From Moniliella sp. 'wahieum' (taxonomy: Eukaryota): a DNA stretch of 64,000 nucleotides. The notes beneath the pieces were generated by a model, which had not been told where the DNA came from, did no database searches, and saw only the letters and a list, made by a program, of their open reading frames with translations. The stretch lies in NCBI GenBank assembly GCA_003971905.1, contig RSEE01000009.1:806001-870000 (forward strand), written 5' to 3'. Positions within the stretch are counted from its first letter, which is position 1. The number at the start of each line of letters is the position of its first letter. This document shows positions 1-64,000 of the stretch, piece after piece. The position numbers were made by a program, and so were the translations under genes.

Positions 1-1311
1 GAGGGCGGTTCGTCAACTTCGACAGGAGTCTCACCACGGGCTCCGGCTCAGGTATCAACGTTGATACGTCCTGTGTCCCTCGGGCGGCGAGAGGCGTGTG
101 TTAGTCCGACTGGGACCTCCTTTTGGTGCAGGAGGAAGGCATTCCGGAGTGGCAGTGCTGGCTCAACAGAAAGATGATGTGGCGGGAAAGGTGGTGGGCA
201 GGGGCATGCGGTCCGCGCAAAAGGGATGCAGCTCTGTGGTCGCTTCACCACCAAGGGTCGAATTGAGGGCCTGTGGCGCCGCTGATTCATGGATCATCGA
301 TCATCATGCATCACCCCAAAAAAGCGAAGCATAATGCTGGAGGTGGAATCATTAATCAGCGATTATCGATTAGAACACAGAGAGTAAGTTAGTACCTTGG
401 CGCGCTCAACGTGCTCAACGTTGAGCTCAACGTTGAGCTCACCAGAAACACAAAGGGGTGGTTGATTATGGCATACTGTGCCCTGCGACGTGAGGCGCGT
501 GTGAGGGGTAGGATCGCTCGAGGGGAGGAAGCATTATTTACCGTTCATCTCGCTCGTCGCTCGTGGCTCGTCCCGTTTGTTGAGCCATCAGGTGGCTCGT
601 GCTTTGGCCAATGTCCTTCAGTTCCTCCTCAGGCCTAGGAGTTCCGTTGTTTTTTTCTCTCCTGTTTTTCCTTGTTCCGCAGCTTAGCCCCTGGTGGCGA
701 CTCGCTGCTTGATGTTCCTCTGTACGCGTTGCTGGTTGGCTTACACCACCACCACCACCACTAGTGCGATTGCATCACCCTCGAGGACCATCTGGACTCC
801 AGGTCTCATCACCGTTGCCCTCGGGCTGAAGTGCAAAATGAGCCCCACATACTGCCTGAGGCCCTGAGGCCTGTGGCACATGATGCATGATGCATGATGC
901 ATGATGGCGCAGCCCGTCACCCGTGGAGCTGCCGCGATGTGGAGTAGGATTCAACCAGAAATCGGGGAAATGAACGCATGCGAATTTGGCAGATATATCC
1001 CTGGCGCAAATGCATGAGGCCTGATGAGGTTAAGCTAAACATTCTATATAGAGAATGGGACAATGGTGTGCACACTACCTTCGTCATATGTGACTTTAAA
1101 GCTAAGTGTGCCGGGAACTTGGGTTCATCCCAGACAATTAAACCCCGCAGCCGTGAAAGAAGGGACAAAGGTGAAATGGTGGCCTGCGTCATTCTCTGTA
1201 GCGCTGCATATATTGTATTGTCACCGCGTGTACGAGAGAGAAGAGAAACCAAGAAAGCGATGATACGTAAGTGAGGTCTGGCAGACAACGATGAAATAGT
1301 GCAAACATGGA

Positions 1312-3383
1312 TTACATCTTGGACAAGTCGCGGCCAAAGATGCCACGTTTAACATAGTCCACCGTCAAAAGCAAGCGGGTACGCCAATCAACTTGCTCCG
1401 AAAGGTAAAATGAGCGCCACACGTACATGGCCACCAACCTCCAGCAAATTGGCCCACCCTTTCAGGCAGGAATGGAATGTCAAACGCTGCTGCATTGCCA
1501 ATGTAGGCCAAGCTGCCCAAGTTGCGGAACTTGAACGGAGGATAGTTGTTATCCTCCCACTTGGCAGGCTTGGCCACCGGGTTGACGGAATTCAAGTCGT
1601 CAGATACACTGGAATTCCTGGTCGCAAGCTCCTGATCCCGAGCGGTGGCTAGGTCGTTGAGCATACCCCCTAAATACGCCCCTGCTGTGATGCGGTCTGG
1701 GCGGTGGCAGGGTAGGCGGTAATGTTGTTCTGCAGACCGAGGAGGAGGGAGGCAAGCTCATTGATAGACAGCTGTTGTCCTGGTCTTCGTCGTATTTTTG
1801 GAACAGACGGTCCAGTTTCTGGAAATGGCGTGTGGCCAGCGGGTAATGCACACTGATCTTGTTACAACCGGACGAATTCTGAGTAGGACAAGAGGCCGTT
1901 GCAGTTGCCGTCAAAACGGTCCACCCACTCGTACAGATGGTCAATCAACCGATTGTCAATCGTTGCCGCATCCCCAAGTGCGTACATCGTGCCCGGAATG
2001 CTCCCTTTCACGCGGAGATACGAATCCACCATAAGTGCCTTGAGATGGAACTGATTAGGGAGGACCTGCGTCAAACGACGGGTGAATGGGTTCATGGCAA
2101 TCCCTGTCGACCAAAGAGTAAAGCCCGAGGGGATCTCAAACTCTTCCAGGGTATTGTCATCCTTGCGCACCGTGTAGACAACCTTGTCGGGAGCGATCAG
2201 CTTGACCCGGGCGTTGGTGATTAGTTGTACGCGTCGCGAGAGAACTTGCTTCGGCATATTGCGAGATCTTTTCGGCGTACGTGTTGAGAATGTGCTCTCG
2301 CGATTGGATGACAGACACCTTGACCTGGGCCGGGATGATCTTGGGATAGAGATGCTGGACGTCTTCGTTGATCATGTCGAAAATTTCGGCGGCGGTCTCG
2401 ACTCCTGTCGGCCCGCCGCCACACACAACAAAACTCAGCAGCTGATCCCGCTCTTCCGGAGTCGTAGTCGGCAGTGAAGCAATTTCCAGATTGTTAACGA
2501 TCTTGGCCCGAATCGCACGGACTTGGGGGATGGTTTTGAGTTGGTACGAGTGTTCCAACCCAGGAACGCCATGCGTGTTGGTCACGCTGCCACAGGCAAT
2601 GACCAGCTTGTCGTATGGCACATACACATGCTTGGTTAGGTTGTCCCCCCCATTCTCGGCATCCTGATCCCCATCAATGACCGCCACCTCGAGTAGGTGC
2701 GACTCTTTTTTCTCTCAGGGTGCCTCGAGCTGAGAAGGGATCACCACATCGACGGCTTTGCCTTGTAAATAGTGCCCATCAACCCGTTTCAGGATCCGGC
2801 GCAACCCCTCCACCAGCGAGCGGGGCTCCACCGTGCCTACGGCGGCAGAGGGAAGGAGGGAGTAAGAGAAGAGTAATTGGTCGGGGACACAACAGTCACA
2901 TGGTACTTGTCCGGATCCAGCGCTTGAATTAGCGCAACCGCACCCCAGCCTCCGCCAACAATGACCAGATGCTCCTTCCGAGCCAGTTGGGCCGATTGCT
3001 CATCATCCGCATCGTCCACTTGGGTGGACAAGATGGGCAAGCGTTTCGGACCGCCCACCTGTGGCTTCAAAGCCAATTCGGGGAGGGTCACATTGCCGAC
3101 ATGGCGCTCAGTATAGGTAGTGAAATCGTAAGCCATCAAGAGCACCACAGTTGCTGTCAGGCCAAAGACGATGCTCCCCGTTCCCAGAAGAGTATTTGAG
3201 AACTGGGTGCCGAGCCCAAAAGCCCAAGCGTCGAGGTAAAGCTGGTGGCGGTGAAGGTCCTTGCTCATTGACCAGAAGAGGCTGCGAGGTGGAAAAGGCG
3301 CGCCAGGACGCAGTCCGAAGAGGCCGAACCGCCGAAAGTGCAACGATAGGCGTAGCAGCTCTCATAGGACCGCCATTCCACAT
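1312..3383 (-). CDS. Mitochondrial external type II NAD(P)H dehydrogenase with EF-hands (NDE/NDH-2 family), split by frameshifts
   Basis: Joined ORF pieces show a mitochondrial-type presequence, HLVIVGGGWG (FAD), YDKLVIACGS, FVVCGGGPTGVE (NADH), YALGDAAT, EF-hand-like DGNCNGLLSYSE, FRNLGSLAYIG and C-terminal GIFGRDLSKM* (stop 1312-1314). Confidence 0.9.
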
Positions 3384-4914
3384 GGCTCTTCGAAAGGGGT
3401 AGCATTACGCTCCGTGAGAATTGGGGGGGAGGTATAGCGATCTGAAGAGAGATGGTGGAAGTAGGCGTAGAGGTGTGAAGCCGCGTGGTATAGGGATGGA
3501 AGTGTGGCTGCTCTCCCGCAACGGGGGTCTATGTTGGACGTTAGCGTGTTCGGTGTGCAACGGCGCGAGTGAGAGATCGGGAGGATGATGTCAATGATCG
3601 ATGAGGCATCTTCGGCATCTCTCGAGTGTCGGGAAATGCTATCCAGACGTCTGTCTCACAAGACCAAAGTTTTTCTGGTTGTTGTCCCTCGCACATCACC
3701 TGCATCACCGGCATTGGCCCCCTATCTACCTTTCGGTGGAGCAGACATGTGACATTTACTGATTTAACTCTCGTTTAACGCTTAACAGGCCCGAGGATTA
3801 ACATATCTCGATCAAGCTGATCAAGCAATAATCTGATTGGCATCGGTGAGTACACGATTCGCATATTCGGACACGAAGGGAGGTGGCGCGCGCGTCATAC
3901 TGGTTTGGGTTATTTTTAGCAGGAGGTCTCTCCGATTTAAAAGGGGAAAAGAGCCACGCTGTGCTGCCCTCATCGACCTCATCTACACATCTGCCCTTTT
4001 CACCTTCGTATCCATCTTCGTCCACGATACACACGTTTCCACACGGGTGTCCACAATTGCTACTATGTTTACTAGACAGTCACTAATAGTTAACCGGAGG
4101 CCTGCATGAGTATTTGTCACAGGTGCAGACAGCCTACTACGGATGCAGAGGAAGAAGGCAAGACGGCAGATCCATCTCAAAAGACGGGGAGTGCTGGCAG
4201 GAACTAGCAGGATTTTAGAGACTATGACCCATTGCCGTCTGTAATAAGCCTACCTGATCTTCTTTGTCGGAATATAATGGTTTGCCTCAATACGCCAAAT
4301 CCGCGCCTTCCTGCAGTATAGTAGTAAGTATATCGGGGGTACCGGCTGGTACCGGAGATTCAATTGCTGGCTCAGAACCTGCGCTGCGGGATGATTGTGA
4401 ACTGCGACTGAAGGGTTGCCAGACGCCTTCAGAGAGGATTCAAATTCAGTGCTCAGTTCGTCGTCAGCATCCATGTGGCAGAGGCTACACAACGATCATT
4501 GATCAGATGGATAACACGAACATTACTGTCACTTATCACAACCTCGTTCTGCGCCCGCCCAGAACATTCATCACGCATTATGTTTGTCTTGCGAGCCATC
4601 GGGCACGCAACCAGAGACCGGCATAGCAAGCAGCCGCAGTTGGGGTTATCCGGAATATAAAACTCACTACCTCAGGACTGAGCCTCAGTACTCAGACTCA
4701 CTGCTCATTCAGGCTCAGGGCGCTCAGGCCCCACTCCATCCCAACAAGGAGAATGCAAAACGGGTTTGGTTGGATGGCACAGGACGAGCGGCATCACTGG
4801 GTAGGGAGACATGACAAGGAATGATTAATGATGGTAGGAGCAAAGGAGGGGCGGGGAGGTACCAAAGGGCGGCGCCGCAGTCGTGTGATAACGGGAACAC
4901 GTCATTCGAGCCGA

Positions 4915-7363
4915 TCAAACATTGGGCTTGATGAAGTGCAACGTCCAGGTAGCCAGTAGCTGATGGCTTCTTGCTTCCTCTGGGGTCAGAGGCCAGCCAT
5001 ATGTGAGCGGGGCAATCCACCAGAAACCGGCAATGATAAGCCCCACCAGTCCCATCAGGATGGAGAGGGAGGTGGATTCTACCCAGTTGAACAAGGCGCG
5101 GCGGGTGTGGGTAAGCGGGTCGTCGCGCAAGCCGGGTCCGGGGCGCGAGATGGGGAAGTTGATCGTCTCGGTCAGGACAAAGTTAACAACTGTACCAGCC
5201 ATAAGACAAGCGAGGATGTTGGCTGGAAGGTAGTGGTGAAGAAACAGTTGCCGGTTCATCAGGTAAAAGGGGAGGTAGTGCCAAAGCCAGGCCACAAAAA
5301 TAAACCCGCCCGAAGAAAGCAGTCGGCCACGGATGGCCGAGGCAATAGGGTAGATTCCTCGTTGACGAGCAAGAGCATCGGCCAACATAATGCCGATAAA
5401 CATGCTGAGAGAAAGGGTACCAATGTACCAAGAGACAGGATTGCCAATCATATAGATCTGTTCTTGCTTGTCCCCATTTGTCCAGAACGAGATGCCAGAG
5501 ATGAGGAACGGCCAGTTGAGTGGGCCAGAGGCATAAGGGTGGGATGAGGTGAGAAGGTTGTTCTGATGCAGCATTGTCAACTGTAGCTCAGCCCTTCTTG
5601 AAGAAGTTCATCTTGGTTCCTTCTTGGGCGGCAGGGGCTTGATCCGTTCCTCATAATCGTCCGCCAACTCATCCGGGTACAATTCATCGACCACCCACAA
5701 CGCCGATTTGTCGAACACATTCTTGTTACCGTTCACTTCTTGATGCTTGAATCCCCACTCGGGCAGAAGCTCATCGTCATGTGTCCAAAGCGAAACGCGG
5801 GTCGGGACATGAACCAAGTGCACGCTTGACGCTTTGGACTTCCACGCAACCTCAGTATCCTTTCCCGCACCATCAATGTGCAGCTCAAAGAGCGTGTCAT
5901 TGTAGCGACTGGTGTCGTTCCAAGGCCAGGTGGTGAACTCCTCGTTGGTCGCGATCAATGGAGCGGCCACATCGTGGCTCATGAGAACCGATTCAGTGTT
6001 GACATGCAAGAGGCGAACAATATCCTTGTTGCGTACTACCGCCTCTTCGCCACTGTACCGTCAGGAAGTGACTTGACCGGGACGACCTCCCAAAGATTGT
6101 TCGTGTCGTTGAATGGATAGGCAGTCACTTGCTGGCCTTGCGAACTGATCCTTCCGTCATCGTACCGAAGCGGGTAGGTGTCCCAATGCGAGTGAAGGAA
6201 GGCCTCCGTAGCTTTGTCCTTCAGTACGATCCGGTCGCCATAGTGAATCTCACGCGCCTCCGCCAACAATGGGTTCCCCTCGAGCGTTTCTTGAAACTCA
6301 GACGACATGAACGCGTCACCAGTTCCACTCCGGGTCAGGATGGCAAAGTGGACCCAGAACCAAAAGATGTAAACGACAGCCGGCCAGAGAATCAGACCCA
6401 CGGCACGGGCAGCAAAGTGTTTAGCGAAGTCATTCTGTGCAAAAAGTGGCCAATGAGCAAGTGGGTCCAAATAAAAGCGTGCGTCGAAAGCAGTTACGCA
6501 CCAGACTCTTGCCTCGCCGGTAATCGAGTAAATTCCATAGGTCCCACACGACAGCCGTTCCAACACTAAATATGGTTAATAGTCCCACCATCTTGCACGA
6601 CATGGTTAGCGCCAGGTTTGCGCCCGTCATAAACATCCAGAACCACCAGCGCGCCGAACTCATTGTAGCGCTCCTTGTAGAACTTGATGAAGCGTAGATT
6701 GAAGTGGTCATAAAGAGCACAAGGGCAGCGTCGAGTAGGATGAGACGGTCTTGAACAATGTGTCCGTTCTCAAAGAGCACGAGGCAGGCAGTAAAGGTGG
6801 CAATGGCCTGGCCGTAGCCCGATTCGCGCATGATGGCGTACGCAAGCGGAACGAGCAGTGAACCGAGGAAGGCAGGGCCGGCCCGCATACGTACGTACGG
6901 CACATTGTTCTCGACGTACTTGTCACCAATGTCGACAAACTCAAACTTGCCGTCAAACCCAGCAAGCCAGGCAACAGCAGCGTTGATGAGCTTGGCCAAG
7001 GGAGGGTGGACGTCAAAAAAGTACTCGCGGCGGAGATAGTAGGCGGCAAATTTGCCAAAGTGGACCTCGTCAAATACCACCTCGGGGGTGTTGGATGTAG
7101 TAGAAGCGCAAGGCAAAGGCGCCAGCCAAAAGGAGAAGCATAACAGGCACATCGGTGCGATTGCGGTAGATGGCGGGGTTGACGGGCGCGTAGCGCTTGA
7201 GGCGAGATTCGGGGACCGCCGGGGCAATCGCGGCGACGCCGCTACCGGCAGGGGCTGGGGCGCAAGCGGCGGAAGCCGAAGCTGGTGCAGACGCAGGCGG
7301 TGGTGGCGAGGCAGCGTCGGTGGGCTCAGGCGCGTCCGCGCCCGAAGCCACAGAGGAGCTCAT
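4915..7363 (-). CDS. PMT4: Dolichyl-phosphate-mannose:protein O-mannosyltransferase, PMT4 subfamily
   Basis: VVFDEVHFGKFAAYYLRREYFFDVHPPLAKL; MIR-domain LHSHWDTYPLRYDDGRISSQGQQVTAY; HPYASGPLNWPFL; RQLFLHHYLP. One intron at about 6435-6501 (GTGCGT..CAG on the minus strand) and several frameshifts. Confidence 0.9.
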
Positions 7364-8198
7364 GGTGGTTGGCGGCACCGCCGCAGACCTCCGCCTGCCC
7401 GCGTCTGGCCACGTTGCCCCAGGTGGCGTGTTGGACGCGCGCCTGGCTGCGACGGAATATGAAACGTTTCATTCATCGGGCACTCGCCGGTCCCGGCCCT
7501 GGCCTGGCTGATACGATGCGCCTGTACGTAACCACTCCAGGCACAGACACTGGCCGCCTGCTATCGGCTGTTTTTGGACGTGTTACGGCGTTGAAGCTTG
7601 AAGACGGTGAAGCACGACTCCCTTCCTTTGTGGGCCGAACACAGCAGGGTGGGGCAGATGGCGCTGGCCGGTGGCTGGCCCAACTTCTCCGACAGCCTCA
7701 GACCTCAGCTCCTGAGGCCTTACATGTTACACCTCTCATGTATTCCAACCAGAAGCCGGTTTCGGCTAGGTTAGCTACGTGCCTGGCCGGCTCGGCCAGC
7801 CCTTGTGTCCCGAAAGAAACATGATCGATGATCGCCGTCCAACCCATATTCCACGTGCAATGTACGTTCAACTGACTTTTGTACTGAGACTGGGTATCAG
7901 TAATACTCAGTGCCAGTACTCGGTACTCAGCTGTGGCGCGCTGACAGGCGCGCGGACCTCCGCCCAGGCCTCAGGCTCTCACTACTAGTCACTTCAAGCT
8001 TCAGGCAGGCCTCTGGCCTGAGGCCTGAGGCCTTTCAGGGCCTCTCAGATCTCAGGGGCCACCGCGGATCCACACCCCGCAGTTTCACAGCCAGCCCCCC
8101 TTTCCCCTTCTTCCCTCTCTCGTCCTCACCACCACCGCCACTATTCCCACCACCACCTTCGTTTGCACCCTCTCACACAGATCCATCACTTCATCACC

Positions 8199-9294
8199 AT
8201 GCTCACCCAAGGGCCCAAGGATCTCCCTGCACTTCTCCCCAAGCCGTCGACGGAACCGCAACAACACCCACCCTCCCCCCGCCGCCGATCGCTCAGGGCC
8301 CATTCTTGTCTCCTCCTCCTCGTTGCCAGCTCGTTGGTCCTGTATACCCATCTGCCCAGCCTCTCTGCGCTCCGCCCATGGAATTCCCCCGGCGCTTGGG
8401 CTGCTTCGAATTTTGCTGAGGCCCAACAACGCACTCCTTGCGGCCCCTTCAACCTGCCTCCTCACCCTCCTCTTGATGTCGACCTTACTCCCACTCTTAC
8501 TCCTGTTTCCGCTCTCTCTGGATCTGTCTCTGCCCCTGTGTCTACTTTTGTTTCTACCTCGTCTTGGCCACTGCCTCCGCTTCTGCCTCCGCCTCTGCCG
8601 TTGCAGCTGGAGAATCCGGAATGAGAATGGTGCCCGTGTCATTCCAAACCGTTCTCTCCGTACCGGAGCGCACTACAAAGGTGGAACGTACGGCCCTTTT
8701 GTTTCAAGCGCTTTCCGGAAGCAAAAAGGTTCCAGCACAATGGGCCGATTGGCTTTTCCCATCTACCCGTCCGGCACAGATCACGGCGCTGGAGCGCTTG
8801 GTGCAACTCGGCCGGGCCACGCCTGAAGATGCGAAGCTAGTGTGTATTCACGTTTTTCCCCCGGGCGGTCCATGCGATGTAGCATGTCACTTTGTCTGAC
8901 CTTTGCTTGGCCCAGTATCGTCGTGACCCGCTCGCTTGGTCCAATCAACACGGACGCCGAGGTTTAACCCTCTTTCACGATTCTAGTTCCGAGTCAGAGC
9001 AATTGGTGCGTCTGCTGGACCGAATGGGCGCTACCTATACCTCTCTTCGTATGGACCAAGGTACGTTTTTCCTGTTGGCATATATGCCATGTGATCGAAC
9101 TTTTCTTGTACTTACACCGGTATATCATTCACACCAGACCCGCGCTTGTGGACGTCCTCCACTTCCTTACAGGGGATGAAAGGGGGCCCATGCTATTTAC
9201 AGGAACCTCCCGTGTGGGTGGGCTGAGCACAGTGCAGGCCCTGAACTACCATCGCGTGCTCCATGGCATTCTCGACGCCGCCGAAGCCCTGTAA
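8199..9294 (+). CDS. Hypothetical protein with an N-terminal hydrophobic segment and possible glutaredoxin-like C-terminus
   Basis: ATG at 8199, hydrophobic LLLLVASSLVLY, and intron-like GTACGT..CAG at about 9061-9137. C-terminal LHFLTGDERGPMLFTGTSRVGG resembles the Grx P..F..G..GG pattern but no CxxC is seen. Confidence 0.4.
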
Positions 9295-10144
9295 CTTCGT
9301 CGCGTTTTTACCGTTTTCATGTGTGCTGTTCCCGTGTGCTTTGCTTGTTACGTGTATTGGGCACTTTTGTGATCGGTCTTGTCATTCGTTTCTTGCATGT
9401 TTTGCATTGGGCCTTGGCGTGGAAGCCTCGCTTCCTACTTCATCGCACTCTGTTGCATAATATCTCTTCTCTACGTCCGTTTTTTCCCTCTTCCCCCACC
9501 CCCCGTTTTTGCGATTTTGTCCCCGTTCCTTCTTCCTTTTGCGTAAGAGCTACCTTGTCACCGTTTGTGTCCTGGAGGTCTTGAAGGATTATTACTTCAA
9601 GCTTCAAGATTTACGAGTTGCTACGTTGTCTGTTGCCCTAGTAGTTAACCGAAATGCAACCTAGTAAAAGATAAGAAGGGGAAAAGGATTGGCGCCAGGT
9701 TAATATACTGGTCTAATGTGGTTGCAGAGAGACATGCATCAATTATAGAGAGGTGATCTCAATTGGCATGGGTCATCTGTAACACAGAGCGGCACCTAAT
9801 GAAGGCAACAATTACAGTGGTATTAACGCCCAGGAAGAGCTCAAAGAGCAGCAAATGGGAATGGTGGTCGATGGAGATCAAATTGCTAAGGCGTGGCGAA
9901 TCCAAGTCATCATGGAGTCGGAAACGCCACGTCAGAAAACATCACACGCGCATCACATGATGTCACTTGGAAGTGACCTTGGCCATAAATGACCAGAGGT
10001 GAACAAGTTGTGTTGAGGAATGGGTACTGTGGCGTGCATGGGTGCGCTCGACAGTGTGGAGATCCATCGGTCGGGGAGACTCAAAGAGTTCGATAAGGGA
10101 GGTGCTAGGAATATGAGGTACCAGGGCATGGAGCAAACATTGAA

Positions 10145-10216
10145 GGGCGGATAGCTCAGGGGTAGAGCGCTTGCTTAGCATGCATGAAGTCCGGGGTTCA
10201 ATTCCCTGTTCGTCCA
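10145..10216 (+). tRNA. tRNA-Ala(AGC), intronless
   Basis: Acceptor stem GGGCGGA/TTCGTCC with the G3:U70 alanine determinant, D-arm TAGCTCAGGGGTAGAGC, anticodon loop TTAGCAT, T-arm GGTTCAATTCC, and a downstream T5 Pol III terminator. Confidence 0.95.
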
Positions 10217-10563
10217 ACCTTTTTGTGGTTCTACGTTTGGTCCTGGGGCGTTTGCATGCCACTGGCGCTGTGCCAGCCTGTGGGAAAGGGGCGTACACCG
10301 CCCCGGCGCTAGCCTTGGGGTGACTAATGACTAGTGACTAGTGACTAGTGACTGGGGACCGGTGACATGGTGACACCGGCTGCCCCCCTGGGGACTAGGG
10401 TTGCTTAAGTGCAGTCAAGTTGAACGTTCAACGTTCAACCCAGGAGGGGACTGACGCGACGCGCTCGGGCGTACTTTTTATTGCCTCAGGCAGGCGCGCC
10501 TCGGCTTGGCCTGTACTCGACGCGTCCCTTCCCCCCTTGACCACATCTTCATCCGCCCTGTCC

Positions 10564-11450
10564 ATGATGCCCACCCCTTTCCGCCCCGCACGCAACCCGC
10601 CCAACGCGGCGCCCACCCCCAACCTCACCTTCTCCTCGCCGGCCGAGCCGAGACCGCAGAAGCGTGCGTCCGGTGTCGGCTCCTCGCCCGCCACACCTTT
10701 CTGGTCCGCACAAGCCGATGAGCGGGCCGGAGTCCCAGGGCGTGGTCTTTCCCCTGGTCGCGCCGGCTGTCGAAAGCGAGCCAGGGTAGGTACGCCCCCC
10801 GCGGCGCTGACCCCTGCGCGGCAGCGCACGGCGGCCCAAGCGGCCCAGTCGGTCTCGGTCCAGCGTACGTTGGAGGCGCCATCCAAATGCGCCAGCGCGC
10901 AGCATTTGCAGCGCGTGCTGGATCGGGAAGAACGGGCTTGGGAGGAAGCTTCTTTGTTCCTGCCGCGCTTGAGGCCGGGCCCGGCACAAGGAAGCGCACC
11001 GAACATCTGTCTCCTTTCGCCCCCCGGCTCGCCCAGTTGGCGTCGAGGCAAGCACCCGCCTCTTTGTCCTCCAGTTTGTTCCTCTTCCCCCTCTCGTCTC
11101 AAGGCTCAGGATGGGAGGACACAGAGAAACCTGGAAGCGGACGAAAAGTGCGCCAATGGCGAGAAAAAGGCCCCAGCTACGAACCAGACCATGGTGAGGG
11201 TGACGACGACGACGACATCTTCTCGCCCAAATCGCCATCTACGATGGACTTGTGGGCCACTCGTCGTCCCAGCCCCGTAACCCACCGAACCCCTACCTCA
11301 CCCCGAACCCTATCGCACCTTCGTGCGCTCTCAGCGGCACAGTTGCGCTGGGCCCAAGGCGGCACAAGGGGGACGGACCCTCTGCAGCTGGGCCGGGGGA
11401 GGTGCGAACTTCGGGTACGCGTTCGGCTTGGTCTGACCTATCCGATCTGA
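10564..11450 (+). CDS. Hypothetical Pro/Ser/Ala-rich protein
   Basis: Overlapping + strand ORFs (10420-11280, 10887-11450) that could be joined across a frameshift, starting MMPTPFRP. No recognised domain. Confidence 0.3.
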
Positions 11451-12159
11451 TTTGACGGGGGAGGCGGACACAAGTGACGAGGAAGCAAGCAGGGCCGGGC
11501 GTGATGTGACGCCAACGCCGACGGGGCCGACGGCGCGTCGGCTCAGGTAACGCGCATTCTCTGGCCTCTTGTTCCGGAGTTGGGGAAAATGGACTGGTAA
11601 CAATTTTATGACGATGGCATGAAGCCTGTTGTTGGTGCGAGGATCGGGATGTTGGTGCGTAGAATGACTGCCACTGGTGACAGCCTGTAGACGTTATCGT
11701 CAACTGCGCTGTGGTTGGCGTGGGTGCCAGTGGTTAGTGCAGGCCAAACCCGCTGCCGCGCTACAAAACGCGTGCTAGTAAGGACATGCGAGCACCTATT
11801 GCGGCCCATGTTCCCATAGGCTCGGCACATTCGCTTCATGCGCGCCTCCTTCAATAGCATACTACGGGCATGTTGATACAATATGCAACAGTTACACAGG
11901 CAAACAAATTTAGCAAGCGATACAGGTATGTACCGCACCAAACAAACAAACAAAGTCCGAGGATGCTCCGAGACAACCACGATCCCATCCAAGCGGAAAA
12001 CCGGTGGGTCTAAGCGCTAACAAGGCGGCACCGGCGCACGCGGAACAGGGTTAGCCAAAGTAAGAACCTGGGGCTCTGAATGACAGACAAGGCGACTGTG
12101 ATTCAGCAAGATACTGCCCAAATCCCAAGTAAGGCAAATGAGGGAAAGCTGACAACCCA

Positions 12160-14035
12160 TTACATTGTCCAAACATAGGACGACAAGCCAGGCTCAAATG
12201 TGAGTGTGGCGGTGCGTCGGTTCAGGGCGACCGTCATGGTGGTCTGGTTGGTACAGGAATTCTCCACCACCAGGCCGTACCGGCTCATGGTACGATTCCA
12301 TGGCGCAGAGAAAGCGAGGGCCTCGCCACACGATTGGCCCTTGACCATCGTTGCGTTCATCGATGTGGCCGGTCCACCGCCAAAGCGGGTGAGATCAGAG
12401 GAGGCGACGGCCATGTGTTGCATCATGATGCTCTGCAGGCTAGGTTGGACCGACGCCGGATCAATTTCGACCACGCCTTTGCAATTTTGGCACACGGTCG
12501 AGCTGAGGTGGGGCCCATTGTCGCTGTTGAGGGCGAGGTTCCAAACGAGGATCGAACTAAAGTTGTGCGACAACATGGGGAAAAATGTTTTGCGACCACC
12601 AGCGAAAGTTGGCCTGATCGGTCGACGTGGTGTCTTGGCCTGTGCACTCGGTCATGGCCATACGCAAGTTGTCCGCTTGGTCGCCAAGTGCATTGCGGAG
12701 CGATTGGGCACCGTGCCAACTCCCATTGTAGCAGTGCCAAGAGATGCCATCGACGCTGGATGCATTCTGCTTGACGAGCGTCTCGGCTGCATCATTGTGG
12801 ATAAAGTTGTCCTCTAGGCCCCAGAGAAGCGTGCCGCCGTACCCCAGTTCCCCCAGTCGGCCACGAAGCGTGTTGAGCAGCTGGATTTGCAGTCCCGTCG
12901 TCATGAGCATCGAAGGGTACGGCATCGAGTTGAACGGCTCGTTTTGCACGGACAGGGCCCATGGTTTGACCCCAAGTGCCGTATCGAACGCTTTGACGGA
13001 TTGAGCCAAGTACTCGGCCAAGCCCGATGTCATGCCATTGCTGAGTGAACCGCCATTGAGCGCATCGTTGGCCTTCATCCAAGAGGGAGGCGACCAGGGT
13101 AGGATGCTAATTTTCAGCGTTGGATTGACCGTCAGTACGTCGCAGGACGGGGAAAATGTAGGTTTCGGCGCCTTTGGCGCTGAACTTGGACAACAAATTG
13201 GACGAAGAGCCTTGGCTATCAGCAAAGGTGTAAAGGCGACTGGGCAAACTGTAATCCGACGAGCCGATTGGGACACGGATAATGTTGAGCCCCGAACGGC
13301 GATTGAAGAGTGAGTGCAGCGTGCTGTTGTACACACTCGCGTTGCTCTTCTTAATCTGCATCAGCAGTGATGCACTGGCGTCCGTCAGCGTAGCACCAAA
13401 CCCATCGATCGGCGTGTTGGGCGCAGTGCTGATGACAATGTCGGCCGCATTGGTGTTAGTACCGTTCCAGTGGATGGGCAGCGGTGACCATTCGAACGGG
13501 TTGGCCAGGGCACTATATGATGACTGTGTCGTTTGCCCCACATGATCAGTGCCTACATTAACGGGTCATGTGGCGGGAATAGGAAGAGTTTTGATATACG
13601 TACAGTGTAGTATCCACTCTCGAGCATCCCAGCCTGGGAATCGTCCTGGCCGGCAGGAACAGCCACTTGGTTCCCGCCCGGAAGATTGAAGGCATAATCG
13701 ACTGGCTTGGTTTTCTTGTTGTTGTGGAGTCCGACACCAAGGCCAACACCAAGCTGGAGAGAGGGACAAGACGGATGTTTGGAGGATCAGACACGTCCAG
13801 GTGGCCACATGGAGTAGCGGCGACGGGGCGGGGGGGAAGGATGAGAGACGGGACGTACTGCGACGGCTAGGACGATAACGATGCCCACCAGAGTGAGGAG
13901 GAGCCAGAGGAGGCGGCGGCGGCGGCGGAGCGGGGTCTTGGGCTGGGACATGGCAGGTGGGGGGTAGGCGGGAGTAGAATCTTTGGTTTCGAAGGGCGCA
14001 CCGGTGGATTGGCCAAGTGTCGAGGCGGATGCCAT
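12160..14035 (-). CDS. Glycoside hydrolase family 30 (endo-beta-1,6-glucanase/glucosylceramidase-like) with a type II membrane anchor
   Basis: IDGFGATLTDASA, IIRVPIGSSDY, PWSPPSWMK, SVQNEP (acid/base), MTEC (nucleophile), WNLAL. N-terminal RRRRRLLWLLLTLVGIVIVLAVAV anchor. Frameshifted. Confidence 0.85.
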
Positions 14036-14961
14036 GGCAAGGACGACAGAGGTGCAGCGCAGAAGGGGGTGCTCTGGCCCGGACAAACGTGTGGCGAAAG
14101 GAAGCGCAGGCGACCCAGTAAAGAGACGGGCGGGATATACGGATAGGTGGGAAAGCGCCTGGGTGGTGGTGGGACGCAAGGTTGGGGATTGGACAGGGCA
14201 GGTGGGCGGCGCTGGCTACAGTAGGCAAGTGGGAATGATAGCGGAGGAAGGAGCAGCGGTTGATACATAATTTGATAGTCACCCATCAGTACATCACTCC
14301 CGACAGAGGCCACAAAAGCAATGCCCCCCCGGGCTGCCGGCGGGGACTACGGCACCGTGTGGCACAGCCTGGCACAGCCAGTCCGAAGCCACTTAGGACT
14401 CAGCAGCACTCAAACGCGTAGCACGCATGGCCGATGATCGATGACGAATGGTGTGGCCGCATGCTAATGATGCTGATGCATGATGCACAGGATGCATGAT
14501 GGTCTTGGCGACCATAGAGTGGCGGAGACTGGCGCACTGCCCGCTGGATGCCAATACCCCCCGGCAACGGAACCTCTCCCAGTGCACTGCGCCTCCCTGC
14601 GGTTGGACGGAAAAGGGGCGTGCCCAAAAGCCTACTTCTAAAACCTGCATTGCGACGACGCCGCTTGGGGCGGCGTAGGGCTACCGATAGCGCCTCGTAC
14701 ACCACAGAAGCCAGAGGGCCGACCAGTGACAGTGACTAGTCACTGGTCAGTAATCAATACTTGTACTCAGTAACCCCGTATGCTCAGCATTTAGTACTCC
14801 TGCGTCCGCAGTGGTATCAGCACAAGTGTGCTCTACTACTTAAAACTACTTCGTGTCATCATGCCATCGACGTTACCCTGATGTTATCAATCGAAGATTC
14901 ACCCCTCGTCTTTCATGCACCCCCGGCGTCAACGCGTCAGCGAGCCAACAGACCACCCCTT

Positions 14962-15312
14962 TGTTAGAGGGTGCTGCTAGGGTTCTCCTGCGCGGCCCTC
15001 AATGGATCGGTGACGCTCGCCTAGCCGAGCGGAAGCGTTCCGCTCGCAGGCCGCGCACGCCCTGCTCGCTCCATCTCCCTTCTCTCTCTCCTTTCTCCTC
15101 CCTTCAGACGTTGCTTGAAGACTTGTGGCTCACCACTTTGCCTTCACGCCTTGTCTGAAGGTACGCCTCTGCTTCCTTTCTTGACCTGTTGCTCCTCACA
15201 AGAGACGTTGCTTGAAGACTTGTGACTCACCACTTTGCCTTCACGCCTTGTCTGAAGGCTGCTTTGCAGCTGATCCATAGGATCGCGAGTGCTCCCAAGT
15301 CACACTCTAGCA
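14962..15312 (+). mobile_element. Solo LTR, family A copy 1 (351 bp)
   Basis: Termini TGTTAGAG...CTCTAGCA with a perfect 5-bp TSD CCCTT. Homologous to 26415-26864 and 39885-40138. Confidence 0.92.
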
Positions 15313-15407
15313 CCCTTCGCCCACAACTTGAAGCCACAGAGAGCCCCAACGCCAGAGTTTTGAAGCTTGCGAGGAACCACGGATGGCGCACCAATCGCAA
15401 AACACGC

Positions 15408-15490
15408 CTATACTACATCCATATCATTCACAGAGCTTAAGCCTGGTATAAAGAAACGCAGCTGCCCTAAACCGACTCGTTCATCCTGCG
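15408..15490 (-). mobile_element. Degenerate 3'-end relic of the CRE-like non-LTR retrotransposon
   Basis: CCATATCATTCACAGAGCTTAAGCCTGG...CTAAACCGACTCGTTCATCCTGCG aligns with 33231-33300. A weaker relic (AGAGCTTAAGGCTGGGAC) lies near 16074-16091. Confidence 0.7.
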
Positions 15491-17263
15491 TGTGCGCTTG
15501 ATACTAAGTAACTATAGTTCTCCTATCAGTACTCAGTGAAGCAGACTGGCTAAGATGCCTAAAGAGACATCATGATATGAAAGCGATGATGAGATTCCTC
15601 CCCAACAGCCTTACAAGCCAAAAAGGGACAAAAGACGACAGAGGAAACGGAAAAGCATCAGTGGTGCTACGAAATTGACATGTGAAAAACGGGGGGGGGT
15701 AAGTGCCCGGTAAACCGGTAAGCCCTGATAAGCCACAGGCGGGGTTGCGTCGTCAAAAGGCCTAACTGTCTGTTTGACATGTGACAGTCTGACTGCATAC
15801 TAATGAGGTGTATGCGGGAGGCCTGGGGAGATCAAAAGGCCCCTACAAGTATAAAATAGGTGCCACAATAGGAATGTGTATCTCTAAACACTTCTCTCAG
15901 TATCCCCGGAGGGTGTTTCTCGGCATCACATGCATCACATGTCCCTTAAAGGGTCCCAACAGTCCCAATCGCAATATATAACCGGACCCGGGGATTCGCG
16001 ACATTAGGCTTTACACACAAAGTTCTATATTATACCGAGAGCGACACTACCTTTTTCTATTCTGCAGTCATAAAGAGCTTAAGGCTGGGACGAAGAAAGA
16101 CTGCGCCTATAAACTGACCTGCTCGCATCATCCAGAGTGTTGTGTTGCTTCTTTTGGCACTAAACCCCGTTGAAAGAACCAGAGGACCCGCCAGCAGAAC
16201 ATCTTTCCCCATGAGTGCCCAAACATATTTTTGCTCGCCATGTTGGTGCCATAGTATTCATGCGTCGTCATAACCAAAGGGAGAGGAAAGGTTCTTGGCA
16301 CGTCCGTAGTTCATAGGGTTCTCGATTTGCGGTTCTCGTGCACCACCCTGCGGTGCGCAAACATCGGCACCTCCCGTATCCCCCAGATTCCCGCAACGTG
16401 TGGTCCATCTCCATTCCTGATCCTCCGAACAATGATCGTCCCATTACTCGGTGGTCAATACTCAGTATACATACGCCTTGAATTCTTCCACACGCCTCGT
16501 CTCTCGTCCGTCGTCTCTTCCTACAACTTTTCTGGTGAAACTTGGGGAGACCATATCATGTTGTCGTAGTTGAGTACGTTGGTTCTTGACCGGTTGACTT
16601 AAGGAGCTTGGAGGGGGGGCACCTAAGGACGCTTGGACAAAACAACAAAGCACAGAGGAAGAAGAAGGGCAGGGCGCACACACGCCTCGTTGTTTTTGCT
16701 ACCGCCACGCATCCGCCATGCCGCCCACCACATTGCATCACACCCACGCCGCGAGCTGCGATGGGGTAACCGGTAACCCAGCACATCAGAACACACCGTC
16801 TCCGATCGGTGGAATCTGACCACGTGACCCGGTTTGAACCCGGTGAATTGCAATTTCACTTTGCACATGCCGCTGCAGCGAGACCGGCGCTGGCCGGGGG
16901 CGCAGGGGACCCTGGGCAGCTCGGAGAAAAGGTGCTGGGAGGAAGGGCACCAGGGCAGTGTCAGGTTCCACGTTCCCGCCGCATGGTAGCCGATCCCCGC
17001 TGGCCCCATGCCCCGCTGCAGCGCATGACGTCGACGAACGCGCCACACGGCACGAGCGCTTTTCCGGAACAGGCTGGCGCCGTGCTGGCCTCGTGACTCG
17101 ACCCGGCTTACGCGGGCTCGCCATAGCCGCGCGTTCTTATCGCCCGCCTGCCCCTCCCCCCTGTATATAACAGGCCATCTCCCGTTGGCTTATCTGTCGA
17201 CACGGCCTGACCATCCCCCATCACTTCGCCCCCCCCCCAACCCACTTCCTCCTCGACACCACT

Positions 17264-18938
17264 ATGGGTACCCACCACCTCCAAGCCTGTGACGGCAGAG
17301 ACCGAGAAGGCAGCCTTCACCTCCTCGGCCCCTGCTCCCGAAGCCGCTGCTATGCACCACGCTGCCGACCGGTTGGCGCGCATCCAGGCCGAGACGACGG
17401 CTCGGCAAACCTCATCTGCAGCCCCTTCAGCCAACATTACCCCCAAGAATGTCAAGGATTGGCAGGAGGATGCCTTTGCTGTACGTCTTGCCTTGCTTTG
17501 TTTCTTTTCGTGCGCCCAGAACAACACGAAGAGCGCTCCTGCTAACCTCCCTCTCGCCTTGTCTAGGAGCCGGCCGCACGTCTGGCGGCACTGACGCTGC
17601 ACAATGCCAACATCCCCGACTCGCTCCACTCGCGTAAGACAGAAATTGAGCACAACCAGATCTACAACCTCCAAGTGCCCATCCTTCCTAAGACCGTGAC
17701 CAACCAAAAGAGTTCTGGGCGGTGTTGGCTGTTTGCAACCACAAACCTGATCCGCCTCGAAGTGATTCGGCAGTTGGACATTAAGGACGCCGACTTTGAG
17801 CTGAGCCAGTCCTACCTCCACTTCTGGGACAAGCTTGAGAAGGCCAACTACTGGTTGGAAAATGCGATTGAGTTGGCGGACCGGTCGTGGGATGACCGGG
17901 AACTGAACTACCTCAGCAAGAACTTTAGCTCGGACGGTGGCCAGTTCAACATGGCAACCAACCTGGCGGTCAAGTATGGCATCTGCCCACAGAGCGTTTA
18001 TCCCGAATCCTTCAACAGCTCCAACACTGCCAAGATCACCTGGCTGACGACAGTTAAGTTGCGCGAGTTTGCGCAGGAGCTGCGCGATCTCAAGAAGGTG
18101 ACTGAGGAGCGGCTCAGTAGCAGTGTCGCCTCAGGCGTGATGACGCCCACACAGCGAGATGAGGCGGTGCTTGCGACGGTGCGAACCCACAAGGAGAAGC
18201 AGATGAAGGAGGTGTACCGCATGATGGCCATTGCGTATGGCGCACCGCCAGGCCCGCACGATGAGTTTACGTTTGAGTGGTACGACAGCAAGAACCGGTA
18301 CCAGTCGCTGACTACGACGCCATATGAGTTCCAAGTGAAGTACACTGGTACTTTACCGCCAAGGGCTGTGTCTCGCTTGTCCACGACCCACGCTACCCCG
18401 AGGACACGGTGATTACTGTGGACCGACTTGGAAATGTGTGGGATGGCCAGCCGGTCACCTACATCAACACGAGCGTCGAAGAAATGGAGCGGTTGGTGGT
18501 CAAGTCCATCAAGGCGGGCCACACGGTCTTTTTCGGGTGCGATGTGGGCCAGTTTAGCCACACGCCGAGTGGGATTATGGACACGGAGCTGTTTGACTAT
18601 GAGGCGGCATTTGGGGTCAAGCTGGGCTTGTCCAAGAAGGAGCGCTGGAGATGGGCGAGTCGCAAATGACGCATGCCATGTTGATTGACAAGGTGCATGT
18701 CGACCCGAAAACCGACACCCCGATCCGGTACGCAGTGCAGAACTCGTGGGGCGCACCGGGGGTGGGTAAGGATACAGGCTACATGTCCATGTCGCGCAAG
18801 TGGTTTGCCGAATTTACGTACCAGTGTGTCTTCCGCAAAGAGCTCCTCTCGCCCAAGCACCAAAAGCTGGCCGAGCGTGGCGTTGACGAGCATGCCATCC
18901 ACTTGCCCCCCTACGACCCAATGGGCGCGTTGGCCTAA
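17264..18938 (+). CDS. Bleomycin hydrolase / cysteine aminopeptidase (peptidase C1B)
   Basis: TNQKSSGRCWLFA (catalytic Cys), LSQSYLHFWDKLEKAN, DGGQ, FFGCDV, THAM (His), QNSWG (Asn), and C-terminal DPMGALA*. Confidence 0.93.
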
Positions 18939-21176
18939 CTTGCGCCCAAGGGGCCCTGTCTGGACAGGGTCCCCCCTTATAATGTGTTGCACACCTTCAC
19001 TCTTTCCCCCACAGGTTCAATCAACCGCGCGTCGTGTTTCCTGCCTTGCTGCACACTACCACTTGTTACTGAATTAACATTATGATGCCACAGCCCCTGC
19101 CTTCTAGACTGAAAATATATATATATATCTGAGCACCATGGGACCAACAGAGAGGCTGTTGGGTAATCGTGAAGTTCCAGGAGCAACCAACATGGTGGTA
19201 CACGAGATGGATGGGAGCTGAGGCGAAGCTGTGGTAATCAACGCTGCTGTCGATGCCAGATGGCAGGTATGCTAGTAGCCCCCTTTAAGTAAGCTGTCAA
19301 TCCTCGGTCTTCGTGCCGTCCGTTGCCTGCCTATAGCCATCTCTCCCTTATCGAATCAACATTTGCCTGTTTGTCTACTCCTGAGTTCTACTCATTTTCC
19401 TTTCGACTGTTACGTTACGCATTACACCAGGTAGTAGTGAACCCTGGCATCAATCCGTAACGTGTAACCATTACACCTTTTTCTTTGCGTAGAGTGCGTT
19501 ATCGCGTTATAGCGCTTAGCGCTTAGCCTAAGCGCTTACCGGTTACCGGTTACCGGGCTTACCCATTGCGAACCCTGTCACCGATTGACTAAGCTCGCAC
19601 CAATTTTCAATTCTGTGCATATCCCGAGGATCTCGCTCTTCCCTTTCCCTTTTGCTTCTGTTCCCTGTCCGATGCCTCTTGTTTCCTCTCAGATCTCACA
19701 CGTCACGAACAAGCTTTCCATTGCCCCGTCTCTGACAAGACCTTCAATAGTCTTCTCCTTCGCTTGGCGCTTAGCCCCGCGGCTGTTACAGTCCCCGCTC
19801 TATTCGGTTAGGTTGCGCGCGCGGTGCACCTTTTTTTTTCTTGGGCTGCGCTAGCTGTGTGTCATCTCAGTGGCCCGGCCTTGTGCTCACGCGCTCACAG
19901 CCCTTCGTGGGGCCGAGAGGAACGGGTGCACTTTGGGTGAGTCCGTTTGACTGAGGGTGCGCGTGCCATGGAAACGCTTAGGATTTGGCCCGGGCGCCGG
20001 GGTGCCGAGTGAGGTTTTACAGACTGGTCGCGGGTTACGCCGGTCACGAGTCTAGCCAGCTAGGAGTTGGTAGAGGAGGCGGGACGGTTTCCTGCCGTAC
20101 TTTTGTTCGCAGAAAGGGGGAAGGGGTTGCTGCGCATCCGCGGCACGGCGGGCCAGCGGGGAGGAGGTGGGAAGCGCACGAGGGAGTTGCGCCTACAGTA
20201 TACAGGGAGATGTTGGAGATGTAGGAGATGTTATAGGGGTTACGTGTTCCGTCGATTCCGGTTCTTTCCCCACGCAGTAGGTGCTGTGGGATATGCGAGC
20301 TTGGACTTGCCTGGCTTATTTTTGTGCGTGCGAGCGAAGCAGCGAGATGTGGGATGCGAGGGGTGTCAAGCGAAGCTCGAAGCGAGATGCCGTCCGCCAT
20401 CCCCACACCGCCGTGCGCAGAGCAACAAAGCCACCGGGGAGGGCAGGCAGGCGGCCAAAGCAGGCCATACGACAGCTCAGCGTGGCTCTGACTGGGGGTG
20501 ATATATTGATAGGCGGAGACGGCGGAGGCTGGAGACGAAGGGGCCAGGGAGCGCTCACCCTGCGGTGGCAGGCGGTGGGCCGGGTGAGGCTTGCAGGCTC
20601 GGCAGCCACGGCACAGGCCGGCACAGTGCCGGCACGAGCGCGGCAGAGCGCGGCGCAGAGAGCGCGCTGCTGCAGCGAGCAGCCGGCTGCGCTGCAGGCC
20701 CGCACGGCGCCACTCCGCCTCCTCCGCGGCAGCAGCAGCGGCAGTCGGCACGCCGGCCTGCGCCAGCACCCGCCAGCACGGAGCCAGCCAGAGCCAGACA
20801 CCGAGGGGAGCTGTCGAAGCTCCAAGTGTCTTACGCGTGTCAGACGCTCGCCCAACACAAATGGCTCCTCTGCCGCCAGGCTGCGTCGGGCCATAGCCAA
20901 GTGCGAGGAGAGGGTGGGCAGCCCCACTTGCTTATAGCCCTTATCTACCCCCCCCTCGCTCTGCGTCCTCCCCATTCTCGTCAACCCCCACTCGCCTCCC
21001 CGCTAGCATGATGCTGTCAACACGCCCTGCGCTGCCTTTCGACGGATGCGCACGCCACCTGCTCCCTTCCCCCCACCCCCGCCCCCTTCTTCCGCCCGGG
21101 CCCACTGGACGAGCGAGGTAGATTTGGCACTTGTCCAGGCTTTGCACGCCTAGCCCCTTGTACCTCTGCCTCATCC

Positions 21177-22214
21177 GGCCGCACGAGTTTTTGGTCGGCC
21201 ATCGTACGGGCCATGCCGCTGCCCGTGCCGGCCAGTTACGAGGATGAACGAGAGCTGTGCGATTCGCTCCGGCACCGACTCAAACGTCTCCGTCAATATG
21301 CAGCCCAGATTCATCTTCTCCTTTCGCATCCGGCCCAGGCGTTTGTCTGGAACCCTGTCTCGGCCCAGGTCATTCCCTCGCCCCACACTGCCCACCTGCA
21401 TCCCGAGGCCGTGGACCTGGATCGGCAACTTGACCTTGCGCCACCGTCTGCAACACTCGACCTTGCCCTGGTTCCCCATCCTCGCCCCGCTGCTGGACCA
21501 AGAAGACTTGCGCACCGCACCATCAGCGTGTCTCTGTCGTCCTCCCTCCCGATCCACTGGGTCAGCAGGGCTCGCGTCGCCGTTATCGCTGGCCGCTGAT
21601 GCCTTGTCGAAGGATCCGGATCGGGTTGCTCGGGTTCGTTGCGAGGCGGGCGGAAGCGCCGTGCAACGACTTTCTCCACCACATCTGCCTCCATTTCCTC
21701 TCTGTCCCCAACATTCCAGGACGCCTTGCCCACGCCTGATGTGGAGGAGAAGAGGCCCACCTTGACTTGGTGCCAGCCAAACGCGCTCGTGGGAACCAAT
21801 CGAGATTGTGTCACCCCCTGCACCGACTGTTGGCAAGCGGGCCTGGACAACGGAAGGGATGTGATGCTAGTGGAATGCTATATGGACAGCGTGGTACCCA
21901 CTCCATCCGACTCGGCTCCCTCCAGCACCGCGTTTGTGCTCAGTCGCACCACCAGCAGTGTGTGGCGCCGAATTGTGCGGAGCGTGTTTGGCCCGTCGTT
22001 GGATCCCAGTGAGGAACGCGAGGTAGGCGATTCGGCGCGGCATCGGCTCAAGAAATTGAAAGGGTACGCGGCGCAGGTTCACCAGTTGCTCCAGACCACC
22101 GAGCAGCTATTTGTATGGGACGCAGCCAACGCTTGTCTCCGAGTCAATTCCCTCCTCGGCCACGAGGAGGCCACTGGGCCAAAATCCGGAACCCTCAAGT
22201 GCGCAATCGATTGA
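21177..22214 (+). CDS. Hypothetical protein (or tandem gene pair) with a duplicated ~65-aa module
   Basis: RTSFWSAIVRAM..EDERELCDSLRHRLKRLRQYAAQIHLLL..FVW versus RTTSSVWRRIVRSV..EEREVGDSARHRLKKLKGYAAQVHQLL..FVW. The true start is probably further upstream. Confidence 0.5.
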
Positions 22215-23599
22215 TGCACGCCCACTACCCGTGGCTCCCGCGCTTGCGCATTGCCGCCTCCGATCTGCCTCGTACTTTTTATACCACCACCTTGGGGGCC
22301 GAGTACTTTTCAGGCGCGCCGACCGCGGTCCGGTCCCCTATCTCCCTCCCAGGTCCCGCCACGCTCTTGCCCCGGCCGCCGCTTACCTCGCCGCCTCATG
22401 CACCGTCGCTTCAACTAACGAGGCAGTCCAATCCTCTTCCACCGTTTTACCATCCTCACCCTTGGCCAGCCTACCCGCTTTCCCCATGCGCCTTGCCCAG
22501 TACCCTTCCCCCGACGCGGTACGAGGTAACACGGCACCCACCTTTCCCCGCCCCCACCACTACCTCGACCTGGGCGGCAAGCGCGTGCTTCCGCCCGTAC
22601 CACAGTGCCGACACAGCCAGAGCCAGAGCGTCACGGACCCGGCCCAGCACAGCGTCCTACCGTGCGCGGCTACTTCTACCCTGCGCGGCCCATCTCAACG
22701 AATAAGGCAGGCGGAGGCGAAACGCAGTGCGCCTGTCTTGCGTGGTGGATCGCCATCAGGTCCCTCCTTGCCACCGCTTTGTGGGGGGGCGCGTACAAGG
22801 GCCCCTCCGACCCCTTCCTTTGTCTCCAAAACACTTGCGCTGCCCGCCTAGCCCTATTAGCTTAGGATGGACAGCGTGACGAGGCGCAACCCCAGGATTC
22901 GGACAGTGTCGGGCTGCTGCCCACGATACGATTTGCACCACACTCACCCGGTCCACCGACCCCAATTTCAATCGGTCCGTCGGGTGGGGGAGGTGGGGTG
23001 GGGGGCGTCCTTGGCCCCCGTTGCTGACGCGGCAGATGGCAAGCGCAAACGAGCCGCCTGACGCGTATACATTGTTGTACCAATTTGGGGCACGCTTCTA
23101 GGCGTCACTTGCTTAGTTTGTCACTGGGGTGCCACTTGGGTTCTCTTGCTTGCCCTGCTCGCGGCAGGGGAAGAGGAGACTGCCGACTGTGAGGGTAGAC
23201 CCGATTGAACAATCGTGTTCCCTATCATTTCCGTCCCCAGACCGACAGCACCATCCGATGCACGTTAATCTAGGGTAGAGCCGACAACCTGCCACCCGCT
23301 CCCAGCTAACAGCAATTACGATACGAATTCCTGTCCAGTGGACTATTGTATCCCAAAGGTTCTCCTGGGCTCCATTCATCGCGGGAAGTAGAGGGAGGCT
23401 GGGGATACCGTTGGCAGGCAAGCAGGGGGTGGGAATCAAGGAAGGAGAATAAAGGCCAAAGGGTGCGAAACAGGGAGGCGAAAGCAAGAACAAAACGATA
23501 GGCAAAGCGCGCGGGGACAAAAAATGGACGACAAACAGGATAGGAAAGAGGGCGAAGATTCTCGGGAGCAGACGTTAGCCTAGCACTGCTTCCCTCCGC

Positions 23600-25579
23600 T
23601 CATAGCAGCCACACCGCAGAAACAACCAACAGACCCAGGAGGGAGAGCATGTGGCGGGCAATGGGGCAGCGACCACAGCGGGGTTGAGGGTTGCTGCCGC
23701 AGAATTGAGGCCGAGGTACCGTGGAGGTGCTGCCCAACCGAGTGCCGCGACCGCCGTTCGACGTCCGGAGCGCCGTCACGTTGACGCCACCGGTCGGCAC
23801 GATTGCCGAGGCTTGCTCCGAAACGGCAGCGAACTTGGCCGCTTGGTCCGTCACAAAGATTAGCGCGACCGGGCGCCGGGACAGAGACGGAGCATTGTCC
23901 ATTGGTGCATTTGGCCGTCTTGAGATCCTCGGTGCCCACCAGGGTACCGAGCGACCAGTAGCCAAACGTCTGGCCGGCCCAAGTGATGTTGTCATTGGAC
24001 TGCACGCTAGGCGCGTAAGAATTTTGTAAGTCACGTTGGCTTGGGTCGGGGCAACTGGCACATTGGTGGTCCATGTATTAGCACCGGAGGGGTCGTTGAT
24101 CAGATTGGTGAGAACAATGCGTTGGACCGTGTCGCCCTCGTAGATGGCGTACCCCGAGGCATCTGAGCGGGAATTTGCAGGTCTTGTACGCGCGATTGGG
24201 CTCCGTTGGCGGAAGGGGCAAACGCTTCGGCGACAACCAACATGGAGTACATAAGCGGGCCGGTAGAAAAGTAGTGGTCTGACCCGGATCCAGTGGTCGA
24301 ATTGACAGTCACTTCGGAAAAGAGGTTGACCGCGGCGTTGGAAGCGCGGCTGTGGTAAAACGCACCGGAAAAGTTGTAGGCCGCCAGCTGCATCGCGGCA
24401 TCCACTCCCCAGAGCGAGGCGGTAAAAGTGTCGGAAACGCTAGCCACGCCATTGCACGAAGCAGTATTCGTTTCCGTCATGTACACAGGAATCCCGGCAT
24501 CAACAATCACTTGCCGATCCAAATGCATGGCCGACGCAAAGCCCACCGTATTGGGATGGTAGAGGTAAAATCCGTGACCCTGGGCGGTGTAGGGTGTGTT
24601 GGCCGGTTGCAGCCAGACTGTGGGTACCGCTGTTGGCCATAGGCCCCCACACGATCCGAGTAGGTTTGGAGGAACCCTTGTGGCCCAGTAAAGTTGGAGT
24701 AATCCCATTCGCTAAACGCATTGGGAGCAACAATCGACTGCTTGTGGGGCCAATTGGGGGTGACGTAGTTGTTGGTGTAGGTGGCAAACTCTTGTGCGTA
24801 CTGGGCCACGTTGTACATGGGGTCACGAACACCCAGAGTGGGATACCGGTCGGGAGCATTGCCCACCATCAGGTATTTGACCGAATCACCAATATAGCTC
24901 TGGAGCGCCTTGAGCTGCGCCCCTACGGTTGGCTCCGTATTGTTGATAAAGTTGAGCCCATACCAATAATCGACGGGCACACCCGAAGAAACATTCTTGA
25001 GCGACATGAAGAGCATATCGTCAAAGGTGAAGGTATTGTTGTTGTGATTGATAAGAGAGGTGGGAACGCCGACCTGGCTCGGGCCGGAAAGGGTCCCGTT
25101 GACGGCTGCGCCCGGCGTATGCTGGTTGGCAGAGCTCGACACAAAGCCAGAAGGAGTGGTGTTGAAGAAACCGCGGTCTTGCGATGAACCACCGAGGGGA
25201 CGTTGACATTTTCCCGGGCACGGGAGGAGATGGCGGCCAAGTAGCCAAGGAACGCAGAGTTAATCTTGTCAGGGCTCCGCCCAAGCACATAGTCGAGTGA
25301 GTTGAATTCGAACGAGAGACCCAAGAAAGAACCAGTGACGGGTACGGAGAGGTAGATGGTCTTGTTTTCGGCGTTGGTGCGGCTGATCGTGACGGCGGTG
25401 GCGCCAATGGCCTGATTGGGCGGACCGGGGGGACCCTCGGCAGTGGTGTTAACCTGGGGCACAGGAGGCGCGCCTGAAGTGGACTGGCCGCTGGTCATGG
25501 CTGCCAGGGAGTTGGCGGGGATCAGCACCTGGAGCGCCGGCTAGTATGCGGCGGCGGGGTTGTTGGGGCCGTAGCGCAT
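23600..25579 (-). CDS. Glycoside hydrolase family 79-like secreted, possibly GPI-anchored, protein
   Basis: SFLGLSFE, VGNAPDRY, MTETNTASCNGVASVSDTFTASLWGVD, ITWAGQTFG and a hydrophobic C-terminus LSLLGLLVVSAVWLL. Frameshifted, and the start is uncertain. Confidence 0.75.
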
Positions 25580-26414
25580 CGAAGGCGCGCGCATCGAGCC
25601 CATGCTGACCACTGGCCAGCGCCGAGCCAATGGCGCAGCGGCGAGCGCGAGGCGGCAGAGTCTGCGGCCCATCAGAGAGAGAAGAGGGTGGTGGAGGTGA
25701 GGGCGGCGTGGCGAGGGGCGGCGTGGTGAGGAGGGGGCAGGCGGCTGCCCAGCCACGCCAGACCAACCGGCACACCACGCCTGCTGTGCCGCGCGGCAGT
25801 GCAGATCGCCCCCGCGCACGGCGCCAGTGCCTGCTGCGAGTCGATCGCCGCCTCGGCTGTCACTGCCCTGCTGCGACGCCCGCTGTTCGACGAACACGTG
25901 AACGCTTGAACGCTTGAACGTTTGAACGCAGCCGCTGAATTCGATGCGCCGATCGCCCTCTCCTGCCGCCGCCCACCGGGCCGAGGTGCTATGTACTCCA
26001 CCCTCGCTTTCCCAGGTCCCCCGGAGTGGTTCGGACCAAGTGCAAAAAAGCTCTCCATGAAGCTTCAAGCTTCAAGCATGGCTAGCCCAAGTCACGACAG
26101 CCCATAGCAGTCATCGAGCCCTCCCTGGCACCCTCCACCGCAGCTCTCCGCACGTCTCTCTGCCTGATATAGCATCTCCGAAATACCAAAACCCTGCAAG
26201 CACACAAGAATTAATACTGAAGAATAGAAAAGGAAAAAAGGTGGACGCGATTGAATACGAATAGTGGCTGTTCGTACCAGCATCAACAACGGGGCACAGG
26301 AGCCAAGACGGAGGCCAAAGGCAAAGATTATGGCGGTCGAGCCGTCTGGGCCGTCGGGCCGGCCAACAAGATATCATGCTACTCTGCCAACATTGAGGGC
26401 AAGAGGGAATATAT

Positions 26415-26864
26415 TGTTAGAGGGTACTGCTAGGGTTCTCCTGCGCGGCCCTCAATGGATCGGTGACGCTCGCCTAGCCGAGGAAGCGTTCCGCTCGCAG
26501 GCCGCGCACGCTCTGCTCGCATCTCCTTCTCTCTCTCCTTTCTCCTTCCCTTCAGACGTTGCTTGAAGACTTGTGGCTCACCACTTGTCAGACTCACGCC
26601 GTGCTAGGGGGCCCTTGGCCCACTAGGCCCGTATGGGCACTATGGCGTGATTCTTATCAGTTGGGAGATCCTGTGTCCACCTCTCGACTGTGCCCCCTTC
26701 CTGAGGAGGTACATATACCTCCTCTGCGTCCATAGATGTATGCAATCCATCTGCACCTTTCCCCCATCTCCGTCTCCTGACACCACTTTGCCTTCACGCC
26801 TTGTCTGAGGCTGCTTTGCAGCTGATCCATAGGATCGCGAGTGCTCTTAAGTCGCACTCTAGCA
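26415..26864 (+). mobile_element. Solo LTR, family A copy 2, interrupted by a nested element
   Basis: TGTTAGAG...CTCTAGCA with a perfect TSD TATAT. Confidence 0.92.
26586..26782. mobile_element. Nested solo LTR, family B (197 bp)
   Basis: Termini TGTCAG...CTGACA with TSD CCACT (26581-26585 and 26783-26787). Absent at the equivalent site in the other two family A copies. Confidence 0.88.
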
Positions 26865-29322
26865 TATATATGAAGACTTTTCTGAAAAAACGGGAAACGT
26901 GAGTCACGAGAGAGGTCACTGCGCTATGGCATACACGGAAGATACAGACCTTGGGAACCGAACCTGCCCGGCCGTAGGTATTACAATGAGGTGGGGCTAA
27001 AAGGAACCGCAAGAATGGGCGGGCTACGGTGGTCCGAAGCAGTTCACCAGGCATAGCGGACAATATGTTATCTGGCTTCAATGGTGGTTCTGAGGGGAAG
27101 GGGATCACTGCCGCGCTAAGGGAAGTGGCGGGAGTACAGAGATAGGGGTGGAGGCGCTTTGAGGGGAGGAGTGGACAAGGGAACGAGATCGCCGCTTTGG
27201 CTGAAGAGAAGAAAATCGTTTTGCTCAACCAAGGGGGGGTCGGTTTTCTGGCATCAGATGTAGCAGAAAGCTCGTAAGAAGAGAGAGGTGTGGTCATGAG
27301 GGGATCATTTCGGCTTAATTGGTACTATAGGGCTCAAGGATATCTATCCATCCGGATCCCATGGGTATCCCATGGGTGTGGCCTGCTGGTTGGCAGATTG
27401 AAGGGCTTTCAGGTTGCGGCAGGTTGACTTGTCCCCCCCCCCCCCGGCCTCACTTGGGGGGCAACAGGGGTCTGAGGGATGAGATATGAATGAACAAAGG
27501 CCACACCACCCCCTTGATCCAAGTGCAGCTGACTCTCAAACTCCTTTACTTAGAAATCAAGGAGACGGGAGCGATCAGGGGAAAACGAGTATAGCCTGCA
27601 TGCGGTCAGATTCGACATGCGCATAGATCCTGTTTGGTCAGGTCATCGTCCCGGTGAAGGCCAAAAGATTAACTTAAGTGCGACATCAATTCGTGATGAG
27701 GGACGACGTCCCTGCTGTGGGATGGGTCGGATATAGCACGAGAACGGGGGGGGGGCTGGCATAATTGCAAGGTACAGTGGTGGACGACGGCCAGTCATGT
27801 CTCCTCAAGCAGGCGCAAGTCGAGTTCAGCTCAATCTCGTCGTCCATTTGGCGCCCCAGAAGGTGGTGGTGGGTTGGCGTCGTCGGGAGGCGGGATTGAG
27901 CATTTGTGTACTTCGTGAGGGCCGGGAGAGACGGATCGCCGGAAGCGGTAGAACATGGTGCAGGGTACTATGGGATGCCAATATGGGGGCGGGGGTTGGA
28001 GGGGGAGGAGAGATGAATTAGGAGATGAAGATGTGGAAGTGGTATAGGGGGCAAATGTGGAATGATTGTTGGTAAGGCCACAGGCTGGGGTAATCTTATG
28101 CGGCAGCCGCTACCAGAGCGGGATGATCGATGAGCGTTCGGCGGGGAGTCGGCTGGCTTATTCGCTGCGACGCTCTCGTCATTCAATATTCAATGCTCAA
28201 CGTGCTCAACACTGCCCCTGCGCCTGCTCGTGACCCCCCCCCCCCCCCCCTACAACTGAGCAAATGCAACTTCTGGCGTTGCTCAACCGTTTTTACATTT
28301 CAGCTCTTCCGTAGGTATCGCTAGTTCGGCGACTGCTGGAGTGACTATATCTGACTACTGCTAATAGTCAACGCGACTCAGGTAAAAATAATGAGAAGTA
28401 CACATGTGTGCTCCCTGACAAAACTGCTACTTCGTTGGGTAACACGCTTGTTCACCACCACGAAACACCAGTAGTCGCTGCCAACGGAAGGATAACTCAT
28501 ACTTTTTGTGAGTATATCATGATCGAGATGGAGAGATCGATGACCACACGTCCTTTTTTGTTTCACCTGTCCGCCCGCGCCCCCCCAAAGGTGGCGAAAA
28601 TGAGTCTCTCAGTCGCCGGCGATCAAACGCCGTCACATCGATATATGTTCTCTTCTCTCTTCGTATTTTGACAGCTTTGATGAGAAACCCACATACGATG
28701 TAAAGTCTTCGTATGACCACACCACAGTTGACAACATTTTGACAGCTATACACCCCCCTCCGGCTATACTCAGTGTTTGAGCAAAAATGAGAAAACGAAG
28801 AAAGAAGATAACTGTGGCGTTGGAACACATGTCACAGAAGAGCGCCAGAAAAGCTCGCGGGACCGCAGGAGAACGGGCGGAGATGAAAAGGAAGGGAGAA
28901 GGGAGCTTGTTTTCTGCTCATGTCAATAAGTGCGTTGTACTACACAGTGCCATTGACATAATGGTGAGAGACAAGACAAGAGGAAGCGGGTGGAGTATAC
29001 ACAAACAAGCGAGAGAAAACCACAACAGCTAAGGGGAAGTAAGTACACTTTCGTGTAATCTCGAGGCCACGAACGCGGGGCGTGAGAAAGGTTGAGACGA
29101 GAGGCAAACCGTAATATACGGGAGCGGGAGATGGGGGAGGGGGGGGGACAGGAAGAGTAATATACTAATACGAAAAAGTCGTTGGAAGGAAAATAAAAAG
29201 GGATCGAGAAAGTGTAACAGTTGAGAAGAATGACGGCCTCAACGGGAGGATAAATATCCTTACCGGCACCAACCGTGGTAAGGAAAAGAGGGACTCGATA
29301 AGAGCAATCACCTCTGCTTTTT

Positions 29323-30771
29323 TTAATACGGCAGCCCACGCCGAATTTCGGACGAGCGGCTGAGTCGTCTTGCAGAGTTTGGAAGCGGACGCGGGCCATA
29401 TGGCATTCGTACTCCAGCGCCGACACCTTGCCACGCAAGCTCGCATTCTCCTCTCGCAAGCGCTGCACGTCTAGGCCATTGTGCATCGCTTCCAGTTCTT
29501 GGTTGCGAAGGCGGAGAGCGTCCAGCTGCGCTTGCATGTCCCGCCATTGCTCTGCCTTGTGTAGGCGGTGGCGCCGAGCAGCCAAGGTGTTGCGGATCCG
29601 CTGGGCTTCCGACTCGTCGACCGTTTCGTCTGACTTGTACTTGCGCTTTGACCCGCGTTTGAGGTGCATACCGCCTTTCGCCATGTCGGACAGGTCCCCA
29701 TCCTTGTCCCCTTCATCTGGGTTGGAAGGCGCCTTAAACATCTTGCGCCGCGGCGGGATAGGCGCATCAATCTGGGTCAGCTTGGTTGGGTCTTTGGGGA
29801 TCGGTCGCTTGCGGCGTTCATGAATTGTTCGCGTCACAATGTCACCAACCGTAACCGGTCCGCCCGATGTGAGCGTCGACCGCTTACCGCCTCGCTGCGA
29901 GTTCGTGCCACCTTCATTCCGTGCTGCGGTGGTCTTCTTGGGGCTGGTCGTGCGCGCCAGCGCGCCGGGCCCATGAACGGTGATGTCCGTGGCGAGTGAG
30001 GCAGCACCTGAGGTGTCGTTGGAGCGACGGGTTGTGCTGCTGGTGGTGCCAAAGCTCGCCCTGCTTAGCCCTGATCCTGGGCCCATGCTCTCCTCTGACG
30101 AATAGGGACGGCCATCCAAGGTGGAATGAGAGGACCGGTGGCCTAGCATTCCGTCCAAAGGGGGACGAGGATACACTGTCGCGGACTCGGCCATTAAGTT
30201 GGACGTGTTGGTACCAGAGGGAATCATATCTGACACTGGGGGGGGGGGGGAGGGTTTGTGGGCAGTGAGACAAAGTGTCAATAAGGGAAAGCCGAGCACA
30301 AAGAGGAATAAATCCACGTACCCCCTTGATTCATGTCCATATGGTTCCAAGAAGATCCTTGAGGATGGCCAGCCGCCGTTGCGTCTGGAGGTGGTGGCGG
30401 AGCCGTCACGGTAAGGCCGCTTGCTTCGCCCGTTTGAGCAAACGAGGGAGTTGGGGTTGAATCAAGAGCCGACCGTCTTGGCCAACGGGCATCTGGGTGC
30501 CCGGGTAGTGAGCGCCAGAATCAAAGTACCCGGTACGTCCTGATGATGAGTAGTGAGGCATGCCATAGGAGGCGAAATGAGCAGGGGCAGGCAACGGAGA
30601 CTGCGGCAGCGGCGGTGGGCGCACCACGCTAGGGTATCCAAACCGGCGATGGTCTTCGGTCATGACTGCGCCGGCAGTAGTAGCATCGGGCCCGGCACCT
30701 TCGGCCTGGGCAGTAGGTTCGCTGTCGTAACGCATGCCGGGGGGGTTGCGATGGAAGGTATTGGTTGGCAT
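29323..30771 (-). CDS. bZIP transcription factor
   Basis: Basic region RIRNTLAARRHRLHK followed by a leucine heptad (LDALRLRNQELE...LREENASLRGKVSALE). Intron GTACGT..CAG at about 30238-30320. The C-terminal end is uncertain. Confidence 0.8.
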
Positions 30772-33236
30772 CAATGATGGGGGGGGAGGAGCGAGAGGAG
30801 CGAAGCCAAGTAGCGGCGAAGAGGAGACAGGGGGGGGGGTCAGCGGTAATAAGGCAGCCCAGCACCTGGTGGTGAAGAGGCGCTACGCGGAGGCGGGTAG
30901 ATGAGCGGGTGGGCGCAGTGCTGGCTTCGCGGGTAGGACCGTCGCAAATGCTTCTTGTGGTGATATGGGGTTGCCAGGGGGGAGAAAACTGCGGGGCGAT
31001 GGCAATGGGACGGCCCGTTTATCCGCGTCCAACTCTTTAAGCGAGCACTGGCGGGTGGTGGCGATGTTGCTGCAGCCCAGGTTCAAGCCGACGCGCTCCC
31101 CAACCAAGCAGCTATACAAGTCCCGGCGAGTGTCCACTAGTCACTAGCCACGGTGTGTGCTACAAGAGGCACTCTGTGTGTCCTGGAGCAGAGCAAGGGA
31201 CGGGTGACACGTGACGAATGATTAATGACATGTGATGCTGATGAAGAACGACGCGTGAGACGGAAGGCCCTGGGAGACGGGAAGTTGCATGTCTGCAACC
31301 GGGCACTGCCCTCCTGTCCCCACCCCCACCCCGCGGAAGGCGGAGGGCCACTGGCTCAGACTGGCCGCTGGGTTGCCAGCAAGCCCGCCAGCCAGCTGCG
31401 GGAGGATGCTTTCCGTCCGCAGATGTCACATGTCACAGGCTGGCGCTTCCCTCCCCAACAATGATCGCTTAGAATGACCAACACACGCCCCTCCGTTTCA
31501 GTGAAGCGCGATTATCGATTATCGATTAAGCTTAACGCTTAAAGCTTACACTTGTAAGCCCACCAGCTGATTGGGGACCACCCCCTGCGTGAGTTATTGT
31601 TGTACACCACCATCGTACTACTGAGCAACAACTGGCCGCGTGCAATGGCAGTATCCACCTTCTTGGGTCTTACTGGCAAAGATGGACCCTCGAGGACCGC
31701 GCACGGCGTGAGAAGTGAACATCAAACGGTTTCCCCAACGCATCCGGTTTCGGCGAAAGGTCTCGGCTACCGGGAACTGGATCAGTACCATCAATAATTT
31801 ACTCAGTTCCGCAGGTCTCAGTACTCAGTCCTTTTCAGGCCCTCAGGCCTCGGGTCCTTACGCGTTACGACTGAGCCCCAGGCCTCCGTGCTCAGTATCC
31901 AGAGCTCAGTACGCGCAGTACTCAGTACCGACAATGCAGTGCTCAGTACCTATTGCTCAGTACCAGTACTCAATACGCAATACTGAACACGGACTGAGTG
32001 CTATGACTGAGAGTTCACACGTTCACAGGGCCTCTCCATCAGGCCGCAGCGCCCTTAGTACCCTCATTAATCATTATTCAATTCAGTACCCTCCAGCACC
32101 TCAAAAGCCGGATGAAGCACACGCCCCCCAGTGTTGATTGGTCTTATTACAAGACATGCAGGTGAGCGTGTCTCCGTTGCATCCGTGGGGTGTGTCCGAG
32201 GCGATGGAGAATGGCAGCATACTGGCTGGCTACAGCGACTCCGACACGCTGCGCTACGCTTCCTTCCCCACGATAGCTCTCCCGCAGCGCGCCATCATGC
32301 ATCAGCCATCAGCATCGATGAGTGCTGCCGTGCCTTCAGCGCCAGCCCAACGGTCATATGATCTGCTTTCACTTTTCCGCTCCGTCTGAGCCCTGCGGCT
32401 CCGCGAGACATCACGCGTCATGCATCATTGCATCACACATCACACTGTGCGTGGATCTGTGGGCATGTAAGACGGGCAGGGGGGCAGCAACAACACGCAC
32501 AGGCTCACCGCTCGGTCGAGCGCTGAGCGCTGGGCCCCTCTAGGCGTATCGTGTAGTGGAAAATAGTGCACGCATTTTCCCGGTTCAACGTTCAACGTTC
32601 AACGTTCACCACTTTAGCCTGGCGATCGGAGACCCCCTCCTTTCTCTCCGTCGCTGAAAGCGGTCCTGTTGGTGACCAATTCGCGTTCAAGAGATGCACC
32701 AACTCCCGCATCCAGATGCAGACACCCGCCACCACACGTCTCACGCCCACGCTGTGGTGAATAAGGCCGATGATCGATGGCGATGAGATCTGAGAGACCA
32801 CATCTCTTTGTGTGGATGAATTAGCGCAACCGAAGAACCCTCTTCGGTCTCCGGCACCGCGGCAGCAGGGCTTACAGCTTGCATACCTGCAACATGTAAT
32901 CCTGAATCGATAATCAGAGAGGCGCAATGTGAGTTCGAAAGGGTGTGAGGCCCTGAGGCCTGTGAATGTGAGGGCGCGCGCGTTAGCTGTATACAAGTAG
33001 TTACTAGTTTTACTGCGTTATGACTAAGAAAAGTACTCGCCAAGGGCCTGTGTACTAGTCCAAATTAATATTACCCATCATATATGCGACGAAACATTAA
33101 TCTCTCACTAGGATACTGTAAGAGTCGGGCGATATGAGTGAGGCCAAGTACCAAGGGAAGCAAAGGATGCACTGGTAGGTGAAAGGAGATCGATTAGCTA
33201 AGAGGACTGTGACAGATCTCTATGTTGCGTCCATAT

Positions 33237-34461
33237 CATTGACAGAGCTTAAGGCTGGGACAGGGGAACGCTACGTCTAAACCGAACCGTTCATCTTGCG
33301 GGGGTTGTTTGGAAGCGCCACTAAGGTCAAGGGACCAGGGGGATCGCCAGGATATCAGGACCCTCCGGCTCACGCCATCCGGTCCCGTACCCTAGGAAGC
33401 GCGTGTGGACACGGAGGAACGTGGTTGACATACGAGCGAGGAACCATTTCCACTGAGACTTAGTAGCCAACTCCTTCCAATGCGCAAACAACTTGCCCGC
33501 CGTCTTGGTGCCGTAGTATCCTCGCGTCGTCAAAACCAGGGGAAAAACGGTTCTTGAGTGCGTCCCTGGTACTTGGCGTTCTTGTCGCATTCTGCTTGTT
33601 CAAGCAGCCGAAGCAGTTCCTTTCCCGGCGTTCCAAAGGCGACGCAGTGCTCTCATGCACCACCCGCCGGTACGCGCTCTGCGCCTCCTGCGATCCCGTG
33701 TCGCGCAGCGTGTGGTCTACCTCCATTCCGGTTCCTCCCAGTGCTCCGGGCCCCATCACGCGGTAATCGGTGCGCTGTGCCTTCCGTCCGCGCCTCGTCC
33801 CATCCTCTTCCTCCACCATAGGTTCGTTGTGGACGTGGGTGTCGGGGATGGAGCGGAGGAGCTGGAGAATGGGCTCCCGCACTGCCTCATGCAACGCACC
33901 AAACTTGGCCTGGGTGCGGGTGCAGGACATGATGTGTTCCAGCGAGGACATGACGCCGCACTTGCACATGCTGCGCGTGGTGCGGCACAGCGTGCGGAGC
34001 TGGAGACCAACCTGGACCTGCTGGTCAGAGAGCTTGAGGCACGGGGCGGATGGAATGGCGGAGAGCCAGTTGTGGCTCAGCGGGTTGCTGTGCTCAACCA
34101 CATGGCGACCATCGGCAGCGTCCAGCTTCTAGAGCAGCTCCTGTCGACTTTGCTCCCACATCTCGCGGCAGCGCTGGCGTTGCTTCGTAAATGCGTTGGC
34201 CCTTGCCGTTTGCGGTCCCGAACGGTCAACATAAGTGGTAATAAGATAGTCGTTGACCTCGTTGGCCGCGGCACGGGCGTGGGGCGCAATATACGAGTAA
34301 AGCGGGCTGCCACGTCCTCCCATCCGGAGAGGCAGGCTCATGAGCATGTCGAAGTGGTCGTCCTTAGCACTTGGGGGTCCTCGTCGCCCCGGATCCGTCT
34401 GAACTCCGTACAGATGAAGGCATCAATCTCGGCCAGCACATCGTCTAGCTCTCCTTCCATC
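33237..34461 (-). mobile_element. 5'-truncated non-LTR retrotransposon (CRE/Cnl1/MoTeR-like, RLE type), copy 1
   Basis: Encodes RT-thumb-like LPLRMGG, WLSAIP..LSD..GLQLRTL, zinc knuckle CKC..H..C, RLE motifs (EP..RTD..EVD..KNAKY..FPLVLTTRG), then a stop at 33327 and a ~90-nt 3' UTR. Confidence 0.85.
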
Positions 34462-34548
34462 TATTAAGGGAGACGAAACGCCGTGCACACTTTTACGTCA
34501 TAGGCACGTGCCGACCGGTACGTTCCACGCCACCTGCAGTCAGAACGA

Positions 34549-34644
34549 ATCGGTGATATTATTTCTACGGTGGCGAAGGGGGAACGGTGGCTAAGGTGCT
34601 GGGGCGAAGCCCCAGCGGACCGGACCGTAGGCCCGGTGGTCTCC
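34549..34644 (+). repeat. Small double-hairpin repeat element, copy A
   Basis: ATCGGTGATATTATTT...GCTGGGGC-GAA-GCCCCAGC, then ACCGGACC-GTA-GGCCCGGT, then GGTCTCC. Inverted homolog at 34986-35187. Confidence 0.7.
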
Positions 34645-34826
34645 TTGTCATTAATCACAGGCGCCAACGCCGGCGCACATCGCAATGCGTGTTTGTACAT
34701 CGCGCGCCAGCGCCCTTGTAGTCACCAAGAAAGACGGTTGGCATGTGCTCATCAGCGTACAATCCCCACACAACGATGTGCATAGCATCTAGAGCTCCTT
34801 TTTGTGGTCCCCGGTCCACTGTAGCC

Positions 34827-34887
34827 ATCATGCATCATGCATCGTGCATCATGCATCATGCATCATGCATCATGCACCATGCATCAT
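34827..34887. repeat. Heptamer minisatellite (ATGCATC)n, followed by (AACGTTA)n at about 34941-34975
   Basis: About 8 units of CATGCAT, visible directly. Confidence 0.9.
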
Positions 34888-34985
34888 AAGCGATCCATTG
34901 GCCTGGAAAGGATGATCATCAGATCGATCAGATGATCAATGTTAAACGTTAAACGTTAAACGTTAAAAAACGTTAAAAGTTACGA

Positions 34986-35187
34986 GGAGACCACCGGGCC
35001 TACGGCCCGGTCCGCTGGGGCTTCGCCCCAGCTTGGTGCTTGGTGCTTGGTGCTTGCTCGCCACCTTAACCACCGTTCCGCCGGTCCACCGTTCCACCCC
35101 CGTCGCCACCGTAGCCACCTTAGCCACCGGTGCACCATTCCACCCTGGAACCCTTCCACGCTGGAGAGGCAAAATAATATCACCGAT
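34986..35187 (-). repeat. Small double-hairpin repeat element, copy B (inverted)
   Basis: The reverse complement of 34986-35032 matches 34598-34644 with one mismatch. It also shares GGTGGCTAAGGTG, CTACGGTGGCGA and ATCGGTGATATTATTT. Confidence 0.7.
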
Positions 35188-35315
35188 ACTTGCTGGGGCT
35201 GGCACGCCCGGTGGGGCTTACGTGAGCGCGGCATCACACTTCTGTCACTCGGTAGTGGCCACACCGAACTTTTCCCATTTTGTATCAGATTTGTATCTCT
35301 ATGTTGTGTGCATTC

Positions 35316-36507
35316 CATTGACAGAGCTTAAGGCTGGGACAGGGGGAACGCTACGTCTAAACCGAACCGTTCATCTTGCGGGGGTTACTTGGAAGCGCCA
35401 CCAAGATTAAGGGACCAGGGGGATCGCCAGGATATCAGGACCCTCCGGCTCACGCCATCCGGTCCCGTACCCTAGGAAGCGCGTGTGGACACGGAGGAAC
35501 GTGGTTGACATACGAGCGAGGAACCATTTCCACTGAGACTTAGTAGCCAACTCCTTCCAATGCGCAAACAACTTGCCCGCCGTCTTGGTGCCGTAGTATC
35601 CTCGCGTCGTCAAAACCAGGGGGAAAAACGGTTCTTGAGTGCGTCCCTGGTACTTGGCGTTCTTGTCGCATTCTGCTTGTTCAAGCAGCCGAAGCAGTTC
35701 CTTCTCCCGGCGTTCCAAAGGCGACGCAGTGCTCTCATGCACCCCCGCCGGTACGCGCTCTGCGCCTCCTGCGATCCCGTGTCGCGCAGCGTGTGGTCTA
35801 CCTCCATTCCGGTTCCTCCCAGTGCTCCGGGCCCCATCACGCGGTAATCGGTGCGCTGTGCCTTCCGTCCGCGCCTCGTCCCATCCTCTTCCTCCACCAT
35901 AGGTTCGTTGTGGACGTGGGTGTCGGGGATGGAGCGGAGGAGCTGGAGAATGGGCTCCGCACTGCCTCATGCAACGCACCAAACTTGGCCTGGGTGCGGG
36001 TGCAGGACATGATGTGCCAGCGAGGACATGACGCCGCACTTGCACATGCTGCGCGTGGTGCGGCACAGCGTGCGGAGCTGGAGACCAACCTGGACCTGCT
36101 GGTCAGAGAGCTTGAGGTACGGGACGGATGGAATAGCGGAGAGCCAGTTGTGGCTCAGCGGGTTGCTGCTCAACCACATGACGACCATCGGCAGCGTCCA
36201 GCTTCTGGAGCAGCTCCTGTCGACTTTGCTCCCACATCTCGCGGCAGCGCTGGCGTTGCTTCGTAAATGCGTTGGCCCTTGCCGTTTGCGGTCCCGAACG
36301 GTCAACATAAGTGGTAATAAGATAGTCGTTGACCTCGTTGGCCGCGGCACGGGCGTGGGGCGCAATATACGAGTAAAGCGGGCTGCCACATCCTCCCAGC
36401 CGAAGAGGCAGGCTCATGAGCATGTCGAAGTGGTCGTCCTTGGCACCTTGGGGATCCTCGTCGCCCCGGATCCGTCTGAACTCCGTACAGATGAAGGCAT
36501 CAATCTC
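35316..36507 (-). mobile_element. 5'-truncated CRE/Cnl1-like retrotransposon, copy 2
   Basis: Near-identical to copy 1, and flanked by the direct repeat TGTGTGCATTC (35305-35315 and 36508-36518). Confidence 0.85.
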
Positions 36508-36518
36508 TGTGTGCATTC

Positions 36519-37010
36519 CATTGACAGAGCTTAAGGCTGGACAGGGGGAACGCTACGTCTAAACCGAACCGTTCATCTTGCGGGGGTTGTTTGGAAGCGC
36601 CACTAAGGTCAAGGGACCAGGGGGATTGCCAGGATATCAGGACCCTCCGGCTCTCGCCATCCGGTCCCGTACCCTAGGAAGCGCGTGTGGACACGGAGGA
36701 ACGTGGTTGACATCCGAGCGAGGAACCATTTCCACTGAGACTTAGTAGCCAACTCCTTCCATGCGCGAACAACTTGCCCGCCGTCTTGGTGCCGTAGTAT
36801 CCTCACGTCGTCAAAACCAGGGGGGGAAAAAACGGTTCTTGAGTGCGTCCCTTGGTACTTGGCGTTTTGTCGCATTCTGCTTGTTCAAGCAGCCGAAGCA
36901 GTTCCTTCTCCCGGCGTTCCAAAGGCGACGCAGTGCTCTCATGCACCCCCGCCGGTACGCGCTCTGCGCCTCCTGCGATCCCGTGTCGCGCAGCGTGTGG
37001 TCTACCTCCA
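36519..37010 (-). mobile_element. 5'-truncated CRE/Cnl1-like retrotransposon, copy 3
   Basis: Same 3' end (CATTGACAGAGCTTAAGGC on the + strand) and RLE C-terminus. Homology stops at 37010. Confidence 0.85.
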
Positions 37011-38252
37011 CTCCTGATCCTTAAACACAGCTTTGTTGAAAAAATGGAGGTGGCAGGAGTACTGGACACACCACTACTGATAAGATCGATGAGATATCAA
37101 CAATTAATGAGAAATGAGATCGGAGATTGCTACTCAGACTGAGTATGATATGGATCTGATCGGCCTATATGTCAGCGTGTTTTTGGATCAAGAAATATAT
37201 CGGCCTCTTCCTCCAAAAGCGAGGTGACCTACAGTATGGCAATCTTGTCCCTCTGAAGCTGAAGCTAGCGTGAAGCTTCAATTGAAGGCATGGGTCGCGG
37301 AGAGCTTCCGGCTTGTTGGGATGGAGGGGTGTTGAGGGCAGGCCGGGGCAGGCATTGGGCCGTCGAGATCGAAATGGCAGCAGCGGCGTTTTCCTGTATG
37401 TGGTCAAACGCCGGCTTGAATTTCCTCTGCTTTGTTGGCAAGACGGTGTAGGGGCCTGTCGGGGCACGTGACGCCAGTGGCACGTGGCATGTGACATGTG
37501 ACATGTGACGGTGCACCTGAAAGCCCGAACTTAAACGCCGAGCTGGCAAAGGCTAGACAGGGCTGCACAGGCACTGGCGCTGCGGCTGATCTTGCAACTT
37601 TGAACACTGCAGGCCAAGGCGAGCCGCCGCGAGGCCGGGCAGCGTCGGGCAGGGCAACAGGGGAACCTGGGCCAGCGGCCAGCGCCAAGCGGTCCAGTGC
37701 CCTGGAAGACCCAGCCCAGTGCAGAGCACGCCGCAAGGCGTGACAACCATTAATCGCCGTGGCCAGTGGCAGTGGCATGGCGCAGCGTGAGAGCGGCGGC
37801 GGCTGGCCACTGGAAGCCTCGTGTTGTGTTTCGCCGCCTACCGCTTTTGAAAGTGGCCAGCATGACACTCCTGCATGGGCAGCCTCCCGTGCTCGATAAC
37901 ATGGACGTGTGACGGTCACGCATGCCCTCTCCAACCCTACTCCTGCCCTCTCTACTGGTCCCGTGCTGGGCGTTGGCGTGTGGATCACGTCAGGCCCAGG
38001 CACTCAGGTTGCTGGCCAGCGTCCGCCGGCCTTTGCGTCCGGCACAACGCCGGTGTGGCACCGGGCCGACGCCGGTGGCTCCCTTCGTGACGCGTGAGCA
38101 ATGCGTGATAACGCCGCCCGAGTGCATGCATGGTCCATGCACGCCGTTTGCTGCCTGTCTTCTTCGTCCGGCTTCTCCGCTACTATAAAAACGTGCTCGC
38201 CTCGGCCTGAGCTCCGGTTCTCCTCACCCACAGCCTCTTCTCCTTCTTCACC

Positions 38253-38909
38253 ATGCCTCTTGTTGGTTCCAAGGCCCCCCTCTTCACCAAGGCTGCTGTC
38301 ATTGACGGCCAGATCTCGGAGGTCTCTCTCGAGAAGAACCTCAAGGCCGGCAAGTGGACCGTGCTCTCGGTATGTCCACTTCTATCCCGCCTCGGTCCTT
38401 GTGGGTATGCTTGCTGACCCGCCATGGCACTTCGTTCCCAGTTCTACCCCTGGCCTACACCTTCGTGTGCCCCACCGAGATGTGAGCTACGGTGCGGAGG
38501 GCAAGGCGTTCAAGGACCTGAACGCTGAGCTCCTGTACGCCTCGACCGACTCGGAGTTCACCCAGCTCGCCTGGGACCAGGCCAAGACCTCGGACGGTGG
38601 CCTGGGTGGCGTGTCGAAGAACGTGGCTCTGGTGGCCGACACGAACCACAGCCTGTCGCGCGACTACGACGTGCTTCTCCCTGACCAGGGCGTTGCGCTG
38701 CGTGGCACCTTTATCATTGACCCGCAAGGCATCATCCAGCATGCCACCATCAACAACGCCCCCGTTGGCCGCAACGTGCAGGAGACCCTCCGTCTGCTGG
38801 AGGCGTTCCAGTTCACTGCCGAGCACGGCGAGGTCTGCCCTGCCGGTTGGCAGAAGGCGCGGACACCATCGACACCAAGAACGCCACGGCCTACTTCTCG
38901 AAGCACTAA
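38253..38909 (+). CDS. TSA1: Typical 2-Cys peroxiredoxin (Tsa1/Tpx1 type)
   Basis: FYPLAYTFVCPTE (peroxidatic Cys), STDS, ALRGTFIIDP, VGRN, GEVCPAGW (resolving Cys). Intron GTATGT..GCTGAC..CAG at about 38370-38441. TATAAAA at about 38184. Confidence 0.9.
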
Positions 38910-39884
38910 GCTGCTCTTGTAACTTGGCTCTGCTGCTCCTATTTCCTGACCTGAATTTGCACGTGGTCACTGTACCTTTTATATCGGTTGGGTTATCTGT
39001 AGTTGCTGCGCAATCGGATAGCTGCACAAGGTGAAACCTTCCCGGGATGTGGCTATTGAGCCGTCAGGACATGGATCCTGAGAATACGCAGAGCCAGTTG
39101 AACCTTTCTATTAGACATCGGCAGTGCTCATTTCTAAGGACTACTTTTATGTTGCGGCGTTGAGGAATGCGTATTATGCCTATAGTACTAGTTGGTCGTA
39201 GAACACCACACGGAACTCACTCAACCCCATACTGTGCACAGGGAGCGTAGCCCCGTTTCCTTCCTCCTTTCTCTGAGCTCGAGTCGCCTTTGTCACCTTG
39301 CCACTGCCACGTTCTCGCTCTACTCATAACCTCGTTCCCACTGATTGCTACCGTCGGATTCGTTCTCTAGCTTGAAGGCTGTGCGTGGAATAGGCGCTCG
39401 GCATCCACAGCGCAACATATCCTCATTACGAGGGCGAGGCCGCGCAAATTCTTTGTAGAAATTGGTGCCCACCCTGAGTGTGCTTTTCTGACAATCCGAG
39501 AGAGAGAAACAGGCCGGTAGTGTGCTTGGCCATTTCTTTAATGGCAGCTCAAGACCTGTTATGCCGTAAAGGCCTGAAGACCACTTGACCCTTCTGATTA
39601 TCGATGCCAGTGGCACAATGCAGAAGTCCACGATGGTTGAGATACCGATCATAGCCTCCAGAAAACCCAATCAGCAGGGTGCACCATATGGATTCAAGTA
39701 TCGAGTTGGAGCGAAGAGGAAGAGAAAAACGGGAGGGGGGGGGGGTCGAGAGAGGCGAGAGACATGCGGGGACAGGAAGGTATGCGCGTGTGTGTTACCT
39801 ACCATGGCTTTCTGTCGCCTTGAGACGAGTACAAAATGTGGCATGAAGAGAAAGCCGGGGGAGAAGAGAACAGAAAAGAGAAAG

Positions 39885-40138
39885 TGTTAGAGGGTACTGC
39901 TAGGGTTCTCCTGCGCGGCCCTTAATAGATCGGTGACGCTCGCTTAGCCGAGCGGAAGAGTTCCGGTCGCAGGCCGCGCACGCCCTGCTCGCTCCATCTC
40001 CCTTCTCTCTCTCCTTTCTCCTTCCCTTCAGAGACGTTGCTTGAAGACTTGTGGCTCACCACTTTGCCTTCACGCCTTGTCTGAAGGCTTTGCAGCTGAT
40101 CCATAGGATCGCGAGTGCTCCCAAGTCGCACCCTAGCA
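39885..40138 (+). mobile_element. Solo LTR, family A copy 3 (254 bp)
   Basis: TGTTAGAG...CCCTAGCA with a perfect TSD GAAAG. Confidence 0.92.
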
Positions 40139-41784
40139 GAAAGGAAGAGAGATTAATACCTCAATTTACTACAACTAGTGTGATGACACTAGATTCCCGC
40201 TGTGGCGGGAAAGGCAAGCCAAACCCCAAAATAACGGGCGGCTACCGTTCTCTGTTGTGACGCGGGGGGTTAATGAAGATAGGTTACCACGCTAGCGTCG
40301 TAGCCGCAACAGCCCCCCCCCTGTGCTTTGCCCTACGGCCCGATGTTGTCATGCGGTAGCCTCGGGGTGTATTAACCCGTCCCCCCTGTAATGTTATACG
40401 GGGGTACAAAACCCTTTGGACGGCCAATGGGACCTACGCACATTACTGGATTCCGTCTGATCCCGCCTGATGCCATACGAGGTCGAGTGTGCTATAGCAC
40501 GGCCACGTAACCGCGTTACCCCCTAGTACATGGACCCCCTTTCGACGGGTCTTGACGACCTATGCACGCTGCTCTCCTCCTCGGAAAGTCTCTCCCTTCT
40601 TGCCTCAATATCCCTGCTCGGCTCGATCTCGATAAAAAGCGGTCATATACCGCCCTTCTCCTTCTTCCCGAATATCCCAAGAACGACGGCAATGCTGTTC
40701 ACCAATGGGGGGAAGAGCACGTCTTCAAACTTTCCACAAGTGTCGAGAGGCTGTCAAATCGAGTACTTCTCAACACTCTCGCTCCTCTTCCTTCTATATA
40801 GGATCGAGCGAGAGAATGGGTATACCTGCCGCGCACTTGCCTCCTGACGCCAACTTAAGCGTGTGGTCCCCGATTTATTATCTTCGTAAACTTGGTCTCA
40901 AAGGGGGAATGCCGTAGTCTAGCGCATCTTGCACCATTTTCAACGGCACTTTACCGTTTTCGTGTCTCGCCCTTTTCCTCCTCTCTGCCCTTCTGCTTTT
41001 TTCTCCCTGTTTCTCCTACTCCTCGCGATCTTATATTTCTTTCTCTCCATGAATGAAGATTGCTACATTCTCTCCAGCCTTGCCTGAGGAATCTCTCTAG
41101 TCTCCCTCGTTGTAGTCTCCGATGCGTTCCTTTATGGAAGGTACTGATTCTGATTGGTGTATGGTTTTGGTCTAGGACCACAGATAAGGGGGGGGGCACA
41201 CAGGTTTTTTGGAAGTAGAGAGAGGAGAGAACCACAAGTTCGCCTGTGACCGGTGTTACCCCTATCCTTGGTGTCCCTCCTCTCCCTCAAACATTTGTTT
41301 CCCTTTCCAGCACCATAGGGAATGGTGTCTTTCTGCATTCTTCCCTTCTTTGGCCCCCACTTTCAGGCTTTGGCACTTGGCCCCAAGCGAAGAGCTTATG
41401 GCCAGCCTAGCGGGTATCAATATACGGCGAACGCAGCGTGTGACGGTGATGGGTGAGGCTGGGCCTGAGGCCGGGTGCGGAGAGGTGGAACGGGGCCCCT
41501 AGGAAAGTAGACAGTGCACCAACGTTTCAAAATCGGAGCTGCCTGCTGCTACTGCTGCCGCTGCGGGCCCCTCGGCTGCGCTACCATCCCCTCCCCCACG
41601 GCCCGCACATGCGCCCCGCCCCTGCTGCGCTGCTGCGCCGCCCCCTGCCCCCCCGTCGCCGCCGCCCCCGCTGGCCACGTCTCTGCAGCCCCCGCCACCG
41701 CCGCCCCCGTCGCCCGCGCCCGCCTCTCGCTGCCAGGCTCGGCAGACCCCGTGGCCACCCAGCCGCCTCACCCACTCCCGCTCC

Positions 41785-44700
41785 ATGGGCGACCTCTCCT
41801 CCGACGCCGCCCTTCGCTCCTTCGGCAGCGGCATCGGTTTGGGCATCGATCTTGGCGAGGCAGACCAAGACGCCGACGAGCCTTGCCGCTGGACGTCGGC
41901 CTGCCCAAATCCCAAGCCTTTGTGCCAACTGCTGCTGTCCCCCCTGGCGGACAACAGGTGTGTGGCTGAATGCGAATGCCTTGTGTAGAAGCAACCAAAG
42001 GCGACTCTGTTTCTTTCCCCTCTAGCACCACCTGATTCCATCTCCGTTGCCGCACCCATTCATCCGCCAAACCCACCCACGCGTGCTCCCAGCCTCGAGG
42101 ATGCAATTGCGCTCTTACGCCAGATCCCTGTGTCGCGGGAAGCCACCCCCCACCCACTGACCTCCAGGAAACCATTGGGGTGGGACACGCCATCTGCGAT
42201 GGCCTTGGACGCCCAACCCGCTTCGCTCGACGCCTGTGAAACCAAGTCCACCGCCGCCATCGGAGACACCACTAACGACGGCGAAGTCTCCCCCGTCCGA
42301 AGTGTCCGGCGTGACCTACCTGGTCTGAGGGACGGGGAGGCTGCGGAGCGGCGTGCCTCTCTCCGCTCTTTATCGGTCCGTTCGGGACGTTGTCTGAGCT
42401 TTGGGTTTCCAACGGGGCATACCTGGGTTCGGCCCAAACCGCCCGCGCGCGCCAGGGGGAACCAGGAGGAGGGGAGCCTACGTGGCGGGGAGAGCGTCGC
42501 CTCGGGCTCAGAACCTCCTCAGTCCCCTCAGTTGTCCCAAGCTCTCAACCGAAGAAGATTGGTCCTCGTCGGCCGCTGCCTAACCCGACGGCGCCAGCCG
42601 CTCAACCACCCTCAGGCAGCTGTTCAGCCCCAGCTCACCTACCCTCTCAACCAGCACCTTTTCGAACGCTTCCATCAACCACTCACCAACTGCTCATCCA
42701 GCTTCTCACTTAACCGGCCAACAAACCAGGAGCCGTCTGCCCCGTTTCGCTCGTTCCCCTCCATCTGGAAAGGATGTCTTGAATCGTTTGGGCAAGACAG
42801 GTGGCACAGCACCCCCCAAATCGGATGCACCGCTGAAACACCACTCTCCTCCACCTCGACTACGCCCTCCCGCACTCGGCCCGACCGATTCAGGACAAAT
42901 GCGGTCCAGCGGGTCTTTCACTCCGTCCGAATCAGCTTCGACTCTGGCCGGAGGTTCGCCCGTACGGCTGTCGTTTCTCCTCGCTTCCTCGGTCGCAAAC
43001 GGTGCCAGAACGGTTACACAGTTGACCCGCACCGAATCACCCGTTCCCGGTGCTGGCTCTGGATCTGCCAAAGCAGCTGCCCTCCTTCTCTCCCCCACAC
43101 GGCGGCGTGGACTTCCGCTGAAGAGCGTTTGCGCTCGCTCCAAAACGAGCGACCCAGCATACCGACTACCTTACAACCCCCTCTAACTGCGTCTATGGTG
43201 ACCGTCCCACCATCTTTGGAAAGCAAGTCATCTCGCGCCGACGTGCCGGCGGACGGGCCCAGCACAACGCAAGGCCCCCCCGGCACAGCGCAACCACCCA
43301 CTCGCCCCGATTGCCCATGGCTACTAGCTCTGAGGCCCGAACTTCGTTTGCCTCGCCATCGAGCACGGTGCGGCCATACGAGACCAGTTCCAAGTCGACC
43401 CAATGCCCTAGTCCTGTGGTGCAGGAGTTCGAGGTGCCCACTGCATATGTGCTCCCGCCCCACAGGAACCAGCTGCCGGAATGACTGTTGACCGTTCCAT
43501 CTCGCTGTCGCCCCAGCCCCGTCCCGTCTCTTCTGCTCGTCAACCATCGCCCAGTCCTGTTTCCCCTCCTGCTCGTCGACGGGCCTATTCGCCCGATTCG
43601 TCGTTCATGACTGTTGCAAGTTCTCCCCCCCCTCGACAATCTAGCCGGCCTATATCCAACATGGCATCTTCCTCCTTCTCAGCCGCCCACCAGGCTGTCA
43701 CCAACGCCGGCGCCAATGCCGAGGCGAAGGCCACCAAGCCCCGGAAGAGTCTACAAAAATTAGCTCCCGGCTCGGTCTCTGCCGGATCAGACACCTGCAA
43801 ACTAACGGTGACAATAGCCATTCGGACGCAACAGACAAAAGCGCTCTCCACCCATCCCCTGTTCGGGCGGCGAACAAGGCTTCATTGTGGCCGCCAGCCA
43901 GCAAGCCAAACGTGGCCTCTATCGAGGCTCAACCCAAGATGAGGTCGCCCACCGCCAAAGGAACCGTTGACGCTACCAGGCCCAACGGGAATAACGGGAA
44001 GGTTGAGCTAGGCGAGTTGGGCTTGCCCCAAAGTGCCCGCCCCCTGAGCATACGCGCTTCTCCCGTTGGTATCAGTCCTTTCCCCAGTGCCCAGACGTCA
44101 AAGAAAGGAGCGTTGGAGACTACCGGGCCTACAGGGAAGATCGAGTCGGGCGATGCTCGGCTTACTAGCATACCCCCTTCCCCGGCGGGCACCACCTCTT
44201 TCCTCAGTGCCAAGTCGCCAGCTTCGTCCACCGCAAGTCGGGATGCGTACATTATCTTTGATCAACCGGCCAAGGGATCGCCATGTCCCCTACGTCCCGT
44301 CCACGGACCAATCGGCGGCACCTGCGCTGACATCAACGGGGTCACCGACCAAAGCCTCTGCCAAGGCGGATCCGGCAGCGCTGTTTGGGGTCCGATTACG
44401 CGCCGTCCCTCGCCCCTCTGCTCCGTCGGCCCTCCTGCACCCAAGTCAGCTTTGTCGAGTGTCCCCCCACCTCGCCAGAAGCCGAGGTCGCCCAAGGAGG
44501 AGGTGGTGGAGCAGCAGAGCGAGCACGGCGACACCACCGTGGTACGCATCACTCGTGCCTCGGCCTTTGATGGCTTGAGCAAAAACAAGATCTACGGAGG
44601 ATCGCAGCCTTCGTGTCGTCTGCCTCTCCCGGGTCGTTGTTTGGGGTAGCGTTGCGTTCGGCCCAACCGAGTCCTGCCCCGCCCAGCACGGTGACGCGAC

Positions 44701-45230
44701 CCAGTGCGCTGGCGGCCCCCATCTCTGGCCCGGATGGCTCCGTACCACTTCCTCCACCTTATCTTCCGTGTCGGGCGAGTCGGCAGCGAGTCCGAGCCCA
44801 TCGAATGCCCATTCGGACCAACGCTCGCTCGTCTTTCAAACCCCGCGTGAGGAGCCCTACCAGCACCCTCGAAAAGGTGCTGGTCCCTGTTTCGTCCTCC
44901 TCTGCCTCAATTGCCCGAAGAGGCTACCCCGGCGTCTACCCCCGCCAAGTCGCCGGTTGGTTTACTGCGTCGCTCCCCGTGCGCGGACGAGGAGATAGGG
45001 AGACGGCAGCGGTCACGCCCACGGCGCTCGACTCGCCCATTGCATTGACAGCACCATCTTCTCCTGCTGCTCGACCGCCGTCGTTCGCCCCTGGCTCGCC
45101 TAGTGCTTGTTCCACCAGCGACCGCTCCTCCGCGGGAGACACTCAGACGGGCCCGCGTCCTCTAGTACGCATGGCAGCAGCGCCTCCTCCGCCTTTGCCT
45201 TTTCTCCCCCCACTCCGCTGGCCGAGCTGA
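41785..45230 (+). CDS. Large Ser/Pro-rich, probably disordered hypothetical protein (frameshifted)
   Basis: A chain of overlapping + strand ORFs with consistent S/P-rich composition (42130-, 42390-, 42779-, 43481-, 43885-, 44613-). No domain recognised. Confidence 0.4.
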
Positions 45231-46070
45231 GCCCGGCTGGCTCCGGCGTGTGCGCCGCCGACGCGCTTGTCGGCCAGCCCAAGCAAGCTCTCCGCCCCGT
45301 CGACCACCAGCACCGCGGCCTCGCTCGACGCAGCAGCCGAGGCGATGGCGGATGTGGAGGCGGCAATGGGCGCGCTAAGGGTCGCGCTGACGGCGGCGGG
45401 GGCGAGTTTCCGGTAACCGGTAACCCCACTTGTCTGACTATCTGACGGACCGTCTGACGGCCTGTCTGTCTGTTGTTTCCCCCTTGGCGCCCAGAGAGGC
45501 TCAGCGCTAAAAGCTAAAACCCATGGTAGCTGCATGTTATACCTTGCCGTTCAGATTCCCTGCACCTATTTTGTTTGTTCTTTGTGTTTTGCTTTGGTTG
45601 GCTTTGGCTTGGGGTAGGTTTGGTGCGTGCCAGTATGACAGACGGTCGACCAGCGGAAGTGGGGTGCCAACCCTAGCCGGCCTGGGGACCGGCTGCCTGA
45701 CCAGTGTGTAGTGACCCCATGGATGATGTCCGATGGCGACGAACCGGCCCATTGCCCGGCCCGAGCCGTCCCGAAGACTTGCGCCGTGCGTGTCTGTCGA
45801 CTGGGCGGGGGGCGGCGGTGGGGCGCCGGGCGCAGGGCCAGTGTGCGATTAATAATTGCTTAGCGGGGGCGGGGGGCACCTAACGATTCGCTGACGCAGA
45901 GCAGAAGCAGAAGCAGAAGCAGGGCACGCCCCGCCCCGCTGGTCGGCTGGGTTGCCTCGAGGTGGGTTGGGTAAGCCAACGGATGCATTCAGCTTCTTGG
46001 GTGGGCTCGGCGGCGCAGCTGGCACGTTTGGTCGCTTCTCGACCCACCCACCTCCTGCTCTGTGTGCGCC

Positions 46071-46756
46071 ATGCTCGTCAAGGCTCCTCTCCGCTTGACC
46101 TCGCTCGCCACCCAGCCCCACCTCCGCCTTCTGGCCGGCGGGTCGTCCCGCTCGTTTGCTACGTGTGCGTACTCCTCTTCTTGGCGCCCTGTGCTGCATC
46201 GCGCGTGCGTGGGACCGATGCTCCCTGGCCGTGGCAGTGGTGCTGACTTGTGTGTGTTTTGTGGTGCTGCAGCGGCGTACCGCCAAGTCCAGGCCAGCCA
46301 AGTCCAGCCCGTCCTACATCAAGGGCACGGTGAACGAGCCGACTGAGTACCCGCCTTCGAACGCCGCGCATGGCTCGTACGAGTGGACGTTTGAGCGGGT
46401 GGTGGCCCTGTCGCTCGTGCCGCTGATTTCGGCATCGACAGTGAAGCATGGCGCATCGGGTGCGCTGGATGGCGCGCTGGCTTTGGGGCTGATCATTCAC
46501 TCGCACTACGGTGTGAGCCAGGTGCTGTTTGACTACTTCCCCAAGCGCAAGACGCCCAAGCTGGCCGCCTTGTTGACCTGGACCTGGCGCGCCACCTCGG
46601 CCGCCGCGCTGTACGGCCTGTATGGTACGTTGTCCCTCTCTTGGTGTGAGGTCGTCGACCCAATCTGACATGTGTTTGCGTTTGCGTTGCTGCTCAGAAC
46701 TCAACACCAACGACATTGGCCTGACGGAGACGATTGCGCGTGCGTGGACGGCGTAA
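46071..46756 (+). CDS. SDH4: Succinate dehydrogenase cytochrome b small subunit (CybS)
   Basis: Presequence MLVKAPLRLTSL, GTVNEP..HGSYEWTFER, IHSHYG..DY, GLY/ELNTNDIGLTE. Two introns (about 46165-46272 and 46625-46697). Confidence 0.88.
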
Positions 46757-47708
46757 GGGGGATGGGGATGCCTCGCAATATACTGGTCTTTATGGTATGC
46801 GTGGGGGATAGGGAAGCAGAGTGTTGGGAGCTGGGATACCAGGTTGGTCGGACGAGGGCCATCATCTCTCTTGAGGTACAGCCTAAGGCTGTGGACCGAG
46901 CTGGCTGAGTAGAAGAGGCAAGACGAGGGAAGCATGGAGCGTGAAGCGGCTGACCAATGTATGCTTGGGGGGCGGGCGCTTCGGCTGAGCTGGCGCTGAG
47001 CGCTGGTTGGACGCTTGGGTTGAAACATGGAGTTTCAAGCTTGCAAAAGTTGCCAATGTTGAACATTGCATCCGTCGTTGGGAGAGAACGCCTGGGACGT
47101 TGCGTGGAATGGAGAACTCTTGAACGTTCAGTTGAACGTTGACGTTGTGTGTAAGTACCAAGTACGAGGATGGGTTTGAAATGTGTGTCGTCTCGCCTGG
47201 CCAGACGGGCCAAGAGGGGGCAGGAGGCGGCAGACGCGCACCAGGGCTGGCCAGACCAGGCCAGACGCAAGGGGCAAGAGGTCAGCAGGACAGATGGTCA
47301 GGCTGATGAGAATCGATGATCGGTGCGATGGATGAGAACGAGGGATGCAACTTCCAAACCCGACGGAAAAGTCCGTGGCGGCACAGCGCCAGTGTGCACG
47401 GCTGGCCTGCTTCCAGTCTGCTTCTCACGATCTTACGCCGAGGCTCGGGCGCAGGTCTCGTGTCGGTGTCTGGCTGCTTGCTGGTCAGGCGTCGTGACGC
47501 CTGAACTTTCCGGCCACGCTAGCCAGCTGCCGTGGCAGTCGCAGTCGCTGCACGCCCAGACTCGGCGCTGGCAAACTGACGCCCCTCCCCCCCTCTCAAT
47601 AAAAGGCCCGCAGCCCTCGGCGCTTTCTTTAGTTTCCGGCTACCTTCGTGGTCAATCGCTCTTGCTCCCCAGCTGGAGCACCTTCCCTCCTTCCGTAGCC
47701 CCGGTGCT

Positions 47709-49097
47709 ATGTCCCATCTCCCTGCTACCGCCGCCTCTGGCGTCCAGGAGGGCCGCGCCAGCGTGGTCCTCGGTGCGCAATGGGGTGACGAGGGCAAAGG
47801 TGAGTTCCTTCCCCTCCTCCTCGCTCGCCTCTGCTGACTGTCGCTTGGTTCTCCAGGCAAGCTTTGTGACATCCTTGCGGGTGCCATGGACGTGTGCGCT
47901 CGCTGTGCTGGCGGCAACAATGCCGGTCACACCATTGTGGCTCATGTGGGCCCCGACAAGGTCAAGACCAAGTTTGACTTTCACCTGCTGCCCTCGGGCC
48001 TGGTCAACCCCCGGTGCGCCGGCTTTATTGGTTCGGGGGTGGTAGTGCATGTGCCTTCGTTTTTCGCTGAGCTCGACACGCTGGAGAAGAAGGGCTTGGA
48101 GGTGAGTGGCCGTCTGTTTGTTTCGGACCGCGCCCACCTGGTGTTTGACTTTCATCAAGTCGTCGATGGCATGAAGGAAGTCGAGCTGGGAGGCAGCAGC
48201 ATTGGCACCACCAAGAAGGGCATTGGGCCAGCGTACGGTTCCAAGGCTTCCCGCTCGGGCCTGCGCGTGCATCACCTGTACGACCAAGAGTTGTTTGCAA
48301 CCAAGTTCCGCAACCTGGTCGAAGGCCGGTTCAAACGCTACGGTCACTTTGAGTACGACACGGAGGGAGAGATTGCGCGCTACCGTGCCTTTGCTGAGCG
48401 CCTGCGCCCGTTTGTTGTCGACGGCGTCACCTTTATCCACACTGCGTTGGCACAGAACCGCCGTGTGTTGGTCGAGGGTGCCAACGCGTTGATGCTTGAC
48501 ATTGACTACGGCACGTACCCCTACGTTACTTCGTCTTCCACAGCGATCGGTGGCGTGTGCACTGGCTTGGGCATCCCCCCCAAACTGGTGGGCAAGACGA
48601 TTGGTGTGATGAAGGCCTACACCACGCGCGTCGGTTCCGGTCCCTTCCCCACCGAGCAGCTCAACGAGGTTGGAGTTCACTTGCAAGAGGTGGGTGCCGA
48701 GTGGGGCGTGACGACCGGCCGTCGTCGCCGGTGCGGATGGCTGGACTTGGTGGTGATGAAGTACTCGCACATGATCAATGGCTACGACAGCCTCAACCTC
48801 ACCAAGCTCGACATTCTCGACGACTTGGAGGAAATCAAGGTGGGCGTGGCGTATTACCACGATGGCGTCGAACTCGCCTCGTTCCCTGCCGACTTGGAGT
48901 TGCTGGCGCAGGTGGAAGTCAAGTACGAGACGCTGCCCGGGTGGAAATCGGACATTTCCAAGATCACCCAGTACGACGAGCTGCCGACCAACTGCAAGAA
49001 GTACATTGAGTTCTGTGAGAAGTTCCTCGGCGTGCCCATTGAGTACATTGGCGTTGGCCCTGGCCGCGAGAGCATGATCCACCGGCAGCAGGCGTAA
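47709..49097 (+). CDS. ADE12: Adenylosuccinate synthetase
   Basis: [13 protein letters not shown] (across an intron at about 47800-47856), [47 protein letters not shown]. Confidence 0.97.
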
Positions 49098-51056
49098 GAG
49101 GCGCGATGAACTCCCTTGGGCCGGTTTGTGGTTGGCAACCCCAAGGACCTGTGGGATCCTCTAATGCAGCGATCGCCGTGACTTTCACAATCTGGAGTAG
49201 ACAGCAGGACTGGTAGCGATTCCCTGAAATGGTGTGCTGTAGCAGGTAATATCGCAGGTGGACGGTGGACCGGGCGCTTGCGCGGGACACCATAGTTGGT
49301 AAGTAACTAGCAACTGGAAGAGGTGAGCATGTGAGAGTTGAATGACCACGTCGACTATCATCTCATAGCTTGGCTCTCACAGCAAAAGTGCCTGCGTGCG
49401 TACGTGCCATGGCTGCCACGGCCTATGGTGGGGGGGGGGGGGGACAGACAGACCAGTGACATGTGAGTCAACGTCTTGCGCACTGCATGCGAATGGTAGA
49501 GAACTGGCATACACACCAATACCCCTTTTCCTTGGACTTGGATGCTGTTGGGGCTTGGCAACAAGTCCGGGGAGGTACTGGAGACAAAAAAAGTCCGTGA
49601 GTGGGGTTGGTTTGGAGAAGGTAGAGACCAGAGAGGCGCAAGCTTCAGACACTATGTATGGCAGCCCTCAACCAATGGTCAGGCTGATCGCTGTTAAACG
49701 TTAAAGCCCAGTGCTGCTGCCCCACATGGGCGGGGTCACCTGATCAATCACCGGTCACAGGTCACCAGTCATGCTGGCCAAGTACAATAAGGAGCAGACG
49801 GACATGGATGCAGGCTACCGGTCGAACATAGCCGTTGGGTCTAAAAATGCCTACAATGCGTTCGTTCATCTTCAACTGCACGCTCACCTCAGTATTCAAT
49901 CAAGGCACAGCGGTGTTCCAACACGTTCCACCCAACCAACCGCCGTGTAGCCTGTCGGCTCTGCCATCCGAGCGCCCGCCATGCGACGATGGTCTAGACC
50001 TTGCACTTAATTCCACCTCGAGTTGAAGGAGCTGGGCGCAACTGAACGTTGAACGTTCAAGCTCAAGTTGAATTTTCAACCGGCCCGTTCGACGACGTCA
50101 CACGTAGCTGGAAGAATCCCCCCGTGTCACGGTCCTCTTAGATAATCTGGCCGTGCTTCTTGCCGCGCCTGGCTGAGCTGGTGGTGCCGGTTGGTGTTCC
50201 TCGTTCTGGCGAGGCAGTCGGAGACATGCTGGGTGAATCGTGCCTGCGGGTCAGGCGCTGAGGCCGGAGGCAGGTCTTCCGTGCTGGCCAGGTGTGCCTA
50301 TGTGACATGCCATGCGACATGTGCCATGTGAGCTGGCTGGTTCGGTTCCAGCGGCCACATACTGGGCCAGTGGCCGAGCAGCCGTCGAGATAGGCAGAGA
50401 AGAGCAGCCTGGGCCGACGCAGGCAGACGCCCGGTCTCCGTACGACAATCGCCGCCTGTTCGGCTGGTCAGACTATCAGTATCGCTGGGCCCCCGTGCTG
50501 GTGACGAAATGCCGTTCGAAGCGGCGGCATGGCAGACACTGCCCCTGCGCTGTGTGCGGGTATGGCGGCTCGGCCCAAGCGGCCCTTGCTGCTGCACACC
50601 GACGCCGTGCGTCACCGCGTCACCCGTCACCCGTCCCACGCCACAGAGCCCACGCGCCCGCAGTGCGCCAGAGTGCGGGAACCTTCGGATGCAGTTCCGG
50701 ACAAGGCACCAGACTGGCGCCGTGCGGTGCCATTAATAATGATTGGGTGCGTCTGGGCAGTGGATGTAGTCCGTCAATATTGCCGCACTTCGTCGTGGGC
50801 GCTGGGAGGCCAATGTACCTCCTTGTGGGGAACCGACGGCCGTGGCCAGAAAGCGTTTTCTCCGTCTATAAAGTCGCCTGGCTCCCCCCCACCTGCCGTC
50901 TCTTCCTCTTTCCCGTTGGCTGCTGGCTCGCTTGCCCTCTTCTTGCTTCTTCCACCCTCCTCCCCCTTCCTCCGCCGGTGCGCATCTGTTCTCTGCTCTG
51001 CTCTGCTGCTCAGCCCCGCACCGCCCCATCCTTCCCTCCCGCCGCCTGCGAGTACC

Positions 51057-54000
51057 ATGGTCGCCGTCCGCGTCGACGCCCTGCCCGTGCAGCCCCAGCA
51101 ACCCGACCTCAACGACCCCCTTGTCGCCCCCCCGCGGGGCGACCACCCCGAGGTGACCACCTCGGCCAACCTGGATGCCAATGGCTTCCACCATGTCGTC
51201 CGCTCGCAAGCTTCCTACGGTGGCGATGCGCTCCCTGCCGCCCAAGGCCTTTACGACCCTGAGAACGAAAAGGACAGCTGCGGGGTGGGCTTTATCTGCC
51301 ACATCAAGGGCAAGCCCAGCCACAAGATTGTGTCCGACGCCAAGTTTGTCCTGTGCAACATGACCCACCGCGGCGCCACTGGTGCCGACGCGCGCGATGG
51401 TGACGGCGCTGGGTGCATGACTGGTATCCCCGACTCGTTTTTCCGCCGCGAGCTCGAGATGGACTTTGGCATCACCCTTCCCGCCGAAGGCCAATACGCG
51501 GTGGGCAACGTCTTTTTCACCCCCAAGGATGACCGCCTGCGTGCGGACCACCAAAAGATCTTTGAGTCGGTCGCTGACTCGGTAGGGCTGCGTGTCCTGT
51601 GCTGGCGGAACGTTAGTGTCGACAACTCCATCCTTGGTCCCGCCGCGCTCAGCAAGGAGCCCAAGATCCTCCAGCCCTTTGTTGTGGCCACGGAGCACTA
51701 TGGCGCCGGATCGGCGCCGGCACAGACAGAGGCTCCGTTTGACGAGAAGAACTTTAATCGCCAATTGTACGTGCTGCGCAAGTCGGCCACTCACAAGATT
51801 GGTTTGGCCAACTGGTTCTACATCTGCTCTCTCTCCCCGAGCAACATTGTCTATAAGGGTCAGCTCGCACCCCGGCAGGTGTACGACTACTATTATGATC
51901 TGCTCAACGCACGCTACGAGTCGCACTTTGCCTTAGTCCATTCCCGTTTCTCTACCAACACTTTCCCTTCTTGGGACCGTGCCCAGCCGATGCGGTGGGC
52001 GGCCCACAATGGTACGCATGCCCCTCTTCGCCTTGGTCTGCTTCCTTGTTACTGACTCCCTGATGCATAGGCGAAATCAACACGATCCGCGGTAACAAAA
52101 ACTGGATGCGTGCCCGCGAGGGCATGTTGCGTTCGGAAGTGTTTGGCAACGACCTTGACCGCCTCTACCCGATTATCGAACCTGGAGGATCCGACTCGGC
52201 TGGGTTTGACAATGTACTGGAGCTTCTGGTCGTCAATGGTGTCTTGACGCTGCCCCAAGCGATCATGCTTCTTATTCCTGAGGCTTGGCAAGGCAAACAA
52301 GACCATATGGAGCCCGAAAAGGTTGCCTTTTACCGCTGGGCGGCTTGTATGACGGAGCCTTGGGACGGGCCCGCCCTGTTTGCCTTCTCGGATGGTCGCT
52401 TCTGTGGTGCCAACTTGGACCGCAACGGCTTGCGGCCGTGCCGGTATGTCATCACTGACGACGACATTATGATTTGCGCGTCGGAGGTGGGCACCATCCA
52501 CATTGATCCGGCGACGGTGTTGGCCAAAGGCCGGCTGCAACCCGGGCGCATGCTCTTGGTGGATACCAAGGAGGGCCGCCTGGTCGACGACAAGGAGCTC
52601 AAGATGACTACTGCCCAGTCGGCCGACTTTGCTGCCTGGCTCGAAGCGCAGCTACTGCATCTCCCTGACATTTGTCGCCGCACCCGGGCCAACGCGCCGA
52701 TCACGGCCGAGCTCGACAGCACCACCCTTAGTACCGATCCGCGGATGAAGGCGTTTGGGTACACCAACGAGCAGATTAGTCTGTTAATGCTCCCCTGGGC
52801 ACGTCTGGCAAAGAGGCGCTGGGCTCGATGGGCAACGATGCGCCCCTGGCGTGCATTGCCGATGCGCCTCGGCAGGTCTACGAGTACTTCCGCCAGCTGT
52901 TTGCTCAGGTTACCAACCCGCCCATTGACCCAATCGCGAAGCGGTCGTCATGTCGCTGGAAACGTATGTCGGTCCCGAGGGCAATCTGCTGGAGATGAAC
53001 CCCAAGCAGGCTCACCGCCTCTTGCTCCCATCGCCCATGCTAAAGATTGAGCAATGAATGCCATCAAGCGCATCCACGAGGCTGTCGACGACTGGAAGAC
53101 AAAGGTGATTGACATTACGTTCCCCAAGGTCGATGGCATTGCGGGCTACGAACGCACGATCGACCGGATTGTGCAGAGGCTAGCGCGGCGATTTCGGAAG
53201 GCTACACCATTGTCGTTCTGTCTGACCGTGCGGTGAGCGAGGACCGCGTCGCCTTGAGCTCACTCGTTGCCGTCGGTGGTGTGCATCATCACCTGATCCG
53301 CAACAAGGCTCGTACCAAGGTGGCTTTGATGATTGAGACGGCCGAGGCTCGGGAGGTGCATCACTTCTGTGCCTTGACGGGCTATGGTGCCGACGCCATT
53401 TGCCCCTGGCTGGCGATTGAAGTGATGGCCAAGGTGCACCGCGAGGGCTTGATCAAAGAGGACATTACGCTCGAGACGGCTGTCGAGAACTGGCTGCACG
53501 GCGTGGATGGCGGGATTCTTAAAGTGATGTCCAAGATGGGCATTTCGACGCTTGCGTCCTACAAGGGTGCCCAAATCTTTGAGGCACTGGGCGTGGACAA
53601 CTCGGTGATCGATCGCTGCTTTGCCGGTACGGCCAGCCGCATCAAGGGTGTCACGTTTGAGCTGTTGGCCATGGATGCATTTGAATTCCACAACCGCGGT
53701 TGGCCTTCTCAGGAAACGGTCCTGCCCCCCGTTTTGGCCGAGAGTGGCGAATACCACTGGCGCGATGGTGGTGAGGCTCACGTCAACGATCCCGTGTCGA
53801 TTGCCAATCTGCAGGATGCGGCGCGGGAAAAGAATCAGTTTGCCTGGGACCAGTATAGCAAGCAGGCCACCCAGTCCGTCAAGGCCACCGCCCTGCGTGG
53901 CTTGCTCGACTTTGACTTTACCAAGGCGCGCCCCATCCCCGTGGACCAGGTCGAGCCGTGGACCGAGATTGTGCAGCGATTCTGCACTGGCGCCATGTCG

Positions 54001-57000
54001 TACGGTTCCATCTCGATGGAGGCCCACTCGGCTTTGGCGATTGCCATGAACCGTCTGGGTGGCAAGTCCAACACGGGTGAAGGGGCGAAGACGCCGAGCG
54101 TTCCATTCCGCTTCCCAATGGGGACTCGCTCCGTTCGAAGATCAAGCAGGTCGCTTCCGGCCGGTTTGGTGTCACGTCCAACTACCTTGCTGACAGCGAC
54201 GAGCTGCAGATCAAGATGGCGCAGGGGGCCAAGCCTGGTGAGGGCGGTGAGTTGCCTGGCCACAAGGTGTCGCCATCGATTGCGCGTACGCGTCACTCGA
54301 CCGCGGGTGTCGGTCTCATTTCCCCCCCTCCTCATCATGACATTTACTCGATTGAGGACTTGAAGCAGCTGATCTACGACCTCAAGTGCGCCAACCCTCG
54401 CGCGCGTGTGAGCGTCAAGCTTGTATCCGAAGTGGGTGTCGGCATTGTGGCGGCGGGTGTGGCCAAGGCCAAGGCGGACCATGTGCTGGTCTCGGGTCAC
54501 GACGGTGGTACGGGTGCGTCGCGCTGGACTGGCATCAAGTACGCCGGTCTTCCCTGGGAGTTGGGTCTGGCCGAGACGCACCAGACATTGGTGCTCAACG
54601 ACCTGCGTGGCCGCGTGACGGTGCAGACTGACGGTCAACTTCGCACTGGTCGCGACTTGGCCATCGCTACGCTCCTAGGTGCCGAAGAGTATGGCTTTGC
54701 CACCACGCCCCTCATTGTGATGGGCTGCATCATGATGCGCAAGTGCTTGGGTGTGGACACGCTGGTGCGCACGCTGGGCGGTGCGACGAAACGCATTGGC
54801 GATATTGCCCTTGGGACACCTGTTGGACGACAGCAACAACCCTGTGCTTGTCATGTCGGTGGGCGATGTGGAAACGGGGGAGATGTACCAGGTTGCATAC
54901 ACTCTTGATGGCGAGAAGCGCTTTGAGTGCACGCCGGACCACATTCTTTCTTTGGCAGCCGTGGGCGTGGAGCCCACGATGGAGAACAAGACGGTCGAGT
55001 TTTACAAGCGCTGCGTGTCGGGCAAAAAGCTGGACCAGGCGGCCGAGCACGCGCCTCGTGTATGATGCACGACCTTGTAACTCTCGGCGATGTCCAAGAC
55101 TTGGACCGCGAAGATGAGGTGGATGAGGAGATTGGGTATGTTATTGGATCTTGTCTCGTGCAGCGAAGGCGTACTGACTCGCATATACTTTAGCTCTGAG
55201 ATGGTTACCAAGGAGTTGCTCAGCGGGCACCGTCACCGTGCCCACGCGACGGGCGCGTCGCCATTCGACCCTCGCAGTTGCGTCCATGACAAGGAAACCG
55301 TCCACGTTTCCTTTGACCTTGGCGTCGCCATGCCCGAGCTTGAGAGCGACCACGGCTCGGACGCTTCGTCGACGGCCCCTGGCACCCCAGCCATCGAGCC
55401 TGCGGCCGACACGGTGGCCCTTGGCCCGGTGGATGAACTGGTGTTGAGTGAAACTGCCAAGGCACCTGCGCCCGTTCGTGCCACCGAGGAGCCCTTCCTC
55501 CGTGTTGGGGCTCAACTGCAAGGCCGCCTTGCCCTTCTCAAAGAGAAGATCCAGGAGGCAGAGTGCTCCTGCGGTGGCCTGCACAAGGTCTCGCTTGAGC
55601 TGGCGTCCGAAGAGCAGGCGCAACTGGTTAACAGCCTCCTCTTCTCTGAGCACCACCACCTTGTTGAGCCCAGCCTCGTTTTGGATGGCGATCGGTTCGA
55701 GGCGACAGCTGAGGACCTTCTCAACCACTCCCACCCCAAGCTCCGTCTTTTCCGCCCTGCCAACCAGGCCGAGTTGGGGCTGGCGCAGGACGATGCGTAC
55801 TTTGTTGGTGCCTGGTTGGGCGATGGAGATGCCCACCGGGCCACGCTGGCCGCTTCGGATGCGGAAATGCTGGTGTGGTTGCACAAGTATGTGGAACAGC
55901 TGAACGCGACGCGTCCCCAGGGCGCGACCGAACTCAAGGTAGTCAGCCGGAAGGTGACTGCGGTTGGGGACCTGGTCGGATCCAATGCGTTTGCTCGGGC
56001 CGACATGTTTAAGCACACGGTTCTTGCCCAAGACTGGAACCCGCTGGAGGCGAAGCTTACCGACCTAGGCCTTCTCGGCACCAAGGAGCGCCGCATCCCC
56101 ATTGAGGCCTTCCCTTCGGCTGAGGGCAAGCGGGCCCTGTTGGCTGGTCTGCTCGACACGGACGGATCCTACCTCCGTTCCAGTGGCCAGTACGTCTTTG
56201 CTCAGGCCGAGGCCACATGGGGCTGGTAGAGGATGTGGCGTTGCTGGCCAAGGAACTGGGCATCTGCACCAGTGGTGTGGCCATGGAGCCGGGGGCTTCT
56301 GTGGTGACGCTGAGTGGACCCGGCCTGGCGCAACTGCAGCCCTACTTGCTGTACGAGCGGAAGCGCATGCCTGCGGTGGCGAGCGACATGGAGGTCGCGC
56401 CTTTGTGCTGACCAAGTTGGCGGGCGAGCGGGAATACCGTGGGGTGGAGGTCTCGGGCGGACACTTCCAGCTGGAGGATGGCTTGGTGGCGCATAACTGC
56501 CACCTCAACACGTGCCCAGTTGGCATTGCCACTCAAGACCCCGAGTTGCGGGAGAAGTTTGCCGGCCAGCCCGAGCATGTGATCAACTTCTTCTATTACC
56601 TTGCCGAGGAGCTGCGTGGGATCATGGCCAAGCTGGGGATGCGTACCATCAACGAGATGGTCGGTCGCTCGGAGCTGCTCAAGGCTGACTATACTGGACG
56701 CAACGTCAAAGCATCCAAGCTGGATCTGAGCGCCATTCTCAAGCCTGCGCATGAACTGCGCCCCGGTGCAGCGACGTACAAGGTGCGTCAGCAGGACCAC
56801 CGTCTCTACGTTCGGATGGACAACAAGTTCATCTCGGAAGCCGAGCCGGCTCTGATGGAAGGTCTGCCCGTTCAAGTTGACTGCGAGGTGGTCAACACGG
56901 ACCGTGCGCTGGGTGCCACCTTGTCGTACCGTGTGTCTAAGTTGTACGGCGAGGAAGGTTTGGCACGAGACACGATCCACATCAATGCCAAGGGCTCGGC

Positions 57001-59338
57001 TGGCCAATCGTGTGGTGCATTCCTTGCCCCCGGTATCACGCTCGAGCTCGAGGGCGACGCGAACGACTATGTCGGAAAGGGCATGTCGGGTGGCCGTCTG
57101 ATCATCTACCCGCCCAAGAACTCGGCGTTCAAGGCAGAGGAGAACATTTTGATTGGCAACACGTGTTTGTACGGCGCGACGACAGGTAATGCCTACTTCC
57201 GTGGCATTGCGGCCGAGCGCTTTGCGGTGCGCAACTCGGGCGCGCATGCGGTGGTGGAAGGTGTGGGAGACCACGGGTGCGAGTACATGACGGGTGGCCG
57301 GGTCGTGGTGCTGGGCAGCACTGGCCGCAACTTTGCCGCCGGGATGAGTGGTGGCATTGCGTATGTGCTGGACATGAACCGCGACTTCTACTCGCGGTGC
57401 AACACGGAGATGGTGGAGCTGGGTCCGGTCAAGGAGCCTCACGAGATTGCCGAGCTGCGCAACCTGATTGAGAACCACCGTCACTACACGGGCTCGACGG
57501 TTGCCGAACATGTGATTCGCGACTTCCACCATCTTTTGCCTCGCTTTGTGCGGGTGATGCCGTACGACTATAAGCGTGTGCTCGAGGAGGAGGCAGCCAA
57601 GGCGGCGGCCGAGAAGAAGCGCTCGAGCCATGTGGACTTGCTCGGAACCCTGTCGCGGCACAGCTCCCAGGTCAGTCTGTTGGAGGAAGAGCAAGCAGCA
57701 GGAGAAGGCGGCCGCCGCCAAGGCTGAGCCGGCCGAAGTGGACATTGAAGATGCGCTGCTGGATGCCGAGAAGGCCAAGACGGCGCTGGCCAAGCTGGAC
57801 AAGTTGCGTGGATTCAAAAAGTACCGTCGTCGTGCGGAAAAGTACCGTCAGCCCAACGTGCGCGCCAAGGACTTTAAGGAACTGTCCAACCGCCTGACCG
57901 ATGCCGAGCTCAAGGTGCAGACCGCGCGCTGCATGGACTGTGGTGTGCCCTTCTGCCAGTCGGACACGGGCTGCCCGATCAGCAATGTGATCCCCAAGTG
58001 GAACGACTTGGTGTTCAACGGGCGCTGGGAAGAAGCCTACTGGAAGCTCATGTCTACCAACAACTTCCCCGAGTTTACCGGCCGCGTGTGCCCCGCGCCT
58101 TGCGAAGGCGCGTGTGTGCTGGGCATCATTGAGTCGCCGGTGGGCATCAAGACGGTGGAGCGGGCGATTATTGACAAGGCGTTTGAGCTGGGCCTGGTCA
58201 AGCCCCAGCCGCCGGTGCACCGGACGGGCAAGACTGTGGCCATTGTGGGTTCGGGTCCGGCCGGGATGGCGTGTGCGGACCAGCTGAACAAGGCGGGTCA
58301 CTCGGTCACGGTCTTTGAACGCGCTGATCGTCCGTTTGGTTTGGCCATGTACGGTATTCCCAACATGAAGCTGGACAAGGGGGTGGTCATGCGTCGTGCC
58401 GAGCTGCTGCAGGCCGAGGGTGTGGACATCCAATGTGGCGTGGAGGTGGGACGGGACGTGGATGCGGCCGAGCTCAAGGAACAGTTTGACGAGCTGGTCT
58501 TTGCCACTGGCGCCACCTGGCCGAGGGACCTGCGTGTGGACGGACGCGATGCCAACGGGGTTCTGTTTGCGATGGACTTTTTGGGCGCCAACACCAAGTC
58601 GCTGTTGGATTCGGGGCTGCAGGACGGAAACTTCTACAATGCCAAGGGCAAGAACGTGGTTGTCATTGGCGGTGGCGACACGGGCAATGACTGCATTGGT
58701 ACCTCGGTCGGCACGCGCACGGCATCGGTGGTCAACTTTGAGTTGTTGCCCCAGCCGCCCGCGTCGCGCGCCGCGACAACCCTTGGCCCCAGTGGCCCCG
58801 CATCTTCCGCACTGACTATGGTCACACTGAGGTGACGGACCACTATGGCCAAGACCCGCGTCACTACCAAATCTCGACGACCAAGTTTGAAAAGGACGAG
58901 GAGAACAATCTGGTTGCCGTGCACACGGTGGAGGTCGCCTGGGAGAAGGACGCGAGCGGCAAGTGGCAGATGAACAAGGTGCCCGGTACGGAGAAGCGGT
59001 GGCCGTGTGAGTTGTGCCTCTTGGCACTGGGTTTCCTCGGCCCAGAGAATGAGGCGATCAAGTCGTTGGAGCTCAAGCAGGATGCTCGCTCCAACATCTT
59101 GGCCGCCGACTCGAAGGGCGCCAGTCCCTTCCGTACCTCGGTGCCGGGCGTGTGGGCGTGTGGCGACGCTCGTCGCGGCCAATCGCTGGTGGTGTGGGCT
59201 ATCCACGAAGGTCGGGCATGCGCGCAGGCGATTGACGAGCAGTTGCATGGTACCAGCCGCCTGCCCTGGGCCGGCTCCATCCCCAAGCGCACTTACCCTT
59301 GGACGAGCAAGGAGGTAGAGTTGCTCCAGCAGGCATAA
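51057..59338 (+). CDS. GLT1: NADH-dependent glutamate synthase (fused alpha+beta subunits), intein-containing precursor
   Basis: Propeptide then [32 protein letters not shown] (intron 52012-52070), [36 protein letters not shown]^[52 protein letters not shown]. Confidence 0.97.
54744..56497 (+). mobile_element. Intein with a LAGLIDADG homing endonuclease in GLT1 (about 567 aa after repair)
   Basis: Interrupts the conserved [14 protein letters not shown]. Block [80 protein letters not shown] followed by Cys+1. Confidence 0.93.
55136..55193 (+). other. Putative 58-nt spliceosomal intron within the intein coding sequence
   Basis: Donor GTATGT, branch site TACTGAC (55172-55178), acceptor TAG. 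Removing it joins ...DEVDEEIG to SEMVTKELL... in frame. Confidence 0.75.
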
Positions 59339-59970
59339 GCGCCCCCCACCGCACTACAGATGAGATCCCTACTCTGTGTATTGATTGATCGATCAAAGTC
59401 GTCTCGAAGATCCAGCGAAGTGTGAATGGATTCCATGGTTTTCTCGTTCCCCTGGTGGTAGTTGTAGTGCTCCATGTACATAGGCGCATGTTTTACTCGT
59501 AGGCGGATCGTTTACTACTAGTTACTCTCGTGGGTTGGATCCTTTCCTTTTTTTGTTACCCCAACAAGGTCTACCATTCCTCGCATGGCAGCAATCAATC
59601 CAGTCATTACATAGATGCGGAAAGGACCTGGGTCGGGTCGCTTGTCCAGTCCTGACGCAGGACGCTGGACGGGGGGGGCTGAGCAGCCGAGAACATGTGA
59701 CACAACAGTCTGGGAAAGCCTTGCCTTAAGGCGTGAGGCGCCAAGCGAGACAAATTGATTCGCCTCAGAAGGCCCCAAAGATGTCATCCAGGCCTCCTCA
59801 AGGGCAAGGCGCATGAATTGGAGCAGCGCGGGGGGGTGGGTATGCAGAGAGGAAAATCGTCCGATGATGCGATGTGACAGGGGAGAGGTGGAAGCTGAAG
59901 GGAGGCAGGGGGCATCTGTGCCTAGTATGTGCAAGGGGAGAAAAAGCAGGGTTCCCCTTCACGTTCACGT

Positions 59971-61185
59971 TCACCGTTGCAGGCCGTACATATTGTCGTA
60001 CGTCGGGGTGGTGAGCGCGGGTGCTTGCCCCGCCGTGTGGGGTGCTGATGTAGCTGCCGGGTGCTCGTACGCAGGCTGCGCATAGCCAGCTTCGCTATAG
60101 CCAGCTTCGCTATAGCCGGCGTGCTGGGCTGTAGGCTCGGCGTACCCATACCCATACTCAGCAGACTCAGCCGGCGGATAGGCAGCAGCGTCAGTCGCGG
60201 GATAAGTAGATGGGTAGGCGTGCGGGTTATAAGGGTCGTTCGTGGGCGCGTAGGGGTCGGGGTAGACGCTTGTGTGGGGGCCTACTGGCCCAGTGGGGGG
60301 GTAGCCAGGCGTAGCATAGTCATCGTGGTGCTCGGCGTGATGCAGCAGCCCTGCCTCTTCGCGTGCATCCGCCTCATCCTTGACGACCATCCCTTCGTCG
60401 GAGGAGGCATCGTCGTTCTTGTGCCACAGCCCACGGGAGCGCTGGGAGCGGGAGGACTTGTAGCGGCTCAGGGGCATACCTTGACCATACGCCACCGAAT
60501 CGCCGCCCATGCCCAAATCGCTGGCGCGTTGGCGATGCCGGTCTGCGTAATGCCGGCGCGCACGGCACAAGCCAGCACCCAATCCACAGGAGCCAAGCAA
60601 AATGATGATCCAGGCAGCCAACGTGAGCCAGAGAGCACTGCCAAGAGAGGCGCGGATGCCCGATTCGGCATCCTTGAGGCGGTTCTTGAGGATGAGGAAG
60701 GTGGCCAGGTCGAAAATGAAAGCGGCACACGCCAATGTAGAGGCAATGCCAGTAAGTATGCCGCTCAAGCAGGGCGATAGGCATCCATCGCACATGGAAA
60801 AGAGGCCAAACACAGCGGCAGCGGCAGCGATGCCAGCAGTGATGGGATGGAGGACCATGGTGTAGGTGAGGCCCTTGACGAGCCCCGAGGAGAGTTTCCC
60901 GCTCAAGGCGCCGGCCTCCGATCCGGCGCCAACTTCTTGGAGGAGGTGGGAGAGGTCAAAGGTGTAGCCGAGCTTGGCAGAGGTGCAGTTGGAGGCAAGG
61001 CAGTAGCCCAGACACCCGAAAGACGCTTCGGTGCCTTTGGGGAGGGAGTGCCCCGAGATCTGAATGGAGGAGAGGTCGACGGTGAGGAAGGCGAGGGACT
61101 TGATGATGGGGGTGCTGCATGTCACCACGGCCATCAGCACGGCGCCGACCAAGACAAGGAAAGAGCCAGGAGCAGCAGGCAGCAT
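59971..61185 (-). CDS. PalI/Rim9 (SUR7/PalI family) membrane protein
   Basis: Intact 404-aa ORF with N-terminal TM ending STP, FGCLGYC..C, LTYTMVLHPI, three more TM segments and a Pro/Tyr-rich tail containing AGYSE repeats. Confidence 0.85.
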   Translation of the reverse strand: MLPAAPGSFLVLVGAVLMAVVTCSTPIIKSLAFLTVDLSSIQISGHSLPKGTEASFGCLGYCLASNCTSAKLGYTFDLSHLLQEVGAGSEAGALSGKLSSGLVKGLTYTMVLHPITAGIAAAAAVFGLFSMCDGCLSPCLSGILTGIASTLACAAFIFDLATFLILKNRLKDAESGIRASLGSALWLTLAAWIIILLGSCGLGAGLCRARRHYADRHRQRASDLGMGGDSVAYGQGMPLSRYKSSRSQRSRGLWHKNDDASSDEGMVVKDEADAREEAGLLHHAEHHDDYATPGYPPTGPVGPHTSVYPDPYAPTNDPYNPHAYPSTYPATDAAAYPPAESAEYGYGYAEPTAQHAGYSEAGYSEAGYAQPAYEHPAATSAPHTAGQAPALTTPTYDNMYGLQR

Positions 61186-62479
61186 GGCGAAGGAGGGGAG
61201 AAGGTGGTGGTGGTGGGCAGGCGGTGCGTTCGTGCCGTCGCTCCTTGGGGGTAATCAGCAACCCAGCGAAGGACAGGAGGGAGCTGCGGAGCGTGCTGAC
61301 GTCAGCGAGGCAGTGCAGGAGGGGCAGCGAGCATCCGTGCATCCGCTCCGCAGCAGCGACGCCAATACGAAATCCAGCGCCCGCACGGCGCCAGCCGGCC
61401 GCCCGGGGGCGTCTGTCGGCTCTGCGTATCCACCGGAGCTCCGCCGACGTCATAACGGCAACGCGATGATCGATGATCGGTAATCGATGATCGTCACCCG
61501 CCAACCAGCCACTGACGGCGATGGGTTGCACGACATCGGTCACACCGCACAGGATGCAACCGTGTCTAGTGACTTGCGCGTCCCACACCGCGTGTCCCAT
61601 GGACCGTCGCTCTTCAGGCTTCCCACAATCAGAGGAGAGCATCAGATCCCGAGGAGACCGAGAGCGGGGCTGCGAAAAAAAAACAAAAACAACAACGCCG
61701 CTCATGCCAGTGATGAATATTGAATTGCGATGCATGACGCATGACGGATCTGAATGTAATAATGGATGCTGCCGATCACACGTCAGAGTCCCTGTGACGC
61801 GGTGACGGCCACTAGGTCACTCGGGGCGTTGGACGTAGGACATGGGTGATCAAGCTTCAAGGCATGCTGGCATGTGGCACACTGGGCAGTAGTGGACAGC
61901 GATTTTGATGTGATGCCCCAGAGGCTTACCTAACGCCTACTGCAATGCTTGATGGCTCTATCCCGCCCCGCCTGGACGAGTGGGCTGGTGCCGGCGGAGG
62001 CACTGCTGAAGCCTGCCGGGGGAGCGCTCAGCGCTGACTGATCGGAGCAGGGCCAGGCACGTCGCGGCACAGATCGGCGCCCCGCTGGCTACAGTGCGCT
62101 GGTGGGAGGGGGTGGCACGCAGGGCGCCAGTGGAGTGTGGGCGTGGGCGGCGGCGGCTGCGTGGCACACGCCGTGCCGGCGCGCGGCATGCAGCTCCCGT
62201 GGGACCAGTACCTGACATGCGCTGGGCGAGCGTTTGGCTGGGCAGCACCGCGCCACGGGGGCAGTGTGGAGCGGCAGCGGGACGCAAAGCTTCTGGTGCC
62301 CAGAGGCTGCAGCCGCTGGCCACCGCCTCTGCAGTCTGCAGTGCGCCGCCGGCGCGCACCACCCGACGGGCAGCGGTACTCAGTACTCCGTCCTCTCTCG
62401 ACTTGACTCAGTCCAGCTCCTCCACGCGCCCCCCGCCCCCACCCGCCGCTGCCCCCACACGCCCTTGCGCCCCCCCGCC

Positions 62480-64000
62480 ATGCCCCCGCCCCCCGCCCCC
62501 GCCCCCTCGCCCCCTCCCCTCGCCCACCCCCAGGCGCCGCAGCCTCCTCGCCAACATCGTCCCCTCCGCCCACCGCCCCCACCCCGCCCCCTCGCCCGCG
62601 CCCGACGCCACCTCCTCCACGCCCTCGGCCCCCCACAGCCCCCACTCCCTCAACCCCTTCAGGTCCGCCCCAAGCTGCCCCTCGACCCCGCTCCCCTCGC
62701 CCCGCTGCCCCTGCCTCCACCGCCTCTGCCTCCACCGACGCGCTCCCCCCGATGAGTACCCCGCCGAGGCGCACACCCCCCACCGTCGGCGCTACACCGA
62801 CACGCGCCAGATCGACCAGCTGGCCAGCGAGCTGGCCGCCGAGCAGTCCTGGGAGGCCCAGAACCTCCAGCGCCGCATGCTTTCCCCCGGCGCCTACGCC
62901 TCGCCCCCGGGTGCCTCCCCGCCGCAAGCCAGAGCAGCCTGCATCTCGCCATCCCTTCGCCCTCCTCCCTGCCTCGCCCGGGCTCCTCCCGTCTGTCCCC
63001 GCTAGCACCCTACCACGCGTCTCCCCAGGCCGTCTTTACGCGCCCCCTCGGCTCTCCCGAAACACGCAGCTTGGACGCCCTCTCCTACCGAAGTGGCAGC
63101 TCTATCCCCCGCACCACCCGCTCTTCCCCTGCCCGCACGGGGTACGGAATGAGCCCCGACTTGATGGCCGGCCTCAGTGATGGGCCCTATCCCTCCCTTG
63201 GGCGGCGCTTGCCCCTCGACCCCATCTTCCCGGACGGCCTCGAGTTTGGTCTGCCAGTGGTACAGGAGAACGAGCCACAGGGCAAGGGCAAGGGCAAAGC
63301 CCGCACCAGCTCGGTCGGCCAATCCTCCCCGCTCCGTCCGAACGAATCGCGTCGCTCCTCGACCGACACGCGACATATTCGGCGGGCAGTGATGAGCATG
63401 TCGCTCCATGACCCCGTTCAAGAAGCGGCAGTGGCTGTGCCGCCCAAAAAATCCGGCTGGTCTTCCCCGTTTGGTGGGTCTCGCTCCGCCTCCCGCGCCG
63501 GCTCGCGGGCCGGCTCGCGTGCAGGAACGCCTTCGGCGAGCCAGGCCAATTTGCGCGACACACTGTCCATGTCGCCTGCTGCGTCGTCAGCCTCCGTTGC
63601 CGGGACCTGGTCTACCACGCTGCCCAATCGGTCCACCACCTCGGTTGCGACGTCTGGCCGACGGCGTGGGTCGTTATTTGGTCTGCGGAGGCATAAGGAT
63701 CAACCCTCGCCACTTCCCTCGCCCGTCCCCTCCAAGCCACCCTCACCTCAAGAGACGACCAAGGCGCCTTCCACAGGTCCGGCCTCGGCACCCCCCAGTG
63801 CCACTTTGTCCGGCTCAGCAGCCAATCGGCCGTCCCGCAAATGTTCTGCGCCAACGCAGCCGCCTACGCAAGCTGCGTCCCATGGTGGAGACTCGGCCAC
63901 CCTCGCCCTGATGATCCCTCCAGCCCGCCACCAACGGAGACCAAGAAGGGCCTCCGTGTGCCCAAGCTCGCCGCTGTGCTCTCTCCGCCCAGCAAGTCAC
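62480..64000 (+). CDS. Pro/Ser-rich hypothetical protein, frameshifted, running off the window end
   Basis: Overlapping C-rich + strand ORFs, including TDTRQIDQLASELAAEQSWE. No recognised domain. Confidence 0.3.

Follow-up and report, generated by a model that had tools for sequence, protein, structure and literature searches.

The plus strand of the window, i.e. the whole stretch of 64,000 nucleotides analysed here, carries GLT1, the gene of NADH glutamate synthase, at 51057..59338. Its limits, from ATG to TAA, were set with open reading frames, three-frame translations and a tblastn search with P0002, a protein from another organism that is encoded by a single uninterrupted ORF of 1393 aa. 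The GLT1 extein is 86-93% identical to P0002 (tblastn), in which the Pfam domains Glu_synthase, GXGXG, Fer4_20 and Pyr_redox_2 were detected. Three-frame translation shows that GLT1 contains one canonical intron, an intein and 11 one-base frame changes of the assembly. The canonical intron (52012..52070, plus strand), already described as a 59-nt host intron in the initial annotation, was recovered as such, with the structure GTACGC..TTACTGAC..ATAG and a TACTGAC branch site; its removal restores the conserved motif HNGEINT.

Roughly every 750 nt of GLT1 hold one such indel. The error-type changes go in the -1 direction in 9/11 cases and in the +1 direction in 2/11, and frame breaks also split Pfam domains in four further genes of the window. 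The remaining frame breaks of GLT1 are thus errors of a deletion-prone assembly and not biology. Because one-base indels are so numerous across the window, a frame change alone is no evidence here.

The intein-coding region lies at 54744..56497 on the plus strand, as delimited by translation and by a family HMM. It extends from Cys1 (TGC, 54744-54746) to the terminal Asn (56495-56497), and the +1 Cys codon follows at 56498-56500. In the assembly it measures 1754 nt, that is a 58-nt putative intron plus ~566 codons, with a net 2 bases missing. The extein junctions are MMRK|C (..GCIMMRK|C) and HN|CHLNTCP, and the extein is continuous upon removal of the intein; identical junctions were found for the GLT1 inteins of P0002, P0005, P0007 and P0008. 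All splicing residues are present: Cys1, the Thr-x-x-His of block B, the terminal His-Asn (AHN) and Cys+1. Block B (TPDHILSL; 54931..54954, plus strand) aligns with CTPDH of the homologues in the HMM. This HMM was built from 13 homologous fungal inteins, and its positions 1-39, 28-97, 271-527, 528-564 and 603-638 match window frames 0, 1, 1, 0 and 2, respectively.

Between block B and the endonuclease domain, codon usage reveals a short exon stretch in frame 0 (55062..55135, plus strand), which ends with the first two bases of a Gly codon and is similar to F/Y-x-DL-V/I, a motif found in the homologues. The upstream intein sequence, in frame 1, joins this stretch only via a one-base change located within ~55020-55062 (near 55055), most likely an assembly deletion. 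The downstream intein exon (55194..56208, plus strand, frame 1) comprises the linker and the endonuclease domain and scores 183.1 bits with the family HMM. It contains, on the plus strand, LAGLIDADG motif 1 (GAWLGDGD, about 55795-55830) and LAGLIDADG motif 2 (56137-56169). Both motifs keep their acidic residues: in an alignment of 16 sequences, position 210, G211, D323 and G324 do not vary. The C-terminal intein part (56205..56497, plus strand) is read in frame 0 and then in frame 2 through two one-base assembly changes, at about 56208 and 56402, while P0002 has one frame here.

A family profile headed by the window ORF was compared with PI-SceI chains. Chains 1ef0, 1dfa, 1um2, 1jva and 9cop were matched with E values of 1.4e-15 to 2.5e-14; matches at 2.8e-15 to 2.5e-14 extend over the endonuclease and the C-terminal splicing region. 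A Pfam search with four intein pieces from the window returned 0 families at E <= 0.1, and relatives gave sub-threshold matches only (Hom_end, LAGLIDADG_3 and Hint_2). As the family diverges from the Pfam models, intein membership rests on the PDB profile match and on the motifs. Judged from its sequence, the element is a class-1, PI-SceI-like LAGLIDADG intein of GLT1, with predicted splicing and endonuclease activities. A split-intein or two-gene reading was rejected, since the sequence leaves no space for a promoter and shows signals of the intron type.

The intein-coding region is itself interrupted, at 55136..55193 on the plus strand, by a candidate spliceosomal intron of 58 nt in phase 2, which was delineated by its signals, composition, codon usage and match to host introns. 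The initial annotation had claimed a GTATGT donor, a TACTGAC branch point and a TAG acceptor for it, and all three were found again, at 55136-55141, 55172-55178 and 55191-55193, respectively, with the branch A at 55177, 16 nt ahead of the last G. Translation bears out the further claim that the upstream frame stops at the TAG and that excision forms a GG^C codon: when unspliced, frame 0 ends at TAG 55191-55193, while after excision of the segment a Gly codon forms (GG|C) and frame 0 continues into frame 1 (SEMVTKELL...), which carries both LAGLIDADG motifs. The predicted spliced junction is GAGGAGATTGG|CTCTGAGATGG. As an argument for an intron, the change of frame is nevertheless weaker than was proposed: the frames read as described, but the indel rate in GLT1 is about one per 750 nt and the upstream frame itself is reached only with an indel near 55055.

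The specificity of the signals was evaluated by pattern searches. The strict arrangement GTATGT-N20-50-TACTGAC-N5-25-YAG has a single match in the window, searched on both strands, and was seen in 0/100 shuffles, and a looser signal pattern gave 2 matches in the window vs 0.64 expected. TACTGAC by itself is no evidence, because its 4 copies on both strands do not exceed the ~6 expected from base composition; only the full arrangement counts. Loose intron patterns are not evidence either, since a loose intron regular expression gave 65 window matches, including a false positive in conserved GLT1 coding sequence (57858-57920).

The candidate was then compared with four host introns verified by restored protein continuity, i.e. 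those of GLT1 (GLT1-i1), ADE12, peptidase C1 and peroxiredoxin. These measure 57, 59, 72 and 86 nt, a range into which 58 nt falls. Their donors (GTACGC, GTGAGT, GTACGT and GTATGT) follow GTRNGY, as does the GTATGT of the candidate, and their acceptors are YAG (CAG or TAG), which the TAG of the candidate fits. Their branch sites are CTRAC (CTGAC or CTAAC) located 15-24 nt from the 3' end, the distance in GLT1-i1 being counted by hand; TACTGAC at 16 nt in the candidate is consistent with them.

Composition and codon usage set the segment apart from its surroundings. Its G+C content is 0.448 vs a mean of 0.607 (sd 0.058; 58-nt windows, 51100-59330). This value ties for the minimum in GLT1: 0.12% of windows are equally low, one of them overlapping the known intron. 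The T content is 34.5% vs 20.4%. Low G+C and AT-rich splice signals are partly dependent lines of evidence. Read in its three frames, the segment has codon-usage LLRs of -22.7, -7.0 and -13.3, and an LLR <= -7.0 is reached by 0.4% of 2403 in-frame 19-codon coding windows. The upstream flank yields +10.9 bits in frame 0, close to the coding mean of 11.3, whereas its two other frames yield -21.4 and -48.0; a score of at least 10.9 occurs in 0/4698 wrong-frame windows and in 0.01% of 8090 intergenic-like ones. The downstream flank yields +5.0 in frame 1. These values show that no frame of the 58-nt segment is coding and that both flanks are.

The intein of P0002 is 72% identical to that of the window. 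Directly after the acceptor, 22/28 residues are identical, and directly before it 0/8. The P0002 ORF starts 8 codons upstream of the acceptor position, a start that may reflect a contig end or the choice of the gene caller instead of an intron. The N-terminal intein piece (54736-55062) gave no match to longer proteins, and the upstream ORF of P0002 was not found. The protein searches had length limits, one of them extending to 2000 aa, that would have excluded GLT1 proteins of > 2500 aa. Metagenome contigs searched with the alignment of the window and P0002 gave 100 pattern matches, with no relative among them. Among the uninterrupted homologues found, the nearest show 36-39% identity across the endonuclease region, and each of them is one ORF.

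Three other readings of this region were considered. The 58 nt could be a translated linker, the 0-to-1 shift an assembly indel and the splice-like signals a coincidence, which we regard as improbable. Errors are indeed common, as seen from the 11 one-base changes in GLT1 and the split Pfam domains of four other genes, and with frame 1 open from 55081, a single error at any point of 55081-55190 would suffice to connect the frames. The shift across the segment is +1, as its length demands, and an error producing it would have to belong to the rarer of the two types in GLT1. With an HMM built from 11 distant homologues, spliced, unspliced and long-intron readings cannot be told apart: the spliced peptide scores 80.5 bits and unspliced variants just 0.5-2.9 bits less (77.6-80.0), while a peptide lacking 134 nt scores 78.5 and a further value is 75.3. 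The linker from RC.. to GH.H, counted by hand, would have 56-57 aa when spliced, ~76 when unspliced and 32 with the longer intron, vs ~50 in the homologues; its length differs between homologues, which leaves some room for the unspliced form. What speaks against a translated linker is that the strict signal pattern is absent from all 100 shuffles, that even the best frame of the segment has a codon usage seen in so few true coding windows, that its G+C content lies at the GLT1 minimum, and that the identity to P0002 is lost precisely upstream of the acceptor.

Alternatively, a longer intron of 134 nt could extend from a GTATGA donor at 55060 to the acceptor at 55193, making MMHDLV..EEIG intronic. 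This GTATGA sits exactly at the end of frame 1 (..AEHAPR|GTA TGA), so that no frame change would be needed around 55055, and the HMM score of the corresponding peptide is near that of the 58-nt model. Yet 55062-55133 codes in frame 0 with the LLR of an average coding window, a value practically absent from wrong-frame and intergenic-like sequence, and the exons would still be one base out of phase. At 134 nt it would be longer than any of the four verified host introns (57-86 nt), the donor has no T at position 6, and the resulting linker is short in comparison with the homologues. We therefore hold the longer intron to be very unlikely. The same low probability is given to the view that GLT1 or its intein is a decaying pseudogene, with real frameshifts and a functionless intron-like stretch. 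Although frame breaks are numerous in both GLT1 and the intein, similar ones affect four unrelated genes of the window; those in GLT1 are all one-base changes and the aligned frames contain no stop codons. Together with the conserved extein (86-93% identity to P0002) and a codon usage that is still of the coding type, this indicates sequencing error and not decay.

Together, these data suggest that 55136-55193 is, with high probability, a genuine host-type spliceosomal intron in a weakly conserved acidic linker of the GLT1 intein. The nested layout put forward by the initial annotation, an intron within an intein within a gene, is thus supported by the junctions, the motifs, the PI-SceI profile, composition, codon usage, the host introns and P0002. 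Under this 58-nt intron model, the GLT1 pre-mRNA would shed two introns, 52012-52070 and 55136-55193, and the spliced mRNA would be translated into a precursor protein with an intein of ~566 aa. Class-1 protein splicing, presumably via Cys1, the block B His, the terminal His-Asn and Cys+1, would then yield glutamate synthase in its mature form and release the endonuclease, whose activity is predicted. Retention of the intron, for which truncation had been anticipated, would indeed halt translation at the in-frame TAG 55191, after 19 extra residues, so that the endonuclease and the C-terminal 60% of GLT1 would both be missing.

If this interpretation is correct, an essential metabolic enzyme depends on two successive and different splicing steps, and expression of the element would be restricted to hosts with a spliceosome. 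Intron gain within the intein would further mean that the latter has resided in a nuclear lineage for long enough to acquire one, which would argue for vertical persistence over recent invasion. Inteins of this kind would be overlooked or cut short in protein-based surveys and by automatic gene callers, and eukaryotic intein counts may therefore be too low. A more extensive scenario combines several statements: that this is the first described intein-internal spliceosomal intron, that it was gained after the settlement of the intein, that it exists in at least two species (those of the window and of P0002), that it is carried along at homing, and that its retention, with the stop at 55191, switches endonuclease and glutamate synthase output. 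We consider it rather unlikely that all of these hold jointly. An intein-internal intron was not reported in the texts covered by a full-text literature search, and papers in subscription journals, which are outside that scope, could contain one.

The window intein shares its host gene with the known GLT1 inteins, which are likewise full-length with a LAGLIDADG endonuclease, and its insertion site is also the same, judged from P0005, P0007 and P0008 (MRKC...HNCHLNT). The inteins of the GLT1 homologues are single ORFs, whereas the coding sequence of the window intein would contain the 58-nt intron. PI-SceI, the VMA1 intein of Saccharomyces cerevisiae, is also a class-1 intein with Cys1, His-Asn, Cys+1 and two LAGLIDADG motifs; it differs from the window intein in host gene and insertion site. 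The PI-SceI coding sequence is one uninterrupted ORF. In Table 1 of a 2018 survey of eukaryotes, GLT inteins are listed in the ascomycete subphyla Pezizomycotina and Saccharomycotina only (PMC5784728).

Descriptions of nuclear inteins usually present them as in-frame ORFs free of interruptions, also where the gene is rich in introns. An example is the Cre RPB2 intein of Chlamydomonas reinhardtii, whose gene has 20 introns and which 'appears as an uninterrupted ORF' (PMC1635734). Like the window intein, it is a nuclear intein in an intron-bearing gene; according to this account the introns of RPB2 lie outside the intein, while one would lie inside the intein of the window. Another parallel is offered by homing endonuclease genes of nuclear group I introns that contain small spliceosomal introns, such as I-DsqI of Didymium with its 47-nt intron I-47 (PMC9548176). 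In that system a small spliceosomal intron is found, as proposed here, within the endonuclease ORF of a mobile element, making the spliceosome necessary for expression. I-DsqI, a His-Cys box enzyme, is carried by a self-splicing rDNA group I intron, whereas the carrier in the window is an intein within a protein-coding gene; unlike in the I-DsqI case as reported there, the host protein would also depend on removal of the intron. The window element is translated in frame with the GLT1 exteins and does not lie in an rDNA group I ribozyme, and hence is not a member of the I-DsqI type.

In the window, GLT1, which encodes NADH glutamate synthase, extends on the forward strand from an ATG at 51057 to a TAA at 59338 and contains a sole canonical intron, GLT1-i1 (52012–52070, 59 nt, GTACGC...TTACTGAC...ATAG); Pfam also identified a SUR7/PalI-family gene in the window. 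Three-frame translation placed the start of the intein at 54744, where the upstream extein ..GCIMMRK ends, and its end at 56497. Block B (TPDHILSL) and two LAGLIDADG motifs (GAWLGDGD and LAGLLDTDG) were found between these junctions. When the downstream intein ORF (55195–56226) was searched against the full set of 1.84 billion representative proteins, 111 matches were obtained at E ≤ 1e-3; of these, 26 reached ≤ 1e-10 and 3 reached ≤ 1e-30. The inteins of the top matches, the homologous proteins P0005, P0007 and P0008 (36–39% identity), are uninterrupted and have GLT1 residues on both sides (MRKC...HNCHLNT). PI-SceI chains were matched by a 16-sequence intein profile (E 2.8e-15 to 2.5e-14), and no Pfam model scored above threshold on the window intein or its relatives. 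By sequence comparison, this intein is a genuine member of a fungal family. A fungal source of the window is suggested by its SUR7/PalI gene, from a family typical of fungi, and by its short introns with CTRAC branch sites.

The candidate intron (55136–55193, + strand, 58 nt, phase 2) reads GTATGTTATTGGATCTTGTCTCGTGCAGCGAAGGCGTACTGACTCGCATATACTTTAG. The GTATGT donor, TACTGAC branch site, TAG acceptor and length reported in the initial annotation are all correct by sequence. Translation likewise showed that upstream frame 0 stops at the TAG of the segment and that excision creates a GG|C junction into frame 1, as had been proposed. Four host introns, each verified by restored protein continuity, served as a reference: GLT1-i1 and, also on the + strand, those of adenylosuccinate synthetase (ADE12, 47800–47856), peptidase C1 (bleomycin hydrolase-like, 17481–17566) and peroxiredoxin (38370–38441, ..WTVLS|FYP.. 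restored). They are 57–86 nt long, with GTACGC, GTGAGT, GTACGT or GTATGT donors, CTGAC or CTAAC branch sites that lie 15–24 nt before the 3' end, and acceptors that read CAG or TAG. The candidate matches them on every count. A strict pattern (GTATGT-N20-50-TACTGAC-N5-25-YAG) gave a single match in both window strands and none in any of 100 dinucleotide-preserving shuffles, while a looser one gave 2 matches for 0.64 expected. One loose-pattern match (57858–57920, + strand, 63 nt, GTGCGC..CCTGACC..GTGCAG) was rejected as an intron because it lies in GLT1 coding sequence conserved in the homologous protein P0002; this false positive shows that loose splice patterns arise by chance in the window.

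The segment also differs from its surroundings in composition. Its G+C content (0.448, against a mean of 0.607, sd 0.058) ties for the minimum of all 58-nt windows in 51100–59330; 0.12% of the windows are as low, at three places, one of which overlaps GLT1-i1. Its T content is 34.5% for a mean of 20.4%. Under a codon-usage model built from 2574 codons of the window's confident coding sequence, its three frames scored -22.7, -7.0 and -13.3 bits, whereas the 2403 in-frame 19-codon windows of a leave-one-segment-out control averaged +8.2 (sd 4.4), with 0.4% of them at or below -7.0. The upstream flank (55062–55133, frame 0) scored +10.9 bits, where 24-codon coding windows average 11.3. None of 4698 windows in a wrong frame scored as high, and among 8090 intergenic-like windows 0.01% did. 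Frame 1 scored +5.0 bits at 55195–55266 and +15.7 bits at 54988–55059. The flanks are coding. Together, these results show a host-type intron-like, non-coding 58-nt phase-2 stretch between two coding stretches of the intein.

Frame changes are frequent in this gene. Three-frame inspection revealed 11 one-base changes in GLT1 (+ strand; ~52795, 52925, 53050, 53170, 54088, 54812, 55055, 56208, 56402, 57690 and 58770), about one per 750 nt, 9 of which are phase shifts of -1 (missing base), and the 13-homologue HMM was placed on the intein in the frame order 0, 1, 1, 0, 2. P0002, the closest relative, is an ORF of 1393 aa from a different organism and shares 72% of its intein residues and 86–93% of its extein residues with the window. 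It runs in one frame from immediately ahead of SSEDVTQELL through the GLT1 terminus, whereas five frames are required to cover this region in the window; the alignment pieces abut, leaving no space for introns between them. At 58700–58725 (+ strand), the window differs from P0002 GTSVRHGAASVV within an otherwise near-identical stretch, which may reflect a compensated indel pair rather than true substitutions. In four further window genes, contiguous Pfam profile positions are split over overlapping ORFs in different frames: Peptidase_C1_2 (18–252, 254–353, 351–438), PMT (15–206, 215–244), Pyr_redox_2 (91–191, 189–278) and Glyco_hydro_30 (1–64, 89–267). Outside GLT1, one-base indels affect the genes at 1.9–2.7, 6.0–7.4, 12.6–13.6 and 17.5–18.9 kb. 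Since breaks of the same type occur in four other genes, decay of GLT1 was rejected, and the sequence pattern is that of an error-prone, deletion-biased assembly. Hence, a frame change by itself is no evidence for an intron, a caveat that applies to any frame-based finding in window 1900–59000. The frame-0 stretch MMHDLV..EEIG, initially taken as the upstream exon, is indeed coding, but it is joined to the N-terminal intein in frame 1 only via an error near 55055.

Identity to P0002 (SSEDVTQELLGGHRHRSH..) sets in at the acceptor: window frame 1 is identical at 22 of 28 residues from the acceptor onward and at 0 of 8 immediately before it. The P0002 ORF starts near this position and does not continue into the N-terminal intein and extein; this start could be a contig end or a gene caller's choice. 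Neither an upstream ORF of P0002 in the protein search nor relatives in metagenome contigs were found. The homologue HMM gave 80.5 bits with the segment removed, 77.6–80.0 for variants in which it is translated, 78.5 for a 134-nt intron and 75.3 for frame 1 throughout; it does not separate these readings because the segment falls in an acidic, poorly conserved linker that joins the N-terminal splicing domain to the endonuclease. By hand count, the linker from RC.. to the GH.H motif is 56–57 aa after removal of the 58 nt, about 76 aa if they are translated and 32 aa with the long intron, for about 50 in the homologues. The 134-nt intron (GTATGA at 55060) was rejected on the coding score of 55062–55133. 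The proposed gene > intein > intron layout is backed by the signals, the match to host introns, composition, codon usage and P0002, and 55136–55193 is probably a spliceosomal intron inside the intein.

The intein with the candidate segment carries all splicing and endonuclease motifs. The spliceosome would remove 55136–55193 from the pre-mRNA, the resulting mRNA would be translated into a precursor whose intein is about 566 aa long, and class-1 protein splicing would free GLT1 and the endonuclease. Translation of a retained intron adds 19 residues before a stop at 55191. From established homing biology, double-strand-break repair would copy the intron together with the intein, which would be expressible only where the spliceosome recognises these signals.

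No report of an intron inside an intein was found in the full-text literature covered; a precedent could lie in the fungal intein papers of Butler and Poulter (2005) and Poulter et al. (2007). None is reported in the passages covered of PMC1635734, PMC1508164, PMC10710043 and PMC5784728. The Chlamydomonas RPB2 gene has 20 introns, yet its intein is described in PMC1635734 as an uninterrupted ORF, in contrast to the candidate intron inside the GLT1 intein. Excerpts of Prp8 and Anaeramoeba work discuss introns close to empty intein sites rather than within inteins. The closest analogue in the sections covered comes from nuclear group I introns, whose homing endonuclease genes can contain a small spliceosomal intron, 47 nt long in Didymium squamulosum (PMC9548176). 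The novelty is the nesting of two known things, an intein and a spliceosomal intron.

In a passage of Table 1 of a 2018 survey of eukaryotic inteins, GLT inteins are listed for Pezizomycotina and Saccharomycotina only (PMC5784728). Two other homologous proteins, P0013 and P0023, have a same-family intein in a Sel1-repeat protein (..KRAC|LSPETMVRT...VVHN|CTLGD), and a third, P0018, has one ahead of an apparent kinesin motor domain. These hosts suggest that, in fungi, members of the family have moved from one gene to another that is not homologous to it.

Follow-up and report, generated by a model that had tools for sequence, protein, structure and literature searches.

Does the insert that interrupts the glutamate synthase gene at this locus encode a complete intein, and is it a recent homing arrival, a decaying relic or an old resident of its host lineage? 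From the sequence, and with splicing itself predicted, we consider it likely that a member of the Ustilaginomycotina carries in its glutamate synthase gene a real and complete class-1 intein belonging to the GLT1 (GLTi-a) family, that the frame breaks of this intein stem from assembly errors, and that it has probably been in the lineage for long. One feature sets this GLT1 intein apart as unusual, a predicted spliceosomal intron inside the intein itself. The coordinates of all features are collected in Table 1 and refer to the window, by which we mean the whole 64-kb stretch of DNA that was analyzed.

The interrupted gene shows the Pfam domains GATase_2, Glu_syn_central, Glu_synthase, GXGXG, Fer4_20 and Pyr_redox_2 in that order along GLT1, and the two intein flanks match positions 116–319 and 316–368 of the Glu_synthase profile. 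The insert lies exactly between GCIMMRK and CHLNTCP, a motif that is unbroken in P0002 and P0006 (GLT1 proteins without the intein), and the site is uninterrupted in 102 of the 199 GLT1 sequences compared. Without the insert, the empty site reads ATGATGCGCAAG followed directly by TGCCACCTCAAC. The insertion point falls between the first two of three cysteines that we take to be 3Fe-4S cluster ligands of glutamate synthase; if they are, enzyme activity should hinge fully on protein splicing. The extein is 85–94% identical to its relatives (94% to P0001). In the N-extein tree, the window and Ustilago loliicola fall in one clade (SH-aLRT 99), and the best named matches of the adenylosuccinate synthetase are Tilletiaria (83%), Jaminaea (81%) and Ustilago species (81–82%). 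These sequence comparisons place the host in the basidiomycete subphylum Ustilaginomycotina, and both lines agree with the original prediction of a basidiomycete-like host.

Table 1. Features of the interrupted GLT1 gene, in order of position along the window
Feature	Position	Strand	Basis or remark
GLT1 (NADH glutamate synthase) gene	51057..59338	+	start ATG and stop approximate; Pfam domain order; tblastn with P0002, P0006, P0001
Extein spliceosomal intron, 59 nt	52012..52070	+	GTACGC..TTACTGAC..CATAG; protein alignment skips the stretch
N-extein end, GCIMMRK	54723..54743	+	read from sequence
Intein-coding insert, 1754 nt	54744..56497	+	conceptual 565 aa after allowing intron and four indels
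Block A (Cys1)	54744..54773	+	aligned with CL..DTLVRT of P0121, P0123, P0124
Frame break 1, one extra base at GGG run	54813..54816	+	frame shift between ..IALG and HLLDD; homologues continuous
Block B, CTPDH (TxxH)	54928..54942	+	CTPDH in 5 of 6 homologues covering the position
Frame break 2 (..EHAPR / MMHDLV..)	55057..55064	+	next 25 residues kept; spacer then 51 residues long (P0121: about 47)
Predicted spliceosomal intron within intein, 58 nt	55136..55193	+	GTATGT..GTACTGAC..TTTAG; phase 2, Gly codon
Low-complexity linker, predicted disordered	55195..55491	+	pLDDT under 50, residues 1–93 of modelled piece
CxCGG / EEQAQL / HHHLVEP region between splicing and endonuclease domains	55492..55764	+	kept in 8 of 8 aligned inteins
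LAGLIDADG motif 1 (block C)	55795..55830	+	Asp codon 55822–55824; aligns to PI-SceI AYLLGLWIGDG; D210, G211 invariant in 30 sequences
LAGLIDADG motif 2 (block E)	56137..56166	+	Asp codon 56161–56163; aligns to PI-SceI FLAGLIDSDG; D323, G324 invariant in 30 sequences
Frame break 3, one base lost in GA? codon (..FAQA / GHMGLV..)	56209..56211	+	P0001 unbroken: FAQTADGHLGLV
Frame break 4, one T lost from T run (..EVAP / FVLTKL..)	56400..56404	+	P0001 unbroken: LEVVPFELCKL
Blocks F and G	56435..56497	+	aligned with homologues' YRA(I/V)EVSGG.FQL.NRLVVHN; family profile: ..VVHNC end of PI-SceI
C-extein start, CHLNTCP (Cys+1)	56498..56518	+	read from sequence

The anatomy given by the original prediction was borne out when the sequence was read against its homologues. 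The 1754 nt at 54744–56497 open with TGC (Cys) at 54744 and close with CAT AAC (His-Asn) at 56492–56497, before the TGC of Cys+1 at 56498, so that the end reads GLVAHN/C (56480–56500). GAWLGDG is at 55807–55827 and the second LAGLIDADG motif at 56137–56166, as predicted, and blocks A, B, F and G, like the two LAGLIDADG motifs, line up column by column with their counterparts in seven homologous inteins. Both catalytic Asp positions are conserved as well, aligning to GDG and DxDG of PI-SceI and invariant in 30 aligned family members, and both motifs hold an acidic residue (WLGDGD at 55813–55830 and LLDTDG at 56149–56166). The insert thus combines the marks of a class-1 intein, namely insertion at a conserved site, an N-terminal Cys, TxxH, and a C-terminal His-Asn followed by Cys. 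The claim of a full-length intein held for homology, which runs from end to end, but not for the reading frame: the insert is not one open frame (1754 mod 3 = 2), and the insertion is in frame only once an intron and four single-base indels are allowed. In the CxCGG region, C126, A142, L149 and P159 are nearly invariant among 30 sequences, and this region presumably has a function.

Family membership follows from the homologues. An exhaustive phmmer search with a 344-aa piece retrieved 111 proteins at E ≤ 1e-3, 26 of them at E ≤ 1e-10, and the flanks of the top matches P0121, P0123, P0124 and P0127 show them to be GLT1 inteins (P0125, from Lipomyces, comes without extein flanks), which makes other GLT1 inteins the closest relatives. 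Same-site flanks, MRK/C...N/CHLNT, are present in P0121, P0123 and P0124; P0363 and P0368 run from the site through HN before CHL, P0357 and others have the N-terminal intein part after RK, and P0450 from U. loliicola is a further same-site intein. The flanks of P0121, P0123, P0124, P0363, P0368 and P0450 are identical, as expected of one allelic GLT1 family (GLTi-a). Inteins in Sel1-repeat and kinesin hosts nest in the same intein tree, so the family is not wholly bound to a single host gene. Identity to known GLT1 family members is 30–47%; the N-terminal piece is 31–47% identical to GLT1 inteins, with E down to 1e-20. P0001 is far closer: its single frame of 1393 aa extends from the intron junction to the end of the gene, with the same intein unbroken and 72–74% identical to that of the window. 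It lacks the N-terminal 130 residues, for which the best match is 47%, and the homologue search did not recover an N-terminal ORF of its contig. A metagenome scan with the 344-aa piece, whose pattern included the ADMFKHTV motif common to the window intein and P0001, matched 599 pattern stretches, none of which encodes a relative.

Pfam was informative for the homologues, with LAGLIDADG_3 and/or Hom_end at E ≤ 1e-3 in 23 of the 40 best-ranked proteins scanned, many of them under Pfam's own cut-off. For the window's own intein pieces, the N- and C-terminal ones included, Pfam returned neither an intein nor a LAGLIDADG family even at E up to 10, and the assignment is drawn from the homologues, from sequence matches in the PDB and from a fold search. 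A family profile of eight rows, three of which are window pieces, matches the gp41-1 intein at 7.6e-4 over the N-terminal 75 positions, which may reflect Hint homology, and matches PI-SceI/VMA1 at E of about 1e-13. The window piece alone matches PI-SceI at 6e-4 across both motifs. In the AlphaFold model, blocks over residues 201–330 reach a mean pLDDT of 84–98, and the best Foldseek match is PI-SceI (5e-6), next to which come I-DmoI and the TliVMA intein (I-DmoI and E-DreI at 0.03–0.09); owing to frame break 3, the modelled piece stops short of the last strands. Two motifs with their acidic residues and a LAGLIDADG fold in the model together identify a LAGLIDADG endonuclease. We take D218 and D326 to be the PI-SceI counterparts of the two Asp residues, and what we take to be the block D lysine of PI-SceI aligns to Arg in the window. 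Endonuclease activity is nevertheless doubtful, because the endonuclease domain and the disordered linker are about equally similar to P0001 (75% and 69% identity), the C-terminal splicing block alone being clearly better conserved (85%). Conservation relative to P0001 thus appears to give no clear sign of selection on the endonuclease domain.

How the broken frame is read decides what kind of element this is. We favor a spliceosomal intron at 55136–55193: behind its GTATGT donor, a TACTGAC branch site lies 15 nt upstream of TTTAG, its 58 nt are built like the 59-nt extein intron, and its GC content drops to 45%, compared with 62% for the exons of the intein. The 64-kb window has two matches to the complete pattern where 0.18 would be expected, the other being the verified peroxiredoxin intron. 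Excision joins the two frames exactly with no indel needed, giving a predicted spliced junction of GAGATTGG joined to CTCTGAG with 58 nt out, and similarity to P0001 drops off exactly at the predicted acceptor, the P0001 ORF opening 8 codons before the same junction with the remainder of that gene unbroken. Given these coincidences, it is unlikely that the stretch is coding linker and the frame change a fifth assembly indel, even though indels are common here (1.16 per kb), frame B is open from 55081 and the region is a variable linker across the family. A single longer intron, 55060–55193 (134 nt, donor GTATGA), was rejected, as the frame behind it would be one base out and 25 residues present in homologues would be lost. 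Indels do account, most likely, for the four breaks at about 54816, 55060, 56210 and 56402, which we read from the neighboring genes as errors of a noisy assembly rather than decay, because the other conserved coding sequence examined in the window (10,376 nt) has 12 further frameshifts, often at homopolymer runs: 7 in the GLT1 extein, 2 in Peptidase_C1_2, 1 in Pyr_redox_2, 2 in peroxiredoxin and 0 in ADSS. Were the breaks real, the intein and this GLT1 copy would be a decaying pseudogene, with glutamate synthase dispensable or supplied from another copy. The seven breaks in the extein could be counted toward that reading, GOGAT is described as auxiliary in yeast in section 8 of Fernandes 2016, and the intein carries four frameshifts in 1696 nt, or 2.4 per kb, twice the background density; however, this excess over the 1.96 expected is not significant (Poisson P = 0.14), breaks of the same kind at homopolymer runs affect the unrelated Peptidase_C1_2, Pyr_redox_2 and peroxiredoxin genes, neither the 562 sense codons of the corrected intein reading nor the 1678 extein codons examined contain a stop, and the extein has kept its close identity to relatives. 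Decay is very unlikely on this evidence, and the assembly is better flagged as carrying about one indel per kb of coding sequence.

The remaining question is where the intein came from. The original prediction suggested horizontal acquisition, and in its strongest form this would be a recent transfer from an ascomycete of an actively homing element. Its distribution could be taken that way: within the six-row Ustilaginomycotina extein clade, two rows carry the intein (the window and U. loliicola) and four do not (P0356, P0361, P0377 and P0002), the third carrier, P0001, has no N-extein and hence stands outside the extein tree, a Ustilago GLT1 fragment 99% identical over 318 aa has an empty site, and the catalytic Asp residues are kept. 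Such a transfer is nonetheless extremely improbable. Every relative other than P0001, ascomycete or other, is at most 47% identical to the window intein; its codon usage is that of the host (GC3 0.747 against 0.756 in the extein, RSCU r = 0.86), it holds a host-type intron, and the second species has it at only 72–74% identity, which implies long separate descent. The endonuclease domain, moreover, evolves about as fast as the linker. The prediction had also proposed comparing intein and extein trees and surveying relatives for empty sites. Both trees group the window with Ustilago, and the extein clade contains the four non-carriers above. In the intein tree, the window, P0001 and Ustilago come together at SH-aLRT 94–97 with a long-branch warning, and when this grouping was re-tested with a mixture model and with rows left out, the support was still 94–97 and the warning persisted. 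The grouping of the window and Ustilago inteins joins long branches. Because of host codon usage, the host-type intron and the grouping of the basidiomycete inteins, recent horizontal acquisition is not supported by the sequence comparisons, and we regard the intein as probably a long-standing resident of the lineage rather than a recent import.

The premise that GLT1 inteins are known from ascomycetes stood for the literature, with ascomycetes the only source reported in the accessible part of Green 2018, but not for the databases: U. loliicola KAJ1033958.1 (P0450, 2811 aa, 'hypothetical protein') contains an unannotated GLT1 intein in GenBank, and we found no paper describing a GLT1 intein in a basidiomycete. 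The family, ascomycete-only in the literature, is thereby extended to the Ustilaginomycotina, and GLT1 inteins already lie unannotated in public basidiomycete genomes.

Beside the observed anatomy, homology, host placement, background error rate and (in a predicted model) fold, we infer the following course, chemistry included. GLT1 would be transcribed and two short spliceosomal introns removed, 52012–52070 from the extein and 55136–55193 from within the intein; translation would yield a GOGAT precursor with an intein of roughly 565 residues between the Lys and Cys of the conserved motif, and the Hint domain would excise the intein and join the exteins by means of Cys1, the block B Thr and His, the terminal His-Asn and Cys+1. 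The freed intein would be a PI-SceI-like double-motif LAGLIDADG endonuclease that, if still active, could cut empty GLT1 alleles and so promote homing. In relatives without the intein, introns lie 0–3 codons from the homing site, and intein-bearing genes have no intron there, in what is a biased sample. A broader reading, which we hold to be about evenly balanced between right and wrong, is that a spliceosomal intron, also kept in a second species, interrupts the intein ORF, that active GOGAT and endonuclease would both need RNA splicing nested in protein splicing, that the intron marks the intein as an old, vertically kept Ustilaginomycotina resident, and that, with the introns of the relatives, it hints at introns that both invade inteins and close off the sites to which inteins home. 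In the literature searched, we came across no description of an intron within a nuclear intein; if cDNA confirms it, the internal intron would be a rare RNA intron nested in a protein intron. In practice, inteins that contain introns will be overlooked or cut up by gene predictors and by intein screens based on ORFs.

Among known systems, PI-SceI (the VMA1 intein of Saccharomyces cerevisiae; PDB 1VDE, 1LWS and 1EF0) combines, as the window intein appears to, a Hint domain with a nested double-motif LAGLIDADG endonuclease; it ranks first in the fold search, and its sequence match spans both motifs and the ..HN/C end. It differs in host gene and site, identity is about 20–24%, and the long disordered linker and the CxCGG region of the window have no counterpart in the match. 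According to the accessible text of Monier et al. 2013 (PMC3749507), one codon of Bathycoccus PRP8 is the site of both an intein and a spliceosomal intron, and in both that gene and GLT1 intein and intron appear as alternative alleles at or beside one site. The GLT1 introns, in contrast, occupy several nearby positions rather than one codon, in a sample that is biased, and the intron within the window's intein is without counterpart in Bathycoccus PRP8, as far as that text goes. The U. loliicola intein shares the site and the subphylum and groups with the window intein in the tree; at 642 aa, it is 33% identical to it in the endonuclease region. The published ascomycete GLTi-a inteins (Debaryomyces hansenii, Meyerozyma (Pichia) guilliermondii, Candida carpophila, Podospora anserina, Phaeosphaeria nodorum and Fusarium fujikuroi) occupy the same host gene and carry the same signature (CL..DT.VRT, CTPDH, CxCGG, HHHL.DP, DPYF.G.WLGDG, AGL..SDG and ..VVHN), and by eye our homologues resemble the published GLTi of Debaryomyces, Pichia and Fusarium (Green 2018 supplement). 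Their size is similar, 553–607 aa in the Candida species of Table 1 in Fernandes 2016, and an identical site is seen in the metagenomic members that keep their flanks. Set against these ascomycete inteins, the window intein belongs to another host phylum at only 30–47% identity, has a shorter linker from the N-terminal splicing domain to the CxCGG region and appears to carry a spliceosomal intron of its own.

The insert at 54744-56497 is a real GLT1 intein and an additional member of a known family. Its 1754 nt split the Glu_synthase domain between GCIMMRK and CHLNTCP, in a gene whose Pfam domains run GATase_2, Glu_syn_central, Glu_synthase, GXGXG, Fer4_20 and Pyr_redox_2. As the original prediction had it, the insert starts with TGC (Cys) and ends with CAT AAC (His-Asn) before a further TGC (Cys), and the LAGLIDADG motifs lie exactly where it placed them (55807-55827 and 56137-56166). 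The catalytic Asp positions, also said to be retained, are invariant, along with six other columns, in 30 family members including this one. GLT1 without the intein is uninterrupted across the insertion point (retrieved homologues P0002 and P0006; 102 of 199 GLT1 sequences collected, a sample biased by the search length filter).

The intein coding sequence is not a single ORF: several frames are needed and a 58-nt segment must be skipped. So corrected, the conceptual intein has about 565 residues, with no stops in the 562 codons counted. In a related organism, P0001 (a 1393-aa ORF from a Logan contig) runs in one frame from SSEDVTQELLGGHRHR through both LAGLIDADG motifs and the intein end to the end of GLT1, and is unbroken at the positions of our third and fourth intein breaks; it shares 94% identity with the window in the extein and 72-74% in the intein.

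Features of the GLT1 region and associated introns (window coordinates)
Feature	Position	Strand	Remarks
CybS	46099-46665		upstream neighbour in the order CybS, adenylosuccinate synthetase, GLT1
Adenylosuccinate synthetase	47838-49094		between CybS and GLT1
GLT1, fungal NADH glutamate synthase gene	~51057-59338	+	Pfam domains in order
GLT1 extein intron	52012-52070	+	59 nt, placed by protein alignment; TTACTGAC 14 nt before CATAG
Intein reading stretch 1	54744-54815	+	ends at surplus base in GGG run
Intein reading stretch 2	54817-55059	+	ends at break near 55060
Intein reading stretch 3	55062-55135	+	ends at 58-nt segment
Putative intein intron	55136-55193	+	GTATGT...GTACTGAC...TTTAG, 58 nt
Intein reading stretch 4	55194-56208	+	ends where one base is missing
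Intein reading stretch 5	56211-56402	+	ends where one T is missing from a T run
Intein reading stretch 6	56402-56497	+	runs to intein end
Peroxiredoxin intron	38370-38441		72 nt, GTATGT..TGCTGAC..CCCAG; joins ..GKWTVLS to FYPLAYTFVCPTE

The skipped segment is very probably a spliceosomal intron within the intein. Its GC content is 45% versus 62% in the intein exons, and the window holds two matches to the pattern GTATGT-N20-50-CTGAC-N5-25-YAG where 0.18 would be expected, the second match splitting peroxiredoxin exactly where ..GKWTVLS and FYP.. need joining. The alternative is that there is no intron and that the linker is coding, the frame change being due to a fifth indel of a kind with the four breaks elsewhere in the intein; removing the segment, however, fuses the upstream and downstream frames via a Gly codon with zero indels, and leaves 51 residues between block B and the H.H.G motif versus about 47 in P0121, a GLT1-flanked relative. 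The called ORF of P0001 starts eight codons upstream of the same junction in an unrelated, pyrimidine-rich stretch (MLPLAFFYS/SEDV, slashes marking junctions), and its similarity to the window begins abruptly there; because the remainder of that gene is unbroken, the simplest reading is that P0001 would have an intron at the same place. The literature searched yielded no description of an intein with an intron of its own, and the introns discussed in the consulted portions of Green 2018, Butler 2006 and Goodwin 2006 are extein introns only. The putative internal intron is the one feature likely to surprise specialists.

As background for the intein frame breaks we used conserved coding sequence elsewhere in the window, counting extein breaks where protein alignment to relatives is contiguous and an intron would not fit. 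Seven lie in the GLT1 extein (near 52790, 52935, 53053, 53170, 54085, 57695 and 58790), two in Peptidase_C1_2 (18352-18358 and 18642-18651, where profile positions 252/254 and 353/351 abut in different frames, a few bases apart at most), one in Pyr_redox_2 (~2250, minus strand) and two in peroxiredoxin (38445-38490, immediately 3' of its intron); the 1257 nt of adenylosuccinate synthetase are free of breaks. Over 10,376 nt the count comes to 12, or roughly 1.2 per coding kb, and the intein has four in 1696 nt versus 1.96 expected (Poisson P = 0.14). Breaks with readable context are single bases at homopolymers (GGGG for a needed GGGGG at 54081, TTT for TTTT at 56402), and the amino-acid sequences keep 85-94% identity to relatives without stops. 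From these observations we conclude that the assembly is in all probability unpolished and indel-prone, and its frame breaks would be uninformative on intein decay. Single-base breaks in the window's conserved genes fall mostly at homopolymers; the assembly looks unpolished.

Adenylosuccinate synthetase has its best named matches in Tilletiaria anomala (83%) and Jaminaea (81%), with 80-82% identity to Ustilago, Sporisorium and Exobasidium, and the N-extein tree groups the window with Ustilago loliicola and four other sequences (SH-aLRT 99); on this sequence evidence, the host is evidently an Ustilaginomycotina basidiomycete. The order CybS, adenylosuccinate synthetase, GLT1 is common to the window and relatives: U. 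loliicola NDA16_000166 (GLT1) and NDA16_000167 (ADSS) share one contig, and in Malassezia a single gene model combines CybS with ADSS.

U. loliicola KAJ1033958.1 (2811 aa, 'hypothetical protein') carries a 642-aa intein at a site identical to the window's. The statement that GLT1 inteins come from ascomycetes thus holds for the literature consulted but not for GenBank, where an intein new to that literature for this host group is already present. At SH-aLRT 94-97, intein trees (LG+G4 and a mixture model) place the window, P0001 and Ustilago in one group, with a long-branch warning; intein and extein have GC3 values of 0.747 and 0.756, with an RSCU correlation of r = 0.86. Distribution is patchy: two of six rows in the extein clade have the intein (window, U. 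loliicola) and four do not, and an empty site occurs in a Ustilago fragment of 99% identity across 318 aa. P0001, a third carrier, is without the N-extein and so outside that tree. Taken together, the grouping of the inteins, the host-like codon usage and the putative intron point to long residence with probable repeated loss or re-homing, and not to a recent arrival by the horizontal acquisition originally raised.

Near-identical Ustilago GLT1 sequences show three site states: KAJ1033958.1 (P0450) has the intein, P0453 is empty and continuous (the 318-aa match), and P0361 is interrupted after GCIMM (97.8% identity across 1208 aa). In the same length-biased sample, 79 of 199 GLT1 ORFs or proteins, with P0356, P0361/P0452 and P0377 among the sequences concerned, depart from the consensus no more than 8 residues past GCIMM (34 following CH, 19 following CHL). 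Introns lying 0-3 codons from the intein site thus seem to be common in intein-less fungi; the window (56498-56518) and P0001 have none just after the site.

As to whether the endonuclease may be active, the invariant catalytic Asp positions count in favour. On the other side, the endonuclease shares 75% identity between the window and P0001, little more than the disordered linker (69%) or the CxCGG region (71%), and 85% is reached in the C-terminal splicing block only, so that splicing shows the mark of selection and the endonuclease scarcely does.

Exhaustive phmmer with a 344-aa piece (55195-56226) matched 111 proteins at E <= 1e-3. Among the best matches, P0121, P0123, P0124 and P0127 have GLT1 flanks (MRK/C ... 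N/CHL), and another search turned up numerous N-terminal ORFs of GLT1 entering the same intein type after RK (P0357-P0370); in the N-extein tree, these relatives all fall inside the ascomycete clade. Judged visually, they are similar to the GLTi published for Debaryomyces, Pichia and Fusarium (Green 2018 supplement). Sel1-repeat proteins (..WYKRA/CLSPETMVRT...TVVHN/CTLGD..) and a kinesin motor domain (..TVVHN/CDSMSG..) host same-family inteins (seen among P0129, P0139, P0235 and P0134); neither host is in the nuclear intein table of Green 2018 as far as consulted. Lipomyces tetrasporus XP_056041602.1 (P0125; 613 aa, terminus ..LVVYN), annotated 'DOD-type homing endonuclease domain-containing protein', lines up with GLT1 inteins from one end to the other; it may be an intein that annotation has turned into a gene of its own.

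No Pfam family was found in the window's own intein pieces. Aligned with seven relatives, the conceptual intein keeps blocks A, B, C, E, F and G in register, as well as the conserved CxCGG/HHHL.DP region; its endonuclease region is 33% identical to that of U. loliicola. PI-SceI is matched by the family profile (E ~1e-13) and by the window piece alone (6e-4, spanning both motifs). The endonuclease core is confident in the AlphaFold model, whose top Foldseek matches are PI-SceI (5e-6), then I-DmoI, E-DreI and the TliVMA intein.
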